NCBI GenBank assembly: GCA_965249725.1 | Contig: CBDFMQ010000002.1 | Location: forward strand, 2,048,001 to 2,112,000 | Source: Longimicrobiales bacterium | GTDB lineage: Bacteria; Gemmatimonadota; Gemmatimonadetes; Longimicrobiales; Gaopeijiaceae | Reading direction: 5' to 3' | Length of the DNA: 64,000 nucleotides | Shown: positions 1 through 64,000 of the stretch, piece by piece | Layout of the letters: every line of letters starts with the position of its first letter | How positions within the stretch are numbered: position 1 is the first letter of the stretch | Made by a program: the position numbers and the translations under genes | Notes under the pieces: generated by a model | Told to the model about the DNA's origin: nothing | The model's input: only the letters and a program-made list of their open reading frames with translations | Databases searched by the model: none

Positions 1-260
1 AAGGCGAAGTAGAGGTTCTCCTCGTCGTACGCCATGTACACGTCGGTGTCGCCCACCATCTCCACGCCGTAGTCGGGACTGAAGGTCCTGAACCCAGAGA
101 AAGGTGTGATAGCCCCCCAAACATCGTCGTCCAGCACCCCGTCGATGGTCGGGGCCGAACCGGTCTGAAAAGGCTCGATCAGGTCTTGGGCAGAGGCCGG
201 AGCGGCCAATGACAAGCAGAAGGCGAGGGCGGCCAGAATCAGTGCATCGGTGCTCTTCAT
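1..260 (-). CDS. Secreted CBM9-like/DUF5916-type protein, N-terminal part (runs off the window)
   Basis: Manual translation: MKSTDALILAALAFCLSLAAPASAQ signal peptide, then APTIDGVLDDDVW...VYMAYDEENLYFA, typical of CBM9-like domains; purine-rich RBS upstream. Confidence 0.75.
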   Translation of the reverse strand, partial: MKSTDALILAALAFCLSLAAPASAQDLIEPFQTGSAPTIDGVLDDDVWGAITPFSGFRTFSPDYGVEMVGDTDVYMAYDEENLYFA

Positions 261-758
261 ATCCTCTTCCTCACATAGCCACCCGAGCTCGGCAGAAGTC
301 CGAGCCGACCGAACGTTGATCCAAGATCCGCATCGTGTTCGCCGAATATCGTTGGGGTCCACGAGGCGGTCAACGACGTATGTAAAGCTGGCCTGACACA
401 CGTCGGCGGGCCCTGGGCACCGCGAAGCAGGAGCCAGATACTGACAACCGAGGCCATCCAGATCCCGATCCAGATCAGGTTGAAAGCAGGCTCTTCCCTT
501 TGCGCCCCACATCCGGGTGCGTGTCCAGGAGTCGGTCGTACGCTTCCACCTGTCCCTTCGAGTACCAGTGCCGCGTTGGCGCGGTTCACTAACGTCCGAC
601 AGATTAGCCCGTCCCTCTGACCCCGCATTTGTGAGGTGCCTGCGCGATGGCGCGATCTGGTTTGGTGCGTGAACTCGACCCAGATCGGGTGCCCGAGATC
701 GTCGGCACGAATAGGGTGTCACCCGACTGACGACCTGGGGCTTCTATAGGGAGGACCG

Positions 759-1244
759 ATGACGGAAAAGCACCGGACCGTAGCCATCGTCTGCGTGGCG
801 GCGATAGGACTGTGGGCCTGCACGGATGCTCCCGAGGCGGCTTCGACGCCCGATCTGGCTCAGGTCTCGATCGAGGTGGAAGCAGCTGTCTGGGCCTTTC
901 ATGCGGCGGATACGGCGAAAGACGCGGAGGGAGTCATCGGCCTCTTGTGGCCGGACTTCACGATGCTCGTGGATGGCAACCGGGTCGGCTACGACGACGT
1001 GGTTGCAGGGTCCCGCGAGTACATGGCCAGTCTCGAACTGTTCGACGCCGAGTGGACGGACCTTCAGATCACCGCACTCGGGCCCGACGCGGCCGTCGCT
1101 TCGTTCCAGTTCAGAGACTCGATTGTGACCTTGGCAGGGGACCTCATCCAGAACCGAGGGCCGACGAGCTTCGTGTGGAAACGGCGGGGTGGAGAGTGGC
1201 GGCTTCTGTTCGCAGACGCAGACCACTATCCGATCGATCCGTGA
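759..1244 (+). CDS. NTF2/SnoaL-like (DUF4440-type) lipoprotein
   Basis: GGAGG RBS; lipobox LWAC; C-terminal VWKRRGGEWRLLFA pattern of NTF2-like folds. Confidence 0.75.
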   Translation: MTEKHRTVAIVCVAAIGLWACTDAPEAASTPDLAQVSIEVEAAVWAFHAADTAKDAEGVIGLLWPDFTMLVDGNRVGYDDVVAGSREYMASLELFDAEWTDLQITALGPDAAVASFQFRDSIVTLAGDLIQNRGPTSFVWKRRGGEWRLLFADADHYPIDP

Positions 1245-1293
1245 TACGCATCTTCGCGGGGGAACTCCCCACGGCCGTCGGGGTGACGCCGTT

Positions 1294-1929
1294 ATGACAC
1301 ATACCTTGGCGAGGCCCCGAGAGGAACTCGCAAATGCCCTGAGTCATGGTTTGGGTCTCGTCCTGGCTATAGCGGCGACGCCCGTGCTCATTATCAGTGC
1401 CGCGAGTCGCGGCAGCGCTGCCAACATCGTCGGCAGCTCCGTCTTCGCCGCGACCATGGTGCTCCTCTACCTTTCGTCCACCTCGTATCACGCGGCACCG
1501 AAGAGCCGACTCAAGGATCGCCTGAGGAAACTGGACCACGCCGCTATCTACCTCCTCATCGCCGGCACCTACACGCCCTTCACTTTGGGAGTCCTGGGTG
1601 GCCCGTGGGGTTGGACCCTGTTCGGCCTGGTCTGGGGCGCGGCGACTATCGGTGTCTGCGAGAAGCTGATCTCGGGAATCCGCTATCCGCGCCTTTCCAC
1701 CGTCCTCTATCTGGTCATGGGGTGGTTGGTCTTGATCGCGATCCGCCCCCTCGTGCTCCATGTGCCCCCGGAGGGCATCGGCTGGCTCGTCGCAGGAGGC
1801 CTCTCCTACACGGTCGGGACATTGTTCTACACAGCCCACCGTCTCCCCTACAACCACCTGATCTGGCACTTGTTCGTACTGTCCGGCTCGACTTGCCACT
1901 TCTTCGCAGTGCTGTGGTATGCCACGTGA
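1294..1929 (+). CDS. Hemolysin III / PAQR family membrane protein (TrhA-like)
   Basis: EELANALSHG, SSTSYH, LDHAAIYLLIAGTYTP and HLIWHLFV motifs; start placed at ATG 1294. Confidence 0.9.
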   Translation: MTHTLARPREELANALSHGLGLVLAIAATPVLIISAASRGSAANIVGSSVFAATMVLLYLSSTSYHAAPKSRLKDRLRKLDHAAIYLLIAGTYTPFTLGVLGGPWGWTLFGLVWGAATIGVCEKLISGIRYPRLSTVLYLVMGWLVLIAIRPLVLHVPPEGIGWLVAGGLSYTVGTLFYTAHRLPYNHLIWHLFVLSGSTCHFFAVLWYAT

Positions 1930-1962
1930 CGCCGGGGTCCCGCTAGGAGGATAACGAGCGAT

Positions 1963-2556
1963 ATGCGCAACATCGTAACCGTCTCGGCCACGAGCCGGCC
2001 CGACAACTACACGTCGATGGCCCTCGCCATCGTAAACGACGAACTCGCGAAGCGAGAGGTGTCGTCGACTTCGTTCGATGCCCGTAATCTGTCCTTGTCC
2101 TTCCCTGGACACCCACCCACCGAGGACGCTGAGCGGCTGAGATCGGCCGTAGAAGAGGCGTCTGGAGTGGTAATCGCGACCCCGGAGTATCACGGGAGCT
2201 TCTCCGCCATGGCCAAACTGGTCATCGAGAATCTCGGCTTTCCGTCCGTGTTGGCCGGTAAGCCGGTAGCCCTGGTCGGGGCCGCCGCCGGACGAATCGG
2301 CGCCATCAAATCTCTGGAGCAGCTGCGCGGCGTCTGTGCACACACGGGTGCGCTCGTCCTACCGGGAAGCGTATCGGTAGCCGGCGTTCAGGCCGCGTTC
2401 AACCCAGAAGGCCAATGCACGGACGAGGGCGTGGAGGGAGCGCTACGAGGGATTGCGGGGGCTCTGCTCGAGTTCATCGAGCACTACGTTTGCCCGAAGT
2501 ACGCGCTGGAGGCGATGGTCCGTGGAGAGGGTCGACCTTGGACTTCGACGCTCTGA
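1963..2556 (+). CDS. NADPH-dependent FMN reductase family protein
   Basis: AGGAGG RBS; ATPEYHGSFS and GKPVALVG motifs. Confidence 0.9.
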   Translation: MRNIVTVSATSRPDNYTSMALAIVNDELAKREVSSTSFDARNLSLSFPGHPPTEDAERLRSAVEEASGVVIATPEYHGSFSAMAKLVIENLGFPSVLAGKPVALVGAAAGRIGAIKSLEQLRGVCAHTGALVLPGSVSVAGVQAAFNPEGQCTDEGVEGALRGIAGALLEFIEHYVCPKYALEAMVRGEGRPWTSTL

Positions 2557-2596
2557 ACCCCGTGATACTCTCCTTGCAGGGAGACACGCTGCGGCC

Positions 2597-3250
2597 ATGA
2601 GCGTCGGGCGACGATGGAGCTTGGCATGGAGCTTGGCATGGGGTTTGGCCCAGATCGCGAGGCTGGCCGCTGCGGTCGTCATTACGGCCACCGCGACGAC
2701 CCAGGGACTGTCCGGGCAGGAGCGCCAGGAGCTGGTGGTCTCTGATTCGGTCGGCCTTCGTACTCCCCCAACCATCTCACCCCAGAGTGGAAGTTCGGGC
2801 ACCGAGGTCACTGTGAGCGCCATTCACCTGCCTGCCATCACACCGGTACAGATTGGTGTCGGCGCGATCGGGACGGGCTTCGAGGTGCTTGATCAGCTGA
2901 TGACCAGTCCAGAAGGCGAGATCACGCATACGGTCCAGGTTCCGCGATGGGCCACCCGAGACCGGTCCCACGTCTTCATCGTGCTCGACATCTACTTTCG
3001 CCCGCTGTCCATGTCTGGTCCGTTCCACGTCACGGACCGCAACGGCCTCGTTTCAAGAGCCGGTCGCGTCATGACTCGCGACTCCCAGTGTGTGACGATG
3101 CTCGGCGGAGACGATCAGTTGTACTCGCTGACGGGAGATCTCAGGGGACTGCGCCCGGACGACGAGGTGATCGTGGAGGGAGGGTTGGCCGAGAACTCGC
3201 CGTGCGATCAGGGCGTTGCGTTGGACGTGGTGCGGGTCAGGCGACCGTAG
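2597..3250 (+). CDS. Hypothetical secreted protein (Ig-like part plus OB-like C-terminus with a Cys pair)
   Basis: Signal-like N-terminus from ATG 2597; co-directional with flanking genes; function not recognised. Confidence 0.6.
   Translation: MSVGRRWSLAWSLAWGLAQIARLAAAVVITATATTQGLSGQERQELVVSDSVGLRTPPTISPQSGSSGTEVTVSAIHLPAITPVQIGVGAIGTGFEVLDQLMTSPEGEITHTVQVPRWATRDRSHVFIVLDIYFRPLSMSGPFHVTDRNGLVSRAGRVMTRDSQCVTMLGGDDQLYSLTGDLRGLRPDDEVIVEGGLAENSPCDQGVALDVVRVRRP
2615..2650. repeat. 12-bp tandem repeat x3 (TGGAGCTTGGCA, third copy degenerate)
   Basis: Seen directly; encodes WSLA-WSLA-WGLA. Confidence 0.85.
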
Positions 3251-3291
3251 GTGGGCATCATCTGCTCATCCCCATCCCGGGAGTAGCCTCC

Positions 3292-3888
3292 ATGCTCATC
3301 AAGCAGGCTACTCTCGAGGGCGTAAAGGAGGGCCGAGTCACCCTGGCGTTCAGGCGCTGGCAGCGGCCCACGGTCAAGACCGGGGGGACGCTCCTGACGT
3401 CGGCAGGCCTCATCGCCATCGATGCCGTCGATGCCGTGGACCTCGACACGGTGACGGAACCTGAGGCCGTGGCCGCAGGCTTTGTGGACCTGGAGACCCT
3501 ACGGGCTACCCTCCAGCAGCGGGGCACAGGTCAGGTGTACCGGATCGCGCTGCGCCTGGCCGGACCGGACCCGAGGATCTCGCTGCGACGGCAAGTCCCG
3601 GACAGCCCCGCAGAGTTCGAGGGATTACGGACACGCTTGGCCCGCATGGACGCGGCCGCCAAGGCGGGACCCTGGACGCGTAAGGTGCTGTCTCTCCTCG
3701 AGCAGAGGCCGGCCGTGCGCGCAGGTGATCTCTCCCTCGAGATGGGGATGGAGAAGGACCGCTTCAAGGCCAACGTGCGGAAGCTCAAGAGACTGGGCCT
3801 GACCGAGAGCCTCGAGGTGGGATATCGACTCTCCCCCAGAGGCGAGGCCGTGCTACGCTTCCTCCAAGAAACGGAACCAGCGAGGTGA
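3292..3888 (+). CDS. ASCH-domain protein with C-terminal winged helix
   Basis: GRVTLAFRRWQRPTVKTGGT ASCH-like start; FKANVRKLKRLGLTESLEVGYRLSPRG wHTH end. Confidence 0.75.
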   Translation: MLIKQATLEGVKEGRVTLAFRRWQRPTVKTGGTLLTSAGLIAIDAVDAVDLDTVTEPEAVAAGFVDLETLRATLQQRGTGQVYRIALRLAGPDPRISLRRQVPDSPAEFEGLRTRLARMDAAAKAGPWTRKVLSLLEQRPAVRAGDLSLEMGMEKDRFKANVRKLKRLGLTESLEVGYRLSPRGEAVLRFLQETEPAR

Positions 3889-3907
3889 TGAAGGAGTTGC
3901 GCTGATC

Positions 3908-4258
3908 ATGACTCGATCATTGGAGTGGCGGTACCACCGCCCCGGCTGACAGAGCTGCAAACACACGCAGGAGTTTCTTGCGCAGAATGCCATCGGCGAT
4001 GGCGTCGTGCAGACCACGACAAAGGAGCCGCTGGCCGGTGCCGACGCCTTGTCCGTGCTCGAAGGGGTATCCGAGCTCTTTGTTGCGAAGGGGAAGACCG
4101 TCCTCCACTTCGACCTCGAGAATGAGCCACTCACGGACGATGAACTGCTCGCCCTGCTGTTGGGCCGCTCGGGGAAGCTCCGGGCTCCAACGCTCAAGAC
4201 CGGACGCCGGCTGCTGGTGGGGTACAATCGGGCGCTGCTCGAGACGACCCTGCTCTAG
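3908..4258 (+). CDS. ArsC/Spx-family probable selenoprotein (in-frame TGA at 3947-3949 read as Sec; UxxC)
   Basis: AAGGAG RBS at 3891; MTRSLEWRYHRPG-[TGA]-QSCKHTQEFL in frame with the 4007-4258 ORF carrying LRAPTLKTGRRLLVGYN (ArsC-family C-terminus); hairpin at 3966-3982. Confidence 0.8.
3966..3982 (+). promoter_or_regulatory. Candidate bacterial SECIS hairpin for the ArsC-like gene
   Basis: CGCAGG-AGTTT-CTTGCG stem-loop with a G near the loop start, beginning 17 nt after the UGA. Confidence 0.55.
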
Positions 4259-4272
4259 CGGATGTCGAGTCG

Positions 4273-4346
4273 CTACCAGCCGCCGCAAGCCTGCAGGGCG
4301 ACCATCAACGCGAGCGTCGACAGCCGTTTGAACCAGAGAGCACCAT
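4273..4346 (-). pseudogene. Possible remnant of a lipoprotein gene (signal peptide only)
   Basis: GGAGGT RBS and ATG at 4346; after a shift in the CTCTCT run it reads WFKRLSTLALMVALQACGG-W-stop (lipobox LQAC). Confidence 0.3.
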
Positions 4347-4483
4347 GATCACCTCCGCTCAAAGGCCCCGTTGATGCGTAGGCGGGCTCCCTTAAGATCG
4401 CACATTCCGGTACTGGCGCCGAGAGCCGCGCCTGCCCACGTTCGGCCTGCAGAAGCAGTTGAACCCGGAGAAGTGCCAGGCCA

Positions 4484-5777
4484 ATGAAGTACCCGTCCCA
4501 CGCACCGCATCCTGCCGCCCTCTCGCGGCGGCGTTTCCTGAAGGCGACGGGGACCGGAATCCTCGGCTTTTCCGCGTTCGGATGCGACGTGGGTACGCCC
4601 CCAGCGACGGATCGGGCTCGGTCGGCACTCACACGGCCCACGGGTCTGGACGACGCGGCCTGGGCCCATGTGAGGGAGCAGTTCATCCTGGAGCCGGGCG
4701 TGGCGTATATGAACAACGCCAGCCTGGGCATGCCTCCCGGCGTCGTGGCGGAGGCCGTGGCGGCCGGGTACGAAGCGATCTCCAAGGAGCCTCTCCACGG
4801 CAAGCACGACCTCCAAGACGAGATCGCACAGCGGGTCGTCCCCGGGCTCGCCAGCCTGCTCGGGGTGACTCCCGGTGAGGTGGCGCTGACACGGAACGCC
4901 ACGGAGGCGCTCCATCTCCAAGCGGTGGGGCTCGACCTGAAGCCGGGCGACGAGGTGATCTTCACCACGCAGGAGCACCCAGCCGGCCTGAGGCCTTGGT
5001 TGTTCCGTGCAGAACGGCACGGAGTCCAGGCCACATCCATCTTCGTCCCGAGCCCCCTCGAGAGTGAAGACCACGTGGTTCGGCTTTTCGAGCAGGCCAT
5101 TACGCCCCGCACACGAGCCATCGCCTTTTGCCATGTGACCCGGGGCGGGCACCGCTACCCGGTGAGGCGACTGGCAGAAATGGCCAGATCACGCGGATTG
5201 CTCAGTCTCGTGGACGGCGCCCAGGCCTTGGGGCAATTCCCGATCGACCTGCACGATCTCGGGTGCGATGCCTACTCGGCGAGCCTTCACAAGTGGCTCC
5301 TGGGCCCAGTCGGCACGGGGGTCCTCTATGTGCGGGAGAGCGCCCGCGCCCAGATACGATCGGCCTTCGCCCACGACGCGACGACGGACGCTCCGGCCCT
5401 CGCCCCCCCGGGCACCGCGGACTTCCCTCTTCGGGCCGGCATCGGCGCCGCCCTCGACTTCGTGGAGGCCATCGGGCTGGACAATGTGGCGAGTAGGGCG
5501 CGATATCTGTCTGACTACCTGAAGACGCAATTGTCCGACTTGGGGGGGGGTCACCCTATTGAGCGGGACCGCGCAGATGTCATGCCCAGGCTCCACGATC
5601 TTCGAGATGGAGGGGGTAGACGCGATGGCCTTGGTCCCGGTCATGGACGAGGAGCACTCGATCCATATAGACGAGCACCAACGCGACGGACACGATGCAA
5701 TCCGCGTTTCGACACATATCTACAACACCACGGTCGAGATCGACCGCCTCGTAGCAGCGCTCGAGGCCCAGACCTGA
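4484..5777 (+). CDS. Tat-exported class V PLP aminotransferase (isopenicillin-N-epimerase/cysteine-lyase-like), frameshifted in a G9 run at 5542-5550
   Basis: SRRRFLK Tat motif, AFGC lipobox, YMNNASLG, VDGAQ, SLHKWL; the C-terminus (IRVSTHIYNT) continues in the 5559-5777 ORF. Confidence 0.85.
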
Positions 5778-5786
5778 GGAGGACCG

Positions 5787-6038
5787 ATGCCGATCTACGA
5801 ATACTCATGCGAAGAGTGCGAACACCAGTTCGAAGAGTTGGTGCGGGGCGACGAAGTCCCCCAGTGCCCCTCGTGCGGGAGCGAGCAGCTCGAGCGGCTC
5901 ATGTCCCTTCCACGGGTTAGTTCGGAGTCCACGAGGGCCTTGAGCATGAAGGCCGCAAAGAAGAGGGACGCGGGACAGGCAAACGACCGCATGCACGATC
6001 GGCTGCACTACGAAGAGAGCCACGACCGGCACGGCTGA
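5787..6038 (+). CDS. FmdB-family zinc-ribbon protein
   Basis: MPIYEYSCEEC...CPSCGS; GAGGAGG RBS. Confidence 0.9.
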   Translation: MPIYEYSCEECEHQFEELVRGDEVPQCPSCGSEQLERLMSLPRVSSESTRALSMKAAKKRDAGQANDRMHDRLHYEESHDRHG

Positions 6039-6057
6039 CCGGAACGGGAGCAAGAAC

Positions 6058-6510
6058 ATGGACCCGTCCTCAGCGTCTTCGTCCCGTACCGGCCTTGCCG
6101 CTGCACTCTATCTCAGGCTAGCCCTGGCGACGGCCTTTCTCTCCGCGGTCGCCGACCGTTTCGGGATCTGGGGTGACCGGGGTGACCCGGGTGTGGCGTG
6201 GGGGAACTTCGATCAGTTTCTCAGCTACACGGCGTCGCTGCTTCCATTCTTGCCGCCAGCCGGGGTAACCGCCATCGGATGGACGGCGACCGCCGCCGAG
6301 ATCGTCCTCGCTATCGCCCTGATAGTCGGGTTCAAGGTCCGGGCGGCGGCGGCCGGGAGCGGTATACTGCTCCTGGGCTTCGCTCTCGGAATGGTGCTGG
6401 GTGACGGTCCGAAGCCCCCCCTCGACGCCTCGGTGTTCACTGCGTCGGCGGGTGCACTCCTGCTCTACGCGTATCCGCACAGCTATCTGAGCGTGGACGG
6501 AGGCGGTTGA
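6058..6510 (+). CDS. DoxX-family membrane protein
   Basis: LRLALATAFLSAVADRFGIWG...WGNF, several hydrophobic helices. Confidence 0.8.
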   Translation: MDPSSASSSRTGLAAALYLRLALATAFLSAVADRFGIWGDRGDPGVAWGNFDQFLSYTASLLPFLPPAGVTAIGWTATAAEIVLAIALIVGFKVRAAAAGSGILLLGFALGMVLGDGPKPPLDASVFTASAGALLLYAYPHSYLSVDGGG

Positions 6511-6648
6511 GCCATGCCGGACCGATCGCATCATCTACGGTCGCTGCGATCTCGGTCGGCGTCGTCGTGCTCCTCTCGCTCGGTCCGAGCACCCCTGTCA
6601 TCCTCTGCCGTTGGCGAAGACTCGAGGTAGGCCTGCGCCGCTCCGTGC

Positions 6649-6816
6649 GGATTTCCCGGGGCGGAGGATCTGGGTAACATGTTCCAGTTCAAGCGGGATT
6701 TCGAGGAGTCCTACTGCGGGGCCAGGGACCTGGACCGGGCGCGCGGGCTGAATCCGGAGCTCCAGACGTTGTCCCAATGGCTGGCCGCAAACGGAAGCCA
6801 AATCCCTATCGACTAG
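6649..6816 (+). pseudogene. 3' remnant of an NmrA/HSCARG-family gene
   Basis: GFPGAEDLGNMFQFKRDFEESYCGARDLDRARGLNPELQTLSQWLAANGSQIPID-stop matches NmrA-family C-termini; no Rossmann N-terminus upstream. Confidence 0.7.
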
Positions 6817-6867
6817 GCGCCACTGGGAGCAGAGGCCGCCCGCATCGATCCACAACGGACGTGCCGA

Positions 6868-8076
6868 ATGCCCATCCCCTCCGTCCCCCTCGATCAGGTC
6901 GTTCGGCTCTGGTTCCACCGACAGGGTCTAACGGGGCCACGAGGCTCGTCGAAGCTTGGCAAACGCACGCTCACCGATCACCTGGAGCGCACGGGGGCGC
7001 TGCAGCTCGACTCGGTCAACGTGGTCGATCGGGCGCACTACCTGACGCTCTGGAGTCGCTTCGGCACGTACGATCGGAAGCGAGTGGACCGCTTGGTCTA
7101 CCACGACGGGGTGGGCTACGACTATTGGGGGCACGAGGCCTCGATCCGGCCCATGTCGCACTTACCGCTCGGCCGGAGGCGCATGCGCGGCTTCCCGCCG
7201 GAGAGCTGGAGTGGGAAGTCGTATTGGAGTGTGTACAAGACCTCGACCGCCTCGAAGCGTCGCGTCTTGAAGCGGCTCAGGGACGAGGGCCCCTTAGAGA
7301 GCGCGGATTTCGAGAGGCGTAAGGGCGAGCGTGAGGACCCGCGGGGCACCGGCATGCTCCTGCCCAAAGAGGACAAACGGTCGCTCAAGGTGATGTGGCA
7401 CGATGGGCGTGTGGCCATCCGCACCCGTCGACACTTCCGCTGCGTGTACGACCTTGCCGAAAGGGTGTATCCCGCCGGGCCCACCGCGAGCGCGGTCGAG
7501 TTCGAGGACAGCTGGCTCTTCATCGGGCTCTCCGGCAATGGAGTCGCCAGCGAACGGCACCTTGCGAACTACTTCACGGCCCCCGACCTGACCGCGCGGG
7601 ACCGGAAGCGGGTCATCGCCCGCAACCTCGAGAAAGGACGCATCGTCGAGGTTCGGGTCGAGGGTCTGAACGGACGGTTCTATGCCCTTCCGGAGCACTT
7701 GGACGCCATGGACGAGCTCACCGAGCCCGAGGGCACCACGCTTGTCTGTCCCTTCGATTCCTTCATGTGGCAGAGGAAGCGCGCCGAAGAGCTACTCGGG
7801 TTCCACTACCGCATCGAGATCTACGTGCCGGCGGCCAAACGGGAGTTCGGATACTACGTGCTCCCGATTCTCCACGACGGAAAGCTCGTGGGACGGCTGG
7901 ACCCCAAGCTGCATCGGGACCGAAGCGAGTTGGAGATCAAGGCCATCTATCTGGAAGCCGGATTCGAACGGGACCGAAGATTCGACCGGGGACTGGCTGA
8001 GACACTGGCAAGCCTGACAGAGCATCTGGGAGCCGACCGTCTCACGCTTCCTGAGGGCTGGCGTAGCCTCGGCTAG
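6868..8076 (+). CDS. ycaQ: YcaQ/AlkZ-family crosslink-repair DNA glycosylase
   Basis: LQLDSVNVVDRAHYLTLWSR, YWGHEAS, CPFD, YRIEIYVPAAKREFGYYVLPIL. Confidence 0.85.
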   Translation: MPIPSVPLDQVVRLWFHRQGLTGPRGSSKLGKRTLTDHLERTGALQLDSVNVVDRAHYLTLWSRFGTYDRKRVDRLVYHDGVGYDYWGHEASIRPMSHLPLGRRRMRGFPPESWSGKSYWSVYKTSTASKRRVLKRLRDEGPLESADFERRKGEREDPRGTGMLLPKEDKRSLKVMWHDGRVAIRTRRHFRCVYDLAERVYPAGPTASAVEFEDSWLFIGLSGNGVASERHLANYFTAPDLTARDRKRVIARNLEKGRIVEVRVEGLNGRFYALPEHLDAMDELTEPEGTTLVCPFDSFMWQRKRAEELLGFHYRIEIYVPAAKREFGYYVLPILHDGKLVGRLDPKLHRDRSELEIKAIYLEAGFERDRRFDRGLAETLASLTEHLGADRLTLPEGWRSLG

Positions 8077-8132
8077 TAGACTCGGCTAGTAGACTCGGCT
8101 AGTAGACTCGGCTAGTAGACTCGGCTAGTAGC
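8068..8132. repeat. 13-bp tandem repeat x5 (CTCGGCTAGTAGA)
   Basis: Four exact copies plus one with a terminal mismatch, starting at the ycaQ stop codon. Confidence 0.95.
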
Positions 8133-8157
8133 CTCAGTCAGTCCGTTGTCGGCTCGG

Positions 8158-9699
8158 TTAGTCGGTCGTCGCCGCGAGACGGGCCCGGAACTCCGACTCC
8201 CTCTCGGGAGAGAGAGTGGTGAACAGTGACACGATCGGGACCGTCAGCAGCGGGACCACCGTGGTCACGTAGGCCGGATCGAGACCCCCGCCCTGCCCCG
8301 TCAACAACGTCACCAGCGCGCGAACCGGGGCGGGAGCGCCCACCGGAGTCTGCAGGTCGATCCAAAGCGCCCACTTCAGCAGGACGAACCACGTGACCCC
8401 GGCCACATATCCGCCCAGCATGCCCCAGTAGGCACCCTGCTCGGTGGTCCGTCGCCAGTAGAGCACGAAGGCGACCACGATGGCCGCGGGCAGCACCATG
8501 GCGAACGCGAACAAGAGCAGATCCAGGATCGAGACCCGGGTGCTCATGGCGATCCACCACGCGATCAACGCCGACACGAGCGCGAACACGACCGTGACGA
8601 CCTGGTAGGCGCGCAGCCGGCGCTCGGATGAGTACCTGCGTGCAGAGGGGACCCAGTCCCGCACGAACATCGTGGCGCTGGAGAGAAGGATCGGCCCCCC
8701 GGACGAGATCACTGCCGCCAAAACCGCCGCGAGCGCCATACCACCCATGATCGGGCTGATCTCGGCCGCCAAGGTGGTGAGGTTGCGATAGCCGGCCAAG
8801 CCGGAGTCAGGCCCGAACCTGGCGAGTGTCAGGATGCCCACGAGCCCAGCGAGGAGGGGCATGAGCGCTGCAATCGCACCCGCGGCGATGAACGCCGGCG
8901 CAAGGCTCCGCTCGGACCGGGTGGCAGTGGAGTAGTTGGCGTAGATGGATGCGGCAGGAGAGTGGACGGTCGCCGAGAAGAACATCGCCAGAATCGCCAT
9001 CCACCCTCCCCCCGCGAACCCCCACCACGCCGCCGGCGCCTCCGGGGACCGCGCCAACTGCTCATTCACCTGCGAAGTCACCACATCCCACCCGCCGAGC
9101 TCACGAAGGCCAAGAACCCCGACGGCCGAGAGGGAGCCGAGAATCACGGTGCAGTGAATGACGTTGGTCACTGATGTGCCCCATAGGCCCCCCAGAGACA
9201 CATAAGTGGCCAGGACCACTGCGGCGATGAGCGTGCCATGCAGCATCGACAGGGGCGTCAGGGAGCTGATGATGACGCCGATCACATAGGCCTCGATCAC
9301 TACGACAATGGCGTATTCGGTCTGCACGCAAAGACTGGTCAGCCATTGGCATCGCTTGGAGCCGAATCGGACCAGGAACAGCTCACCGACGGTCTGGAGG
9401 CGTAGGCGCCGGTAGTAGACTGCGAAGGCGAGACCCACGAGCACGAGTGCCGCGAACGAACTGATCGCATACCACCACAGGTTCCAGACACCGCCGGTCA
9501 CCACGTCGCCCGCCACCCCGTACGTCCCGGCGCCCCCGATGCGCGCGCCCGCGAGCCCAAAGGCGACGAGCACACCGGACATACCCCCACTCGCCACGGC
9601 CCAGTCGCTGGAGCCCTTCGATCGACGAGCCATGAGGCCCCCGACGACCGTGACTCCGATCAGATAAAGGACGATGACAGAGACGGCGATGTAGTCCAC
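8158..9699 (-). CDS. Sodium:solute symporter (SSS) family
   Basis: About 13 TM helices; YVSLGGLWGTSVTNVIH and AVLAAVISS motifs. Confidence 0.9.
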   Translation of the reverse strand: MDYIAVSVIVLYLIGVTVVGGLMARRSKGSSDWAVASGGMSGVLVAFGLAGARIGGAGTYGVAGDVVTGGVWNLWWYAISSFAALVLVGLAFAVYYRRLRLQTVGELFLVRFGSKRCQWLTSLCVQTEYAIVVVIEAYVIGVIISSLTPLSMLHGTLIAAVVLATYVSLGGLWGTSVTNVIHCTVILGSLSAVGVLGLRELGGWDVVTSQVNEQLARSPEAPAAWWGFAGGGWMAILAMFFSATVHSPAASIYANYSTATRSERSLAPAFIAAGAIAALMPLLAGLVGILTLARFGPDSGLAGYRNLTTLAAEISPIMGGMALAAVLAAVISSGGPILLSSATMFVRDWVPSARRYSSERRLRAYQVVTVVFALVSALIAWWIAMSTRVSILDLLLFAFAMVLPAAIVVAFVLYWRRTTEQGAYWGMLGGYVAGVTWFVLLKWALWIDLQTPVGAPAPVRALVTLLTGQGGGLDPAYVTTVVPLLTVPIVSLFTTLSPERESEFRARLAATTD

Positions 9700-9721
9700 T
9701 CAGGCTCCCCTCACGGACCGA

Positions 9722-10762
9722 TCACACGTTGAACCGCACGTGCATGATATCGCCGTCGGCGACCACGTAGTCCTTGCCTTCGACCTGCAACCTCCCGGCA
9801 TCCTTCACCGCTTGTTCCGAACCGAGCTCCATGAAGGCTTTGTAGGGAGTGACTTCGGCGCGAATGAAGCCGCGTTCCAGATCCGAGTGGATCCGTCCGG
9901 CCGCAGGACGGGCGGTCGTGCCGCGCCGGATGGTCCAGGCCCGCACCTCGTCCTCACTCACCGTGAAGAACGAAATGAGGTCGAGCAGGCCGTAGGCCGT
10001 GCGGATGAACCTGGCGAGCGCCGATTCGCGCAGGCCGAGGTCCTCCAAAAAGGCAGCCTGGTCTTCGGCGTCGAGTCCCGCGATCTCAGCTTCCACGCTC
10101 GCGGAGAGGACGAGGCCTGCGGCCTTCAGCTCGCCCAGGCGAGAGTCCAGGTCCGAGGGCAACTCCTCGGCCGCCCGATCCTCAGCGCGATTGAGCGCCA
10201 CTAGGAGGGGCCGATCCGAGAGCAAGCCGTATCCCTTCAGGTAATCCCGGTTGAGGTCTTGGGCCGGAACCGAACGAAGCGGTCGCTCTTCTCCGAGCGC
10301 GGCTCGCATCGTCTCGAACGCGGCCACCTCCTGAGCTTCGGCCTGTTCCTTCTTCGCTCGGTCGAGTCGGCGTTCGACGATCTCGAGGTCGGCGAAGATG
10401 CACTCGGTGTGAAACGCCTCCAGATCCGCCTTGGGGTCCGGATTCCCTTCGATGGCAGGATTGGCGAAGTCCCTGAGCACGAGACAGAGAGCCTCTTGGT
10501 CCCTGATCTGTTGGAGAGCCCGAGCCGAAAGTCCCTTCTTCTCGGCTCCGTGCTCTCCGGGGATGTCGCAGAAGCTCATCTCGGCATAGGTGGTCTTCTT
10601 CGGCGAGAAGATGCGGGACAGTGCGTCGATGCGGGCATCCGGCACGTGCACGGTTCCAAGGCGGACCTCGCCGGCGAAACCCACCGGTACGTCCTGCCCT
10701 GTCATTGCGTTGAATACCGTGGTCTTCCCCGACCCCGCGAACCCGACCAAACCGATCTTCAT
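9722..10762 (-). CDS. ychF: YchF-like Obg-family ATPase (divergent P-loop)
   Basis: GFAGSGKTT, DIPG, EVRAWTI, AGRIHSDLERGFIRAEV, EGKDYVVADGDIMHVRFNV. Confidence 0.85.
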   Translation of the reverse strand: MKIGLVGFAGSGKTTVFNAMTGQDVPVGFAGEVRLGTVHVPDARIDALSRIFSPKKTTYAEMSFCDIPGEHGAEKKGLSARALQQIRDQEALCLVLRDFANPAIEGNPDPKADLEAFHTECIFADLEIVERRLDRAKKEQAEAQEVAAFETMRAALGEERPLRSVPAQDLNRDYLKGYGLLSDRPLLVALNRAEDRAAEELPSDLDSRLGELKAAGLVLSASVEAEIAGLDAEDQAAFLEDLGLRESALARFIRTAYGLLDLISFFTVSEDEVRAWTIRRGTTARPAAGRIHSDLERGFIRAEVTPYKAFMELGSEQAVKDAGRLQVEGKDYVVADGDIMHVRFNV

Positions 10763-11145
10763 TACCTCTCCGTCGTTTCAGGAAGCATACAGTATAGCGG
10801 AAATCTGGACGCCCACGTGGCCGGCACAAACTACGCTCATCCGGAAAACTATCCCGTCCAACGGCGAGTTTTCCACAACCAAAAGACCAGTCGAAAGGCC
10901 CTTTGCCGCTGGCACGGATCTCGCCTCAATAGGTTTTCGTAGTCCATTTCAAGCAGCATCTCCACCGGTCGTCCTCACTCCGAGGTGATGAGTCAGGAGA
11001 AGCTCGAGCGGGAGAGCTCTCTTGCGCATCTTCTCGTTCCCACCCCGTGCCGGACTCAGTGGCCCGGATCAGTGCCTCTTCGCAGCACAGATGTGTCCCA
11101 AACACTGGGACGGCATACGACTCTCGGCCAACGGAGGGATGACCC

Positions 11146-11292
11146 ATGTATAGAAGACCGGGTTCATCCGGCGGCGCCGGGCTCTTCGCGTTCTTCCTCG
11201 TTGTCTGCGGTGCTCTCTACCTCGGTGCGTGTCCGGATTCCACGGGCACGCCGGAGCCGAAGGAAGCGCAGGTTCGACCCTGGGCCTACTAA
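11146..11292 (+). CDS. Putative 48-aa small lipoprotein (not in the ORF track)
   Basis: GGAGGG RBS; MYRRPGSSGGAGLFAFFLVVCGALYLGA-CPDSTGTPEPKEAQVRPWAY with basic n-region, h-region and LGAC lipobox. Confidence 0.55.
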   Translation: MYRRPGSSGGAGLFAFFLVVCGALYLGACPDSTGTPEPKEAQVRPWAY

Positions 11293-11587
11293 CGTTCCGC
11301 CTGGTACGTTTCGGCAGTACGACAAGAACCGAGTAGGATCGAGTAGGCGCACAGGACCTCACAGACCCCCGTCGGAAGTAACGAACGGCGCTCGAGCGGT
11401 GGTTCAGAGACATTCGACGACCCATACGTTCGGCCTTCCGGCGGGTATCCAATGCCTTGACAGTCCGGGGCAGTTTCCGTCATATCTAGGCGCTTCCATC
11501 GTTCTTTGGCCGTACACATGGCGCGGTAGGCGTCCCGCCCTTATGCGTCCCGCCACACAGAAGAAGAGCATGAACCGGAACAAGACA

Positions 11588-11674
11588 ATGACCTTTAGTC
11601 TTGACTGCCTTCGACTTACCGGGCTTCTTCCGCCGATAAGAGGGCACCGGTTCGTGCAGCTCGGGACGACCTGA
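11588..11674 (+). CDS. leuL: leu operon leader peptide (28 aa; alternative start 11570)
   Basis: MTFSLDCLRLTGLLPPIRGHRFVQLGTT; five CTT Leu codons in the first 14; directly upstream of the attenuator and leuA. Confidence 0.75.
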   Translation: MTFSLDCLRLTGLLPPIRGHRFVQLGTT

Positions 11675-11702
11675 GCGAACGGAATCGGAAGCGCGAAACG
11701 CG

Positions 11703-11738
11703 CGGGCCCTCTCGGAAACGAGGGGGCCCGATTTTTTT
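11703..11738 (+). terminator. Attenuator (intrinsic terminator) of the leu operon
   Basis: 12-bp stem CGGGCCCTCTCG/CGAGGGGGCCCG, GAAA loop, T7 tract, 35 nt before leuA. Confidence 0.9.
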
Positions 11739-11773
11739 GGGGTTGGCACTAGAAGGCGGTTGAAGGAAACACA

Positions 11774-13330
11774 ATGGCCAAGATCACAGTGTTCGATACG
11801 ACACTCCGGGACGGCGAGCAGTCTCCGGGTTGCACGATGTCCACCGCTGAGAAGCTCAGGATGGCACATCGACTCGACGAGTTGGGGGTCGACGTCATCG
11901 AGGCGGGTTTTCCCGTCGCGTCCGACGACGATTTCAACGGGGTCCGCTCCATCGTCCGCGAAGTACGGCGGCCCATCATTGCCGCGCTCGCACGAGCGCA
12001 TCCGGTCGATGTCGACCGGGCTGCCAAGGCGGTCGAGGAGGCACAAAATCCTCGCGTGCACGTCTTCCTCGCCACCTCCGACATACACCTCGAGCACAAG
12101 CTCGAGATCACGCGCGACGAGTGCCTAGCCCGGGTCGTAGAGGCCGTGGAAAGGGCGCGCCAACTCGCGGACGACGTGGAGTTCAGCGCGGAGGACGCTA
12201 CCCGAACCGACGTCGGATTCCTCTGTCAGGTCGCGCAAGCAGCAGTAGAGGCAGGCGCCACGACCATCAACATCCCGGACACGGTGGGCTACACCCTGCC
12301 CAGGGAGTACGCCGCACTCATGCAGACGCTGTTCCGTGAGGTGGAAGGTCTGGACGAGGTGGTGGTCAGCGTGCACTGCCACGATGACCTCGGACTGGCC
12401 GTGGCGAACTCTCTGGCCGCCATCGAGGCGGGAGCCCGTCAGGTCGAATGCACGATCAACGGCATCGGTGAGCGGGCGGGTAACGCTTCGCTGGAGGAGA
12501 TCGTGATGGCCCTCAAGGTGCGCGGCGACCTGACGGAGCACTTCACGGACGTCAACACGCGTGAACTCTACAAGGCGAGCCAACTCCTGTCTCACATCAC
12601 AGGGATGAACCCCCAGGCCAATAAAGCCATCGTGGGCAAGAACGCGTTCGCTCACGAGGCCGGCATCCATCAGCACGGAATGCTGAAGGAGAAGATGACC
12701 TACGAGATCATGACCCCCGAGATGGTTGGCCAACCCGACACACAGCTCGTGTTGGGGAAGCACTCGGGTCGGGCCGGGCTCAAGAACCGGTATGAGGAGC
12801 TGGGCTACGAGTTGGAGCCCGAAGAGCTGGATCGGGCGTACAAGCTGTTCACCCTCCTGGCGGATCAGAAGAAGACCGTCCTGGACGAGGATCTGCTGGT
12901 GATCCTGCACCATGGGGCGATGGTGGATACTCCGAGGTCGTTCCGCCTCGTGGAGCTCGATGTGCACTGCGGAGGGGAATGGTCCACGGCGCGCGTAAGG
13001 CTCAGGCACGGTGACGGCGCACCCATGGAGGCGTCTGGCAAGGGAGACGGCCCCATCGCGGCGACGTTCTCGGCCATCGACGAACTGATCGACGCCACGG
13101 TGGAAATCGTGGACTTCGAGATCGTCGCGGCCACGCCGGGCCGGGACGCCGTGGGTGAGGTCAACCTGCACGCGCGCATCGGTGGTCAGACGTTCTCCGG
13201 CAGCGGGGCGTCCACTGATGTGGTCGATGCCGCAGCCCGCGCCTACGTGAACGCCCTCAACAAGGCGGAACAAGCCAAGGCGCTGGAGGGCATGGAGTTG
13301 GAGAAGGAGAGCTACCTGTGGGGTGTCTGA
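11774..13330 (+). CDS. leuA: 2-isopropylmalate synthase
   Basis: FDTTLRDGEQSPG, HCHDDLG, NGIGERAGN, C-terminal regulatory domain. Confidence 0.97.
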   Translation: MAKITVFDTTLRDGEQSPGCTMSTAEKLRMAHRLDELGVDVIEAGFPVASDDDFNGVRSIVREVRRPIIAALARAHPVDVDRAAKAVEEAQNPRVHVFLATSDIHLEHKLEITRDECLARVVEAVERARQLADDVEFSAEDATRTDVGFLCQVAQAAVEAGATTINIPDTVGYTLPREYAALMQTLFREVEGLDEVVVSVHCHDDLGLAVANSLAAIEAGARQVECTINGIGERAGNASLEEIVMALKVRGDLTEHFTDVNTRELYKASQLLSHITGMNPQANKAIVGKNAFAHEAGIHQHGMLKEKMTYEIMTPEMVGQPDTQLVLGKHSGRAGLKNRYEELGYELEPEELDRAYKLFTLLADQKKTVLDEDLLVILHHGAMVDTPRSFRLVELDVHCGGEWSTARVRLRHGDGAPMEASGKGDGPIAATFSAIDELIDATVEIVDFEIVAATPGRDAVGEVNLHARIGGQTFSGSGASTDVVDAAARAYVNALNKAEQAKALEGMELEKESYLWGV

Positions 13331-14411
13331 CGTGACGTGGCGCCTCGCGGTCCTTCCGGGAGACGGAGTCGGCCCTGAGGTAACGGACGCCGCGGTACAG
13401 GTGCTGCTCGCAGCGGCGGAGCGGTTCGGGCACGAAGCGGACCTGCAGTTCCACGACGTGGGGTGGACCGCCTTTGATCGACACGGCGTCCCTCTCCCGG
13501 ATTCGACACTCGACGCCTGCAAGGCCGCGGACGCGGTACTGCTGGGAGCGGTGGGGGACCCGCGCGGAGACGGCCTCGATCCCGAGCTCCGTCCCGAGGC
13601 TGCTCTCCTCGCGCTGCGGCAAGAGATGGGCTGCTTCGCCAACCTGCGGCCGGTTCGTCTCGTTCCGGCCCTGGCGGACGCGTCTCCTCTGCGGCGCGAC
13701 CGCGTCGACGGCACGGACCTCGTCATCGTCCGGGAGCTGGCCGGCGGACTCTACTACGGACAGCCTCGCGGACCCGTCGATGACGGCGACGCCGCACTCG
13801 ACACCATGAAGTACAGCCGCGACGAAGTGGTCAGGATCGCCAAGGTCGCCTTCGAGACCGCGCGTGGTAGGCGACAGCAGGTGCTGTCCATCGACAAGGC
13901 CAACGTCCTGTACAGCTCTCGGTTGTGGCGTGCGGTGGTCAACGAGGTCGCCGCGGACTACCCCGACGTAGAGTGCACCCACATGCTGGTCGACCGGGCC
14001 GCAATGGAGCTGGTGCTCGATCCCGCTCAGATCGATGTGATGCTCACGGCCAACCTGTTCGGCGACGTGCTGAGTGACGAGGCGGCCGCGGTGGTGGGAT
14101 CGATCGGGCTGCTCGCCTCGGCCAGCATCGGCGGTGGCGGTGGGATCTTCGAGCCCGTTCACGGCTCTGCTCCGGACATCGCGGGCACAGGCACCGCCAA
14201 TCCGCTGGCTATGATCCTGTCGACGGCCCTGCTGCTACGTCATGTGTACGGACACGAGGAAGAAGCGACGGCGATCGAAACCGCCGTGGAGCAGGTGCTC
14301 GGGACGGGCTTGCGGACCGCTGACCTGGCTCGCGACGGTGAAGCTTCGATAGGCACCGAAGCGATGGGTGAAGCGGTCGCGACGGCCGTGGAGGCATCGG
14401 CCCTTGCCTAG
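13323..14411 (+). CDS. leuB: 3-isopropylmalate dehydrogenase
   Basis: [40 protein letters not shown]. Confidence 0.96.
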
Positions 14412-15804
14412 GACAATGCTCGACAAGATCTGGGACGCCCATCTCGTGCACAGCGAAGAAGGCAAGCCGGACCTGCTCTATATCGATCTCCACCTGCTCC
14501 ATGAGGTTACCTCCCCGCAGGCGTTCGAAGGGCTTCGCCTGGCGGGTCGGAGCGTTCGGCGCCCCGAACTATGCGTGGCCACCGTCGATCACAATGTGCC
14601 CACGACCGATCGCTCGCTTCCCATCGTCGACGACCTCGCGCGTCTTCAGATCGAGGCTCTGAGGAAGAACGCTAAGGAGTTCGGGGTCGAGCTCTTCGAC
14701 GTCGACAGCCCCAACCAAGGGATCGTCCACGTCATCGGACCGGAGATGGGCCTTACGCAGCCGGGCATGACCATCGTTTGCGGCGATAGCCACACGTCGA
14801 CTCACGGAGCGTTCGGAGCGCTCGCTATGGGCATCGGCACCTCTCAAGTCGAGCATGTTCTCGCCACACAGTGCATGCCCCGCGCCCGGCCCAAGTCGAT
14901 GGAAATTCGGGTGAACGGAGATCTACCCCCCGGCGTGACGGCAAAGGACCTGATTCTCGGGATCATCGCCCAGATCGGGATCGGGGGCGGCACCGGACAC
15001 GTCATCGAGTACACGGGCGAAGCCATCCGCACCCTCTCCATGGAAGGGCGCATGACGGTCTGCAACATGTCGATCGAAGCGGGCGCGCGCGCGGGCATGA
15101 TCGCCCCCGACGAGACCACCTTCAGATACTTGGAAGGGCGGCCTCGAGCGCCACAAGGCGCCGATTTCGATAAGGCCGTTTCCCGCTGGCGGAAACTCGC
15201 CACCGACGACGGTGCGAGATTCGACAGCACGGTGGAGATCGACGCGGCAGGGCTGGCGCCTTGGGTCACGTGGGGGACCAATCCAGGCATGTCGATACCG
15301 ATTACCGGCACGATTCCGGGGGCCGAAGCCGATGGGTCGGCCGACGACCGGGAGGCGGTCCAGCGGGCCTTGGCCTACATGGACCTGACGCCTGGCACGC
15401 CGATCCAGGACGTCTCCATCGATCGGGTCTTTCTCGGCTCGTGCACCAACGCCCGAATCGACGACTTGCGGGCGGCCGCCTCGATCCTGGACGGGCGCCG
15501 GGTACACGACGACGTACGCGCGATGGTGGTGCCCGGATCGGCGGCGGTGAAGAAGGCAGCCGAGGAGGAGGGCCTCGATCGAGTGTTCATCGAAGCCGGT
15601 TTCGAGTGGAGGGAAGCCGGGTGCTCGATGTGCCTAGGGATGAACCCGGACATCCTCGATCCTGGTGAGCGTTGTGCGTCGACGTCGAACCGCAACTTCG
15701 AGGGACGTCAGGGTCGAGGTGGGCGGACGCATCTCGTGAGTCCGCAGATGGCGGCGGCAGCGGCCGTGGCTGGTCACTTCGTCGACATCAGGGATTGGGG
15801 CTGA
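14404..15804 (+). CDS. leuC: 3-isopropylmalate dehydratase large subunit
   Basis: TTG start ([10 protein letters not shown]) after [41 protein letters not shown]. Confidence 0.97.
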
Positions 15805-15807
15805 CCC

Positions 15808-16407
15808 ATGGAGCCGTTCACCACACACACGGGGTTGGTCGCACCGCTGGATCGGGTGGATGTAGACACCGATCAGATCATTCCCAAGCAGTTCCTGAAA
15901 CGCATCGAACGTACGGGCTATGGCCAGTTCCTCTTCAACGACTGGCGGACACTCGAAGACGGGTCTCCGAATCCGGAGTTTGCTCTGAACCAGCCCGAGT
16001 ACGAGGGAGCGAGCATCCTCGTAGCCGGCCGCAATTTCGGGTGCGGATCGTCTCGCGAGCATGCCCCCTGGGCGCTCAGCGATTTCGGATTTCGGACCGT
16101 CATCGCGTCGAGCTTCGCGGACATCTTCCGGAGCAACAGCTTTCAGAACGGCCTGCTTCCCCTCCAGCTCACCGAGGATGAGGTCGAGCACGTGATGACC
16201 GCCGCGCTGTCAGGTGACGGGTATACGCTCACGGTGGACCTGGAGGCACAGCGGGTAAGCGATGGGACGGGTTGGCAGGCGGACTTCTCCGTGGATCCGT
16301 TTCGCCGCGACTGCCTGTTGAACGGGCTGGACGACATCGCATTGACCCTGCAGGTCGAGGATCGGATCCAGGAGTTCGAGGACGCACGCGGGGTGTCCGC
16401 GGGCTGA
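15808..16407 (+). CDS. leuD: 3-isopropylmalate dehydratase small subunit
   Basis: [26 protein letters not shown]. Confidence 0.97.
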
Positions 16408-16449
16408 CGCCCTAACCCGCAGGATCCAAGCCGTCGCGACTCGCGGTGG

Positions 16450-16614
16450 TCAGGGTCCTGTCAGGCGCTCCTCGATACGGGCCAACCGGGCCTCGATCTC
16501 ACGGAGCTGGTGGAGGATCATGACGTGCGTCTTCTTGGCGTCGATTCCCACCGGGCTGGCTTCGCTGCCGATCTCTGCCTCGATGGCCTGATATTGATCC
16601 TCCGGGATGTTCAT
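16450..16614 (-). CDS. Small hypothetical protein (54 aa, coiled-coil C-terminus)
   Basis: AGGAG RBS; MNIPEDQYQAIEAEIGSEASPVGIDAKKTHVMILHQLREIEARLARIEERL. Confidence 0.7.
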   Translation of the reverse strand: MNIPEDQYQAIEAEIGSEASPVGIDAKKTHVMILHQLREIEARLARIEERLTGP

Positions 16615-16840
16615 GGCTGGCTCCTGACCGTCGTTCGAGTCCGTAGGGTGAAAGCTGTGGTCGTCCGGGCAGGACCACAGACGTCGTGTGGGCAGAACGA
16701 TACGGGAACACGGACCGGCCGGCCAAACCGCCCCCACCGGACTCGGATCCCCTGGCCCGGAGACGGCCAGTAGAGAAGATTGCTCGTGCAGTCGCTTCAG
16801 CCGTCTCCGTTTGGTGCGGCTCGTTCCAAGGAGGAATGTC

Positions 16841-19096
16841 ATGGTCCGGTGTCTCCCTCGATCGCGTGCCCTCGTCACCTCGTTCCTGGTCGGCCTCGTC
16901 CTGGTGCCTTCGGCCGCCCTGGCTCAGGACCGGACGGGACGGGCCTTCACCCCCGAGGACGCTCTCGATGTGCGCACCGCTCGGATTCAGGATGTCTCCG
17001 AGGACGGCGCATGGATCGCGGCTACCGTGCAGCGCCACCGGGACCGACTCAACGTGGACCACGAGCGTTTCGGAGACCCCACGTACGTCTCCCCCTCTCT
17101 GGCCGAGGTCCTGGTCGTCGACACGCGCACGGGTGAAGAGCGATCGCTCTTCGACAAGCGGCTGGTGGCGAGAGCCTTCTCCTGGTCCGACGACAGTTCC
17201 CGGCTGGCCTTCTTCGCTCACGTGGACGACGCTTTCCAGTTGATGCTCTACGACGCCGGTCGAGACCGGCTCACGACGGTGGCCCTCCGCACCGAGCTGG
17301 AAATCTCATCCAGCTCGCCGCTGGATTGGAGTCCGGACGGATCGGCCGTTCTGGTAGGGTTCCGTCCCGAGGGATGGGCCGACGAGTCCCGGAGTGCGTA
17401 CTTGGCCATGGCGGAAGGACCGATCGTGGTCCAAGACTCCGCCAACGACTTCCTGGCGTGGGACGCCGTTCGGAAACGGTCGGCCGACATGATCACCGCC
17501 ACGGTGACGCTTTCCGACGGCGCCGTCCGCGAAATCGTGCCCGAGGCGCCGGTGCAGCAGCCGCAGTTCTCACAGAATGGGTCCTACGTCACCTACATGG
17601 TGGCGACCCGCTTGAAGACCTCCTACGAGCGTGCGAAGGGTACCGAGTACGAGATCTTCCAGCTCGATCTGTCGGGTGGGGACCCCCGCTCCGTACACCC
17701 TGCCACCGAGACCCGGCTCCGACCGGTTTGGAGTGAGGCCGGGGATGCCTTCGCGTATAGCGACGAAGGCAACGTCTTCGTCCGGCTCCTGTCGGCCGAC
17801 AGCGTGGTGAACCTCACGGAAGAGCACCGCACGCCGCTCGCGGAGGACGACTCCACGAAGATGAAGTTCACGGCCATGCAGTGGCGCCCCGACGGCGACG
17901 CCCTGCTCGTGAGCTCGCAGGAGGGCTATCACCTCCTCGACGCCGGTTCGGGCGACCTGGAGATGGTCTACGAGTTCGAGGGTGAGGAAGAAGAGCGTCC
18001 GCGCCTGGCGCTACAGTCATGGAGCCAGGACGGGCGCTATCTCTACCTGAGCTACTCGGCTCACGATCATTGGGAGCGCGGCCTGGTGCGCTACGACCTC
18101 CAGGACCGCGAGATGGAGGACCTGATCAAGGACGAGAGCCTCTACCGAAGCTGGAACGTCTCCAAAGACGGGGGCACCATCGTCTACGCCCATTCCGACG
18201 GGAACGAGCCCGACGAGCTTTGGGCCGCATCAGGGTCCATGACCAACGCGCGTCGGCTCACCGATCTGAATCCGCAGCTCGCCGATGTTCAGCTCACACG
18301 GAGCGAGCTCATCGAGTACCTCGATGTGGACGGCGAGAAGCTCTACGGCATCCTGTATTATCCCATCGATTACGAGCCCGGAAAGAAGTACCCCCTGGTG
18401 GCCGAGATCTACGAGACGTTTTTCGACAACGGCTACAACGCCAACATGAACATGTTGTCGAGCCAAGGATGGTTCGGCTTCCGCCCCTCCGTCGACCTAG
18501 AGATCGGGTACCCCGGTGAGGCGTGGCTGAAGGGTGTGACCACCGCCATCAACAAGGTCGTCGACCGTGGGCTGGTGGACGAAGACAAGTTGGGGGTCCA
18601 CGGCACCAGCTACGGCGGGTACGCGACCAACCTGCTCATCACGCAGACCGACCGTTTCGCGGCAGCTGTGAACATCTCAGGGAAGGTCAACATCATCAGC
18701 TTCCTGGGCGACAGCGAGAAGATCACCACGCGGAACTACGGCGCTGCCGAAGAGGGCCAGGACCGGATCGGCGCCACGCTCTGGGAGCAGCCGCAGAAGT
18801 ATGTGGAGCACTCGGCCATCATGTTCGCCGACCGCATCGACACGCCCCTGCTCATGCTCTCCGGTGAGGGTGATTGGAACGTGCCCGCCACCAACCAGCG
18901 CGAGATGTACTACGCGCTACGCAGGCTCGGGAAGAAGGTCACGTGGGTGAACTACATGCGGGCCGGACACGGCGCGGGTCGCGCCGGCACTGAGGAGGAT
19001 TTCCACGACCACTGGAACCGCATGTTCGAGTGGTACGGGACGTACTTCGAGAACGAGGACGCAGAGAAGGTCACCACGGACGGAGGCGCATCGTAG
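16841..19096 (+). CDS. Secreted S9 (prolyl oligopeptidase/acylaminoacyl) peptidase
   Basis: AAGGAGGA RBS, signal peptide, beta-propeller repeats, GTSYGG nucleophile, GEGDWNV, AGHG. Confidence 0.92.
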   Translation: MVRCLPRSRALVTSFLVGLVLVPSAALAQDRTGRAFTPEDALDVRTARIQDVSEDGAWIAATVQRHRDRLNVDHERFGDPTYVSPSLAEVLVVDTRTGEERSLFDKRLVARAFSWSDDSSRLAFFAHVDDAFQLMLYDAGRDRLTTVALRTELEISSSSPLDWSPDGSAVLVGFRPEGWADESRSAYLAMAEGPIVVQDSANDFLAWDAVRKRSADMITATVTLSDGAVREIVPEAPVQQPQFSQNGSYVTYMVATRLKTSYERAKGTEYEIFQLDLSGGDPRSVHPATETRLRPVWSEAGDAFAYSDEGNVFVRLLSADSVVNLTEEHRTPLAEDDSTKMKFTAMQWRPDGDALLVSSQEGYHLLDAGSGDLEMVYEFEGEEEERPRLALQSWSQDGRYLYLSYSAHDHWERGLVRYDLQDREMEDLIKDESLYRSWNVSKDGGTIVYAHSDGNEPDELWAASGSMTNARRLTDLNPQLADVQLTRSELIEYLDVDGEKLYGILYYPIDYEPGKKYPLVAEIYETFFDNGYNANMNMLSSQGWFGFRPSVDLEIGYPGEAWLKGVTTAINKVVDRGLVDEDKLGVHGTSYGGYATNLLITQTDRFAAAVNISGKVNIISFLGDSEKITTRNYGAAEEGQDRIGATLWEQPQKYVEHSAIMFADRIDTPLLMLSGEGDWNVPATNQREMYYALRRLGKKVTWVNYMRAGHGAGRAGTEEDFHDHWNRMFEWYGTYFENEDAEKVTTDGGAS

Positions 19097-19109
19097 GGGG
19101 GACGCTAGA

Positions 19110-20720
19110 TCACGACCCGCCCCCGTCGCTGACCGGCTTCCGCTCGTTCTTCTGCTCCTCTACCATCCGAGCGACGTCGGCCAGGAGCTCCTTGGCATCG
19201 TACACGATGCCGTCCTTGATCGTGTACACAACCCCGCCCACGCGGTCCGACATTCCGGTCTCGTCGTTCAGGCGTACGGCTCCCGTGCCGTAGAGTACCT
19301 TCAGATCGTCGATGGGGTTTTCTCCAACAACGACAAGGTCAGCCAGCATTCCTTCCCGAACGATCCCGAACTCGATCGGCTGGCCCTTCGGCTCGAAGAG
19401 AGCCTGCGCACCGTGCATGGTGGCGCCCCGGATGACCTCCAGGGGATGGAAACCGGCCTCCTGGAGAAGCTCCATCTCCTCGATGGTTGAGAATCCGAAC
19501 ACGTTGTAGATGTAGCCGGCGTCGGAACTCACAGTGACCCGCCCGCCCATGTCCTTGTAGTCGTCCAGAAGCTGGAACCACACGTTGTAGAAGTTCTTCC
19601 AGGCGATCTCGTCCCACGACGTCCAATCGTAGTAGTACGACCCGTGATTCTCACGGCTCGGCTCGTAGAAGTCCCACAACGACGGCAACGTGTACTTCTC
19701 ATGCCATTCCGCTGAACGGGCCCGCATGACGTCGCGGCTGGCGAGATAGGCCGTCATGGTCGGATCCATGATCAGATCGAGCTCGAGCAACTCCTCGAGT
19801 AGCGCGTTCCACTCGTCGCTTCCCGGGGGGTGGATCATGTCCCACTGCCGAGCCACCTCACCGAAGCGATGCTGCTCGTTGGCGTAGTTCATATCCGCCG
19901 GCCAGGGCTGGATGTCGGCATCGGCATAAAGCGCCTCGAAGAACCCGTAGTAGTGCGTGACGGTCCCGAGTCCCAGGCGGGCCGCGTCGAGAGCGTTCAT
20001 CTGTGCGACGCCCGTCTGGGCGAGGTGGGCTGTCGAGCCCAACCCCTGGACCTGCGCCTCGGACAGGATCGCTTCCATGAGCTCGGGGGGATGGGCACCG
20101 AGCTTGATCCCATCGATGCCGTTCGCGGCGGCCCAGCGTACCCAAGCCCGGGCCTGTTCCGGAGTCCGTACCGGACCCTGATCCCACCCTTGCCCCGGCC
20201 GGTGGTACACGAACATGCGGGGTGCCGTGATCTCGTTCCGGGCGCTACGGGCCTGTTCGCTCAGCGAGAAGTCCACGGGGCCGTACGACACGCCCCGGCC
20301 GGCGGTGATCCCGTGCGCCATCCAGAGTTTGTAGACGTATTCGGCCTCCGGCGTCTTCGGATCGCCGCCCGTGTGCAGGTGGAGGTCGACGAAACCGGGC
20401 ATTACGTACATGCCTTCGGCATCGATTTCGCGCGTGGCCCCCCCGGGTCGTCTCGATTCGTCGATAGGCACACCGGGCACGCCCACACCGACGATGGCCT
20501 CGATTCGGTTTCCCTCGACGACGATGTCGACGGGACCTCGTGGAGGCGCGCCTGTGCCGTCGATCACGATGGCCCCTCGGAGAATCAGTCGATCGAAGGG
20601 ACCCTCACCCTCGGTCCGATCGGGGGCCGGCTGCACCTGCGCGACAGCCGAGGCCGGCACCCAAAGGACGGTGAGGGTTGCCACCACCCGCATCAAGGAT
20701 TCGGGGCTGAACGACTTCAT
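19110..20720 (-). CDS. Secreted amidohydrolase family protein
   Basis: MPGFVDLHLH metal motif, VSSDAG, GMLADLVVV; signal peptide. Confidence 0.88.
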   Translation of the reverse strand: MKSFSPESLMRVVATLTVLWVPASAVAQVQPAPDRTEGEGPFDRLILRGAIVIDGTGAPPRGPVDIVVEGNRIEAIVGVGVPGVPIDESRRPGGATREIDAEGMYVMPGFVDLHLHTGGDPKTPEAEYVYKLWMAHGITAGRGVSYGPVDFSLSEQARSARNEITAPRMFVYHRPGQGWDQGPVRTPEQARAWVRWAAANGIDGIKLGAHPPELMEAILSEAQVQGLGSTAHLAQTGVAQMNALDAARLGLGTVTHYYGFFEALYADADIQPWPADMNYANEQHRFGEVARQWDMIHPPGSDEWNALLEELLELDLIMDPTMTAYLASRDVMRARSAEWHEKYTLPSLWDFYEPSRENHGSYYYDWTSWDEIAWKNFYNVWFQLLDDYKDMGGRVTVSSDAGYIYNVFGFSTIEEMELLQEAGFHPLEVIRGATMHGAQALFEPKGQPIEFGIVREGMLADLVVVGENPIDDLKVLYGTGAVRLNDETGMSDRVGGVVYTIKDGIVYDAKELLADVARMVEEQKNERKPVSDGGGS

Positions 20721-20947
20721 TCCTTGCCTCCTGGGTCTTACCAGAGATCTCCGCATTCCCGGCACGTGGGGGACCGATCCCGGGCCCCCTCGTCGGGCGT
20801 ACAATATGGCATGCACGCGAGGCGTCAGGCGAGCGACCTCCCGCGTCGCCCGGGCTTGCCTCCCCGTGGACCCATCTCCACAATCGCACGATTCGATCGC
20901 ACTGCACCTGATCCACTCACGCACAGCAACTTGGGAGGACCCCGAGT

Positions 20948-21724
20948 ATGGAAGACCTCTTCCTGGAGCACCTGGCCTGGCCCGACGTGGCGAAGGCACT
21001 CGAGGAGGGCTACACGACCGTCGTGGTCCCGGTGGGCGCCGTGGAGCAGCACGGCCCCCACCTCCCGCTCTGCGTGGACGCCGAGCGTGGCACCCGACTT
21101 GGCCTCGAAATCGCGAAGCGACTGCGCCACGCCCTGGTGGCTCCGACGATCCGGGTCGGGTGCTCGGAGCACCACATGGCCTTTCCGGGGACGCTCTCTC
21201 TTCGAGAGTCGACCCTTCGGGCGGTGTGTAGCGACTATTGTGCCAGCCTCTCGAAGCACGGCTTCACGAAGATCTGCCTGGTGCCCTCGCACGGCGGCAA
21301 CTTCGCCCCTCTCACGCGAATGCTCGATGACCTCCAGCGGGCCGTGTCCCCCGGATGCACCGTCCTGGCCTACACGGACCTGATGGGATTCCTCGAGGTC
21401 TGGAAGCGCGTCGTGGGCGAGGCCGGGATGGGTGAACGCGTGGGCGGCCACGCCGATGTGGCCGAGGGATCGGAGATGCTGGCCATCCGACCCGAACTGG
21501 TGAGGACGGAACGCGCCGAGAGCGGGTACACGGGCGAGACGTCCCCAGAACTGCTGGATCGGATCTTCCGTGAGGGCCTCCAGTCCGTCACCGAGAACGG
21601 CATTCTGGGCGACGCGAGAGGATTGAGCTCAGAACTCGGAGAACGGTGCCTCGCGGAGGGAGCCGACGTCATTGCGGCCTCCTTCGCCAGGCCTGAGGGG
21701 GCTTCGCAGCCACCGCACGGATAA
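20948..21724 (+). CDS. Creatininase family protein
   Basis: PVGAVEQHGPHLP, SEHHMAFPGT, SHGGN, GHADVAE. Confidence 0.92.
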   Translation: MEDLFLEHLAWPDVAKALEEGYTTVVVPVGAVEQHGPHLPLCVDAERGTRLGLEIAKRLRHALVAPTIRVGCSEHHMAFPGTLSLRESTLRAVCSDYCASLSKHGFTKICLVPSHGGNFAPLTRMLDDLQRAVSPGCTVLAYTDLMGFLEVWKRVVGEAGMGERVGGHADVAEGSEMLAIRPELVRTERAESGYTGETSPELLDRIFREGLQSVTENGILGDARGLSSELGERCLAEGADVIAASFARPEGASQPPHG

Positions 21725-21884
21725 CGCTCTCCCGCCTCGGACGATGAGGCCGGTACGCACCGGACGTCGGCTGGCCGCAGTTCGGAGCGAAAAGCGTTGG
21801 TCCACCCCACCCCTGGAGCTATCGTGTGGTGGGCCTCCTGTGGCCCGGGCGAAATCGTCACGCAACTCTTGCCTGGAGATGCAC

Positions 21885-22070
21885 ATGTCGGGTATCGCGA
21901 AGCTCTTCGTTCTCCTCTCCCTTGTCGCCTTCCTGCTTGCCGTAGTCGGCTCCTGGATGGGTGCCATGCTCGGCGTCGGAGCCGAGGCCTACTCCAGGGC
22001 CTGCACTAACCTGGCCCTGATGGCTATCGCCATCACCATGGTCTTCCCGGAAGAGGGATCGGCCAGCTAG
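21885..22070 (+). CDS. Small two-TM membrane protein
   Basis: GGAG RBS; two hydrophobic helices flanking AEAYSRACTNLAL. Confidence 0.65.
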   Translation: MSGIAKLFVLLSLVAFLLAVVGSWMGAMLGVGAEAYSRACTNLALMAIAITMVFPEEGSAS

Positions 22071-22241
22071 AACGCCGTCCACCGGGCCCTCAGGGGTCCG
22101 GCCCAAATTGGCGTTTCCCGTCCTCAGACGTATTGTGTCCGCCGAGATCCTCCGGTGGGGTTCGCGCCGCCGCGCCGGAGGTTCCGGCTATACGAGCGAT
22201 CCTCGGATTGGTGCCCCCGTCGGTGCCAGAAGGAGCACTGC

Positions 22242-22868
22242 ATGGCGTCAGGTACGACCTCGCTTCCGGTTCGAAGGTCCTTCGGTCAGACGACCCGTCC
22301 CGGCGCGTGGTGGCTGCAGCCCGTAGCCGTCTTCCTGGGCCTGAGTGCCTTCATCGTCTACTCCACTTGGGCCGCCTTCCAGGGCGAGCACTATTCGTTC
22401 GCTAGCTACCTGTCTCCCTTCTATTCCCCCGAGCTTTTCGGGGCGACGCACCACGCCTGGTTCGGCCCGCAGCCGAGTTGGTGGTTCGGCTGGCTCCCTT
22501 GGTCCCCGGCATTCCTCATCTTGTGGGCACCGGGCGGCTTCCGGCTGACGTGCTATTACTACAGGGGAGCCTACTACAAGGCGTTCTGGGCTGACCCGCC
22601 CTCTTGCGCGGTGGGGGAGCCCCGCAAGACCTACTGGGGAGAGCGTTCCTTCCCGCTGATCATGCAGAACGCGCACCGGTACTTCGTGTACAGAACCGAG
22701 CAGGGAGTGGGGCTCTGCAACATCACCAAGTGCTGCACAAAGGTCTGTCCGGAGGGTATCACCATCACCGACAACGCGATCATTCCGCTCAAGGAGCGGG
22801 TCGCGGACGGGGCATACGATCCCGTCGGAAAGCTGATCCAGTTGGTCGCAGGACGTTCGAAGGATTGA
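22242..22868 (+). pseudogene. Chimeric remnant of an Sdh1-type succinate dehydrogenase operon (membrane subunit N-half fused to Fe-S subunit C-tail)
   Basis: YLSPFYSP, FRLTCYYYRGAYYKAFW.DPP.CAV, QNAHRYF (membrane subunit) joined in frame near 22691 to GLCNITKCCTKVCPEGITITDNAIIPLKER (Fe-S subunit). Confidence 0.85.
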
Positions 22869-22871
22869 ATT

Positions 22872-23375
22872 ATGGAATTCGAGCTGAAAGCCATCTCACC
22901 GGATAATATCGAGGCCGCGAAGGAGAAGGCCGTCCGATACCGGTTGCTGAACGAACCGGCTCTTGCCGAGAGTATCTGCCGCGACGTGCTGTCCGTGGCT
23001 CCGGACGATCGCGAGGCCACGATCACGCTGCTGCTCTCACTCACCGACCAGTTCACCTCTCCGAGAGGATCTCGCGTGCGGGAAGCGACGGAGCTGGTCG
23101 AGCAACTCGAGAGCGACTACGACAAGCGGTACTATTCCGGCATGATCTGCGAGCGGCGGGGTCTCGCCGCCTTGGCCAAGCCGGGTCCGGGAACCGGTCC
23201 CATCGCATACGACTGGCTACGCAGGGCCATGGATCACTACGAGTCGGCGAACGAAGTCGGGCCCGACGGCAACGGAGAGGCACTCCTTCGCTGGAACACC
23301 TGCGCCCGGGTCATCATGCGCGATCGCCAGATACGGCCTGTATCGGAAGAGCACGCGCCCACGATGCTGGAGTAG
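22872..23375 (+). CDS. Conserved helical hypothetical protein
   Basis: Long ORF 3 nt after the sdh remnant; KAVRYRLLNEPALAESIC...LRWNTCAR. Confidence 0.75.
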   Translation: MEFELKAISPDNIEAAKEKAVRYRLLNEPALAESICRDVLSVAPDDREATITLLLSLTDQFTSPRGSRVREATELVEQLESDYDKRYYSGMICERRGLAALAKPGPGTGPIAYDWLRRAMDHYESANEVGPDGNGEALLRWNTCARVIMRDRQIRPVSEEHAPTMLE

Positions 23376-23380
23376 TCTCC

Positions 23381-24025
23381 CTACGCCTTTTCACCCTCCG
23401 GATGCTGCAGATCGAACACCGCAGCGGCCGCCACACCACCCAGGACCGGGCCCACGAGGTAGATCCACAGGCTCGTCAAGGATCCATCGCCGGCAAACGT
23501 ATCCACAAGGATCGGGCCTGTGCCAACGGCAGGGTTGAAGACGCCGCCCGACACACCTCCGACTGCGAACGCACCCACCATGACGGTGAATCCGATCGCG
23601 AGGCCATAGTAAGAGTTACCGGCGGTCGCGTCGTCGGTCGCGACGTTGAGAATGACGAGCGCCAACGCGAAGGTGAAGAGCGCCTCACTCAGCAGCACCG
23701 CCACCAGCCCGACCTCGGCTCCCGGTGCCGGGGCGAAAGTGCTGCCGGTGATTACTAGCACCGCGAGGCTGGCCAGGACCGCGCCGAGGACCTGCGCGAC
23801 GATGTAGGGCAAGAGGTCGCGGCCCTCCATCTTGCCTCTGATGAGAATCGCGATGCTGATGGCCGGGTTGTAGTGCGCGCCGGATATGTGTCCACCCATG
23901 TAGACCATGACCATGAGGGCCGACCCGATGGCCAGTGGAGCCAACGGAGTCCCGTCCAGCACGGTCAGCCCGATGGTGAGCACCAGAAAGAACGTCCCGA
24001 TGGCTTCGGTCAGGTAGCGACTCAT
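23381..24025 (-). CDS. Aquaporin (MIP family)
   Basis: ISGAHYNPA and GGVFNPA NPA boxes; WIYLVGP. Confidence 0.95.
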   Translation of the reverse strand: MSRYLTEAIGTFFLVLTIGLTVLDGTPLAPLAIGSALMVMVYMGGHISGAHYNPAISIAILIRGKMEGRDLLPYIVAQVLGAVLASLAVLVITGSTFAPAPGAEVGLVAVLLSEALFTFALALVILNVATDDATAGNSYYGLAIGFTVMVGAFAVGGVSGGVFNPAVGTGPILVDTFAGDGSLTSLWIYLVGPVLGGVAAAAVFDLQHPEGEKA

Positions 24026-24171
24026 GGTATGGAGACTCCAGTTCTAATGGGGGCGGCGAGTCCCGTCCGTCGTCGGACGAAGACCGCGCTCACGGCGTCG
24101 AATGGCCCAGTTTGCGCGCCGGCCCGCCGGCCTGCAACCTTCGGCATGAACGCTGCCGCGACGGACTCGAC

Positions 24172-25122
24172 ATGACCGACACCCCCCGCGCCCGGGCGTA
24201 CGCGCCAGCGACCGTGGGCAACGTCCTGTGCGGCTTCGACGTGTTCGGCCTGGCCCTCGAGCGCCCCGGAGACGTAGTCGAGGCCCGGCGCTGCCCCGAG
24301 CCGGGAGTGGCGATCAAGGCGATTCACGGGGACGGCGGGCGCCTTCCGGTCGACCCGGAGCAGAACGCGGTGGGTGTCGCGGCAACGGCGGTGATCGAGG
24401 CCGCGGGTCTACAGGGTGTCGGAGTCGAGCTCGAGGTTTGGAAGGGGCTGCCGCTCTCGGGGGGTATGGGTGGCAGCGCCGCCAGCTCCGTGGCCGCGGT
24501 GGTCGCCACCAACGCCCTGCTCGGCGCGGGACTGAGCATGGAGGACCAGCTGCTGTGCACGTTGGAGGGTGAACGTCGCGTCGCCGGTTCCACGCACTCG
24601 GACAACAGTGCCCCTTCCCTTCACGGCGGCATCGTCATGGTGCGGCCCGAGCGCCCGGGCGTCGCCATCCCGCTCCCCGTGCCCGAGGGTCTCGCCGTCG
24701 CTCTGGTCCACCCTCCTCTCGAACTGGGGACGGGGGCGATGAGAGAAGCCCTCCCCGAGGCGGTTCCGCTCGACCGCGCCGTGGCCCAGTGGGCGAACTG
24801 TGCCGCCCTGGTCGTCGGCCTCTACGAGGAAGACTGGGACCTGATCGGCCGAGCGCTGGTCGATGAGATCGCAGCGCCATATCGGAGCCCGCACGTAAAG
24901 GGCTTCGATGCGGTCCGCTCGGCGGCCATCGAGGCCGGCGCCGTAGGGGCGGGGTTGTCCGGGTCCGGCCCTTCGATGTTCGCACTCTGCCGGAACATCT
25001 CAGACGCGGCAGCCGCCGCGGACGCGATGAAGCTGGCCTTCGCCGACGTGGGCCTCGAGGGTGTCGACCGCTTTGTGTCCCTGGTCGGGAGCGGGGCGCG
25101 CGTCGTCGAGGACCTGCCTTGA
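24172..25122 (+). CDS. thrB: Homoserine kinase
   Basis: APATVGNVLCGFD, PLSGGMGGSAAS GHMP motif, HSDN, LSGSGPS. Confidence 0.93.
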   Translation: MTDTPRARAYAPATVGNVLCGFDVFGLALERPGDVVEARRCPEPGVAIKAIHGDGGRLPVDPEQNAVGVAATAVIEAAGLQGVGVELEVWKGLPLSGGMGGSAASSVAAVVATNALLGAGLSMEDQLLCTLEGERRVAGSTHSDNSAPSLHGGIVMVRPERPGVAIPLPVPEGLAVALVHPPLELGTGAMREALPEAVPLDRAVAQWANCAALVVGLYEEDWDLIGRALVDEIAAPYRSPHVKGFDAVRSAAIEAGAVGAGLSGSGPSMFALCRNISDAAAAADAMKLAFADVGLEGVDRFVSLVGSGARVVEDLP

Positions 25123-26435
25123 GGCTGATCAGCACAGCCGGCGGCAGTCCTGCAGCCGACCTGAAGACGGCACTGCTTCAAGGGCTCGCCCCGGACGGGG
25201 GTCTCTACCTGCCCGAGCGCTTCACACCGCTTCCGGCGGCCACCCTGGAGAGTCTGAGAGGTCGACCGTTCGTGAGGGTCGCACGGGAGGTGGCGAACCA
25301 CCTCCTCGCCGGCCAGGTCGCGGCTACGGAGTTGGAGGCCATCGTGGACGCGGCGCTTGACTTTCCGGTACCGCTCCTCGAGTTGGAGCCGGACCTTCAT
25401 GTATTGGAGCTCTTCCACGGTCCGACGTTGGCCTTCAAGGACGTAGGGGCTCGCTTCATGGCGAGACTCCTCGGCCACGTCAGAAGGGACGACGAAGAGG
25501 AGATCACTATTCTGGTGGCGACGTCGGGCGACACGGGAAGCGCCGTCGCCGATGCGTTCCTGGACGTCTCAGGGGTCCGGACGGTAGTCCTGTATCCCCG
25601 GGGACGGGTGAGCGCGCTTCAGGAGCGGCAGTTCACCACACTCGGCGGCAACGTTCACGCGCTTGAGATGGACGGCACCTTCGACGACTGCCAACGGATG
25701 GTCAAGGAGGCCTTTGCCGACCGCGAGCTCCGATCTCAGCTTCGCCTGACCTCGGCCAATTCCATCAACATCGGCCGTCTTCTACCCCAGATCTTCTACT
25801 ACTTCCACGCCTGGGCCCAGCTGCCTGAGGGATCGCCACCTCTGTTTTGCGTGCCTTCCGGCAACTTCGGCAACCTCACGGGCGGACTCATCGCGAAGAG
25901 GCTCGGGCTCCCGACGCGGGGGTTCGTCGCGGCTACGAATGTGAACGACACTGTGCCCGAGTACTTGAACACCGGCGTTGTACGGACCAAGCCCTCGGTA
26001 CAGACCATCTCGAAAGCCATGGACGTGGGGGATCCCAGCAACCTGGCCCGTATCCTGACGCTCTATGACCAGGACGTCGGCAGTCTCAGGGCCGACGTGA
26101 CCGGGAGCGTGCATGACGATACCGAGACTCGCCGAGCCATCCGGGAGGTACACGAAGCGACGGGGTACACACTGGATCCCCACTCCGCGGTGGCCTATCT
26201 CGGAGTCGCGGCTGGCCGGGCCGCGTTCGGCGACGGACCCGCCGTATGCATTGCCACGGCCCATCCGGTGAAGTTCCGCGACGTGGTTGAAGTCGAGATC
26301 GGAGTGTCGGTACCGGTGCCGGAGCGCTTGGCCGCCCGAATGGCGGGAGAACGATCCGTCACGACGATAGGGGCACCGGCGGGGGCACCGGCGGGTGCAC
26401 AAGCGGGTGCGCTACGCGACGTGCTACTCGGCTGA
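25119..26435 (+). CDS. thrC: Threonine synthase
   Basis: GLAPDGGLYLP, ELFHGPTLAFKD, ATSGDTG, PSGNFGN; 4-nt overlap with thrB. Confidence 0.96.
   Translation: MRLISTAGGSPAADLKTALLQGLAPDGGLYLPERFTPLPAATLESLRGRPFVRVAREVANHLLAGQVAATELEAIVDAALDFPVPLLELEPDLHVLELFHGPTLAFKDVGARFMARLLGHVRRDDEEEITILVATSGDTGSAVADAFLDVSGVRTVVLYPRGRVSALQERQFTTLGGNVHALEMDGTFDDCQRMVKEAFADRELRSQLRLTSANSINIGRLLPQIFYYFHAWAQLPEGSPPLFCVPSGNFGNLTGGLIAKRLGLPTRGFVAATNVNDTVPEYLNTGVVRTKPSVQTISKAMDVGDPSNLARILTLYDQDVGSLRADVTGSVHDDTETRRAIREVHEATGYTLDPHSAVAYLGVAAGRAAFGDGPAVCIATAHPVKFRDVVEVEIGVSVPVPERLAARMAGERSVTTIGAPAGAPAGAQAGALRDVLLG
26370..26411. repeat. 12-bp degenerate tandem repeat within the thrC 3' end
   Basis: GGGGCACCGGCG x2, GGTGCACAAGCG, GGTGCG; encodes GAPA-GAPA-GAQA-GA. 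Confidence 0.8.
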
Positions 26436-26436
26436 C

Positions 26437-27756
26437 CTACCCCCGACGACGCCCCCTGGGGCCCGCGTCGTTGAACTCCTCTTCGCTGAGCTTGAACCCC
26501 TCCGCCAACTCTGCGTCCTCATCCAGGCCCATGACGCGCCTGGCGATGTACTCTCCCAACACAGGCCCCTGCTTGAACGACTCGGCCGATCCACCGCCGG
26601 CCAGCCAGACGTTGTCGAAGTCGGGATGCTTGTCGATGTTGAAGTTCCGGGAGACGCTGCTCTCGTAGTGGCACGAGCGGGTCTCGTTGATCGGCATGTC
26701 GGCCAGGCCCGGGAACCAGTCCCGCAGTACCTGCCGGGGTCGTTCGTGTTGATCTTCGGGAATCCACCGGTCACTCACATCCGGATCTTCGGGCGGCTTT
26801 CCCCCCGTCCTCACCCTGAAGCCACGATGGTCGCGTCCGAGCGCGGGCCAACCAGTCACGCCGGGAATCCCGTAGCTCGGGAGGTTTGGGAATGAATAGC
26901 TGTTGTCTCCCGGGGGAACCGCGAAGTAGAAGGTGTTCCCCATCGAGATCCTCAGGCGTTTGCCCATGAGTTCGGGGAAGACCTTCGGGAACCACGGGCC
27001 GCAGGCGAAAACGAACGTCGCCGCAGAGACGGAACCGCCCGGCTGAAGGTTCACGCTGTTCAATTGTCGACCGTCTCGCTCGCCCATCTCGGCCGCGGCC
27101 AGGGTCACTTCGCCGCCCTCTTTGCGGAAGACCTCGGCCACCGCCTCGATGGACCGACGAGCCCGCACCACACCCGCCTGCGGCTCGTACAGGCCTACAC
27201 CCATCTCCTGCTCCGGACCGATTACCGGCCATCGGTAGCGGATCTCGTCGGGGGTGAGCACCTCGTAGGGCACGCCCAATGTGTCCCAGTCGGCCATGGT
27301 GTCCTCGAGATACGGCATCATCTCGGGCCGAATGATGAGGTCACCTGTGTTGAAGAAGAGCTTGGGCAGAAGCTGACGACCCCACTCCTCATCCCACATC
27401 GCCCAACGCGTCCTGGCCTCGTTGGCCCAGCGATTCCAGAGCAGCCCGTTCGGCCGGCCGCCGTAAGACGAACGGACCCCGCGGGTCTCGCCTCCGGACG
27501 TCGACCGGGAGTTCCCCGGCCCGTACTTGTCGACGACGGTGACGTTCGCGCCGAGCCGAGAAAGGTAGAAGGACGTCCAGATGCCGAAGTTGCCCGCTCC
27601 GATCACCACGACGTCCGGAGCCTGACCCGAGCGCGCATCGGGTGCACCGCGCAGTTCGGGTGAGTGGATGGCAGCTGAAGACGGCGTGAAACCGGCGAGG
27701 CTCATCCCCGCGCCCGCCGTCGCCACTTTGAGAAAGCTTCTTCGGTCCACGCTCAT
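26437..27756 (-). CDS. Tat-exported FAD-dependent oxidoreductase (monomeric sarcosine oxidase/DAO family)
   Basis: DRRSFLK Tat motif, VIGAGNFG Rossmann motif, STSGGETR, GGGSAESFKQGP. Confidence 0.85.
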   Translation of the reverse strand: MSVDRRSFLKVATAGAGMSLAGFTPSSAAIHSPELRGAPDARSGQAPDVVVIGAGNFGIWTSFYLSRLGANVTVVDKYGPGNSRSTSGGETRGVRSSYGGRPNGLLWNRWANEARTRWAMWDEEWGRQLLPKLFFNTGDLIIRPEMMPYLEDTMADWDTLGVPYEVLTPDEIRYRWPVIGPEQEMGVGLYEPQAGVVRARRSIEAVAEVFRKEGGEVTLAAAEMGERDGRQLNSVNLQPGGSVSAATFVFACGPWFPKVFPELMGKRLRISMGNTFYFAVPPGDNSYSFPNLPSYGIPGVTGWPALGRDHRGFRVRTGGKPPEDPDVSDRWIPEDQHERPRQVLRDWFPGLADMPINETRSCHYESSVSRNFNIDKHPDFDNVWLAGGGSAESFKQGPVLGEYIARRVMGLDEDAELAEGFKLSEEEFNDAGPRGRRRG

Positions 27757-27769
27757 GAGGCGTTCATCC

Positions 27770-28294
27770 CTATCGGGCCGACTGCACGTCCGGCCACAGG
27801 GCGAGGGCTCTCATCGCCGTCCGGTTGGGCTTGAGCTCGGTGGTCCCCGGGGGATATCCGTTGAGCTCGAGCATGTACGCAATGATGTCGGTATAGGTCT
27901 GGGCGGGGAGCCCTCCCGGGTTGTCGTCCGGCATGCTGAACGCGATGGAGGCATACAGATCACGGACCGTCCGACCTCTCCATTGGCGCTCGAAGGTGGA
28001 GCCGCGAAACTCGCTGGATGCATGGCAAGAGAGGCACGTCTCTCTGAAGAACCCCTCACCCCGAACCGCTTGGTCGGCAGAGTAGAAGGCAGGGAGGGCT
28101 CGAGTATCGGCGCCCGAATCACTGGCCACCGCGACGGATGCATCAGACCCGGCGGCCTCCGACGCAGACGTTGCCGTCGCTCCCTCAGAGTTCGTAGGCG
28201 CGGCCGAGCCGGTCGCCACTCCCTCAGGAGACGATGCACAGCCGGTGAGAACCAGCAATGCCCAGGTGGCCCAAGGCTTGATGTGTCCCTTCAT
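27770..28294 (-). CDS. Monoheme cytochrome c lipoprotein
   Basis: LTGC lipobox, CLSCH heme motif, distal SMP. Confidence 0.88.
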   Translation of the reverse strand: MKGHIKPWATWALLVLTGCASSPEGVATGSAAPTNSEGATATSASEAAGSDASVAVASDSGADTRALPAFYSADQAVRGEGFFRETCLSCHASSEFRGSTFERQWRGRTVRDLYASIAFSMPDDNPGGLPAQTYTDIIAYMLELNGYPPGTTELKPNRTAMRALALWPDVQSAR

Positions 28295-28612
28295 GCATGT
28301 CCTTTTCTTGCCGAACCCAAACGTGGTGCCTACCACCGACCTGAGGCAAGAGCCTACCGCCGACGAGTTCGTACACACCTGACCGCCGACGCAAGATGAC
28401 ACGTGTCACCGCCTCCGCGTTGAGAGTGGATGCCCCGGGCGAAGCAACGTTCGCCCCGATCGGCGGCATCATTGTGGTGAACAGCGGTGCGGAAGGGATG
28501 TTCATTCTGCGTAAGCGGGAGCGGAATCTGATTCCGTAACCTCCCGACGACCCGGCGCTCGTGGAGCGCCTTACGCCCTCCTCGCGCCTAGGTGCGGGGA
28601 GGGCGTTTCCAC

Positions 28613-29380
28613 TCAGATCGCTTCGAGCACCTCGAGGTGGACCCAACCCACCTTGCCATCCTCCAATACCACCTCGGCCCATGCCTCGGCCCGGCGGTCC
28701 ACCCGCACTTTGGTGCCCTCGTGGACCGTGAAGATCGCGAGAGTCTCGTCGTCTACGGGGGCGCTCATGACCTCGACCTGAGGTACCATGATGACGGCCT
28801 CCTCCGCCTGGCCGATCCCCAACTCCCGGATGGCCAGGTTGAGCCCCAGCACCAGCAGTACTCCTCCCGCGGCGATCGCGACGCGTCCGCCCCAGAGCGC
28901 AGACCACGTTCCCCGCCTCATCACCAGGACGATCACACCGACCATTCCGGTCACATAGGCGCCTGATACGAGCAGAATCAGCAGCGATCGGGGCAGAAGA
29001 TCGACCCACCACGTCCACGCATCGAGCACCCAGAATCTGGGCAGAGGTTCGATGTCGTCGGCCGTGAGGGACCGGGCGAGGGCGAGGTTGGCACGCACGT
29101 CCTCGTCCCCGGGAAGCAACCGGCGTGCTCGCTCATAGTTCAAGATGGAGCGGGCCAGGTCGCCGATCTTGAAGTACGTGTTCGCGATGTTGTAGTGGAC
29201 CTCGCCGCTCTCGAGCCCGGCGTCGACCACTCGCATGTAGCTGGACAGGGCACCCTCGAAGTCACCCTCCTGGTAGAGCCGGTTTCCCTCCTGGTAGAAC
29301 TCGACCTGGACCGAGGCCGCTCCGGAGGCGGTGAGCACGAGAGCCCACAAGACGAGGGCGGAGCTGCGCGCAACCATCAC
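28613..29380 (-). CDS. batE: BatE-like TPR + SH3 protein
   Basis: N-terminal TPR, two TM helices, HEGTKV...GKVGWV SH3 end; position in the bat operon. Confidence 0.82.
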   Translation of the reverse strand: MMVARSSALVLWALVLTASGAASVQVEFYQEGNRLYQEGDFEGALSSYMRVVDAGLESGEVHYNIANTYFKIGDLARSILNYERARRLLPGDEDVRANLALARSLTADDIEPLPRFWVLDAWTWWVDLLPRSLLILLVSGAYVTGMVGVIVLVMRRGTWSALWGGRVAIAAGGVLLVLGLNLAIRELGIGQAEEAVIMVPQVEVMSAPVDDETLAIFTVHEGTKVRVDRRAEAWAEVVLEDGKVGWVHLEVLEAI

Positions 29381-31239
29381 GAGAGTCCCTCTTGGACGGC
29401 AGCCATGGCCCTGGCGGCTCGCTCGTAGAATCCGGCTCGCTCTTCGTCGGTGGAGCCGGGCGGAGCGAAGCGCGCCCTGTCACAGACTCCGAGGCACTCC
29501 AAGTACTCCCGAACCGTCTCGGGGGCGACCCCACGGGCCGAGAGTGCCGACTCGGCGCTGTCGGACATGAAGCCAGCCTCTGCCAGGTTGAGCTTGTCCG
29601 CGAGGAATCCCCTCAGAGCTCGCTCGACCTCGGCATAGAACTCGCGAACATCAGCATCGGACGTGAGGCTCTGGGCTCTCCCGAGCCGCTTTCGCGCAAT
29701 GCGGCCCGCCCTGCGGCCTCTGGCAAACGCCACATCTCCTTCCAGTCGGTCTTGATGCCACCTCGAACCCAGCGCACCGAGCATCGCGACCAGAGGCAGC
29801 AGCGTCACGATCCAGAATCCGGGATTGTCGAAGATGGTGTCGTCGGCTACCGCGAATCTCGGCGGGGCGATGCGGATGAACCGGATGTCCTCCCGAAGAG
29901 TCTCCACACCGGTGCGTAGGCCGGGTGCGATCAGCACGGCGTCCCCGGTCACCGAAAGGCTCAGGGGCTCGGTCTCCGTGGTCGCATAGCGTCCGCTGCC
30001 GGTGTCGAAGTAGCTCATCTCGATCGAAGGGATGGTCTTCGCACCGGGCGTCCGGGGGATCAGCACGTACTCGTACGTTTTGGTCCCGCTGATGCGGGCG
30101 CCGCTCCGGTCAATGGACTCCGAGACCTCCGGAGGGAAGACCTCGAAGTCACGTGAGAACTCGATGGCGGGCGCCCCGAGCCCTCGCAGGTTGCCCTCGC
30201 CAGCCACCCGAACCGAGAGTGTCACGGCCTCGTTCGTCTCCACGTCGGTTCGATCGACCGAAGCCGTGACATCGAGCCGGCCCACCAAACCCGTGAAACT
30301 CCCCGGCCGACCCTCTGCGGGCAGCGGTAGGACCTCGACGTCGACCGGGTCCGACGACACCAGGGTGGGTACGTCTGTCCCGAAGAGCGAGCCGCGGTTG
30401 AAGAAATCCTGGAAGGGGTCCCTGCTTCGCCTTTGAACGCGGACCCGCGCTTCGACGCTCATCGGCTCCACCGTCTTGGTGCCGGGCCCCGTCGGGAAGA
30501 GGACGGAATGTCGGAGGACGGCCGTGGCATACTGCACGCCATTCCTGACCACCTGCTCGACCTGGGGGTTCTGCGTCTGTGGAACGTCCTCGACCCAGAA
30601 TCCCTCGTTTCCTCCGGTCTGTGTGACGCTGTAGGAACTGACGTTGACCCGAGTGAAGAGCCGGTAGCGGACCACGACGGGTTCGTTCTCGTAGACCTCG
30701 CGTTTGCTCACCTCGGCCAAGATGAATAGATCGTCTGGAGACACCCCGGAGACGTCCTCGGGGGGCGGCTGTGCTCCCTGACGTGTGGGAGGCACCTGGC
30801 CCTGTGACGAAGGAGGCGCCGCCGTCACCGTGAGGGTGACAGGGTCCGTCGCGAGCACCTGACCACCCGCACGAACCCGGACAGGTCCGATATCGAAGGT
30901 GCCCTCTTCCATCGCCTGATACCGATACTGAATGATCATGGAGATGGTGGTGACCCCGTTGATCACCTGCATGTTGGTGGAGCTGCTTGCGCCGAGGTAG
31001 CGCCCGAAGCTCCCCATGACCGGGAGGTCGGGGTCTGCGTCCGTACGCTGTACGCCCCGCACCTCAACATTCAGTACGAACTGACCGTTGAGGCTCACCG
31101 ACCCAGGGGTGAGAAAGGCGCGGGCGGACACGTCCTGGGCTTCGCCATGAAACGGCGCAGCCAGAGCTAAGAGTACAAACACAGACAACACGGGGCTCGA
31201 GCCGCTCCACGCGGACGCTACGGGGCGACGTACGCTCAT
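29377..31239 (-). CDS. batD: BatD-family protein
   Basis: Signal peptide, repeated beta-sandwich domains, C-terminal TM; operon context. Confidence 0.85.
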   Translation of the reverse strand: MSVRRPVASAWSGSSPVLSVFVLLALAAPFHGEAQDVSARAFLTPGSVSLNGQFVLNVEVRGVQRTDADPDLPVMGSFGRYLGASSSTNMQVINGVTTISMIIQYRYQAMEEGTFDIGPVRVRAGGQVLATDPVTLTVTAAPPSSQGQVPPTRQGAQPPPEDVSGVSPDDLFILAEVSKREVYENEPVVVRYRLFTRVNVSSYSVTQTGGNEGFWVEDVPQTQNPQVEQVVRNGVQYATAVLRHSVLFPTGPGTKTVEPMSVEARVRVQRRSRDPFQDFFNRGSLFGTDVPTLVSSDPVDVEVLPLPAEGRPGSFTGLVGRLDVTASVDRTDVETNEAVTLSVRVAGEGNLRGLGAPAIEFSRDFEVFPPEVSESIDRSGARISGTKTYEYVLIPRTPGAKTIPSIEMSYFDTGSGRYATTETEPLSLSVTGDAVLIAPGLRTGVETLREDIRFIRIAPPRFAVADDTIFDNPGFWIVTLLPLVAMLGALGSRWHQDRLEGDVAFARGRRAGRIARKRLGRAQSLTSDADVREFYAEVERALRGFLADKLNLAEAGFMSDSAESALSARGVAPETVREYLECLGVCDRARFAPPGSTDEERAGFYERAARAMAAVQEGLS

Positions 31240-31247
31240 CGCTGACC

Positions 31248-32006
31248 TTACCAGGGCCTTCTGGAGCGGCGACCGCGCGCGGGCTGCGCACGCCGAGTCA
31301 CATCGTCGGGATCTTCCTGAACCGCCTGCAACAGCCGCTCCGCTTCTTCCCGGCTCATCTCGCCTGGAGCCTCCTGCTGTTGCTGCTGCTCCTCTTCCGA
31401 CTCGTCATCCTGGTCTTGATTCTGGTCCTGAGGATCCTGCTCGCCCTCCTCCTGGTCCTGCTCATCGCGAGGATCGTCGCCTTGGTCCTGCTGGTCCTGT
31501 TGGTCCTCTTGATCCTGCTCCTGATCCTCTGGATCACCCTCGCCATCCTGCTGCTGCTCCTCTTGCTCCTGCTGTTCGAGCTGCTCGAGCACACGCTCCA
31601 GGTTGTGCTTGTAGTCCTGGTCGCCGGGGTTGGCGCGGAGAGCCTGCTTGAAGGCCTCTAGGCTCTCTTCCAGCTGCTCCCCGCGATACAACGCGTTCCC
31701 GAGGTTGTACCAGGCCGGGGCGGCCAGCGCCGGATCGCCGCTCTCGATCGCTTGGCCATACGCATCGAGCGCGCGTTCGTACTCCTCGCTCTGATAGAGG
31801 GCGTTGCCGTCGTTGAACAAAGCCAGGGGCGAGCCGGGAGCATCGCGCAGTGCCTCGAGGTACTTCTCGTGCGCCTCTTCGAAGCGACCCTCCTCATAGA
31901 GACGATTGCCCTCGTTGACCTCGGCACGGCCCCGCTGTGCAGCTGCCGACAAGGGTGATCCCCCGAGCACCATCGCGGCGGCGATGACTCCGATGCCGAA
32001 CCTCAT
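31248..32006 (-). CDS. batC: BatC-like TPR protein with Q/D/E-rich tail
   Basis: TPRs (WYNLGNALY), acidic linker, MSREEAERLL; ATGA overlap with batB stop. Confidence 0.82.
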   Translation of the reverse strand: MRFGIGVIAAAMVLGGSPLSAAAQRGRAEVNEGNRLYEEGRFEEAHEKYLEALRDAPGSPLALFNDGNALYQSEEYERALDAYGQAIESGDPALAAPAWYNLGNALYRGEQLEESLEAFKQALRANPGDQDYKHNLERVLEQLEQQEQEEQQQDGEGDPEDQEQDQEDQQDQQDQGDDPRDEQDQEEGEQDPQDQNQDQDDESEEEQQQQQEAPGEMSREEAERLLQAVQEDPDDVTRRAQPARGRRSRRPW

Positions 32007-33034
32007 GAGAACCTCCCTTCCCATGCTTCCTTCATCCGTCGACGATCCGGTACCAGTCCTTCGGCAAAAAGCAGTAGCAATGCCACTCCCAGGAACAGTT
32101 GGAACTGCTCCTCGAACTGGGTTACCTGCCGGGCCTCGAGCTCGCGGCCGTCCCCACCCGTGATCTCGTCCACCAGAGGATCCAAGCTTGCTCCAGGCCT
32201 TGTGGCCGCGAAGTAGCGCCCCCCGGTTGCGAGGGAGACGCGTTGAAGAGTCGCATCGTCCAACCGTGTCGTCACGACATTCCCATCCTCGTCCCTCTTG
32301 AAGCCATTTCTCACCCCGGCCTCGTCGATCTCGGGGATGGGCACACCCTCGAGAGATCCGACCCCGACGGTATGGATCTGTATCCCTTCTTGTACCGCAC
32401 GCTCGACGGCACTGTCGATCTCACCCTCGTGGTCCTCTCCGTCTGTGACGACCAGGAGCACCCTATGATCCGCGCTGCCCTCCTCGAACGCATCAAGCGC
32501 CACGGTGAGTGCCTCGCCCAGGTTGGTCCCCTGCAGAGGGATCAGATCAGGATCCATCGCGTTGAGGAACATGGCCGCAGCCCCATAGTCCACCGTCAAC
32601 GGTGCCTGAACGAAGGCACTCCCGGCGAAGGCCACCAAGCCGATGCGGTCGCCGTCGAGGCGCTGCAGGATCCGCATGATCTCGAGGCGGGCCCTCTCCA
32701 ACCGGTTCGGACCGACGTCCTCGGCGAGCATCGAGAGCGACACGTCCAGGACGACCATCACATCCTGCCCCTGGCTCCGTACCGTCTCCACCCGGGTGCC
32801 GAACTGGGGCCGCGCCAGCGACAACACGAGGAACGCCACAGCGACCAGCAGAAGGACCCCCTTGGCCACCCGTCCTCGACGACTCACGGTAAGGCTCAGC
32901 TTGCGCACGAGCTCCAGGTCGCCAAATCGCGCCAGGGCCTGACGGCGCGCCTTGAGCGCCCCCAAGAAGAACGCCGCCAGTGCCGGAATCAGCAGGAGCC
33001 CGAACAGCCCCTCGACGGATGCGAAGCGGAACAC
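32003..33034 (-). CDS. batB: BatB-like VWA protein
   Basis: LARPQFG, DVSLSM MIDAS, TDGEDHE; GTG start. Confidence 0.85.
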   Translation of the reverse strand: MFRFASVEGLFGLLLIPALAAFFLGALKARRQALARFGDLELVRKLSLTVSRRGRVAKGVLLLVAVAFLVLSLARPQFGTRVETVRSQGQDVMVVLDVSLSMLAEDVGPNRLERARLEIMRILQRLDGDRIGLVAFAGSAFVQAPLTVDYGAAAMFLNAMDPDLIPLQGTNLGEALTVALDAFEEGSADHRVLLVVTDGEDHEGEIDSAVERAVQEGIQIHTVGVGSLEGVPIPEIDEAGVRNGFKRDEDGNVVTTRLDDATLQRVSLATGGRYFAATRPGASLDPLVDEITGGDGRELEARQVTQFEEQFQLFLGVALLLLFAEGLVPDRRRMKEAWEGRFS

Positions 33035-33044
33035 GTCTCGCCCC

Positions 33045-34034
33045 CTACGGCAGCTTGCGGAGAACGGTCTGACCCAAGCCCACTTCGAGCACCAGCAGGA
33101 GAAGCCCTGCGGCCAGCGGGTAGTGGAACAGCTCTCCGTAACTGGTGAAATTCTGCACTTCGATCTCGGTCGTCTCGAGTTGGTCGATCTCGCGGTAGAT
33201 CTCGGACAGACCCTCCGTGTCCGTGGCCCGGAAGTACCGGCCGCCCGTGAGCTCCGCGACCTCCTGGAGCGTTGGCTCGTCCACATCGACCTGAACATTC
33301 ACATAGCGACGGCCCAGATTGGGATCGTCGATGGGGATCCGAGCCGTGCCTCGGCTACCGGCACCGACCGTGTAGACCTTGATACCGAGCGCCTGGGCCA
33401 TCTGTGCCGCGGTCACCGGGCCGATCTCACCGGTGTTGCTCCGGCCGTCGGTGAGAAGGACGATGACCTTGGACTCGGCGTCTGAAGCCTGCAGGCGCTT
33501 TACGGCCGTCGCGAGGCCCATTCCGACCGTGGTGCCATCCTCGATCATGCCGACTTCCATTTGGCCCAGAAGGTCCGTGACGACGGAGTAGTCGAGCGTC
33601 AGGGGAGCCTGTGTAAACGCCTGGCCGGCGAACACGACCAGACCGATACGGTCGTCGCGACGGCCGTTCACGAAGTCGGCCGCAACCGTCTTGGCCGCCT
33701 CCAGTCGGTTGGGTTCGAGATCTTCCGCCAACATGGAGCTCGATATGTCGACGGCCAGGACGATGTCGATGCCCTCGGCCGTGACGGTCTCTCCCGTGAT
33801 CCCCGTCTGAGGCCGCGCGAACGCGACAACAAGCGCGGTGAGCGCGAACACTCGAAGAACGAACAGTCCATGCCGGAACCGGCCCGTCCGTCCGATGTCG
33901 GCCTCCTTGAGCGACGCTACGTCGGAGTAGCGGATGGTCCCCGCCCGCTGGCTACGACGTGCGAGATAGCGGTACACGATGAACGGCACGAGGGCGAGCA
34001 GAACGAGCAGCCAGGGGTCTTCGAATCGATACAT
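33045..34034 (-). CDS. batA: BatA-like VWA protein
   Basis: ARPQ, DISSSM MIDAS, LLTDGRSN, TGGRYFRA. Confidence 0.88.
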   Translation of the reverse strand: MYRFEDPWLLVLLALVPFIVYRYLARRSQRAGTIRYSDVASLKEADIGRTGRFRHGLFVLRVFALTALVVAFARPQTGITGETVTAEGIDIVLAVDISSSMLAEDLEPNRLEAAKTVAADFVNGRRDDRIGLVVFAGQAFTQAPLTLDYSVVTDLLGQMEVGMIEDGTTVGMGLATAVKRLQASDAESKVIVLLTDGRSNTGEIGPVTAAQMAQALGIKVYTVGAGSRGTARIPIDDPNLGRRYVNVQVDVDEPTLQEVAELTGGRYFRATDTEGLSEIYREIDQLETTEIEVQNFTSYGELFHYPLAAGLLLLVLEVGLGQTVLRKLP

Positions 34035-35056
34035 CAGGCGCCCTCGGCTCCAGCGGTCTCCAGGACCGGCTCGTCTGAGCCGTCGGGCCCGTCCGCGCCG
34101 TCGGGCGCCTCCGGTCCCTCGGGCTCATCCACTCGACCACGCGTACGATCGACCAACTCACGGGCGGCCGTCAGCGCCCCTCGGCATTCGTCCGGTGAGG
34201 GCCGATGCTTGGCGAATTTCACCATGTCGCACCGGCTCAAGAACTCGTAGAGGGCGGCCTGGACGTCGTCCTCCAGCCCGATCCCCCGGAGGCCCTCCAT
34301 CACCTCGCCCGTTGTCATCTCGAGGGCGAAGACGTCGAAGCGGGCCTCCACGTAGGTCCGGATGATCTCGGAGACGCTGATGTGGTACTCCTTGATCTCC
34401 GCTCGCTGGAGCAAGTCCGAAGCCTCCAACCGGTCGAGCGCCTCGTAGGCCTCCTCGTGCGGAAGCCGGGGGATGATGACCGATCTTCTCGACTGCGAGT
34501 CGTCCCCTCGGCCTCGTCGACGCCAGAGCCAAAACGCGAACGCGCCCAGGGCCACGAGTAGCAGCAGCCAGGTAAGCACATAGATCACGCTGATGGGGAT
34601 GCCGAGCGGGCCCCGAATGGCGCGGATGTCTCCACCCTCGTCCAGACCCACGCTCTGCACGGTCACCCCATACGGATCCGTGGCAACCGCGGTGGACGAT
34701 CCATCTGCACCCACCACGCTGAACTCGAAGCTGGGGACCTCGAGGTCACCGAGCTCGAAGATCGTCAGAGTGAGCAAGACCCCGGTGACGATTCGGCCCT
34801 CGACCTCCGTGGGAGCCAGAAGCTCGGCCCCGAGGATCTCGAAGGGGTCCAGGGACAGAGAGTCGGGCCAGACGACAGATCCTCCCGGATCGTGCTCGAC
34901 ACTGACCGTCAGCTGCAGTCGGTCGCCGACGCTGACGAGGGTCGTGTCGAGGCCCGTGCGAACACGCGCCGCCTGGGCCAAGACCGCATCAGGAGCCGCC
35001 GCGGCGAGCACCGTCGCCACCACAGTCCAAAGAAGGAGTCGCCGACCCGCGCTCAT
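34034..35056 (-). CDS. Bat-operon membrane-anchored protein
   Basis: Signal peptide, Ig-like domain, TM, ALEMTT and DMVKFAK motifs; lies between DUF58 and batA. Confidence 0.75.
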   Translation of the reverse strand: MSAGRRLLLWTVVATVLAAAAPDAVLAQAARVRTGLDTTLVSVGDRLQLTVSVEHDPGGSVVWPDSLSLDPFEILGAELLAPTEVEGRIVTGVLLTLTIFELGDLEVPSFEFSVVGADGSSTAVATDPYGVTVQSVGLDEGGDIRAIRGPLGIPISVIYVLTWLLLLVALGAFAFWLWRRRGRGDDSQSRRSVIIPRLPHEEAYEALDRLEASDLLQRAEIKEYHISVSEIIRTYVEARFDVFALEMTTGEVMEGLRGIGLEDDVQAALYEFLSRCDMVKFAKHRPSPDECRGALTAARELVDRTRGRVDEPEGPEAPDGADGPDGSDEPVLETAGAEGA

Positions 35057-35931
35057 CGGAATCGCCTCTCCCGCTCCTTGAAGAAGCGCATTAGAGGTTG
35101 GACGTAGGACTCGTCGGTCTTGATGTCGATGACGTCTACGCGTCCCCTACGAAACGCACGCTCCAGCTTCTCGCGCGCGGTCACGGCCCCCTGTTCGAAG
35201 GCGGCACGGAAGCGGGCGTCCGAAGTGTTGACCAGAAACTGCTCGCCCGTCTCTGCATCCTCGAACTCGACATACCCGAGTGGTGGCAACACCTCTTCGC
35301 GCTCATCTCCCAGCCGCACCGCAATGAGGTCGTGCCTCCTACCCGCCACCGAGAGCGGTTTCTCGAATCCCTGGGACATGAAGTCGGAGACGAGAAACGC
35401 CACGGCACGCCGTCGAACGACATGAGTCAGGTATTCGAGCGCCCCCGCAATGTCGGTCCCCCGCCCCTCGGGCTTGTGGTAGAACAGCTCTCTCAGGACC
35501 CGGAGCACATGCGCCCTGCCCTTCCGGGGCGGCACAAACTTCTCGATGCGGTCGCTGAAGATGATCAGGCCGACCTTGTCGTTGTTCTTGATCGCGCTGA
35601 ACGCCAGAAGGGCGCAGATCTCGACGGCGACCTCACCCTTCATTCGCTCTCTCGTGCCGAAGTCGCCGGAAGCGCTTACATCCACCACGAGCATGACCGT
35701 GAGTTCGCGCTCCTCCTCGAAGACCTTCACGAACGGATGCCCGGTACGGGCCGTCACGTTCCAGTCGATGCTCCGAATGTCGTCGCCGTACTGGTATTCG
35801 CGAACCTCGGCGAAATCCATCCCGCGACCCTTGAATACCGAATGGTATTCACCCGAAAAGACCTCGTTGACGAGCCCCCGGGTCGTGATCTCGACCCGGC
35901 GGACCTTCTTGAGGATCTCGCGCGGGATCAT
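35053..35931 (-). CDS. DUF58-domain protein
   Basis: GMDFAEVREYQYGDDIRSIDWNVTAR. Confidence 0.93.
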   Translation of the reverse strand: MIPREILKKVRRVEITTRGLVNEVFSGEYHSVFKGRGMDFAEVREYQYGDDIRSIDWNVTARTGHPFVKVFEEERELTVMLVVDVSASGDFGTRERMKGEVAVEICALLAFSAIKNNDKVGLIIFSDRIEKFVPPRKGRAHVLRVLRELFYHKPEGRGTDIAGALEYLTHVVRRRAVAFLVSDFMSQGFEKPLSVAGRRHDLIAVRLGDEREEVLPPLGYVEFEDAETGEQFLVNTSDARFRAAFEQGAVTAREKLERAFRRGRVDVIDIKTDESYVQPLMRFFKERERRFR

Positions 35932-36000
35932 GACCTCGACCCCTTTGGTGAGGCGGAGGGCCTTCCGGCTGCGGACGGGCGACGACGGATCACGTGGAGC

Positions 36001-37044
36001 CTACGGAACTTCGATGCTGTCCAGGACCCGCGTGACCACGTCTTCGGGCGTGACCTCTTCGGCCTCCGCCTCGTAGGTGAGCAACACCCGGTGGCGCATC
36101 ACGTCCAATCCGACTGCCCGGACATCTTCGGGCGTCACGTAGCCACGTCGCCGCAGGAAGGCGTGCGCGCGGGCCGCTTTAGCCAGATTGATGGTCGCCC
36201 GCGGAGAGGCCCCGTAATCGATGAGGTCCACCAAGTCGCCGAGCCCATGCTCGGCGGGGTCACGCGTGGCGAACACCAGATCGACGATGTACCGCTCGAC
36301 CTGACTGTCCATGTAGATCATCTGAACGGCCGCCCTGGCCTTCAGAATCTCCACGGGCGTGATGACGGGAGATACCTCGGCCATCGGGCCACCGGCCACG
36401 CGACGCAGAATCTCCAACTCCTCGTCCTTGTCGGGGTAGCCGACCGAGAGCTTAAGCATGAAGCGGTCGACCTGAGCCTCGGGCAGGGGGTAGGTCCCCT
36501 CCTGCTCGATCGGGTTCTGCGTAGCGAGAACGAGGAACGGGTCGTCCAGCGGGAAGGTGTTCTCCCCGATCGTGACCTGGTGTTCCTGCATCGACTCCAG
36601 AAGAGCCGCCTGCACCTTGGCCGGCGACCGGTTGATCTCGTCGGCCAAGATGATGTTGGCGAAGATCGGCCCCTTCTTGGTCTGGAATTCCGACGACTTG
36701 GGGTCGTAGATCAACGTTCCGATCAGGTCGGCCGGCAGTAGGTCGGGTGTAAACTGAATGCGCTGGAACTGCGTCTGGATCGCCTTCGCCAGTGTACTGA
36801 CCGTCAGGGTCTTGGCGAGTCCGGGCACCCCCTCCATAAGAACGTGTCCATCGGCCAGCAAGCCGATGAGAAGGCGCTCTACCATGTAGCGCTGGCCTAC
36901 GATGACGCGGGCGACTTCGTCCTGGAGGCGGCTCACAAACGCGCTCTCCTCCTGGATCTTCGCCTGGATCACCTCGATCTCCGCGTGCATGGCCGGAGCA
37001 CGCGGCGCTTCGGTAACGGTCTCCATCTCTTCTCGATCTTCCAT
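36001..37044 (-). CDS. moxR: MoxR-family AAA+ ATPase
   Basis: EGVPGLAKT, RIQFTPDLLPAD, DEINR, ATQNPIEQEGTYPLPEAQVDRF. Confidence 0.96.
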   Translation of the reverse strand: MEDREEMETVTEAPRAPAMHAEIEVIQAKIQEESAFVSRLQDEVARVIVGQRYMVERLLIGLLADGHVLMEGVPGLAKTLTVSTLAKAIQTQFQRIQFTPDLLPADLIGTLIYDPKSSEFQTKKGPIFANIILADEINRSPAKVQAALLESMQEHQVTIGENTFPLDDPFLVLATQNPIEQEGTYPLPEAQVDRFMLKLSVGYPDKDEELEILRRVAGGPMAEVSPVITPVEILKARAAVQMIYMDSQVERYIVDLVFATRDPAEHGLGDLVDLIDYGASPRATINLAKAARAHAFLRRRGYVTPEDVRAVGLDVMRHRVLLTYEAEAEEVTPEDVVTRVLDSIEVP

Positions 37045-37118
37045 CGGGTTCGTCCGGCTGTTTGAAATCGACGATTGAACAGCCAGAAAATATACTCAAC
37101 CAGGTGCTCCGTGGGATT

Positions 37119-37149
37119 ACCGTCGGGCAACACCGTCGGGCAACACCGT
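37119..37149. repeat. 13-bp tandem repeat x2.4 (ACCGTCGGGCAAC) upstream of moxR
   Basis: Seen directly in the intergenic region. Confidence 0.8.
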
Positions 37150-37245
37150 GGATGAGTCCTACCGATGTATGATTCAGGAAGAGGGGTGAAGGGTTTCCTC
37201 GGATCCCGGTGGCTCAGATGCTCACCGGGGATCCGAGATGAACCA

Positions 37246-40014
37246 CTACTCCGCTTTCAGCGCCCTCACGGGATCGATGCGGCTTGCCCTGCGTGCCGGC
37301 ACGTAGGCGGCCAATAGAGCCACGCCGGCCAAAACCAGGGGCACGACGGTGAACGCTACGGGATCCATGGCGTCCACTCCGAACAGGAAGCTGGACAGCA
37401 GTCGAGCGAACAACGCCGCCCCGACCAACCCGACCACACCCCCGACTGCCACCAGCCCCAGCCCCTGCTTCATGAGCATACGCACCACGCTGCCCGCCTC
37501 CGCACCCAAGGACAGCCGGATGCCCACCTCGCGGGTCTTCTGAGCCACGGAGTAGCTGACCACCCCGTAGAGGCCGATGCAAGCCAGCGCCATGGCCAAG
37601 GCGGCGAATATCCCGGAGAGGAACACCGACAGCCTCGCTGGCAGGAGCCGCACGGCCAGATGTCGCTCCAGGGTCTTGTAGTCGAACGCCATGGTCTCCG
37701 GATCGATCTCTCGTGCCGTGGCGAAGAGCTGAAGGGCGACACTTTGAGCATCAGCCGTGGTCTTTGCGACCATCGTCAGGAAGGCCGAGTAGTCCTGCGA
37801 GAGCGGCCAGTAGATCTGGGGCCTGGGTGACTCTCCCAGGCTACGGACCTTGGCGGCTCTGGCCACACCGACGACCACGACCTCCTCCAGCTCGTCACCC
37901 TCCAGGAAGACGCGGCCCACCGCATCACCGTCGGGCCAGAACTGGTCTGCCATCGTCTGGTTGATGATCGCGACGCGCTGACCGTCACTCGTGTCGGTCA
38001 CGTCGAAGTCCCGGCCTTGGACCAACTCGATTCCCATCGCGCTCAAGGTGCCGGGTGAGACAGCAGTGTCATCGACGCCAAAGGCACTCTGGCCCGGGGC
38101 AGGCTCGAAACCCTCCACATTGATGCCCGTCGACGTCGTATTGAGCGGGTCGAGATGTAACCGCGTGATCATCCCCACTTCAGTGACGCCCCGAATCTGC
38201 CGGGCCCGGTCCATGAGGGTCTGGGCGAAGGCCTCCCCCTCCTCCTGGGAGAAGCGCGTCGTCGGCAAGCCGATGCTCATCATCGCCGTCGGTTCGTAGG
38301 CGAATCCGGGATCCACGGACTGGCTGGCCTGCAGACTCCTCACGAACAGACCCGCCCCGACCAAGAGAACCAACGATGCCGCCACCTGGCCCACCACCAG
38401 AGCGTTTCGCAGCGTGAGACGCTTGCGTACGCCTCCTCCGGTTCCCTCGTCCCGCAGGGTCGACGCCACGGCGGGGTTGGTGGCCTGAGTCGCTGGCGCT
38501 AGTCCGAAGAGCAGGCCGGCTGCGAGGGACACACCGAGAGTGAACAGCAGCACACGGGTGTCGAGGGCCAGATCCATGATGAGTGGCAACGGAAGTGGCA
38601 GATCGGCGTTGAGGAGCCAGGTGCGAGCCCCGTATGCCACACCGAGGCCGGCAAGGCCGCCCGCCAGCGACAGAATGACCGTCTCGGTGATCAGCTGCCG
38701 TACCAGGGTCACACGTCCGGCGCCCATCGCCAGCCGGACGGCGATCTCCTTGCGTCGATCGGTCGCACGGGCCAACAGGAAGCTCGCCAGGTTCGCGCAT
38801 GCGATCAGCAGAACGAGCCCGACCACGCCCATGAGGAGCCCGACGGCCGGAGCGAGAACCTGGTCGACCGAGGGGTGCATGATCACGTCGGCTGTGGGAA
38901 CCGCCACGAACCCACGGTCGACCGTCCAATCGGTGGGGTGCTCCACCCGGATGTCCAAGCTGACACGCTCGAGCGCCGCCTCGGCCTGGGCCAAAGTGGC
39001 TCCGGGCTTCAGCCGTGCCCTCCCGAAGTAGCTCTGCCAGGTCCGAGCCTCCAACTGGTCGACCTCGGCCGGCACGAGGTCGTTCACCATCATGTTGGAC
39101 GCATAGACAGCCGGCACCAGACCTCGGAAATGTCCCTTATACTCGGGAGAGACGACGCCGATGATGGAGAAGGAACGCCCGTTCAGCCGGATCTCCTGCC
39201 CCACGGCTCCCGGGTCGGCTCCGTACGCACTCTCCCAATACTCGTATCCGAGCACCACCACCGGGTGTGCACCGGGTGAGACGTCGTCTTCGGGAAGGAG
39301 GGTGCGTCCAACATGCGCCCCGATGCCCGATAGCGTAAAGTAGTTTCCGGTCACGACTTCGGCCGGAGCGAGCTGTACGCCGGCGTCCGTGTCCGTCTGG
39401 ATGAGCGAAAGGCGCGAGGCGCTCATCGCCGCGAACACGTCGGTCGTGCCGTCCTTCAGATCGCGGAACGTAGGATTCGACAGCGCGCCGTAGGGGAAGT
39501 CGTCGCTGCCTCCGTAGATCTCGAGCAGTTCGTCAGCGTCAGTGAAGGGCTGCGGGCTCAACAGCAGCTCGTTCACAACGCTGAAGATGGCCGTATTGGC
39601 TCCGATCCCGAGGGCGAGCGATACGATCGCCACCAGCGTGAAGCCGGGGCTACGCGCCATCTTGCGTATGGCGTATCGTGCGTCTCTTCCCATGGATCCC
39701 ATGCTCAACAACTCCTTGATTCCGCCGATCATCGTCTTCCTCGCCTCTCCGTCGTCACCCCAGGCTGCCCGGACATTCTCAACCTTTATCCGGAACCAGA
39801 GGATCATGGATTCCCTAATGAACCAAGAACGGGCGCCCAAACGCCCGTGGTAGCCCTCATACCCCTCGATGAGATCGCCCACGACGGCGGGCCGAGTCTT
39901 CCGACCGACCGCCCTCTCGACGATCCACCGAGCGACCCGGGGGACCGCGCTCGCATTCTCTTGTGAGTGCTCGGGTGAACCGGGCGACTTCCGCCCGCGA
40001 GGTGCGCTGGTCAT
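37246..40014 (-). CDS. ADOP-type duplicated MacB/FtsX ABC permease
   Basis: SLALGIGANTAIFS, LLIACANLASFLL, EIAVRLAMGA, EVGIRLSLGA, PARRASRIDPVRALKAE. Confidence 0.92.
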   Translation of the reverse strand: MTSAPRGRKSPGSPEHSQENASAVPRVARWIVERAVGRKTRPAVVGDLIEGYEGYHGRLGARSWFIRESMILWFRIKVENVRAAWGDDGEARKTMIGGIKELLSMGSMGRDARYAIRKMARSPGFTLVAIVSLALGIGANTAIFSVVNELLLSPQPFTDADELLEIYGGSDDFPYGALSNPTFRDLKDGTTDVFAAMSASRLSLIQTDTDAGVQLAPAEVVTGNYFTLSGIGAHVGRTLLPEDDVSPGAHPVVVLGYEYWESAYGADPGAVGQEIRLNGRSFSIIGVVSPEYKGHFRGLVPAVYASNMMVNDLVPAEVDQLEARTWQSYFGRARLKPGATLAQAEAALERVSLDIRVEHPTDWTVDRGFVAVPTADVIMHPSVDQVLAPAVGLLMGVVGLVLLIACANLASFLLARATDRRKEIAVRLAMGAGRVTLVRQLITETVILSLAGGLAGLGVAYGARTWLLNADLPLPLPLIMDLALDTRVLLFTLGVSLAAGLLFGLAPATQATNPAVASTLRDEGTGGGVRKRLTLRNALVVGQVAASLVLLVGAGLFVRSLQASQSVDPGFAYEPTAMMSIGLPTTRFSQEEGEAFAQTLMDRARQIRGVTEVGMITRLHLDPLNTTSTGINVEGFEPAPGQSAFGVDDTAVSPGTLSAMGIELVQGRDFDVTDTSDGQRVAIINQTMADQFWPDGDAVGRVFLEGDELEEVVVVGVARAAKVRSLGESPRPQIYWPLSQDYSAFLTMVAKTTADAQSVALQLFATAREIDPETMAFDYKTLERHLAVRLLPARLSVFLSGIFAALAMALACIGLYGVVSYSVAQKTREVGIRLSLGAEAGSVVRMLMKQGLGLVAVGGVVGLVGAALFARLLSSFLFGVDAMDPVAFTVVPLVLAGVALLAAYVPARRASRIDPVRALKAE

Positions 40015-40343
40015 GTGTTCTCCTCCGTAACCTGATCCAAGCCCTTCCACAGGCTGAGGAGAACGGACCGAGACTCACGCAGCTTCGACAGCGCCTGGGG
40101 ATTCACGCTGACCATCCGGGGCGGCCGCCCGCCGCGGCTCTCGGTTGGCGCTCCCAGCTGCTGTCGGATCAGTCCCTTCGTCTCCAGACGCCGGAGGGCA
40201 ACGAAGACCGCACCGTGGCTCGGTCGCCTTCCGGTGTGCGCCTCGATTTCTTCCAGGATGGAGACCGCATAGGCCTCCTCGCCCAGCCGCAGCGCAGCCA
40301 GCAGCACCATCTGTTCGAACTCTCCGAGAGTGTCTCGACTCAC
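40011..40343 (-). CDS. PadR-family transcriptional regulator
   Basis: LGEFEQMVLLA...GAVFVALRRLETKGLI; 4-nt overlap with the permease start. Confidence 0.9.
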   Translation of the reverse strand: MSRDTLGEFEQMVLLAALRLGEEAYAVSILEEIEAHTGRRPSHGAVFVALRRLETKGLIRQQLGAPTESRGGRPPRMVSVNPQALSKLRESRSVLLSLWKGLDQVTEENT

Positions 40344-40544
40344 CGCTCCGCCTTTACTGACAATGCAAGTAAATGAGGCCGCAAAAGGCCGCTCATGGGA
40401 ACACTACGGGGGGGGTCGACAAGAAGTTTCCGAGGGGCGACTGAGTGTCGACCCCGCATCACTCGGCGCGGTCGGTGGCTCGCCTTTCCACGGGACGCTA
40501 CACTACCGCGCGGCCCGCGCAAACCCACCCACCGAGCGATCCTA

Positions 40545-41426
40545 GTGCCGGAACCAATCGACGAACCAATCGACGAACCAACCGACGAACCGACCGACGA
40601 ACCAACCGACCTCAGACCACCCGCAGACGCTTCGCCAGCGCGCCACAAGACCTACGAGATCATCTTCGGGAGCGAGACCTGGGCGGGTCGGACGTTCGAC
40701 ATACTCCTGCTCGTCGCAATCCTCACCAGCGTCGCGGTCATCATGATGGAGAGCGTGGCATCGATCCGCACGGAGTACGGAGCACTGCTCAGGGGAGCCG
40801 AGTGGTTCTTCACTGCGCTCTTCACCGTCGAGTACGTGACCCGCCTGTGGTGTGTGAGCCGGGCAGGCGTTTATGCGCGGAGCTTTCTGGGGATCATCGA
40901 CCTGCTGGCCGTGCTGCCGACCTATGTCTCCGTGCTGGTTCCCGGAGGACAGGTCATCACGGTGGTCCGCATTCTCCGTGTGCTCCGCGTGTTCCGCATT
41001 CTCAAGCTCGCCCACTACGTCGGAGAGGCCCGGGTCCTGGGTCAGGCGCTGAAGGCGAGCCGCTTCAAGATCACGATCTTCGTGTTCACCGTCTTGAGCA
41101 TCACGGTGATCGTCGGATCGCTCATGTATCTGATCGAAGGCCCCGCCTCGGGGTTCACCAGCATCCCTCAAGGCGTCTACTGGGCGATCGTCACCCTCAC
41201 GACCGTAGGGTTCGGAGATGTCACCCCACAGACCTTCTTCGGACAGACCTTGGCGAGCATCGTCATGATCATGGGTTACGGCATCATCGCCGTGCCCACG
41301 GGGATCCTGACGGCCGAGATCGTGGAGACCGCCAGGACCCAAAAGGGACCCAAGTGCCCCGGGTGCGAACGTGGCGGACACGACCGGGACGCGAGCCACT
41401 GCAAGTGGTGCGGCCGCACGCTCTGA
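40545..41426 (+). CDS. 6-TM voltage-gated-type potassium channel with C-terminal Cys4 zinc ribbon
   Basis: S4 RILRVLRVFRILKL, pore TLTTVGFGD, CPGC...CKWC; start uncertain (GTG 40545 chosen). Confidence 0.9.
   Translation: MPEPIDEPIDEPTDEPTDEPTDLRPPADASPARHKTYEIIFGSETWAGRTFDILLLVAILTSVAVIMMESVASIRTEYGALLRGAEWFFTALFTVEYVTRLWCVSRAGVYARSFLGIIDLLAVLPTYVSVLVPGGQVITVVRILRVLRVFRILKLAHYVGEARVLGQALKASRFKITIFVFTVLSITVIVGSLMYLIEGPASGFTSIPQGVYWAIVTLTTVGFGDVTPQTFFGQTLASIVMIMGYGIIAVPTGILTAEIVETARTQKGPKCPGCERGGHDRDASHCKWCGRTL
40551..40610. repeat. 12-bp tandem repeat x5 encoding EPID/EPTD
   Basis: GAACCAATCGAC x2, then GAACC(A/G)ACCGAC x3. Confidence 0.92.
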
Positions 41427-41739
41427 CGACGGCGTCGTGGACCATCTGGGACGCATCGTCTGGTACTACCGGACCGAAGGCGACATCTGCGGGTTCGTTC
41501 AGCGGAGGCTGTACGAGGCCACCCGGGGCCGCTCGGATTCCAATCCAATCCACAATCATCGCACCGTTGACTCAGCTTGTGCGCAAGACCAATAAGCGCA
41601 TCGATTGGTCGCTGCCAAATACCCTTGCGCTCCCTCTCGCGGTGCGACATGGTGCGAAGCACGACGCTCACCCGCGCGGTCGAGGTTCCCACAGCTCGTG
41701 TGATCCAGACGACGCTCCAGGCCTGGTTGGAGATCCGCC

Positions 41740-44376
41740 ATGATCCGTCGAAGCCTCGTGCTCATCCCCGGCGTCAGCCTCCTCGTGATCGGGCTATCCA
41801 ACGCGCCGCTTGCCGCGCAGTTCGATTGTGAGCCCTTCTGCCTTCCCCCCTCGTACTCGCTCACTGGACCAGACCAGGTGCTGGAAGGAGACTCCGTCCA
41901 CACGGGGGATCACGCCGTCCAGTATCAGCTCGTCCACACCGCGGACGACGGAACCGAGACGCTTGTGAATCCGAGTTGGGGTGTCATGGATCCGGACGAT
42001 GTGCTACGGAGCGGGTCCCTTAACTACGCCTTCCGTGCCATCGACGACGCGGGCGTGTTCCTTGTCATGAACGCGGCGCGAACCGGAGTGGTCTACGTGA
42101 GGGCCGGTCTCTTGGTCGAGGGCGTTAGCCGTGTTCTATTCAAGCCGGTCACGGTGACACGGAGACCGCAGAAGCTGCTCGGTCTCAGCATCCCGTTCGA
42201 CGCCGACCCTCCGGCACTCGGGACCCGCTCGGTCACCCAGCTCGAGGCGGTCGCCGACTTTCGAAGCGGCCTACCCGGGGCGACACCCGCGGTCCAACCC
42301 GACGAGTGGTGGCTCGAGCAAGCGCCCTCGGACGCGTCGGTGAGTCAGACCGGGGAGCTCACCCTCGGCTGCACGCCCCAGGTCGGGTGGACGCTCAAGG
42401 CGCGCTACGAGTTCGAGGGCATCAGCAAGATCGCTCAACGGACCTTCTTCGTGTGGCCCAACGACACGATGGAGCCGGACCGCCTTTACATGACCGGGAA
42501 CTCGGCCATTCCGGAGAGCGTGATCGAGGGGCAGACGGCTCAGATGGACTCCTTGATGCTGACTCGACGCGCCAGCTTCCCGGACGACTTCTACGACGAG
42601 GCCGTTCCCGCCTCCGAGGTCCAGTGGAGTGGATCTTCGAGCTACGGGGCGATCTCCCCCTCGGGCCTCCTCTCCGCCGCGTTCTATCCTCCGGGCACGA
42701 TCTCGCCGGCGGGGACCGTGCCCGTGACGGCAGAGTACTCGGAGTGTGGCCAGACGGTGTCGAGGACCTTCGACGTTTCGGTATCGCTGATAAGCGTCGA
42801 CGAGCTGAGGATCTACGCGAACGGGTCCAGGCACGTGACCACCGAGCCCGTGGCGGGGGCCCAGAGCATCGAGCTGACGGCCCAAGCCCTCCTCCACCCC
42901 TCGCAGGGTGGAGGGAGCTTCATGGTTCCCGCGACCTGGGCCTTCCAGAGCTCGGTCGAGGGGCCCTCCCTCTCGGAGGACGGCGTGTTGACTACGCTGA
43001 GCGCACGGTGCGACGAACTGGTCGTCGTAACGGGGACGTTCCGAAATCGAAGTCGGACGGCCGGCTTTCACATGCTGCCGAGCCCGAACTCGATGAGCTC
43101 GTTCACCGTTTCGCAGTCTGGGGCTTACGAGGGCACCGTCATTACCGGGTCCATCGAGCTGGCTGGACCAGCATGTGACCCCATCACGAGCCCCTTGTCC
43201 ATCTCGACGGAACCGGTCGTCGCTCCTCCAGGCGCTCCGGTCGAGCTCGCGGGGGCGACCCAAGGGAGGTCCGTCCGGATCGAAAGAGGGGAGCGATCCG
43301 GCTCGTTCGACCTCGTCGCCTTGACCGCCGACGAAGGCATGCGAGAAGACATCGCGGTCACACGAGTCATGATCGAGGCTGCGTACGAGAATGACGTCCA
43401 GGGAGCGGACTTCGCGCTCTGCTCGACCAGCGCCACGATGTTCGCCCTGACCGCGCCCGATGGCACCACCCAACAAGAGGTGGACGAGGGCGAGACTGCC
43501 CGGGTGGCCGTGTCCTTTCCCGGGGGCGCACAGTACGCTCAATCGTGTGGACCCATGAGCATCCAGCTAGAGAGCTCCAATCCGAGTGTTGTCTCGGGGA
43601 CTTCGCTCACGCTTTCCGGCGAAGCCGAGAACATAACCGTCGAGGTTCGCGATGTATCGGAGGCGACAGAGGTGGGGATCACCGCGGTCTTGGACGGCCC
43701 GTCCTACGGCCCGGCATCGCAACCCGGGGACGCGCAGCACACCATCGTCGCGATTCCCGTCCCCTCGCTCAGCTCGATTCGCATCTCGCCCTCCATGACC
43801 TTCGAGGGTAGGCCCACGACAGTCGAGGTCTCCCTGGATGCCGCAGCTTCAGGGAGGGACATCCCGATCCGACTTGTGTCCGACGACCCCTCACTCTTGG
43901 CGGACCTCCCCCGCACAGTCATCGTGCCAGATGGAGCGCGAGATGCCACCGTGGCGTTTACAGCCCCCGAAGTGATCGAGACCCGCACCGCTACCGTCGA
44001 GGCGTTTCTCGGCGATGTGACGCTCTCTGCCACGGTCTCGATTGGGCCGTTCTCGACCCTTACGACCCTGACCGCGCGGTCGAACCGGATCATCGTCGGA
44101 CAGACCCTCGACGTCATAATCTCGCTCGACAAGGTCGCATCGACGGGCGGGCTCCGGATCGGCCTCGAGAGCAGCAACCCCGATCTGCTTCTGATCGATC
44201 GATTCGCCACGATCCCCGCTGGAGAGCAGTCGGCGGTCGTTACGGTCACCGCGGCCGCCGTTCGAGGGATGAGGGGAGGAGTGGAGGTGGTCCTGCGTGC
44301 CATTCAGGGGCGGACTGTCGTCGAGTTTACCGTGTCGGTGGAGGCACCCGGCCAAGACACTGCTACGGGAACCTAG
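41740..44376 (+). CDS. Large secreted protein with tandem Ig-like domains
   Basis: Signal peptide ending LAA-Q; beta-rich; about 90-aa repeats near the C-terminus (I.L.S..P....P....VP.G...A.V..TA). Confidence 0.75.
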   Translation: MIRRSLVLIPGVSLLVIGLSNAPLAAQFDCEPFCLPPSYSLTGPDQVLEGDSVHTGDHAVQYQLVHTADDGTETLVNPSWGVMDPDDVLRSGSLNYAFRAIDDAGVFLVMNAARTGVVYVRAGLLVEGVSRVLFKPVTVTRRPQKLLGLSIPFDADPPALGTRSVTQLEAVADFRSGLPGATPAVQPDEWWLEQAPSDASVSQTGELTLGCTPQVGWTLKARYEFEGISKIAQRTFFVWPNDTMEPDRLYMTGNSAIPESVIEGQTAQMDSLMLTRRASFPDDFYDEAVPASEVQWSGSSSYGAISPSGLLSAAFYPPGTISPAGTVPVTAEYSECGQTVSRTFDVSVSLISVDELRIYANGSRHVTTEPVAGAQSIELTAQALLHPSQGGGSFMVPATWAFQSSVEGPSLSEDGVLTTLSARCDELVVVTGTFRNRSRTAGFHMLPSPNSMSSFTVSQSGAYEGTVITGSIELAGPACDPITSPLSISTEPVVAPPGAPVELAGATQGRSVRIERGERSGSFDLVALTADEGMREDIAVTRVMIEAAYENDVQGADFALCSTSATMFALTAPDGTTQQEVDEGETARVAVSFPGGAQYAQSCGPMSIQLESSNPSVVSGTSLTLSGEAENITVEVRDVSEATEVGITAVLDGPSYGPASQPGDAQHTIVAIPVPSLSSIRISPSMTFEGRPTTVEVSLDAAASGRDIPIRLVSDDPSLLADLPRTVIVPDGARDATVAFTAPEVIETRTATVEAFLGDVTLSATVSIGPFSTLTTLTARSNRIIVGQTLDVIISLDKVASTGGLRIGLESSNPDLLLIDRFATIPAGEQSAVVTVTAAAVRGMRGGVEVVLRAIQGRTVVEFTVSVEAPGQDTATGT

Positions 44377-44390
44377 AGGAGGGTCCTCGA

Positions 44391-45695
44391 TCATGGCGCC
44401 TGCCACCGATGCCCGCGCCGATCGGTGATCCCGATCACCAGGCCGGTTCCATCCAGAGCCACGACCCTCCACAGTAAGCCCGAATCCCCTGCCCGGTCGG
44501 CGAGCCACCCGGGAGCCGAATAGCTGGTGGTGCCCCGCTCCACGAGCGCCGACAGCACCTGCTCACCCTGCAGCGTGGTCACCTCCAGTCGATACAGGGT
44601 CGCCGTTGTATGCTCCAGCCAGCTGAACACCAGATCCCCTTCCCGGTCCAGCACGGTGTTGAGCATGGGCTCCAGCAACCCGAATCCCGTTTCGGGGTCG
44701 GGCCTGACGATCGCCAGCGCGTTCCCCACGAAATAGCGGAGGATCGGCATGGGGAATCCGGCGACGGCCCCGGTATGGACCAAACCGTCCCCCGCCCCCG
44801 CACTGGCCAGGTCGGTGTCCCCTTCCTTGTCGTCCGAGGCCTCGATGCGAAGGAGGATTTGGTAGAATCCCTCCAGGTCGTTCGGAATCGACTCGATAGG
44901 CGGACCCTCGAGCGTGTACTCCCCGACCGGGGGTAGGAACACGTTGAAGCGGGAGAGCTCGGTGTAGAGCTTCTGGGTTCCTCGGAGCTCCTCGGGCAGC
45001 GTCGCCTCGGTGAGGAGATCCTCGGCCGTCGGAGGCTCTTCGCCCGGGAACACGACCTCCCAGCGACCCACCAGGCGACCCGTACCGTTGTAGACGATCT
45101 TGGCCGAGAGCGGTGGGAGCTCGCCTTCGGCGTCCACCACGAGCACTTCGTCCTCGCTCGCGAAGTCAACCTGAACATCGAGCAGCGAGAACGGCACTCG
45201 CGCTCCGCCACCGGAGAGCCGGCAGGTCGCCGTCACGTACTGGTCTGGCCCCGCACTGGTGGGGTCGATGAAGCGTCTCACGTAGAAGAACTCGGACGAG
45301 GCCCCGTCTACGGCCGCCTGATACGCCCGCCTCGCCACGGAGGGCGGAATGGACATGATGTCCGTAAACCCGTCGTCACCACTGGTGGTCGAGAGGTCGA
45401 ACCGCAACGGCAGACTGCCGAAGATGGTCGTGGGATCGCACGTGTTGCCGATGTCGGGCGCGGCCGAGATGAGCTCGCCACACCAGATCGCCTCGTCGGG
45501 GACGTAACCGTCGAGGTTGCCGAAGGTCAGGAAGACCGTAGTCGCCCCTTGAGCGTTGACGTTGACGCCCGTCGGGTTGCGCGAGATCTGGCCCACGGCC
45601 GGCTGCACCGCGAAGCCGAACAGAAACGCCAGAACGAGGGCCGGCGAGGTGACGCTGATTCGCATGGTCTGATTCCAAAGCCGCTTCGAGATCAT
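44391..45695 (-). CDS. Secreted hypothetical protein with C-terminal Ig/FN3-like domain
   Basis: Signal peptide (AVG-Q); long ORF 2 nt after the upstream gene's stop. Confidence 0.75.
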   Translation of the reverse strand: MISKRLWNQTMRISVTSPALVLAFLFGFAVQPAVGQISRNPTGVNVNAQGATTVFLTFGNLDGYVPDEAIWCGELISAAPDIGNTCDPTTIFGSLPLRFDLSTTSGDDGFTDIMSIPPSVARRAYQAAVDGASSEFFYVRRFIDPTSAGPDQYVTATCRLSGGGARVPFSLLDVQVDFASEDEVLVVDAEGELPPLSAKIVYNGTGRLVGRWEVVFPGEEPPTAEDLLTEATLPEELRGTQKLYTELSRFNVFLPPVGEYTLEGPPIESIPNDLEGFYQILLRIEASDDKEGDTDLASAGAGDGLVHTGAVAGFPMPILRYFVGNALAIVRPDPETGFGLLEPMLNTVLDREGDLVFSWLEHTTATLYRLEVTTLQGEQVLSALVERGTTSYSAPGWLADRAGDSGLLWRVVALDGTGLVIGITDRRGHRWQAP

Positions 45696-45697
45696 GT

Positions 45698-47892
45698 CTA
45701 TCTCCCCCCGAAGCCGAAGCTGAAGCCTGTGTTGACCGTCCAGTTCTTGCGGCGACTGTCGGTGTCACGCGTCCGGTCCATCCGCTCGGCTACGTTGCGC
45801 GCGTAGCGAATGTAGTACTGCCCATTGAAGCGCTCCGTACGAGGTACGGCGCCGCTCCAGTTGATGTTGATCCGCTTGTCGCTCTGTTCCTTGGTCGCAG
45901 CCTGGTCGTCCTTGAACGTGTCGGAAAACTGGATCGCGAGGGCGGAGCGTTGGATCGGCTTCCAGTTGACCCGGGCACCGAACCGGCGAGTGTTGTCGAT
46001 CTCCTCACGCTGAATGCTCTCGGCCTCTTCGAAGCCCAGGTCGAGGGACACCGAGAACTTCCGTGAGGGATTCAAGCCCAATGTGAATCCGCTCTTAGCG
46101 TTGTTCAGATCCGCGTCTTCGCGCCCTTCCTGGCGATTGTCCTGCTTCGAGAAGTTCAACTGGTAGCTGAAGTTGACCTTGCTCCAGCGCCATCCGGCCG
46201 ACGCAGTGTGATTCGTGCTGACCTGGTCGGGAACATGACCGGCGCTGAACCCGCTGTTGTCCGGAATCTCCTCGCCGAACTGTGCGTGCGCTGCATGCGG
46301 TACTGCAAGGCCGGAAGCCACGTGACCCCAGACTTCCCACGAAGGATGTTGGGGAGCGGCACGCCCACGTTGAGGCCCGTGCGCTCGGTGTTGGACTTCA
46401 GAACCGAGGCGACCTCATCCAGGTTGTCGTTGGCGTCCGAGAACGAGGCCTGAACCGCAACGCCCGCGACATCGGCCTTGATGTCGTACTGGTTCTGGAG
46501 TTGGTCGGCCCGCGCGGAAGCTCCAACACTCTTGTAGAGAGGGTCGACCCGCTGATGCTTGAAGCCGACGGAGACCCTGGCCGTCTTGCCCCCGCCGAGC
46601 TTCACACCCTTCAGCACGTCGAGGTTGGCGTTCAGGTAGCGGGCGTTCTTGGTTTCCTCACGTACGGCCACGACGTTCTGGCCTTGGTTCAACGTGGGGT
46701 CATCAGGGTTGTCGAACGTGCTCCGAGAGAAGCCACCGTCCAGCCGGAGTCGCCGACCCAGACCATTGGCCTTGAAGTTGAACCCGAAGCCGTCACTCTG
46801 CTCCGCGTCGTTCACGGCCCCCTGGTTGAAGTTGTTCTGGGGCAGCTTCGAGGCGTCGAGATAGGAGAACTCCATGCGGAGCTGTCCGGGCGTCTTCATT
46901 ACCTCTACTCCCCAACGCGCATTGAGCATGCGGTGATCGGAGTCGTTCAAGCCGACGATGTTGTCGAAGCCAACGATGCTGCTTCCGTTCGTGACACCCA
47001 CTTCGGCGTCGACACGAGAGACGGGTCGCACCGTGGCCGTCGCTCCGCGGGCACCGAACCCGCTGATGAGGTAGCGCTGGTTGCCCGTCCGGACGTGACC
47101 CACGGAGACGTCCAGCTTCTCGGAGCCGTACTTCAGGTCATAGTTCGACAGATCCAGTTTATATGCGTCCTCGCCCTTCTCGCGGAAACGCAGAGCGTTC
47201 TCCTGATGGTTGAAGCCGAGCAACATCGAGTTCAGGCCCAGCGTGAACCCCGAGTGGACCTGCTCGACCTGAAAGCTGACCTTGGTTTCCACGTCGCCTG
47301 TGACGGGCAGGTCAACGCCGGGATCGGGCTCCTTGCCCTCCCAGGGCTGGCTCTTGAAAGAGACGTCCGCTTTGGGGGTGACCTCACGGGATTGGAAGCC
47401 AATAGCACCCTCGACCCGCAACGTCTCCGAGGTGACCTCGTTCCACCCTCCAGCGGCATCGATCAGGTAGACCGTGACGGCGCTTTCACCAGACGGAAGC
47501 TCGACGACCGAGGGCGTCAGCTGCACGCCGCTGCCGGTCGGTCGGAAGAGACTCGTGAAGTCGGTCGCACCGATGAAGACGGCAACGCTCTCGTTCTCCG
47601 CATCGAGCGCACGGCTGAACGTGAGTTCGATCGGCGCGGCGGCGGCCAGAAAACCCTGCGGCGGGAGGTTCGTCGAAACCGTGAAGTCCTGCGCGGCCAC
47701 GCCTGAGGACCAGATCAGCAGTGCGGCGAAGACGCATAGTAATGAGACGGCCCACACCAGTAGCGCAAGTGGAGAACCCGATGAGGCGGTCGGCGGCTTG
47801 CAGTCCTTGCGTTTATCATGTAGTGTGGGAACCCGAACAAAAACCGATAACCCGCCCACCGCAGGAGGCGACGATGTCGATGACACAACCAC
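45698..47892 (-). CDS. Putative outer-membrane beta-barrel protein, split by a 1-nt frameshift near 46283; start uncertain
   Basis: ORFs 46156-47892 and 45698-46321 join as MQRTH-QFGEEIP if CACAG is read CACCAG; alternating amphipathic strands, ending VNTGFSFGF. Confidence 0.65.
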
Positions 47893-48407
47893 AGCCCGCT
47901 TCGATGGCTGAGAACCTACTCGCTCAGTTCAAGCAGGAGATGGTCGCGACCAGAACCACCCTCGAGAGGGTTCCGTTCGAGAAGGCAGAGTGGGCGCCGC
48001 ACGAGAAGTCCATGACGCTCGGTCACCTAGCTGGCCACATCTCGGAGATGCCCGGCTGGGGAGCCGCCGTGATCACCACCGAGGAATACGACATGAATCC
48101 GGTTGATGGTGAGGGCTATCAGGCCGCCGAGCCGAAGTCGCTGGATGATATCCTCACCGCGTTCGACGCCGGCGTGGCGGCTGCGGAGGGGGCTCTGGCG
48201 GGGGCGTCCGATGAGGACCTCGCGGTCCATTGGAGCCTGAAGTCGGGTGGCGAAGAGGTCATGGGAGCCCCTCGGGGCGCGTTCTTCAGAGACGTAATTA
48301 CCAGCCACCTTATCCATCACCGGGCCCAGCTCGGCGTTTACCTCAGGTTGCTGGACATTCCGGTTCCTGGTCCGTATGGCCCGTCGGCAGACGAGAAGGA
48401 AGAGTAG
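47874..48407 (+). CDS. DinB family protein
   Basis: AGGAGG RBS; WAPHEKSMTLGHLAGHI, HLIHHRAQLGVYLRLLDIPVPGPYGPSADE. Confidence 0.9.
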   Translation: MSMTQPQPASMAENLLAQFKQEMVATRTTLERVPFEKAEWAPHEKSMTLGHLAGHISEMPGWGAAVITTEEYDMNPVDGEGYQAAEPKSLDDILTAFDAGVAAAEGALAGASDEDLAVHWSLKSGGEEVMGAPRGAFFRDVITSHLIHHRAQLGVYLRLLDIPVPGPYGPSADEKEE

Positions 48408-48745
48408 CCACCACCCAGTCTCGGGGCCGGGGCCGCCGTCCATAGGGGCGGTCCCGGCTTTCTCTGTAAGCGCGGCGGCACACGTCGCTGCCGCAGGATC
48501 GGGTACACGGTGCCCTGTTTGGGCACTCTTTTCCGGGCGGTTACGCGGATGAGCGGCCAGAATCGCCTGAACCGGGCCTAGTTCGGGGTCCACTCCAGCC
48601 CCAGGGACCTGATCAACACCAGCCGTTCTTGGCATGAGCCTTGCGATTGTAGATCACGGCTATCCGAGAGGTGTGCAAGAATTCGGGCTCCGAACGTCAC
48701 CCTTCGAGACAGCAGCAGAGACACATACAGGACTGGGAGGCTACG

Positions 48746-49354
48746 GTGCGGAAGGTTTACCTACTTGGACTGCTCTACATCGGCCTGAGCGTTGCGTACA
48801 TCATGAGGGCGGGGGAGCCGATGGCGATTCCTCCCGACGACCCTCCGTTCACGATCACGGTTCAGGCACAACCCGACGTCGATCCCGCGATCGATCCGGA
48901 CGACGCCGTGGCCTGGTTCCACGCCATCAAGCAGTACTGCAATCCGGTGGAGGTCGAGACCAGGGTCGGTTGGAGCCCCGCACCCCGATCGGCCGACGGC
49001 ACCGCCTATCAGGCCGCGTGCTTCGCGCTCGCCGGGCAGATCGACACGGCTCGCGAGTTGATCCTGGAGTTGCAGGAGGACCAGCGGTGGCACGCAGCCG
49101 GAGTCGTGTTCAACGTCGGCCATCCCGTTGCGGATGCCGGTGACGACCTGGCCGCCGGTCCGCTGATGGAACTGGTTGTGGAGTTCTGGCCCAACCATTA
49201 CATGGCGCTGTATCACGCCGGAGCCGCCCGGTATGCGCTCGGGGATCACGGAGCTGCACACAAGTACCTGGTGAGCTTCCTCGAGCACTACGATCCGGAC
49301 GACGGCTGGCGCCAGAGCGCTCAGAGCATGATCGCCGCGGTTGAGGCCCTGTGA
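48746..49354 (+). CDS. Membrane-anchored hypothetical protein with TPR-like C-terminus
   Basis: GGAGG RBS and GTG; N-terminal TM; HYMALYHAGAARYALG TPR-like helix pair. Confidence 0.7.
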   Translation: MRKVYLLGLLYIGLSVAYIMRAGEPMAIPPDDPPFTITVQAQPDVDPAIDPDDAVAWFHAIKQYCNPVEVETRVGWSPAPRSADGTAYQAACFALAGQIDTARELILELQEDQRWHAAGVVFNVGHPVADAGDDLAAGPLMELVVEFWPNHYMALYHAGAARYALGDHGAAHKYLVSFLEHYDPDDGWRQSAQSMIAAVEAL

Positions 49355-50343
49355 GAAACCTCATCGTCCCGGAGCGGGACGTCGGCTCGTGCGTGCTCTG
49401 CAACGGGCCCGACCCCCTCGACCTCAGCGTCTGCTTGGACTGCGCGACTCGTACAGGTGACGGTCTCGTGTTCGTGCGCCAGTCCCTCCGAAAGGTAGAC
49501 CGTGCCGGGGTCGTCCAGCGGCTGCAGCGGATTCTCCCCCCGGGAGTCGACCGGGAGGCGTTCGATCTCGCGGCAAAGGGGTATCTGCCGCTGGCATCGG
49601 TCCCTCTCCCGGCCGCCGAGCAGGTACTCGGGGTCTTCGCTCACGAGAGCATTCCCACGCATGTGATTCCCAAGCGTTGGGGTATGGCGCCCATCCCGCC
49701 GGCGTTGACGTTCACACTCCTGTCCGTGCTGGTTGGGGGCTCCCTGGTCGGCCTCCTCACGGGTCAGCTCTTCTTCCTGTCGAGCCCCGTGTATGCAGGT
49801 CTACTGTGGATCCTGGCCCAACTTCGTCTCCGCAGACCCGCGGCGTGTGAGGGCCGACGTGTCGCCTGGCTCCCCCACGCCGTCGAGGCCCGGGTCGTGA
49901 CGGCGCTGGTCAGCCTTCCCTTCGGGTCACCCCGGACGCTGCTCGCGGACGCGGTGCGCCTCGGTCGCCTATTGTGGGAGAGAGCCGCAGCGACAGGTGA
50001 TGTCGACATCGTGGCAGACACGGGGCAACTCCTGTCCATCGCAGCCGACGTCGCGACCGACCTTCATCGCATCGAAGAATCTGAACGGGTGATCGCCAGC
50101 CAGCGGGCAGAGGGCTCTGCAGCCCACATCACGAGGACCGAGGCGCTAGACGCCCTCGAGGTGTCGAGGCAACGACTCCACGACCAACTGCTCGACGTCG
50201 CGCGTGCTATGGGCGGCGCGAACCGCCGGCTTCCCGAAGCGGGGGGACAGGCCACCGAGCTGGTCCGACTGGCGGAGGCCATCGAAAGGAGTCGCTCCGC
50301 TCAGACCGGAGCCATCACCGAAGTCGAGCGACTCCTGGCATAA
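49351..50343 (+). CDS. Hypothetical membrane protein with N-terminal CxxC...CxxC and helical C-terminus
   Basis: GTGA overlap with the upstream gene; CVLC and CLDC; two TM helices. Confidence 0.65.
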   Translation: MRNLIVPERDVGSCVLCNGPDPLDLSVCLDCATRTGDGLVFVRQSLRKVDRAGVVQRLQRILPPGVDREAFDLAAKGYLPLASVPLPAAEQVLGVFAHESIPTHVIPKRWGMAPIPPALTFTLLSVLVGGSLVGLLTGQLFFLSSPVYAGLLWILAQLRLRRPAACEGRRVAWLPHAVEARVVTALVSLPFGSPRTLLADAVRLGRLLWERAAATGDVDIVADTGQLLSIAADVATDLHRIEESERVIASQRAEGSAAHITRTEALDALEVSRQRLHDQLLDVARAMGGANRRLPEAGGQATELVRLAEAIERSRSAQTGAITEVERLLA

Positions 50344-50423
50344 CCCCGCCCGCAGTTGACATGCGGGCCCGAACGGCTAACTCCTTGGATCGTCTGGCAG
50401 GGGACCTTCGTGAGGAGTTAGCA

Positions 50424-52025
50424 ATGACGCGCACATCCGGTGGCCGGTGGTGGCCTGTCGTTTCCACCTTGTTGCTCGCCGGATGGGGCTGCTCCCCTGC
50501 GGGCGACGCCGTCCCGAGGGCCGGCACACCCGACCTACGCGCGGCCCTCTTCGACTCGATCATATCGCTCACGGCCGCCCGCGAGGCGTTCTCACCTCCC
50601 AAGGAGGAGCACTGGGGCTTCGATCCGCTCGAGTCCATGTCGGCGTTGCGAGATGAGTTGATAGCCGCGGACACGGAAGAAGCTCTCTTCTATGCACTCG
50701 AGAAGTTGAGCAACGCCCGGAACGACCGGCACCTTAGCGTGAGCCTGGTTCCCGGCGGGCTTCGGCTCGCACAGTCCGCGGGGGTGGATGGGGGAGAAGG
50801 GCCGGCACCTCACGCCCCGGTGCGCATCCTTCCCGACTACAGCGACCCCACGGTGTATTTCGTGGCTGATGTGTCGGAAAACGCGGAGCATTTCCCTGAA
50901 GGACAGGCCCAGCCCGGCGATCACGTGCTTTCCGTGAACGGGTTTCCGATGGCCCAGTACGAGGAACTGATGCGACCGTACCAAGCGTCCTCGTTCAGGC
51001 CCAACCTGCGGTGGCGGTTGGCCGAAGACATCAGCGCCCGAACCGCCATAGTGCCGCCTTCGTTCTACGGAGACGCTCTCCAGTTGGAGCTCGAGGGCCA
51101 GGACGGAACCGTGAGAGCGGTGACCCTCCCCTACCTACACCCCGATTCCATCCCGTGGGAGAACCTCGCGGAGCCACACTACCCGGGATTCGCGCTGGAG
51201 CACTCGACGCCGACGTATGACCTCTACCTGCCCGAGGATGGTTCCTCCGTCTTGGTCCTGACGTGGTACGGCTTTCGAGAGACGATGATCGCCGATGTCG
51301 ACGAACTCATGGAGTTGGCCGCGGCAGGAGACTGGCTCGACTACGACCTCATCATCGACGGCACGCGGAGCCGGGGAGGCTCGGCCGGCGCCTACGCGGT
51401 ACAGCGGTTCACGTCGAAGCCCTTCAAGACGACCTTCGGCAACCTCCGAGTCAGTGACGTCGTACCGATCTTCACCGAGCAGAAGCGGGCCGAGATCGCC
51501 GAGGGAGGATCGTTGGACTCGGGTGTGCAGGAGGCCATGGATGACGGGTCCTGGCTCATGGAGTGGCTCGACACCGACGTGGCCGATTCAGTGGCATCCG
51601 GGGCGATGTATACGAGCAACGTGCCGTTCAAGCTGGCCCACGCCTCCAAGGACTCGGACGGGGTGCTGCAGCCGGCACCTGTCCACTTCCGGGGTCGAAT
51701 GGTGGCCTTCTTCGTCCCACGAAGGGGATCTCACCTGGACCAGTTCGCCTCGATCATCAAGGACAACGCGCTCGGACACATTATCGGGATGACCCCCGGC
51801 GGCTACAGCAACACCTGGGAGTGGGAAGAGGTGCTGTACTTTCCCGGAACGGATCAGCCGGTCGCTCAGTTCATGTGGGACATCGGCCACACCATCCGCC
51901 CGAACGGCGAGATCCAGGAGGGCAACCCGGCCCAGCCCGACGAACTCGTTCAGCTCACGAGAGAGAACTTCCGAACGTTCTACCCCGAGTTGGTGCGACG
52001 CGCGGTGAGGCACCTGGGTGGCTGA
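50424..52025 (+). CDS. Divergent S41-like peptidase lipoprotein with PDZ-like insert
   Basis: GAGGAG RBS, GWGC lipobox, DRHL, PGDHVLSVNG (PDZ), IIDGTRSRGG, GSHLDQF, IIGMTPGG. Confidence 0.6.
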   Translation: MTRTSGGRWWPVVSTLLLAGWGCSPAGDAVPRAGTPDLRAALFDSIISLTAAREAFSPPKEEHWGFDPLESMSALRDELIAADTEEALFYALEKLSNARNDRHLSVSLVPGGLRLAQSAGVDGGEGPAPHAPVRILPDYSDPTVYFVADVSENAEHFPEGQAQPGDHVLSVNGFPMAQYEELMRPYQASSFRPNLRWRLAEDISARTAIVPPSFYGDALQLELEGQDGTVRAVTLPYLHPDSIPWENLAEPHYPGFALEHSTPTYDLYLPEDGSSVLVLTWYGFRETMIADVDELMELAAAGDWLDYDLIIDGTRSRGGSAGAYAVQRFTSKPFKTTFGNLRVSDVVPIFTEQKRAEIAEGGSLDSGVQEAMDDGSWLMEWLDTDVADSVASGAMYTSNVPFKLAHASKDSDGVLQPAPVHFRGRMVAFFVPRRGSHLDQFASIIKDNALGHIIGMTPGGYSNTWEWEEVLYFPGTDQPVAQFMWDIGHTIRPNGEIQEGNPAQPDELVQLTRENFRTFYPELVRRAVRHLGG

Positions 52026-53310
52026 GGCTCCTCTGGAGGACGGGACGGACCAAGTGCCCGAGAGCCCCCGGGCAGACGTCGACACTCGCCGTACCGTGTG
52101 GAGCCGATATCGTGAGCTCTCGCTGGGATCGAAGATCCTGCTCTACATGGTGTTGGGTGGCATTGTCGGGATGGTGCTCGGGGAGCGCGCCACCGTGGTT
52201 CAGCCCCTGGGGGACCTGTTCATCCGGCTGTTGGTCATGGCAGCCATCCCGCTGGTCTTCTTCAACCTCCTCGCCGGACTCACGAGCCTGGTCGACCTCA
52301 AGACCCTGGGCCGGTTGGCAGGCAAGATCCTGTCGTACTACGTGCTGACAACGACCCTCGCTCTCGTCTTCGGCCTCACCTCCATGCACCTGCTGAAGCC
52401 CGGATTGGGCATGACGCTTACCGAGGACGCCAGTCCCTCCGTGGGAGACGTGCCTTCCGTGGTCGACGTGATTCTGGACCTCTTTCCCGAGAACGCGTTC
52501 GAGGCGTTCACCAGCGGAAAGGTCTCACAGATCGTGGTCTTTGCGCTGTTCCTGGGAATCGCCACGGTGCTCCTTCCCGAGGATCGGAGGGCCCCCCTGC
52601 GCTCCGGCTTCGGACTCGTGGCCGAGCTTCTCCGAAAGTTGGTCGACGTGATCATGTGGTTCGGGCCCGTAGGCATCGGCGCCCTGGCCGCGGCGACCCT
52701 GGGCCAATACGGATCGCAGATCTTCGGACCGCTCGCGCTCTTCATCGGAGGCATGTGGCTGGCCCAGGCGGCCATGGTCGTGGTGTACCTGACGCTCCTC
52801 GCCGTGCTCACGCCCTACTCCCCCGTGAACTTCCTGAAACAGACCGGGACCCTCTGGGCCACCACCATCGCGACGTGCAGCAGCCTGGCGAGTCTGGCCG
52901 TGGCCTTCGAGGTGGCCGAGGATCGGCTAAAGCTCCCCCAACGCATCTACTCGTTCACGCTGCCGCTGGGGGCCCAACTCAACAAGGACGGCACGTCCAT
53001 CATGCTGGCGGGGGTCCTGCTGTTCACGGCCCAAGCGGCCGGAGTCGACTTCACACTGGCATCTCAGATCAGCATCATCCTGATCGGGCTGGTGCTGTCC
53101 GAGGGCTCCGGCGGGATCCCGGGCGGTGGTCTGGTGATCGCCCTCATCTTCGTACAGGCGTTCAGCTTGCCCCTGGAGATCGCCGCGATCGTCGCGGGTA
53201 TCTACCGGCTCATCGATATGGGAAGCACGACCATCAATGTCATGGGAGACATGGTGGGCACAGCAATCGTATCTCACTCAGAACGGCATAGCACAGAGGC
53301 TGCGGCATGA
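52018..53310 (+). CDS. Dicarboxylate/amino acid:cation symporter (DAACS/SLC1)
   Basis: LGDLFIRLL, TCSSLAS (HP1), PLGAQLNKDGT, GGIPGGG (HP2), DMGSTTINVMGD. Confidence 0.92.
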   Translation: MAEAPLEDGTDQVPESPRADVDTRRTVWSRYRELSLGSKILLYMVLGGIVGMVLGERATVVQPLGDLFIRLLVMAAIPLVFFNLLAGLTSLVDLKTLGRLAGKILSYYVLTTTLALVFGLTSMHLLKPGLGMTLTEDASPSVGDVPSVVDVILDLFPENAFEAFTSGKVSQIVVFALFLGIATVLLPEDRRAPLRSGFGLVAELLRKLVDVIMWFGPVGIGALAAATLGQYGSQIFGPLALFIGGMWLAQAAMVVVYLTLLAVLTPYSPVNFLKQTGTLWATTIATCSSLASLAVAFEVAEDRLKLPQRIYSFTLPLGAQLNKDGTSIMLAGVLLFTAQAAGVDFTLASQISIILIGLVLSEGSGGIPGGGLVIALIFVQAFSLPLEIAAIVAGIYRLIDMGSTTINVMGDMVGTAIVSHSERHSTEAAA

Positions 53311-54494
53311 CCAGTGACATCTTCGCCGACTTTCGGTCGAATTTCCCCGGGACCAAGGAAGGGGTCTTCACCAACGTGGCCCAAAGAGGGCTCATGCCGA
53401 TTCAGGTGAGGGATGCCATCACCTCGTACCTGGAGCGCCGGACCGGCCTGGGTTGGAGCAAGAAGGAGTCGTTCGATCTCGCGGAAGGAACCCGCACGAC
53501 CTTCGCGAAGTTCGTGAACGCCCAGCCCGACGAGATCGCGTTCATCAAGAACGTCTCAGAAGGGATGAACCACATCGCGGCCGGAATCCAGTGGCAGGCC
53601 GGCGACAACATGGTCATCTGTCCTGCAATCGAGCATCCCGCCAACGTGAACCCATGGTACAACGTGGCCCGTCGTTGCGGCGTCGAGGTGCGCACGGTGG
53701 ATGCCGACGACGGCTGGCTCGCCCTCGACACGTTCATGGCTCGTGTCGACGACCGCACGAGACTGGTGTCCGTCTCGACGGTCACCTTCTCCCCCGGTTT
53801 CGTCACGGATGTCACCGCGCTCTCGGACGCGTGCCGGGACCGGGGCGTTCGGGTGGTGGTCGACGCCGCGCAGTCGATCGGGATTCTCCACACCGATGTC
53901 GAGCAGCTCGGCATCGACGCCTTCGCCGTGGCGACCCAAAAGGGCCTGCTCTCGTGCTATGGGATGGGCTTTCTCTACTGCCGGAAGGACTACGCAGAGG
54001 AGATGCACCCCGCCGCGCTTGCCCGCTTCTCGGTGACCCTGGAGGAGGGCGCACACGAAACGGCACTGACCGGCGAGGACTTCACCCTGGCTCCCGGTGC
54101 CCGGCGCTTCGACGGAGGCAACTACAACTATCTGGGGATCACCGCTGTACGCGCGGCTCTGGGGCTCTTGAACCAACTCGGGACACCCGCGATCGACGCT
54201 TACGTGCGCCGTTTGGCCGCCCGCATGGCCGAGGGGTTCCTGGAGCTGGGCTTACCAGTCTGCGGAGGGGCGCCCGGGCCGCATCTCGGCAACATCGTGG
54301 CGTTGGGCAAAAGCGGCGGGGGACGCCACTACACGGCCGACGACCCAGCGATGAACACGCTCAACGACCTGCTGACCCGCGAGGGCGTCCATCTCTCCAT
54401 CCGGAATGGCGTCCTTCGATTCTCGCTCCACGCGTACAACAACGAAGACGACGTGGATCGGATCCTTGAGATCGCGAGAGAAGTCCCCGGCTAA
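53307..54494 (+). CDS. Class V PLP-dependent enzyme (cystine C-S lyase/desulfurase-like)
   Basis: KNVSEG, EHPAN, VDAAQSIG, TQKGLL (PLP Lys), LRFSLHAYN; ATGA overlap with the transporter. Confidence 0.88.
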   Translation: MTSDIFADFRSNFPGTKEGVFTNVAQRGLMPIQVRDAITSYLERRTGLGWSKKESFDLAEGTRTTFAKFVNAQPDEIAFIKNVSEGMNHIAAGIQWQAGDNMVICPAIEHPANVNPWYNVARRCGVEVRTVDADDGWLALDTFMARVDDRTRLVSVSTVTFSPGFVTDVTALSDACRDRGVRVVVDAAQSIGILHTDVEQLGIDAFAVATQKGLLSCYGMGFLYCRKDYAEEMHPAALARFSVTLEEGAHETALTGEDFTLAPGARRFDGGNYNYLGITAVRAALGLLNQLGTPAIDAYVRRLAARMAEGFLELGLPVCGGAPGPHLGNIVALGKSGGGRHYTADDPAMNTLNDLLTREGVHLSIRNGVLRFSLHAYNNEDDVDRILEIAREVPG

Positions 54495-54530
54495 CCCGGG
54501 TTGGGGCTAGCCGGGGGTAGCTTCCTCGAC

Positions 54531-55850
54531 CTAGCTGGCGTTCTGGATTTCCTGTGCGACCGCTTGGACCTCGTCCAGCACCCGCAGGAGGTTACCGCTC
54601 CAGAGCATGCCGATCTGCTCCTCGCTGTATCCCCTCTCCACCAACTCCAGCGTGACGTTGAACGTCTCCGCGGCGGAATTCCAGCCGGCGACGCCACCAC
54701 CACCGTCGAAGTCGGAGCTGATGCCGACATGCTCGAGACCGATCAGGTCGACCAGATAGTCGATATGGTCGACGAAGTCGACTACGTCCACCGGAGGCGC
54801 GACGGCCATAACCTCTGCCTCCATCCTGGGCGCGGCCTTCTCGCGGACTTCGTCCATCTTCGCGTCGTATGCAGCCCGGTCCTCCGTGCTCAGATCACGG
54901 ACGGTCCGGCGATCGAGCATCTCGAATCCCATCTCCGCGGCGATCTCGCCATCGAGTGCGCCCTGGGCCTCCTGGTTGGCCGTGTTCTTCACCGGGTCCA
55001 CATAGCTGCGGAAGGCCACCGTCTGCACTACGCCACCGTTTTCCTTCAGGGCGAGAAGCTGCTCGTCGTCCAGGTTACGGCTGACGTCACCGAGAGCCCG
55101 AGCGGCCGAGTGCGAGGCCATGATGGGAGCCTGGGACAGCTCGAGCATCTCCATGATCGCCGGCTTGGACGGGTGGGAGATGTCGATCATGATGCCCACC
55201 TTGTTCATCTCGGCTACGGCCTGGCGACCGAGATCACTCAGTCCGTTGTGCAGCCACACGCCGTCCCTCTCGCCCGTATTGGAGTCGGAGAACTGGCTGT
55301 GGCCGTTGTGGGCCAGCGACATGTAGCGGCCACCCAACTCCTCGAACTTCCGGATGTTGTCGAGATCGAGCCCCACCTGATACGCGTTCTCGATGGCGAT
55401 CATCGCGACCTTCTTACCCGACGCGACGATTCGGCGAACGTCGTCCGACGTGTAGGCGATTTCGATGCGATCGGGAGCCTTCTCTTCGGCGAGCCAGTGG
55501 ATGGCGTTGAACTTGGCCATCGCATCTTCGGTGGCTTGCGCGAAGCCCTCGTCGGTATGCGGGCCCTGGCCCACAAACACCACCATCCACGACACGTCCA
55601 GTCCGCCGGCCTCCATCTTCGGAAGGTTGACCTGATTGGGCAGGTCCATGGTGTAGTTCCGCTCTTCCGTGAAGTTGGCGGGGCTGATGTCGTTGTGGGT
55701 GTCGAGCGTGATGACGCGCTCGTGAATGCCCATGGCCCGTGCGACCAAGTCGTCCTCTGACTCCTGGCCCGAGTCGGCTCCGCCACAGGATACCAGCCCA
55801 AGCATCGAGAAGAGGAGCGCCAGTCTGGGGAGGTGTCTAGCAGTATTCAT
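54531..55850 (-). CDS. Membrane dipeptidase (peptidase M19) lipoprotein
   Basis: LVSC lipobox, DTHND, IDISH, ASHS, HVGISSDFDGG. Confidence 0.92.
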   Translation of the reverse strand: MNTARHLPRLALLFSMLGLVSCGGADSGQESEDDLVARAMGIHERVITLDTHNDISPANFTEERNYTMDLPNQVNLPKMEAGGLDVSWMVVFVGQGPHTDEGFAQATEDAMAKFNAIHWLAEEKAPDRIEIAYTSDDVRRIVASGKKVAMIAIENAYQVGLDLDNIRKFEELGGRYMSLAHNGHSQFSDSNTGERDGVWLHNGLSDLGRQAVAEMNKVGIMIDISHPSKPAIMEMLELSQAPIMASHSAARALGDVSRNLDDEQLLALKENGGVVQTVAFRSYVDPVKNTANQEAQGALDGEIAAEMGFEMLDRRTVRDLSTEDRAAYDAKMDEVREKAAPRMEAEVMAVAPPVDVVDFVDHIDYLVDLIGLEHVGISSDFDGGGGVAGWNSAAETFNVTLELVERGYSEEQIGMLWSGNLLRVLDEVQAVAQEIQNAS

Positions 55851-55986
55851 GATGGTCCCTGCTCGGATAAATGGTGCAGTGGACGACTCCCTTCACCGGC
55901 GATAATCGCTGCGGCGAGGAGTACGCCCGGAGTTCGTGCGTTGAAGATGGATTGTACAAGCCGAGCACCCCACGGGCCACTGCACG

Positions 55987-58689
55987 CTAGTCTGCCCTCA
56001 AGGACCGGATGGGATCGGCCCTCGTAGCCTGAAGCGCGGGGGCCAGTGTCGCGAAAAGGGCCACCATGGCGAGTCCTCCTGCCACCATCGCGAGGTTGGC
56101 GAGGCTCCGGGGAGCCACACCGTAGAGCAGGCTGGTCAGCACCCCGGACATCGCCAAGGCTAGCCCCGTCCCGATGACCATGCCCCATATGGTCAGGCGT
56201 AGGCTTCCCCCGAGTACATTGGCGACCACCGAGCTCTTGTCGGCACCTAACGCGAGCCGAATCCCCATCTCATGGCGCCGCTGCCCGACCCGGAATGTCA
56301 TCACACCGTACAGCCCCGCGGCCGCCAGAACGAGTGCGATAAGGCCCAAGGCCAACGCCATCTCGGCTCCCATCCTGAACAGGAAGAGCGCGCTGTACGC
56401 ATGAACGTCAGCCGTCTTCACGTCAAAGAGGGGCAGAGCCGGGTGCAGGTCCTTGAGGATGCCGCGGATGGGGGCCACGAGGCTCGCAGGATCCACGCTC
56501 GCATGCACGGTCAACACGGCCCGTGACCCCGGGGCCTGCTCGAACGGCCTGAACAACGCTGGTGTGGTGGCCTCCATGACGGCCCGATACCGGCCGGTTT
56601 CGACGATGCCGACCACCTCGTACGTATCCGCCCCCGCATCCCGGTCGAACCGGATCCGTCGACCTATGGGATCTTCGTTCGGCCAGAGCCGCGCCACCGC
56701 CGCAGCGTTGAGCAAGACGGTTGCCGGGCCATCGGCACGGTCCTCGAGTCCGAACGGACGACCTGCGATGAGTCGGGTGCCAAAGACCTCGAGGTAGTCA
56801 TCGGTGATGGATGAGCTCCAGGTGTTGAGTCCTCGCTCCTCTGGGGCGTATGCCCGATCGTCGGCGTAGATCCGGGTGGACGAGGACCAATCTCCCAAAG
56901 GGAGGCCTGTAGAGACCGTCGCACCGATCGCTCCCGGTAGAGCGGTGACCTGATCGATGAACTCTCTATAGAAGGTGACCGCGTCCAGGGACTCGTCGCC
57001 GGCCAATGACAAATCGAGCGTCGCCATGATGCGTGCTTCGGTCTGGAAGCCCACCTCCATCTCCCGCACGTTGCCGAGACTCTGCGTGAACAGGCCGGTG
57101 AGGAACAACGTGACGAACGAAAGAGCCACCATGCCGACCACGACGGCATTCAGCAGCTTCGTGCCCCCGAAGCGGAGACCTCCCGAGGAACTCTCGTCGC
57201 CACGCAAGACTCCCGCCACCCCGGGCTTGGAAGCCTGAAGGGCGGGCGCCAGTCCAAAGACGAACGTGGCCATGAGAGATGCCCCGACCGTGAAGAGCAC
57301 CGCTCGCATGTCCGGAGCGGTCTGAATCACGAACCGGTACGGAAGGGACGGGAGGAATCGATCGAACAGGCCGGTGGTCCACATGGCGAGCGCGAGCCCG
57401 AGGGAGCCTCCGATGACGGCTAGCAGCGTGCTCTCCGTAAGGAGCTGCCGCAAAAGTCTGCCCCTTCCCGCACCCAGCGCGACACGCAACCCGATTTCAC
57501 GCCGTCGGACCACCGCACGGCTCAGGAGCAGGCTCGCGACGTTTCCGCAAGCGACCAGCAGCACCAGCCCGGAGGCCGCAATGGCGAGCAGTCCGATGAG
57601 GTTGGGAATCTGCGGGGCGTCAGCGGCGACGGAACTCAGCCTCTCGGGCTGAGCTCGAAAGGTGAGACCGGCGTTGGTCTCCGGATACCGCTCCGCAATC
57701 CTCTGCCCAATCACCTCGAGTCCGGCGTTCGCATCCGTCATGTCCGAGCCGGGAGCCAACCGGGCCACGGCGCGCATGTTGTGGCTACCCCTTCGCTCTT
57801 CCCAGTCGCCCCAGACCTCTGCGGCCCGCCAAGAGCGGAGGGGCACCCAAAGGTCCAGTCCCAGGCCCCACTTGGTGCCCTCGAACCCTTCAGGAGCGAC
57901 ACCGATCACGGTCACGTCGCGGCCGTTGAGCTTGAGCACGCTACCGACCACGCTCCGGTCGGAACCGAACGATTCCCGCCAGAGATGATGGCTCAAGACG
58001 GTGACCAGGGGTGACTCCGGTAGACCCTCGGTCGGAGCGTCGAAGAACCTGCCAAAGGCGGGCTCGATCCGTAGAACCTCGAAGTAGTTGGCCGAGACCA
58101 CCTCACCGTAGCCGATCTGGCTGACCTGGTCGGATGTGATCCCGAAGGTGCGCAGAGTGTGAGCGAAGACTCCCTCGAAGAAGTCACCCTCTGCCTCTAC
58201 GTCGGCGAGATTCGGATAGGAGAAGTTGCCGGAACCATCCCGCACTTCGAACAACCGCACCAGACGATCCGCCTCTGGGACCGGCAAGTCCTGCCAGAGC
58301 ATGCCACTCGCAAGGCTGAACATGCTGGTGTTCGCCCCAACGCCTATTGCGAGCGATAGCACGGCGAGCAGTGTGAATCCGGGACTCCTCAGAAGGCCCC
58401 GCACCGAATAGCGTATATCCTGCAGCACGGTCTCCATCGATACCCGTCCCATCGTCGTCGCCCTTGCCCTTCGGTCGTCAGCCCGTGCCCGCCAGGCGCT
58501 TACCGGAAGCTCCGTATAGGTGCGAAGCGCCACCCCCATCGAACCCAGGAGTCCCCCGCGCCGATAGGCTGCCAGACACAGGTCCCTAAAACACTCCTCC
58601 ATGTCCGCCGCGACATCGAAACGGGTCCCGGCCGGATACAGCCCGAGGAGCACGCGGTAGATCCTGACCAGCAGATCGATCGTTCGCAC
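55987..58689 (-). CDS. ADOP-type duplicated MacB/FtsX ABC permease
   Basis: LAIGVGANTSMFS, LLVACGNVASLLL, EIGLRVALGA, EMGIRLALGA. Confidence 0.92.
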   Translation of the reverse strand: MRTIDLLVRIYRVLLGLYPAGTRFDVAADMEECFRDLCLAAYRRGGLLGSMGVALRTYTELPVSAWRARADDRRARATTMGRVSMETVLQDIRYSVRGLLRSPGFTLLAVLSLAIGVGANTSMFSLASGMLWQDLPVPEADRLVRLFEVRDGSGNFSYPNLADVEAEGDFFEGVFAHTLRTFGITSDQVSQIGYGEVVSANYFEVLRIEPAFGRFFDAPTEGLPESPLVTVLSHHLWRESFGSDRSVVGSVLKLNGRDVTVIGVAPEGFEGTKWGLGLDLWVPLRSWRAAEVWGDWEERRGSHNMRAVARLAPGSDMTDANAGLEVIGQRIAERYPETNAGLTFRAQPERLSSVAADAPQIPNLIGLLAIAASGLVLLVACGNVASLLLSRAVVRRREIGLRVALGAGRGRLLRQLLTESTLLAVIGGSLGLALAMWTTGLFDRFLPSLPYRFVIQTAPDMRAVLFTVGASLMATFVFGLAPALQASKPGVAGVLRGDESSSGGLRFGGTKLLNAVVVGMVALSFVTLFLTGLFTQSLGNVREMEVGFQTEARIMATLDLSLAGDESLDAVTFYREFIDQVTALPGAIGATVSTGLPLGDWSSSTRIYADDRAYAPEERGLNTWSSSITDDYLEVFGTRLIAGRPFGLEDRADGPATVLLNAAAVARLWPNEDPIGRRIRFDRDAGADTYEVVGIVETGRYRAVMEATTPALFRPFEQAPGSRAVLTVHASVDPASLVAPIRGILKDLHPALPLFDVKTADVHAYSALFLFRMGAEMALALGLIALVLAAAGLYGVMTFRVGQRRHEMGIRLALGADKSSVVANVLGGSLRLTIWGMVIGTGLALAMSGVLTSLLYGVAPRSLANLAMVAGGLAMVALFATLAPALQATRADPIRSLRAD

Positions 58690-59045
58690 TAGATGAGTTC
58701 CATAGCTTCCGCCATGCCCACCAGCCCGCGCAGCCGCTCGGCTTCAGCCGTGACCACGCACCGTCCCAACGCGGTGATCGCATAGTACCTTCGCCGCTGA
58801 TCGTCCAGATCAGGCGCGGGACGCCGATCCGTCTCGTCCAGCAGTCCCTTCGAACGGAGCCGTTGGAGAACTGCGTAGAGGTTGCCTGGAACCAGCCGAA
58901 TCCGGCTCTCCGTACGTTCGGCGATTTCGGCAACGATGCCATATCCGTGCAGCTCACGGCCGGCCAGGGTCAGGAGTACCATGAAGTCCACCGGCTTCAG
59001 CGGAATCAGATCCTCGACGTCGTGGGATTCGATCTCTCTTGTCAT
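58689..59045 (-). CDS. PadR-family transcriptional regulator
   Basis: ELHGYGIV, GNLYAVLQRL, RRRYYAITALG; abuts the permease start. Confidence 0.9.
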   Translation of the reverse strand: MTREIESHDVEDLIPLKPVDFMVLLTLAGRELHGYGIVAEIAERTESRIRLVPGNLYAVLQRLRSKGLLDETDRRPAPDLDDQRRRYYAITALGRCVVTAEAERLRGLVGMAEAMELI

Positions 59046-59122
59046 GGCGGCCGTTCCTGGAGTGAGTCCGTTCGCTTCCACTGTACGGAGATCCAGTATA
59101 CTTAGTTTCAGCATACTCGAAT

Positions 59123-59722
59123 TCAGATCTCGAGTACCGCACCCTCCGGACCGACATTGTGGATCTCCGTCAATCCCAGGAACGAGCGCTGACCCCAGCA
59201 CCCATGGATATGGCCGCACACGACCAGGCTTGGCTCCGCACGCTCAATCGCCTCGAGGACGGCACGGCTCCCCAGATGCGCTCCTCCTCCGGCCTCGTCG
59301 ACGTGCCCGTACGGAGGCGAGTGGCTCACCAGGACGGCGTGCGAAGGGCAAGCCTCGAGCATCTCATGCGCTTCTTGCTCACTGAGGTCGAAGCTCCAAG
59401 AGCCGAAGGGGGTGGCGGGGATACCGGCACCGATGCCGAAGAAGTCGACACCGTCGATGCTCACGCCGCCGCCGTGCAGCACGTGGCCCGCCTCCCACCC
59501 GCGGCAAACCTCCCGCAGCTCCGCGTCGGACTCGCCGTTTCCGGGCACGAGCACCGTGGGACGCGCGATCTCCCGTAGGATATCCATCACGTCCTCGATG
59601 CCTCCGCGCTTGACCGCGAAGTCCCCCGCCCCGATGACCACGTCCACACTATCCGAGCGCTCCACGATGGACCGGGCCGCCGCCTGGTCGCGGTGCAAAT
59701 CACTGAAAGCCAGAAGCCTCAT
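59123..59722 (-). CDS. Calcineurin-like metallophosphoesterase
   Basis: SDLH, AGD, PGN(GE), SHSPP, GHIH. Confidence 0.9.
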   Translation of the reverse strand: MRLLAFSDLHRDQAAARSIVERSDSVDVVIGAGDFAVKRGGIEDVMDILREIARPTVLVPGNGESDAELREVCRGWEAGHVLHGGGVSIDGVDFFGIGAGIPATPFGSWSFDLSEQEAHEMLEACPSHAVLVSHSPPYGHVDEAGGGAHLGSRAVLEAIERAEPSLVVCGHIHGCWGQRSFLGLTEIHNVGPEGAVLEI

Positions 59723-59813
59723 GGCTTCAACCTCTTCTCGATTCGGTCCGGGAGCGGGGCGTCCCTAAGTGTCGCCAATGATCCTTCCCGAATCCAGCGG
59801 TGCCGAGGGACCG

Positions 59814-60023
59814 TCAGAGCGAGAGCGGGGATCTACCAACCTGCCATCGCCTCCAAATCAGATAGACGGCAGGGATGACCACGAGGGTGAGAACGGTCGT
59901 ACTGATCATCCCCCCCACCATTGGGGCCGCGATGCGCTTCATCACGTCCGATCCAGCACCGTGTCCCCAGAGGATGGGCATGAGGCCCACCGTGATAGCC
60001 GTAACCGTCATGACGACGGGACG
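59814..60023 (-). pseudogene. cusA: 3' remnant of a CusA/CzcA heavy-metal RND permease
   Basis: RPVVMT...[42 protein letters not shown], the last two TMs of CusA; similarity stops near 60023. Confidence 0.85.
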
Positions 60024-60048
60024 TTGATAGGAATCGGACCGAAGATGC

Positions 60049-60080
60049 TTGACCTTGGAGTGTACTCCAGGCTTTAGTTT
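60049..60080 (+). promoter_or_regulatory. MerR-type (ZntR-like) promoter/operator
   Basis: -35 TTGACC, 20-bp spacer, -10 TAGTTT; dyad TGGAGT-GT-ACTCCA in the spacer. Confidence 0.85.
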
Positions 60081-60158
60081 ACGCTTATGGTCGAGCGAAG
60101 ACTCGGCCGGGGCGTATCGTTCGGACGTCCCCAACGCGGCGCAGCAAGGAGGAATCCG

Positions 60159-60338
60159 ATGAAACAGCAGGCCTACTCGCTTTGTCCGGAGTGCACGGCG
60201 TGTCCGGAGGTGACGTTTCTCGAGGACGGCAAGGTCAGCATTGGTGAGGCACCGAACCTCGTTACCCTGACGCGGGAGGAGTGGAACGTCCTGGTTCGCC
60301 TCGTGCGCTCCGGCATGGTCGCGGAGTCACATGGCTGA
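60159..60338 (+). CDS. 59-aa CxxCxxC protein, first gene of the metal operon
   Basis: [28 protein letters not shown]...; overlaps the next gene. Confidence 0.75.
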
Positions 60339-60705
60339 ATCCCGCGCCGCGGCTTCGTCCGCGCTGGTCGCGGCTTTCGGGACTCTCGTCTGCTGTGCTC
60401 TGCCGTCGCTCCTAGTCCTGCTCGGCTTTGGATCTACGGTCGCTGCGGCGGTCTCGGCTGCTCCCTGGCTCGTGGTTTTGTCTCAGAACAAGGCGTGGGT
60501 ATTCCTCGCGTCCGGTCTGTTGATCATCGGGAGTCGAGGGTACTCCGAGTACGTCGTGCCTCGCATCGTCCCGGAGGGGGCCACGTGTCCGCCCGCGCTC
60601 GGGCGGTGGACTCGCGCCATCTGGTGGACTTCCGTCGGGGTGTATGGTGTTGGATTCTTCGTCGCTTTCGCCCTCGGGCCCATCCTGATGAGGCTCGAAG
60701 GCTGA
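60331..60705 (+). CDS. MerT/MerF-like metal transport membrane protein
   Basis: TLVCCALP vicinal Cys in TM1, three TM helices, loop Cys (ATCP). Confidence 0.75.
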   Translation: MAESRAAASSALVAAFGTLVCCALPSLLVLLGFGSTVAAAVSAAPWLVVLSQNKAWVFLASGLLIIGSRGYSEYVVPRIVPEGATCPPALGRWTRAIWWTSVGVYGVGFFVAFALGPILMRLEG

Positions 60706-61562
60706 TGCCTCTTTCCGTCCTGAGGTGCCTTCTCGGTATGACCGCCGCCGCGGCGATCGTGGCGCCGCCCTTGTCCTCCCAGGGACACGGGCCAGTGTAC
60801 GGGCTCTCTACGCCGACGCTTGGGCGCGGCGGGTGGAGCCTCGACGTGGCGGGCATGGGACGGTTCATCGAGGGAGGTCGGATGGCGATGATCCGCCCCA
60901 TGCTCAGCTTCGGAGTAACCGAGGACCTCCAGGTATCGGTGTCGATTCCCGTCAGACTGGAACGCGATTCGGTGACTCCTGGGGTGCGGGCCTTTACAAG
61001 GATGCCAGCCTCTCAGGACGTCGAGATGATGGTGGGCTGGCGGTTGCAGAGACGGGGCACGGGTGTGGGTGCCCGACGAGAGACGACGGTCTGGTTGGCT
61101 GCAGACGTACCGACGGACGGGCGTCGCGAGGGACTCGAGACGGCACCCAGTCTCTTTGGCTCCATCGTCACCGGGTACGCTTCGCGTTCGGCCTACCTCT
61201 GGTTGGGAGGGGCCTACGAGCGCTCACTCACGGCCGGACTGGAACATGACCGTGCGGGGGACGTCGCGATGGGAAGCCTGGTCATCGGCTATCGACCGCC
61301 GTCGTTTCGCGGAGACTACCCATCTGCGGACTGGCGTGCCTTCATCGAAGTCGTGGGAGAGGCCGTACGGCGCGACCGGGTCGGAGGCGTCGAAGTGGCG
61401 GACAGCTGTGGCCGACAGCTATACGGCGCCCTCACCCTCCTCGGCCTCTACGGCTCCTGGGGACTGGCCGGCGGGCCGGCCTTCCCCCTATATCAGTCAC
61501 TGAACGGGAATCAATCGGACGAAGGCGTGCGCCTGGCTTTGAACGCGACGTTCTGGTTCTAA
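60705..61562 (+). CDS. Secreted, probably outer-membrane beta-barrel protein
   Basis: TGATG coupling; signal peptide; amphipathic strands; ends LALNATFWF. Confidence 0.65.
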   Translation: MPLSVLRCLLGMTAAAAIVAPPLSSQGHGPVYGLSTPTLGRGGWSLDVAGMGRFIEGGRMAMIRPMLSFGVTEDLQVSVSIPVRLERDSVTPGVRAFTRMPASQDVEMMVGWRLQRRGTGVGARRETTVWLAADVPTDGRREGLETAPSLFGSIVTGYASRSAYLWLGGAYERSLTAGLEHDRAGDVAMGSLVIGYRPPSFRGDYPSADWRAFIEVVGEAVRRDRVGGVEVADSCGRQLYGALTLLGLYGSWGLAGGPAFPLYQSLNGNQSDEGVRLALNATFWF

Positions 61563-61581
61563 CCCAAGGAGAGACTTGCTC

Positions 61582-62079
61582 ATGTACAAACCTATCCTTC
61601 TGGCACTCACTGCCGTTGCGCTGCTATCGGGAGCGGCGGAAGCCCAGCTTCGCTCAGTCGAGCAGTCGATCTATGGGATGGACTGAAGTGTCTGCGCCCA
61701 CGCCGTGAGCGTGGCAGTGAAGAAGCTCGACGGGGTCGAGAGTGCAGACGTCAGCCTGAACGAGGGTCGTGTCAGCGTACAGTTCTCTTCCGAGAACGGG
61801 GTGACAATCGACCAGCTTCGCCGAACGATCCGGGATCAGGGCTTCTCACCGAGGGACGCGATGCTGACCCTGTCGGCGGTGATCGAGATGCGTGACGGGG
61901 CACTCGTCGCGGTGGTTCCTGGCTCCGGAGCGGCCTACACGCTAACGGCCGAAGAGTCGATCCGCTCTCGGCTGACGAGCGCCACCGGTGGCACGGTCAT
62001 CGTCCGGGGACGCGTGGAGGCGGACGAGAACGATGAGACTCCCACCTCACTAGCCGTAACCCTTGTGGGTGGTGGGTGA
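61582..62079 (+). CDS. Secreted HMA/MerP-like probable selenoprotein (TGA at 61684-61686 read as Sec) with an extra C-terminal domain
   Basis: AAGGAG RBS; signal peptide MYKPILLALTAVALLSGAAEA; IYGMD-[TGA]-SVCAHAV in frame with KKLDGVESADVSL (HMA fold, GMxCxxC). Confidence 0.82.
61692..61717 (+). promoter_or_regulatory. Candidate SECIS hairpin for the HMA gene
   Basis: CCACGC-CGTGA-GCGTGG stem-loop extended by CTG/CAG; G at the second loop position; 17 nt between UGA and loop. Confidence 0.6.
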
Positions 62080-62095
62080 TGGCAGAAGGTCTCCC

Positions 62096-62491
62096 ATGAG
62101 AATCGGTGAGTTGGCTCGGCAGGCTGGGGTGACGCCCGATGCGCTTCGCTTTTACGAGCGCTCCGGGCTCATCTCACCGCCTCCTCGCACCCCGGGTGGA
62201 TACCGGAACTACGGGGCCGTCGTCCTTGAGGACCTGAGCTTCATTCGTAAGGGACAGGCCCTTGGCCTCCGCCTCGCAGAGATCCGTGAGGTGATGGCGA
62301 TGACGGCGGACGGGCAGGTGCCTTGCGCACATGTGCGCTCAGCGGTCGTGGCTCGGCTCGAGGAAGTGGAGCGCCGGATCTCCGAGCTTCGGGCGCTACG
62401 CACGGCGTTGAAGAGTGCGTTGACCCGTCTCGACACGACGGGTCTCTCGGCGCCGGGGTGTCGCTGCGCCGCGATCGAGGGGCTCGACTAG
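62096..62491 (+). CDS. MerR-family heavy-metal regulator (ZntR/CadR-like)
   Basis: MRIGELARQAGVTPDALRFYER HTH; Cys at the start of the dimerisation helix (VPCAHV); C-terminal CRC. Confidence 0.92.
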   Translation: MRIGELARQAGVTPDALRFYERSGLISPPPRTPGGYRNYGAVVLEDLSFIRKGQALGLRLAEIREVMAMTADGQVPCAHVRSAVVARLEEVERRISELRALRTALKSALTRLDTTGLSAPGCRCAAIEGLD

Positions 62492-62539
62492 GAGCACACC
62501 CAACCAGTTGCGACTCGACTGACTCTGACGCGGCCGGCC

Positions 62540-62571
62540 TTGACCCTGTACTACGCCACAGGGTTTACTCT
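62540..62571 (+). promoter_or_regulatory. Second MerR-type promoter/operator (CadR/PbrR-like dyad)
   Basis: -35 TTGACC, 20-bp spacer, -10 TACTCT; dyad ACCCTGT-N8-ACAGGGT. Confidence 0.8.
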
Positions 62572-62576
62572 TGTAT

Positions 62577-63166
62577 ATGACCAAGACCGAAACGCTCACG
62601 ATCGGTCAGCTGGCGGCTTCGGCCGGTGTGGGACGCGAGACGATCCGGTACTACGAGCGGAAGAGCCTCCTCGAGGAGCCTCCGCGTTCGGCTGCTGGAT
62701 ACCGCCACTATCCTCCCGATGTCCCTCGGCGGCTCCGCTTCATCTGTCGCGCGCAGGAGTTGGGATTCACGCTGGCCGAGATCTCGGGCCTCCTCGATCT
62801 GCGCGTGGACGAAGTCTCCGCGTATGCCGCGGTGGAGACGAGGGCGCGCGAGAAGCTGGAGGTTGCTGTGAAGGAATCGATGAAGGCCACGGTATCGGGC
62901 GTCGGCGGTGTCTTGGCAGCGACAGGGTCCGCGCTGTGCTGCGCCGGACCGGTGGTGGCTGTGAGCTTGGGCGTTTCGGGTGCCGGACTGTCGGCTTTCG
63001 AGCCTTTCAGGCCCTACTTCCTCGGTGCGACCGCCGCCTTTCTCGCGACCGCGCCGAGGGGTTCGTCACGTTCGATACAACCATGACATCGGTGGCCGAG
63101 ATCGTAGCTGAGTTGAGACGGATGACGGCCTTCAGCGCGACCGAGCGACCGGATTCAGGAGGCTGA
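62577..63166 (+). pseudogene. Collapsed merR-merT-merP(HMA)-like cassette with two internal deletions
   Basis: MerR N-terminal part to about 62862, MerT N-half (ALCCAGP, FEPFRPYF) from GTG 62868 to about 63046, then an out-of-frame HMA tail (DRAEGFVTFD...) to 63166. Confidence 0.82.
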
Positions 63167-63168
63167 AG

Positions 63169-63453
63169 ATGAATACCCCACGCATCGAGCTGGTCTACTT
63201 CGAGGGCTGCCCGAACGCTTCGCAGGCAAGGGAGAACATTCGGGCCGCCGTTGAAGCCTCCGGAAGGCCGCTCGAGTGGTCCGAGTGGGACCTTATGGCG
63301 GAGTCAACGCCCGAAGACCTCCAGCGCTACGGTTCGCCCACAGTGTTGATCGACGGTCAGGATGTAACTGGAGAAGGCACCGGCGCGGTCGCGATGGCCT
63401 GCCGGGCCGACGGAGCCCCTTCGGTCGCCTTGATCGCAGAGAGACTACAGTAA
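63169..63453 (+). CDS. Thioredoxin-like protein of mer-type clusters
   Basis: AGGAGG RBS; IELVYFEGCPN, YGSPTVLIDG, MACR. Confidence 0.78.
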   Translation: MNTPRIELVYFEGCPNASQARENIRAAVEASGRPLEWSEWDLMAESTPEDLQRYGSPTVLIDGQDVTGEGTGAVAMACRADGAPSVALIAERLQ

Positions 63454-63737
63454 CCGTCGTCGAGTTCGGAGCCCTGAGTGACTCAGGCCAAGAGGATGGT
63501 AAGTCATCAAGAACGCCCTAACTCGCGAGTTGCCCCGGGTCGGACCCCTCGATGCCCACGGGCCCGGGCGCGATAGTTAGCCTGGTAGACGTGAGTTCGG
63601 CAATGCGGTTCGCCTAATCGCGCCGCTAGTAGGACGGAGGACTCGGAGGCCAGCCCTTGTCCTTGCATGATCAGGATCGCAACGTCGTTGGTTGCTACAG
63701 GATCTCTCCCATCGATCTGAAACCCGAGGGCAAGCCC

Positions 63738-64000
63738 ATGAATATCCAGCGATGCCGAAGCGTGTGGACGCTGGGCGCTGTGTTGATTACTGCCCTCGCC
63801 GGCGACGCCGGGGCGGCGATGCAACAGAGTCCCAAGGATGAGGTAGCCTCGGTGGTCGGCGCCTTTCATGTGGCTCTCGCGGCAGGCGATTCGGTCGCCG
63901 CGCTGACCCACCTGGCCGATGACGTGGTCATCCTGGAGGGCGGTGCGGTCGAGGACAAGGAGCACTACCGCTCCGGACACCTGGCCGGGGACATGCGCTT
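63738..64000 (+). CDS. Secreted NTF2/DUF4440-like protein, N-terminal part (runs off the window)
   Basis: Manual translation: signal peptide, then VGAFHVALAAGDSVAALTHLADDVVILEGG...HYRSGHL. Confidence 0.72.
   Translation, partial: MNIQRCRSVWTLGAVLITALAGDAGAAMQQSPKDEVASVVGAFHVALAAGDSVAALTHLADDVVILEGGAVEDKEHYRSGHLAGDMR

Follow-up and report, generated by a model that had tools for sequence, protein, structure and literature searches.

Positions 60049-62491 of the window, by which we mean the whole stretch of 64,000 nucleotides of Longimicrobiales DNA analysed here, contain an intact operon on the plus strand, in which a ZntR/MerR-type promoter is followed by five tightly packed genes (g1 to g5), one of them predicted to encode a secreted selenoprotein with a metal-binding domain. 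Three of the products, a putative relative of the inner-membrane protein MerT (g2), a predicted outer-membrane barrel (g3) and the predicted selenoprotein (g4), constitute a module that recurs in about ten phyla. A more fitting description of this module is a variant of the mer-type transport arm, which in this organism stands without MerA. In the reading that we prefer, and that we consider somewhat probable, the operon specifies a metal-inducible envelope relay that would carry a soft divalent metal inward; Hg(II) is the likeliest candidate, and Cd, Pb or Zn are possible as well. The first-pass annotation, made from the sequence alone, had not recognised the architecture of the operon, and a literature search indeed found no description of it, as a mer variant or otherwise.

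All the features that the first-pass annotation had claimed for the operon are present where it placed them, so that the operon itself is real. The promoter (60049..60080, plus strand) consists of a -35 element TTGACC (60049-60054) and a -10 element TAGTTT (60075-60080), both read from the sequence and separated by a spacer of 20 nt, in which a dyad search finds the perfect dyad TGGAGT-GT-ACTCCA (60056-60069). A promoter scan with standard spacers of 16-18 nt gave no site at the operon, as would be expected of a MerR-type spacer of 20 nt, and its one 'terminator' match is the operator dyad itself. The five genes are all open reading frames. The first two overlap by 8 nt, g2 and g3 overlap by 1 nt (one base belongs to both the TGA stop and the ATG start), and gaps of 19 nt and 16 nt separate g3 from g4 and g4 from g5. 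Pfam and NCBIfam searches with the five products confirm that MerA, MerB and P-type ATPases are all missing from the unit, as had been claimed. Pfam gave no further metal genes between 40 and 64 kb of the window or in the 14 kb that follow it, and an Rfam scan of 59000-64000 gave chance-level matches only.

The product of g4 (61582..62079, plus strand) is, according to its translation, Pfam and a structural model, a predicted secreted selenoprotein of 165 aa with a signal peptide, an HMA domain carrying the motif GMD-U-SV-C and a C-terminal beta domain of about 70 aa. Its HMA domain (PF00403) scores 48.6 bits against a Pfam cut-off of 24.8 and adopts a ferredoxin-like beta-alpha-beta-beta-alpha-beta fold in the model (pLDDT 90.9), which resembles the CopZ, MerP and ZntA domains in the PDB at TM 0.83-0.91 on the target. 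A Foldseek search with the whole model gave PDB matches for the HMA part alone and none for the C-terminal domain. With 39.1 bits, g4 remains below the curated equivalog cut-off of MerP (TIGR02052, 92.55), and it is likewise below the NCBIfam cut-offs of CopZ and UxxU_metal_bind; ZntA N-terminal models are also matched. It differs from MerP in the Sec predicted as its first ligand, the Asp in front of this Sec and an additional domain of some 70 residues at the C terminus. The motif GMD-C/U-xx-C is shared with the N-terminal HMA domain of ZntA, which in E. coli reads GMDCAAC.

The UGA at 61684..61686 (plus strand) stands where the metal-binding motif has its first Cys (GMD-UGA-SVC). It had been read as selenocysteine (Sec), and this reading holds: judged from the sequence evidence, it is a genuine Sec codon. 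Three lines of evidence converge on it. First, when relatives are aligned, this place in the motif is TGA in 42 loci and a codon for Cys in 31. This alternation, the search for which the first-pass annotation had proposed, tracks selA, which is found in 39 of the 42 U-type genomes and in 1 of the 31 C-type genomes. Second, a SECIS-type hairpin, CCACGC-CGUGA-GCGUGG (61698..61714, plus strand), begins 12 nt after the UGA. Among the 42 Sec-type sequences 96.8% of the cells are paired, with compensatory changes in three of the six pairs, a result reached by none of 500 shuffles; the local fold has a z of -3.0, and the hairpin is absent from Cys-type sequences. Third, the genome contains tRNA-Sec (68 bits), selA (560), selB (325) and selD (375), all above curated cut-offs. 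Together, these observations rule out a private nonsense mutation in a genome devoid of Sec machinery, while a genome-wide change of the code is ruled out since g1, g2 and g4 all stop at TGA. No difference at 61684-61686 is present among the entries listed for contigs of the 4 public runs, from 4 studies, that cover the stretch with near-identical operon copies. On the g3 tree, the U forms of Verrucomicrobiota are nested in a Cys clade and their hairpin is different and shifted; therefore, at least two independent changes between U and C have probably taken place. The selD gene of the genome carries one in-frame TGA as well.

As the first-pass annotation had foreseen, standard annotation cuts g4 short. 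Thirteen homologues were examined out of 20 g4 matches; 12 of them begin inside or just after the CxxC, and the remaining one is a full-length Cys form. The other seven matches are 120-125 aa long and cover 71-75% of the query. The use of Sec for Cys in an HMA or mer-type site is shared with the UxxU metal-binding (seleno)protein NF041115 and with the MerT/CopZ fusion selenoprotein NF045683, but g4 scores below both cut-offs (47 versus 95 bits and 17 versus 375, respectively) and is set apart from known metal selenoproteins by its predicted single Sec (UxxC), its signal peptide, its C-terminal domain and the barrel gene as partner. Sec likewise replaces Cys in the 'MerP' of the GOS survey (PMC2398784), and in the passages searched the table of a 2026 review (PMC13188914) includes neither PF00403 nor a 'MerP' entry.

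Directly upstream, g3 (60705..61562, plus strand) encodes a protein of 285 aa that has a signal peptide and ends in FWF; translation, modelling and Foldseek identify it as a predicted outer-membrane beta-barrel of 12 strands. Neither Pfam nor NCBIfam gives a match, and every one of its 967 homologues is unnamed or 'hypothetical'; the family is unannotated. The AlphaFold model (pLDDT 87.8) is closest in fold to FapF (5o68; E 4.5e-9, TM 0.66), the COG4313 channel (4rl8; 9e-7) and NanC (2wjq), with which it shares the 12-strand architecture and the size (TM 0.53-0.66), whereas sequence identity to these proteins is 10-13%, a common family model is absent and the gene contexts are unrelated. On the strength of the model, g3 is an outer-membrane barrel or channel of an uncharacterised family. 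A barrel of this kind, always present in the module, has not been found in described mer operons.

The second gene, g2 (60331..60705, plus strand), encodes a putative inner-membrane protein of 124 aa that translation and profile comparison tentatively assign to the MerT superfamily as a divergent member. Its first hydrophobic helix contains a CC pair, and one further Cys (C86) lies in the loop that leads to the last helix. The g2 of the window does not match Pfam MerT (PF02411), while 10 of 22 family members do so at E<=1, the best at 2e-8. In a profile-profile comparison (hhalign) with MerTP, the CC motifs are aligned at E 4.7e-6, with a probability of 86% only. The family comprises 458 representatives at E<=1e-3 and its invariants are C21, C22, P25 and C86; the CC pair and C86 are present in the window protein, which has one Cys in the later loop where most relatives have two. 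From these profiles, g2 is taken to be a distant relative of MerT. In its overall design, the module is reminiscent of the MerR-MerT-MerP transport arm of Tn501/Tn21 type (TIGR02052, PF02411): in both, an HMA protein of the periplasm whose site holds two chalcogens is accompanied by a small membrane protein with CC in helix 1 and a Cys in a later loop and by a MerR-family activator acting on a long-spacer promoter. Against the preferred relay count the score of g4 below the MerP cut-off, the lack of a Pfam MerT match for g2 and its one loop Cys.

The last gene, g5 (62096..62491, plus strand), encodes a MerR-family metal sensor of 131 aa with Cys77, His79, Cys122 and Cys124, as deduced from translation and Pfam. 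It is above the Pfam gathering scores of MerR_1, MerR and MerR-DNA-bind (PF13411, PF00376 and PF09278; 67, 62.5 and 63.9 bits). The best NCBIfam models are ZntR, CueR, MerR and CadR, all below cut-off; for ZntR, the scores are 94.8 versus 167.95 bits (TIGR02043) and 100.9 versus 143 (PRK09514). The protein is likely to be the activator of the promoter at 60049. The operator of this promoter is nearly identical to that of PzntA in E. coli K-12 (TTGACT-CTGGAGT-CG-ACTCCAG-AGTG-TATCCT), both having the 20-nt spacer and conforming to TTGAC-YTGGAGT-NN-ACTCCAG, and it is thus of the zntA type instead of the merO type; as in ZntR, the sensor has Cys near 77-79. The earlier assignment of g5 as a divalent-metal-type regulator is borne out by Cys77 and by this near-match. 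The tail is CxC, in contrast to CC...H...C in ZntR, and the genes under the g5 promoter do not encode a P-type ATPase as in the ZntR regulon. Regulators with a CxC tail like g5 exist in eight related loci, and a PzntA-type operator lies upstream of the module in 10 of the 74 related loci, from four phyla. Operator and GMDC motif point to Hg no more than to Zn, Cd or Pb, which counts against the preferred reading.

The extent to which these parts belong together was evaluated in 74 loci from species-representative genomes of about ten phyla. In 73 of them g3 and g4 are adjacent, with g4 after g3; 57 contain MerT-like g2 and 49 a gene of the MerR family. Synteny of the core trio (g2, g3 and g4) is therefore conserved across phyla. 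The small g1 (60159..60338, plus strand), a cytoplasmic mini-protein of 59 aa by translation with CPECTAC, fared differently. It had been proposed as a core part of the relay, but it is found in the window and in only four of the 74 loci and is a lineage-specific accessory. All four other genomes with g1 have MerA. Among its 18 homologues, the 13 that were aligned have an invariant SLCPxCxxCP motif with three invariant Cys. Searches with g1 in Pfam and NCBIfam gave no family above cut-off, and an ESM Atlas search gave unnamed clusters only, at 0.89, below the level that counts.

The first-pass annotation had pointed out that the unit lacks MerA. This is correct for the unit and, by our search, for the genome, yet related loci link the unit to mer systems. 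Clustering indicated 19 loci with MerA as a neighbour, which is too many, since eight of these proteins lack the CC at the C terminus and belong to other flavoprotein disulfide reductases. When a true MerA is defined by a score above cut-off and a C-terminal SCCA, the number of loci with MerA at <=5 kb falls to 11 of 74, and in two of the loci (L055 and L066) merR-merA-g2-g3-g4 are all on one strand. Anywhere in the genome, MerA occurs in 35 of the 73 module genomes (20 of the 42 genomes with U, 15 of the 31 with C). The other 38, in which it was not found and many of which are incomplete MAGs, count against the preferred reading. In a sample of 401 genomes of the phylum, MerA is present in five of the eight other module genomes and in 36 of the 392 module-free genomes. 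Overall, MerA is about five-fold commoner in genomes with the module.

It could be imagined that the module works in the opposite sense, as a pump-free counterpart of CusF-type detoxification, with g4 scavenging toxic metal in the periplasm, possibly fed from the cytoplasm by g2, and the metal being held or released via g3. MerR-type activators respond to metal excess, in thermodynamic terms a Sec-Cys site would act as a sink more than a donor, the unit lacks a reductase and the genome MerA, and efflux ATPases adjoin the module in 15 of the 74 loci and CusA in three. We nevertheless consider outward or periplasmic protection unlikely, as the unit contains nothing to power export, MerT, the relative of g2, is a known importer, and the merR-merA-g2-g3-g4 arrangement fits import for reduction.

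The ATPases in question are Cu-type P1B ATPases (TIGR01511 above cut-off). CsoR-like genes lie near the module in three loci, in one of them (L079) directly upstream of g2. In addition, MerR-family sensors of at least three kinds accompany the module, and in one of these kinds Cys77 is absent. Given this variety of neighbours and sensors, which weighs against the preferred reading, the metal may differ between lineages. The same observations, together with the several Met and the His among the invariant residues of g3, would accommodate Cu(I) or Ag(I), both monovalent and soft, as the substrate in place of Hg, Cd, Pb or Zn. This appears very unlikely to us in view of the Cys77 of the window sensor, the PzntA-like operator, the Asp of ZntA-type sites in the HMA motif of g4 and the enrichment of MerA in module genomes.

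Examination of the host genome (95.8% complete, 3 contigs), in which the first-pass annotation had advised to look for Sec genes and merA, thus yielded the Sec machinery and not MerA, the best match having 323 bits against a cut-off of 454. Nor did the other two genomes of the genus yield MerA. This absence counts against an inward relay, as Hg(II) import without MerA sensitises cells in laboratory mer systems. In the sister genome G001 nothing but the 3' part of g4 remains, and in G002 there is nothing; the loss of most of the unit in the sister species also counts against the preferred reading. A C-terminal fragment of CusA abuts the promoter, a neighbouring merR-merT unit is fused and truncated, and the module is rare in the phylum sample (9 of 401 genomes). 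All this would be in line with an orphaned and decaying, functionless remnant of a larger mercury-resistance island. Such a fate is nonetheless highly improbable for an operon with five open frames and an undamaged SECIS hairpin and operator, in which g3 and g4 retain every residue that is invariant in their families and g2 retains its CC pair and C86, and of which near-identical copies are found in contigs of runs from 4 studies.

Returning to the preferred inward relay, the presence of metal would cause the g5 sensor to turn on the ZntR-type promoter. A soft divalent metal would then enter the periplasm through the 12-strand channel g3 and be captured by secreted g4, possibly in contact with the barrel, on the selenolate-thiolate pair GMD-U-xx-C. 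Ligand exchange to the CC pair of g2 would bring it to the cytoplasm, where g1 would probably be the first acceptor in this lineage. In about half of the module-carrying genomes, MerA could subsequently reduce Hg(II); as this genome and genus are without MerA, the module here would end in sequestration or another sink. The selenolate site of g4 is expected to bind more tightly than the CC pair that it feeds, which fits poorly with a simple downhill inward transfer. Of the outer-membrane-to-cytoplasm relay put forward by the first-pass annotation, the genes, their conserved synteny, the signals for Sec decoding, the modelled folds and the operator type thus stand, as does the link with MerA, whereas we infer its direction, its metal, each hand-over step, the role of g1 and the contact between g3 and g4. 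A more far-reaching version, which we regard as tentative and rather doubtful, is that barrel, (seleno)HMA and MerT-like protein represent an undescribed, widespread class of self-standing envelope relay with its own outer-membrane entry channel and without MerA or a pump, in which Sec would have been gained at least twice to speed the capture and hand-over of trace Hg(II)-type metals.

To our knowledge, models of bacterial mercury and soft-metal handling contain no dedicated outer-membrane step and treat MerP-MerT as a cysteine-only relay. The module would add to these a conserved, predicted outer-membrane channel and, in phyla that use Sec, a putative selenolate ligand at the site of capture. 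Because the predicted selenoprotein g4 is mis-called in nearly all database entries, it escapes surveys of mer genes and of selenoproteomes alike. As Cys-type versions are present in the cultured Fodinibius salsisoli, Novilysobacter longmucuonensis and Pseudomarimonas arenosa, the function of the module is directly testable.

The promoter and five genes proposed in the first-pass annotation could all be confirmed by sequence reading and translation, on the + strand within 60049-62491. The -35 element TTGACC (60049-60054) and the -10 element TAGTTT (60075-60080) are separated by 20 nt, in which a dyad search finds the perfect dyad TGGAGT-GT-ACTCCA (60056-60069). A scan for promoters with 16-18-nt spacers returned none, as expected for a MerR-type site. 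The arrangement is close to that of the E. coli zntA promoter (TTGACC TTGGAGT GT ACTCCAG GCTT TAGTTT in the window against TTGACT CTGGAGT CG ACTCCAG AGTG TATCCT). The genes, which overlap or are spaced by 16-19 nt, are g1 (60159-60338), a mini-protein of 59 aa with CPECTAC; g2 (60331-60705), a MerT-like protein of 124 aa with a CC pair in helix 1; g3 (60705-61562), a predicted outer-membrane barrel of 285 aa with a signal peptide and an FWF end; g4 (61582-62079), an HMA protein of 165 aa with a signal peptide and the motif GMD-UGA-SVC; and g5 (62096-62491), a MerR-family regulator of 131 aa with Cys77, His79, Cys122 and Cys124.

Matches of a g3 profile in species-representative genomes define 74 related loci, whose neighbours were identified by tblastn and locus maps. 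The synteny was found to be conserved: g4 follows g3 in 73 of the 74 loci and g2 is present in 57, either as g2-g3-g4 or as g3-g4-g2. About half of the 17 loci lacking g2 lie at contig ends, and the rest are mainly from Acidobacteriota with ample flanking sequence. A MerR-family gene occurs in 49 loci, and g1 in only four (L046, L049, L065 and L069). According to the record titles, this g2/g3/g4 module is spread over many phyla, namely Gemmatimonadota, Acidobacteriota, Myxococcota, Verrucomicrobiota, Pseudomonadota, Balneolota, Rhodothermota, Bacteroidota, Ignavibacteriota and Elusimicrobiota. Its occurrence is sporadic, with 9 of 401 genomes in a sample of the window's own phylum.

On sequence grounds, the UGA at 61684-61686 is a selenocysteine codon, as had been noted at first reading. 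The source genome, 95.8% complete in 3 contigs, contains the full Sec machinery: tRNA-Sec (68 bits), selA (560 bits), selB (325 bits) and selD (375 bits). The selD gene (G000:C1:279375-280298, locus L013) has one in-frame TGA, and SelD is therefore probably a selenoprotein itself. Starting 12 nt 3' of the g4 UGA, a hairpin CCACGC-CGUGA-GCGUGG (61698-61714, + strand) is shared by 42 distinct Sec-type sequences (the window and 41 loci), with 96.8% of cells paired and compensatory changes at three of the six pairs; none of 500 shuffles was as good. In two Verrucomicrobiota loci (L085 and L095) a hairpin of different sequence lies out of register, a few bases further 3', that of L095 keeping a CGUGC loop. 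The hairpin is absent from the Cys-type g4 sequences in the alignment of related loci. The motif position alternates between TGA (42 loci) and a Cys codon (31), g4 being missing from one locus (L107), and selA scores above the cut-off in 39 of the 42 Sec-type genomes versus 1 of the 31 Cys-type genomes. In the contigs of four runs, one from each of four studies, that span this stretch, the rows listed show no difference at the TGA. A g3 tree, built from 70 of 75 rows after leaving out those with fewer than 240 aligned residues, contains one Sec-type clade and a second, well-supported one whose 31 rows comprise 28 of Cys type, the two Sec-type rows from Verrucomicrobiota and L107. It implies at least three changes between Sec and Cys, one of which depends on a long-branch row. 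Database gene calls shorten g4, a truncation that had been anticipated: 12 of 13 homologue sequences examined begin within or just past the motif, and the remaining 7 of the 20 database matches are likewise short.

No Pfam or NCBIfam model matches g3, and its 967 homologues (E<=1e-3), mostly from Gemmatimonadota, are without exception unnamed or 'hypothetical'. Its predicted model (pLDDT 87.8) is a 12-strand barrel; at 10-13% identity, it resembles FapF (E 4.5e-9, TM 0.66), the COG4313 channel (9e-7) and NanC. In the family alignment, an invariant His-Gly-Pro opens the mature N-terminus and several Met are invariant or nearly so (window residues 28-30, 51, 62, 66, 100 and 189); these His and Met are candidate soft-metal ligands of a plug or pore. 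The Pfam HMA domain is recognized in g4 at 48.6 bits (cut-off 24.8), while g4 stays under the cut-offs of the MerP, CopZ, UxxU_metal_bind and MerT/CopZ selenoprotein models. Its model (pLDDT 90.9) includes an additional beta domain, residues 96-165, for which the structure search gave no match. The window's g2 has no Pfam match; 10 of 22 family members match MerT at E<=1 (best 2e-8), and a profile comparison with MerTP aligns the CC motifs at a probability of 86%. C21, C22, P25 and C86 are invariant in this family, and a second loop Cys of most relatives is missing from the window protein. The 18 homologues of g1 share an invariant SLCPxCxxCP and belong to no known family.

A link to mercury is provided by MerA, accepted here as a TIGR02053 score above 454 bits together with a C-terminal SCCA. 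A true MerA lies within 5 kb of the module in 11 of the 74 loci (L050, L051, L054, L055, L066, L071, L072, L080, L081, L086 and L091), and in L055 and L066 the order merR-merA-g2-g3-g4 is found on one strand. Eight more 'MerA-like' neighbours were rejected, being other flavoprotein reductases. Anywhere in the genome, MerA occurs in 20 of 42 Sec-type and 15 of 31 Cys-type module genomes. In the phylum sample it is present in 5 of the 8 other module genomes versus 36 of 392 module-free ones, a tendency rather than a test since relatives are not independent; in four of those five it is on the module's contig, 2-20 kb away. Genomes flagged as unpublished supply five of the 42 Sec-type loci (L044, L045, L049, L054, L071), including two of the 11 MerA-linked loci (L054, L071) and one of the four with g1 (L049), as well as one of the five MerA-bearing genomes just mentioned (G276) and one among the relatives (G056); the conclusions are unchanged without them.

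Directly upstream of MerA, L050 (1278-1670), L054 (7189-7578) and L091 (1846-2295) encode small HMA proteins that fit the UxxU metal-binding (seleno)protein model; such proteins are listed also for G043, G045 and G049, and relatives elsewhere have two in-frame TGAs. Three Balneolaceae loci have an ArsR-MerTP unit and, after it, a flavoprotein disulfide reductase (L087:8067-9488, L102:9016-10353, L106:8126-9463) that lacks the MerA C-terminal Cys pair and scores under the MerA cut-off; the mer-like operon may thus have a reductase of a non-canonical kind. In L081, a true MerA takes its position.

Other features point to Zn, Cd or Pb, or to Cu. A zntA-type operator precedes the module in 10 of the 74 loci (Gemmatimonadota, Verrucomicrobiota and Pseudomonadota), the NCBIfam models closest to g5 are ZntR, below threshold, and ZntA's own HMA motif is GMDCAAC. 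The rival reading of a Cu(I)/Ag(I) substrate would agree with the Cu-type P1B ATPases of 15 loci and the CsoR-like genes of three; for the window, with its zntA-like promoter, a soft divalent metal is our best call. Three or more Cys patterns occur among the MerR-family sensors adjoining the module: that of the window, C77...CxC; C77-x34-C-x8-C, which has MerR/PbrR spacing; and one without C77. Given these mixed Hg, Zn/Cd/Pb and Cu links and sensor patterns, the metal of the module may vary by lineage. Four Balneolaceae loci (L081, L083, L087 and L090, about 1400-6800) carry a conserved one-strand array of a Cu-type P1B ATPase, an unnamed 189-aa lipoprotein-like gene (cluster c7), g2, g3, g4 and a MerR-family gene, which suggests co-transcription of the module with an efflux pump.

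MerA was also sought elsewhere in the source genome, where the best score is 323 bits against the required 454, and it was not found in two other genomes of the genus. An operon left behind as an orphaned remnant would account for this absence; the operon itself is intact: g3 and g4 retain every invariant residue, g2 has both its CC pair and C86, and neither the operator nor the hairpin is damaged. The metal island around it is small. On its left, a C-terminal fragment of a CusA/AcrB-type RND protein (59814-60134, - strand; roughly its final 60 residues, matching ACR_tran 964-1019 of 1021 at E 5.7e-14) abuts the promoter and is probably a scar of island insertion or recombination. On its right, 62540-63086 hold another MerR-type promoter (TTGACC, dyad ACCCTGT-N8-ACAGGGT) and its ORF. 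The ORF joins about the first 100 MerR residues, without metal-binding Cys, to the first two MerT helices and ends in an early stop; the corresponding MerR of the sister genome G001 is full length (131 aa), and the fusion has the look of a degenerate mer remnant that arose by deletion. It is followed by a 94-aa thioredoxin-like protein in Cys form (63169-63453; NCBIfam 'DF family (seleno)protein', 48.7 bits, cut-off 70), a domain that L073, L084 and L101 carry immediately 5' of the module, as a fusion with a MerC-like membrane domain. Pfam annotation past these genes gives housekeeping genes only. In G001 itself (contig C9, locus L018, 1423-2156), only the 3' two-thirds of g4 are left, 86% identical in DNA and almost contiguous with the second merR; the 5' part of the gene is missing, as are g1-g3 and g5. 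One database homologue, P0007 (171 aa), shows this remnant duplicated internally. No trace of the module was found in G002, of the same genus.

In the mer system, MerP hands its metal over to MerT. By analogy with this relay, and on the basis of the parts found, the most likely role of the operon is a five-step inward relay: g5 would activate transcription on metal, which would enter via g3, be captured by the Sec-Cys site of g4, move by ligand exchange onto the g2 CC pair, and be delivered in the cytoplasm to g1 here or to MerA where present. The rival reading of a periplasmic sink or outward release would use the same barrel and Sec-Cys site; the MerT-like g2 argues for the inward relay. The first interpretation is partly supported: the operon, the Sec reading and the conserved synteny hold up, and the metal, the transfer steps and their direction are inferred.

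Parts of such a system have been predicted before. The GOS survey predicted Sec-containing 'MerP' and MerT-like proteins (PMC2398784), and MerT-family selenoproteins appear in a 2022 preprint (10.1101/2022.07.06.499078). In the excerpts available from two reviews (PMC9312934, PMC13188914), a UxxU metal-binding protein appears alongside a MerT-type protein and a P-type ATPase, and no PF00403 UxxC protein is listed; those from a mer-gene survey (PMC8261052) mention neither an outer-membrane component nor selenocysteine. A full-text literature search, covering main texts, found no published description of a barrel-HMA-MerT-like operon, in line with the architecture having gone unrecognized at first reading. 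With its predicted outer-membrane channel and its selenocysteine ligand, the operon is best regarded as a new form of the transport arm of mer-type systems.

Follow-up and report, generated by a model that had tools for sequence, protein, structure and literature searches.

The window, that is the whole stretch of 64,000 nucleotides that was analysed, carries an intact gene whose in-frame UGA codon at position 61684 is, judging from the comparison of homologues, almost certainly read as selenocysteine (Sec). The predicted product has an HMA domain with Sec in the place of the first metal-binding Cys, followed by a second domain, and very probably binds metal in the periplasm. It belongs to a genuine selenoprotein family whose members are routinely truncated, and its kind (Sec-HMA) is known; compared with the accessible part of the 2026 catalogue and with NCBIfam, the architecture and a conserved, unnamed envelope operon are new. 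An earlier note on this DNA had recognised the UGA and overlooked both the second domain and the conserved operon with its barrel and MerT-like genes.

The UGA codon in the window and in homologues

The gene comprises the following features:

61566..61572, plus strand: AGGAGAG, ribosome-binding-site-like (from sequence)
61582..62079, plus strand: predicted Sec-HMA protein gene, ATG 61582, terminal TGA 62077-62079, 165 aa
61582..61644, plus strand: predicted signal peptide, 21 aa, ends AEA (by sequence inspection only)
61645..61854, plus strand: HMA domain with the site GMD-U-SV-C (Pfam PF00403, AlphaFold2 model)
61684..61686, plus strand: in-frame TGA, predicted Sec35, context IYGMD*SVCAHAV
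61698..61714, plus strand: bSECIS-type hairpin CCACGC-CGTGA-GCGTGG, 6 bp stem, 5-nt loop
61855..62076, plus strand: C-terminal beta domain, likely an OB fold, Cys-free (model, weak matches)

The frame 61582-62079 is open except for TGA 61684-61686 in G-M-D-*-S-V-C, giving a UxxC motif of the form U-S-V-C. The ORF caller begins the gene, as the earlier note had pointed out, at 61705, a GTG within the hairpin loop; upstream, also in agreement with the note, AGGAGAG and ATG 61582 precede an open frame with a signal-peptide-like N-terminus ending AEA/QL. Similar purine-rich stretches stand ahead of most homologous starts, and an open frame with a hydrophobic core was found upstream of the UGA in 51 of 53 TGA loci. 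The placement of the TGA at the first Cys of an HMA domain was borne out by Pfam, the PF00403 score being 48.6 bits at a threshold of 24.8 when U was read as C. An alternative base at 61684 was looked for: contigs from four other studies, among them a strain with 27 differences in 292 nt, had no other letter in codon 61684-61686 or in the hairpin, and all read TGA, none TGC.

The homologues came to 86 loci: besides the window itself, metagenomes supplied 75, a genome search within the family 3 and a search of the phylum 7; a broken same-genus copy (L027/L038), eight distant Cys-type HMA loci and two duplicates were left out. The aligned codon was TGA in 69 loci and TGC or TGT in 12, the latter of the type GMD-C-AP-C, while the remaining five had foreign DNA 5' of the site (three) or a contig end (two). 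The earlier note had made its reading depend on such an alignment; with redundancy collapsed, TGA was present in 54 of 66 distinct genes and Cys in the other 12, counts that overstate independence because the loci are related and partly redundant. TGA genes extended down to 32% identity, and above 42% all loci whose 5' end is intact had TGA. The codon of the second ligand was TGC or TGT in all 54 distinct TGA genes. A pN/pS of 0.15 before and 0.29 after the UGA (8 relatives) indicated purifying selection on both sides. When the neighbouring barrel gene was used as the anchor instead, 8 of 401 genomes were found, each with an HMA gene downstream of the barrel; the codon was TGA in seven and TGT in one, and three of these genomes were new.

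In protein databases the family appears mainly in shortened form. All 18 matches in a search of 5.8 billion proteins start past the UGA. Among the best 150 protein representatives, CxxC was present in 6 and absent in 144, mostly through truncation, a ratio biased by a profile built from Sec-type sequences; two of the 144 read GMD-W-AVC. Gene callers thus cut most family copies past the UGA, and the signal peptide and the metal site are both lost. Complete homologues have mostly about 160-190 aa, and the family size was 505 clusters at 50% identity (E <= 1e-10), possibly including some other HMA proteins. A database protein, P0002, contains an internal duplication. The single-protein search of genome contigs gave one match only, a broken same-genus copy. 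Copies broken at the 5' end occur in L038, L045, L046 and L098, so that some lineages can do without the gene; a transposase-like ORF together with foreign genes has taken the place of the upstream operon in the same-genus genome (L038, 1-6001).

Trees were built by quick searches only. With the hairpin-coded residues included, the Sec forms made up one side of a branch (SH-aLRT 88); with these residues masked and three more genomes added, two changes were needed, and the long-branch Cys gene L130 stood apart from the other Cys forms. Sec and Cys forms therefore appear to cluster apart with one or two changes between them, and we draw no direction. L130 (genome G620) reads GMD-TGT-APCAHAV and is devoid of the conserved hairpin, in a genome with selA and tRNA-Sec; this Cys form is possibly a reversion.

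Hairpin and selenocysteine machinery

The loop of the hairpin 61698-61714 lies 17 nt past the UGA and has G then U at loop positions 2-3; the folding energy is -8.7 kcal/mol. Its compatibility with bacterial SECIS models, claimed by the earlier note, holds for the bSECIS model in the accessible text of PMC13188914 (loop of 3-9 nt, stem of 4-16 bp, G in the first two loop positions, spacing of 16-37 nt, MFE <= -7.5), with which the hairpin agrees in all four constraints. By itself it lies within chance: folding z-scores ranged from +0.47 to -1.54 in this genome of 64% GC, windows of 80 and 100 nt take a different fold, and 56 TGA sites across the genome, most of them in non-coding frames, pass a similar filter. 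Since the z-scores were not significant and 56 sites passed, stability was dropped as a proof of Sec and conservation alone was used as hairpin evidence.

When a hairpin had to reach at least -5 kcal/mol in stability and to carry a G at loop position 1 or 2, it was present in 52 of 54 distinct TGA genes and in 1 of 12 Cys genes. In codons +4 to +9 the third position is almost invariant (GCC 54/54, CAC 49/49, GCC 52/53, GTG 54/54, CGC 36/36, GTG 50/52), while the fourfold sites flanking this block vary freely. Against the 8 relatives, the hairpin codons had no synonymous change in 39 sites, at a pS of 0.58 before and 0.56 after them. In 51 distinct rows, 98.7% of the hairpin cells were paired, and two pairs had double changes, compensatory from C-G to U-A and from A-U to U-G; the covariation score was reached by none of 500 shuffles, although relatedness can inflate it. 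The hairpin exceeds chance by its conservation, not by its stability. A pseudogene or an error cannot account for frozen synonymous sites together with compensatory pairs.

Absence of tRNA-Sec or SelB had been named in the earlier note as a reason to give up the reading. The genome has a tRNA-Sec (68 bits, cut-off 47) with the anticodon UCA, and SelA, SelB and SelD are over their cut-offs; the SelD gene has an in-frame TGA itself. TGA also ends genes in this genome, the Sec-HMA gene included. A genome-wide TGA scan found further genes with in-frame TGA in known selenoprotein motifs, several with similar short hairpins, which by these motifs we take to be FdhA-, Prx-, DsbA- and AhpD-like. Such likely selenoprotein sites in the window's own genome (G000) lie at C2:162199, C3:141249, C3:986020 and C3:2223709, with a further AhpD-like one on the minus strand of C3; one of these sites reads HC-TGA-DWP. 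Among relatives, selA, selB or tRNA-Sec was over cut-off in 12 of 12 TGA-carrying genomes. Co-occurrence with selA was rejected as support, as it does not discriminate at a base rate of 318 in 401 sampled phylum genomes, about four fifths, a tally that takes in one genome marked unpublished (G341). The phylum name had no match in the accessible text of the catalogue and method papers searched for it, nor in that of the 2016 survey.

There is hardly any room left for a UGA that is a true stop (in a pseudogene, or ahead of a cytoplasmic protein of 124 aa that starts at GTG 61705), that stems from a sequencing error or that is read as Trp, and this reading is already contradicted. TGC and TGA differ by one change and the adjacent cassette carries two deletions; its decay, a caveat of the earlier note, is real but concerns another unit, which has a promoter-like site of its own at 62540. 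A stop or an error is opposed by TGA at the same codon in the 54 distinct genes and by purifying selection on both sides, and an error also by the agreement of the contigs of four studies. The two database proteins with GMD-W-AVC would suit Trp; TGA however ends genes in this genome, the UCA tRNA-Sec is present, and the Trp calls are probably best explained as annotation under another code. Very little probability falls to a UGA serving mainly as a selenium-dependent gate, by which low selenium would stop translation after 34 codons and so tune the operon or the downstream regulator. The hairpin sequence is unusually frozen and a MerR-family gene begins 16 nt after the HMA gene in the window, in line with such a gate, but the place of the UGA is precisely that of the metal-binding Cys, and in most loci the regulator lies upstream, hence polarity on it is not conserved.

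Protein domains and the conserved operon

The AlphaFold2 model of the Sec-HMA protein, made with 141 sequences, reached a pLDDT of 95.4 and assigns mature residues 1-72 to the HMA domain. Fold searches matched this predicted part to CopZ, MerP and Ccc2a at rmsd 1.1-2.1; the beta-alpha-beta-beta-alpha-beta fold and the GMxCxxC loop were both found, with Z up to 12.1 and an rmsd of 1.4 over 72 residues. Copper chaperones were the best matches in sequence and in fold. The remainder of the protein was modelled as five strands and one helix in an order that fits OB, a five-stranded barrel whose helix stands between strands 3 and 4. Sequence matches were to DUF5818 (13 of 54 members) and tRNA_anti-codon OB (2 of 54), and several OB proteins were among the weak fold matches; searches with the whole model were filled by the HMA domain. 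For the C-terminal domain, neither PDB sequence searches (CcmE at E 0.35) nor the ESM Atlas (best 0.80) gave a significant match. The model thus suggests a domain that is likely OB-like; it has no invariant metal ligand.

The genes and sites around it on the plus strand are:

60049..60080, plus strand: MerR-family-type promoter/operator, TTGACC, dyad CCTTGGAG-TGTA-CTCCAGG, then TAGTTT
60159..60338, plus strand: small CPxCxxCP protein, 59 aa (CPECTACP), optional operon member, no family named
60331..60705, plus strand: MerT-like protein of the inner membrane, 124 aa, with a Cys-Cys pair and one further Cys, all invariant
60705..61562, plus strand: outer-membrane beta-barrel, predicted 12-stranded, COG4313/FapF-like (model, Foldseek)
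62096..62491, plus strand: MerR-family regulator, alpha5 Cys as in divalent-metal sensors, CxC at the C-terminus

The barrel gene lies directly upstream of the HMA gene in all 58 TGA loci and all 11 Cys loci that were informative, that is in the 69 loci with 500 nt or more upstream. Its product has a signal peptide, an invariant His at mature position 3 and a C-terminal WF. The barrel model (pLDDT 86.9) matched FapF and Pput2725 at E about 1e-8 and TM 0.65-0.73 (Foldseek matches 4rl8 and 5o68), whereas PF13557 matched the sequence of 2 of 38 members, at best with E 1.3e-4. The predicted barrel resembles the COG4313/SphA-type channels (Pput2725, 4rl8; FapF, 5o65) in its 12 strands and in the N-terminal segment before the barrel, at 11-14% identity. 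Known members of that type are associated with hydrophobic substrates or amyloid export, in contrast to the partner barrel with its metal operons and invariant N-terminal His. The mature N-terminus x-x-His-Gly-Pro is present in 38 of 38 barrels (60780-60794 in the window, and homologues) and resembles an ATCUN site for Cu or Ni. An N-terminal Gln could cyclise, which would block an ATCUN-like site. Plasmid records had no match to the barrel.

The MerT-like gene stands usually before the barrel gene or after the HMA gene. NCBIfam matches of its product were weak and far below cut-off (of 26 members, 14 matched MerT_CopZ_Se and 5 MerT). In L029 this gene has an internal stop, which was considered as a second Sec codon and rejected; the stop is TAG, and the row was removed from alignment A4. 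Homologues of the CPxCxxCP protein were found upstream in L028, L055, L060, L068, L079, L080 and L089.

Of 29 distinct loci, 16 have upstream an element similar to the promoter at 60049, where shuffled sequences gave 0.23 on average; genome-wide, 17 such sites were counted. A scan for consensus sigma-70 promoters found none, the MerR-type site at 60049 being spaced in a non-standard way, and this layout is presumably the mark of MerR-family promoters. The regulator that starts 16 nt past the HMA gene has a ZntR-like best match below cut-off. The alpha5 Cys was present in 18 of 21 adjacent MerR-family regulators at TGA loci and in 0 of 4 at Cys loci, rows that are few and related; at Cys loci CueR was best-scoring for 3 of 4, and no regulator of either kind was over an NCBIfam cut-off. 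An alpha5 Cys is described for divalent sensors and Ser for Cu(I) sensors in the accessible part of PMC11672702, which also calls sensor selectivity hard to read from sequence and urges caution. Cys-form operons, which tend to adjoin CueR-like regulators, may have a role with Cu(I)/Ag(I).

Function, known systems and neighbouring genes

The neighbours of the module were scanned in 114 ORFs of 205 called in 25 loci and included MerA, MerT, MerB, RND efflux sets, a P-type ATPase, CDF, ars and many unrelated genes. Three of the 25 loci had MerA over cut-off: in L052 and L053 it immediately precedes the module on the same strand, and in L043, where MerT and MerB domains are present as well, it lies beside the module. 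Genes for RND, membrane-fusion and outer-membrane efflux proteins lie beside the module in L049, L054, L102 and L105. With RND, P-type ATPase, CDF and ars genes among the neighbours, the metal is therefore not pinned. Ergothioneine/selenoneine-type genes (histidine methyltransferase, FGE-sulfatase/DinB) lie near the locus in L053 (4880-7176), and a gene for an MbnB/TglH/ChrH enzyme near the Cys-form locus in L097 (1181-2176).

We lean slightly towards a metal-induced relay from the barrel through the Sec-HMA carrier and the MerT-like transporter to MerA or another sink, in which we infer both the metal and the direction of transport. The carrier would hand a toxic soft metal from the outer-membrane barrel to the MerT-like transporter, as MerP does for MerT. 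On metal entry, the MerR-family sensor would activate the promoter at 60049, SelB-tRNA-Sec bound to the hairpin would insert Sec35, and the protein would be exported and cleaved after AEA. The selenolate-thiolate pair, presumably ionised in the periplasm, might bind Hg(II) or another soft divalent ion (Cd, Pb, Zn) tighter than a dithiol would. The OB-like domain could dock onto a partner, and the metal would pass to the Cys pair of the MerT-like protein, to be reduced by MerA where present and elsewhere exported or stored. Evidence against the relay comes from the genome itself, in which no MerA was over cut-off (best 228.8 against 600 bits), so that the end-point for mercury is missing here, and from the characterised COG4313 barrels, linked in the accessible text of PMC4493636 to hydrophobic molecules, not ions.

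The same missing MerA would suit a periplasmic sink or efflux helper, in which the selenoprotein captures metal that comes in through the barrel, either to store it or to pass it on to RND systems in the manner of CusF. CusF has an OB fold, and the C-terminal domain is OB-like; efflux genes lie by the module in the four loci named above, and in the window the module borders on a CusA/AcrB-like fragment. We consider this unlikely: the fixed partners are the barrel and the MerT-like protein, not RND genes, and the C-terminal domain is devoid of an invariant metal ligand. The third mature residue of the barrel, an invariant His (38/38), the copper chaperones as best matches and a dedicated outer-membrane channel, which suits scavenging, would fit high-affinity import of needed Cu, Ni or Zn, the x-x-His end catching the ion and the Sec-HMA protein chaperoning it inward. 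Such import is, however, quite improbable, as the MerR-type promoter implies that metal in excess is the inducer, which is established for MerR, CueR and ZntR, and the neighbours are resistance genes. A role as periplasmic thiol/selenol oxidoreductase on an HMA scaffold, keeping the Cys of the MerT-like protein or further thiols of the periplasm reduced, has only a small chance. The fold is that of HMA, not thioredoxin, the GMDxxxC loop is a canonical metal site and the operon promoter is MerR-type, even though a thioredoxin-like DF-family gene lies nearby at 63169 and no redox motif is commoner than UxxC in the accessible part of the catalogue (PMC13188914).

Exported and HMA-type selenoproteins have already been listed (SaoB/SaoC/SaoX, NF041115 and the GOS 'MerP'), therefore export alone is not novel, which qualifies the earlier note's remark that an exported selenoprotein is uncommon. 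MerP (TIGR02052; PDB 1osd, 1afi) shares with the window protein the signal peptide, the HMA fold, a GMxCxxC-type site, a MerT-like partner and a MerR-type promoter, and in two loci the module lies behind merA. The window protein differs by Sec as first ligand, by the fixed outer-membrane barrel partner and by a conserved extra domain of about 75 aa, giving 165 aa against a MerP model length of 92 with a single HMA; it missed the TIGR02052 cut-off (39 against 92.55 bits). The cation-transporting ATPase E1-E2 selenoprotein likewise has a heavy-metal transport context and a UxxC, which we take to lie in its HMA domain; unlike it, the window protein is small, exported and stand-alone, without ATPase or membrane domains. 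NF041115, a UxxU metal-binding (seleno)protein and the second-best NCBIfam match, is HMA-like with Sec at the metal site. The window protein has one Sec, not two, and scored 46.9 bits at a cut-off of 95; the NF041115 model covers 74 positions without the C-terminal domain, and its best E among 141 members of the window family was 1e-14. In the MerT/CopZ fusion-like selenoprotein NF045683, MerT-like and Sec-HMA parts also belong to one system, whereas in the window the genes are separate with the barrel gene between them (17 against 375 bits). In NCBIfam, the window protein thus fails the cut-offs and architectures of the HMA selenoprotein models.

The 2008 GOS table names a 'Mercuric transport protein MerP' selenoprotein with two sequences, conceivably of the window family, and no motif in its accessible part (PMC2398784). 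Table 1 of PMC13188914, with 119 families, includes mercuric transport protein, E1-E2 ATPase (UxxC) and NF041115 (UxxU); in the accessible part of that table no exported UxxC HMA protein was found that stands alone and has a second domain or a partner barrel. Nor was the same architecture found in the accessible parts of PMC9312934, PMC5029168, PMC12013277, PMC1976440, PMC13326102 and bioRxiv 2022.07.06.499078. Literature searches, outside Haft and Tolstoy 2025, BSepDB Table S2 and the GOS supplement, did not turn up the Sec-HMA/barrel architecture either.

A 2026 review states that the roles of selenoproteins in heavy-metal detoxification need study, and the family bears on the role of selenium as a direct ligand of toxic metals in bacterial proteins. 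The family is small, soluble and confidently modelled; natural Cys counterparts exist in the same operon, and therefore affinity and selectivity of Sec versus Cys are directly measurable. It also links an unnamed outer-membrane barrel family to metal resistance. As a tentative and rather doubtful extension of the relay, the channel, the Sec-HMA-OB carrier and the MerT-like protein could form an unrecognised, widespread system that supplies the outer-membrane entry step absent from the classical mer model, with a Cys-to-Sec switch at the first ligand of the carrier. If this were true, the switch would have accompanied a change of control from a Cu(I)-type to an Hg(II)/divalent-type, and nature would offer a matched pair for probing the effect of selenium on metal selectivity at an HMA site.

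The surroundings of the operon gave further observations. On the minus strand, 59814-60134 adjoins the promoter and encodes an AcrB/CusA-type RND C-terminal fragment, the remnant of an efflux gene. Downstream, a second MerR cassette occupies 62540-63166. Compared with L038 (6393-8990), the window is without about 1.57 kb, holding a regulator end and a pyridine-nucleotide disulfide oxidoreductase-like ORF, and about 430 nt, holding a merT end and the start of a MerP-like gene; the comparison also covers L026, L043 and L045. One run spans the cassette in one piece with no joint, therefore the deletions are not an assembly artefact. The lost piece contained a second candidate selenoprotein site, G(M/L)T-TGA-DGC, found in four relatives. 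The gene at 63169-63453 encodes a thioredoxin-like protein that matched NF049942, 'DF family (seleno)protein', with 48.7 at a cut-off of 70, and has no in-frame TGA here. At 62664 and 62824 the window has A and all four other runs have G; the G at 62824 restores the alpha5 Cys codon of the regulator in those other strains.
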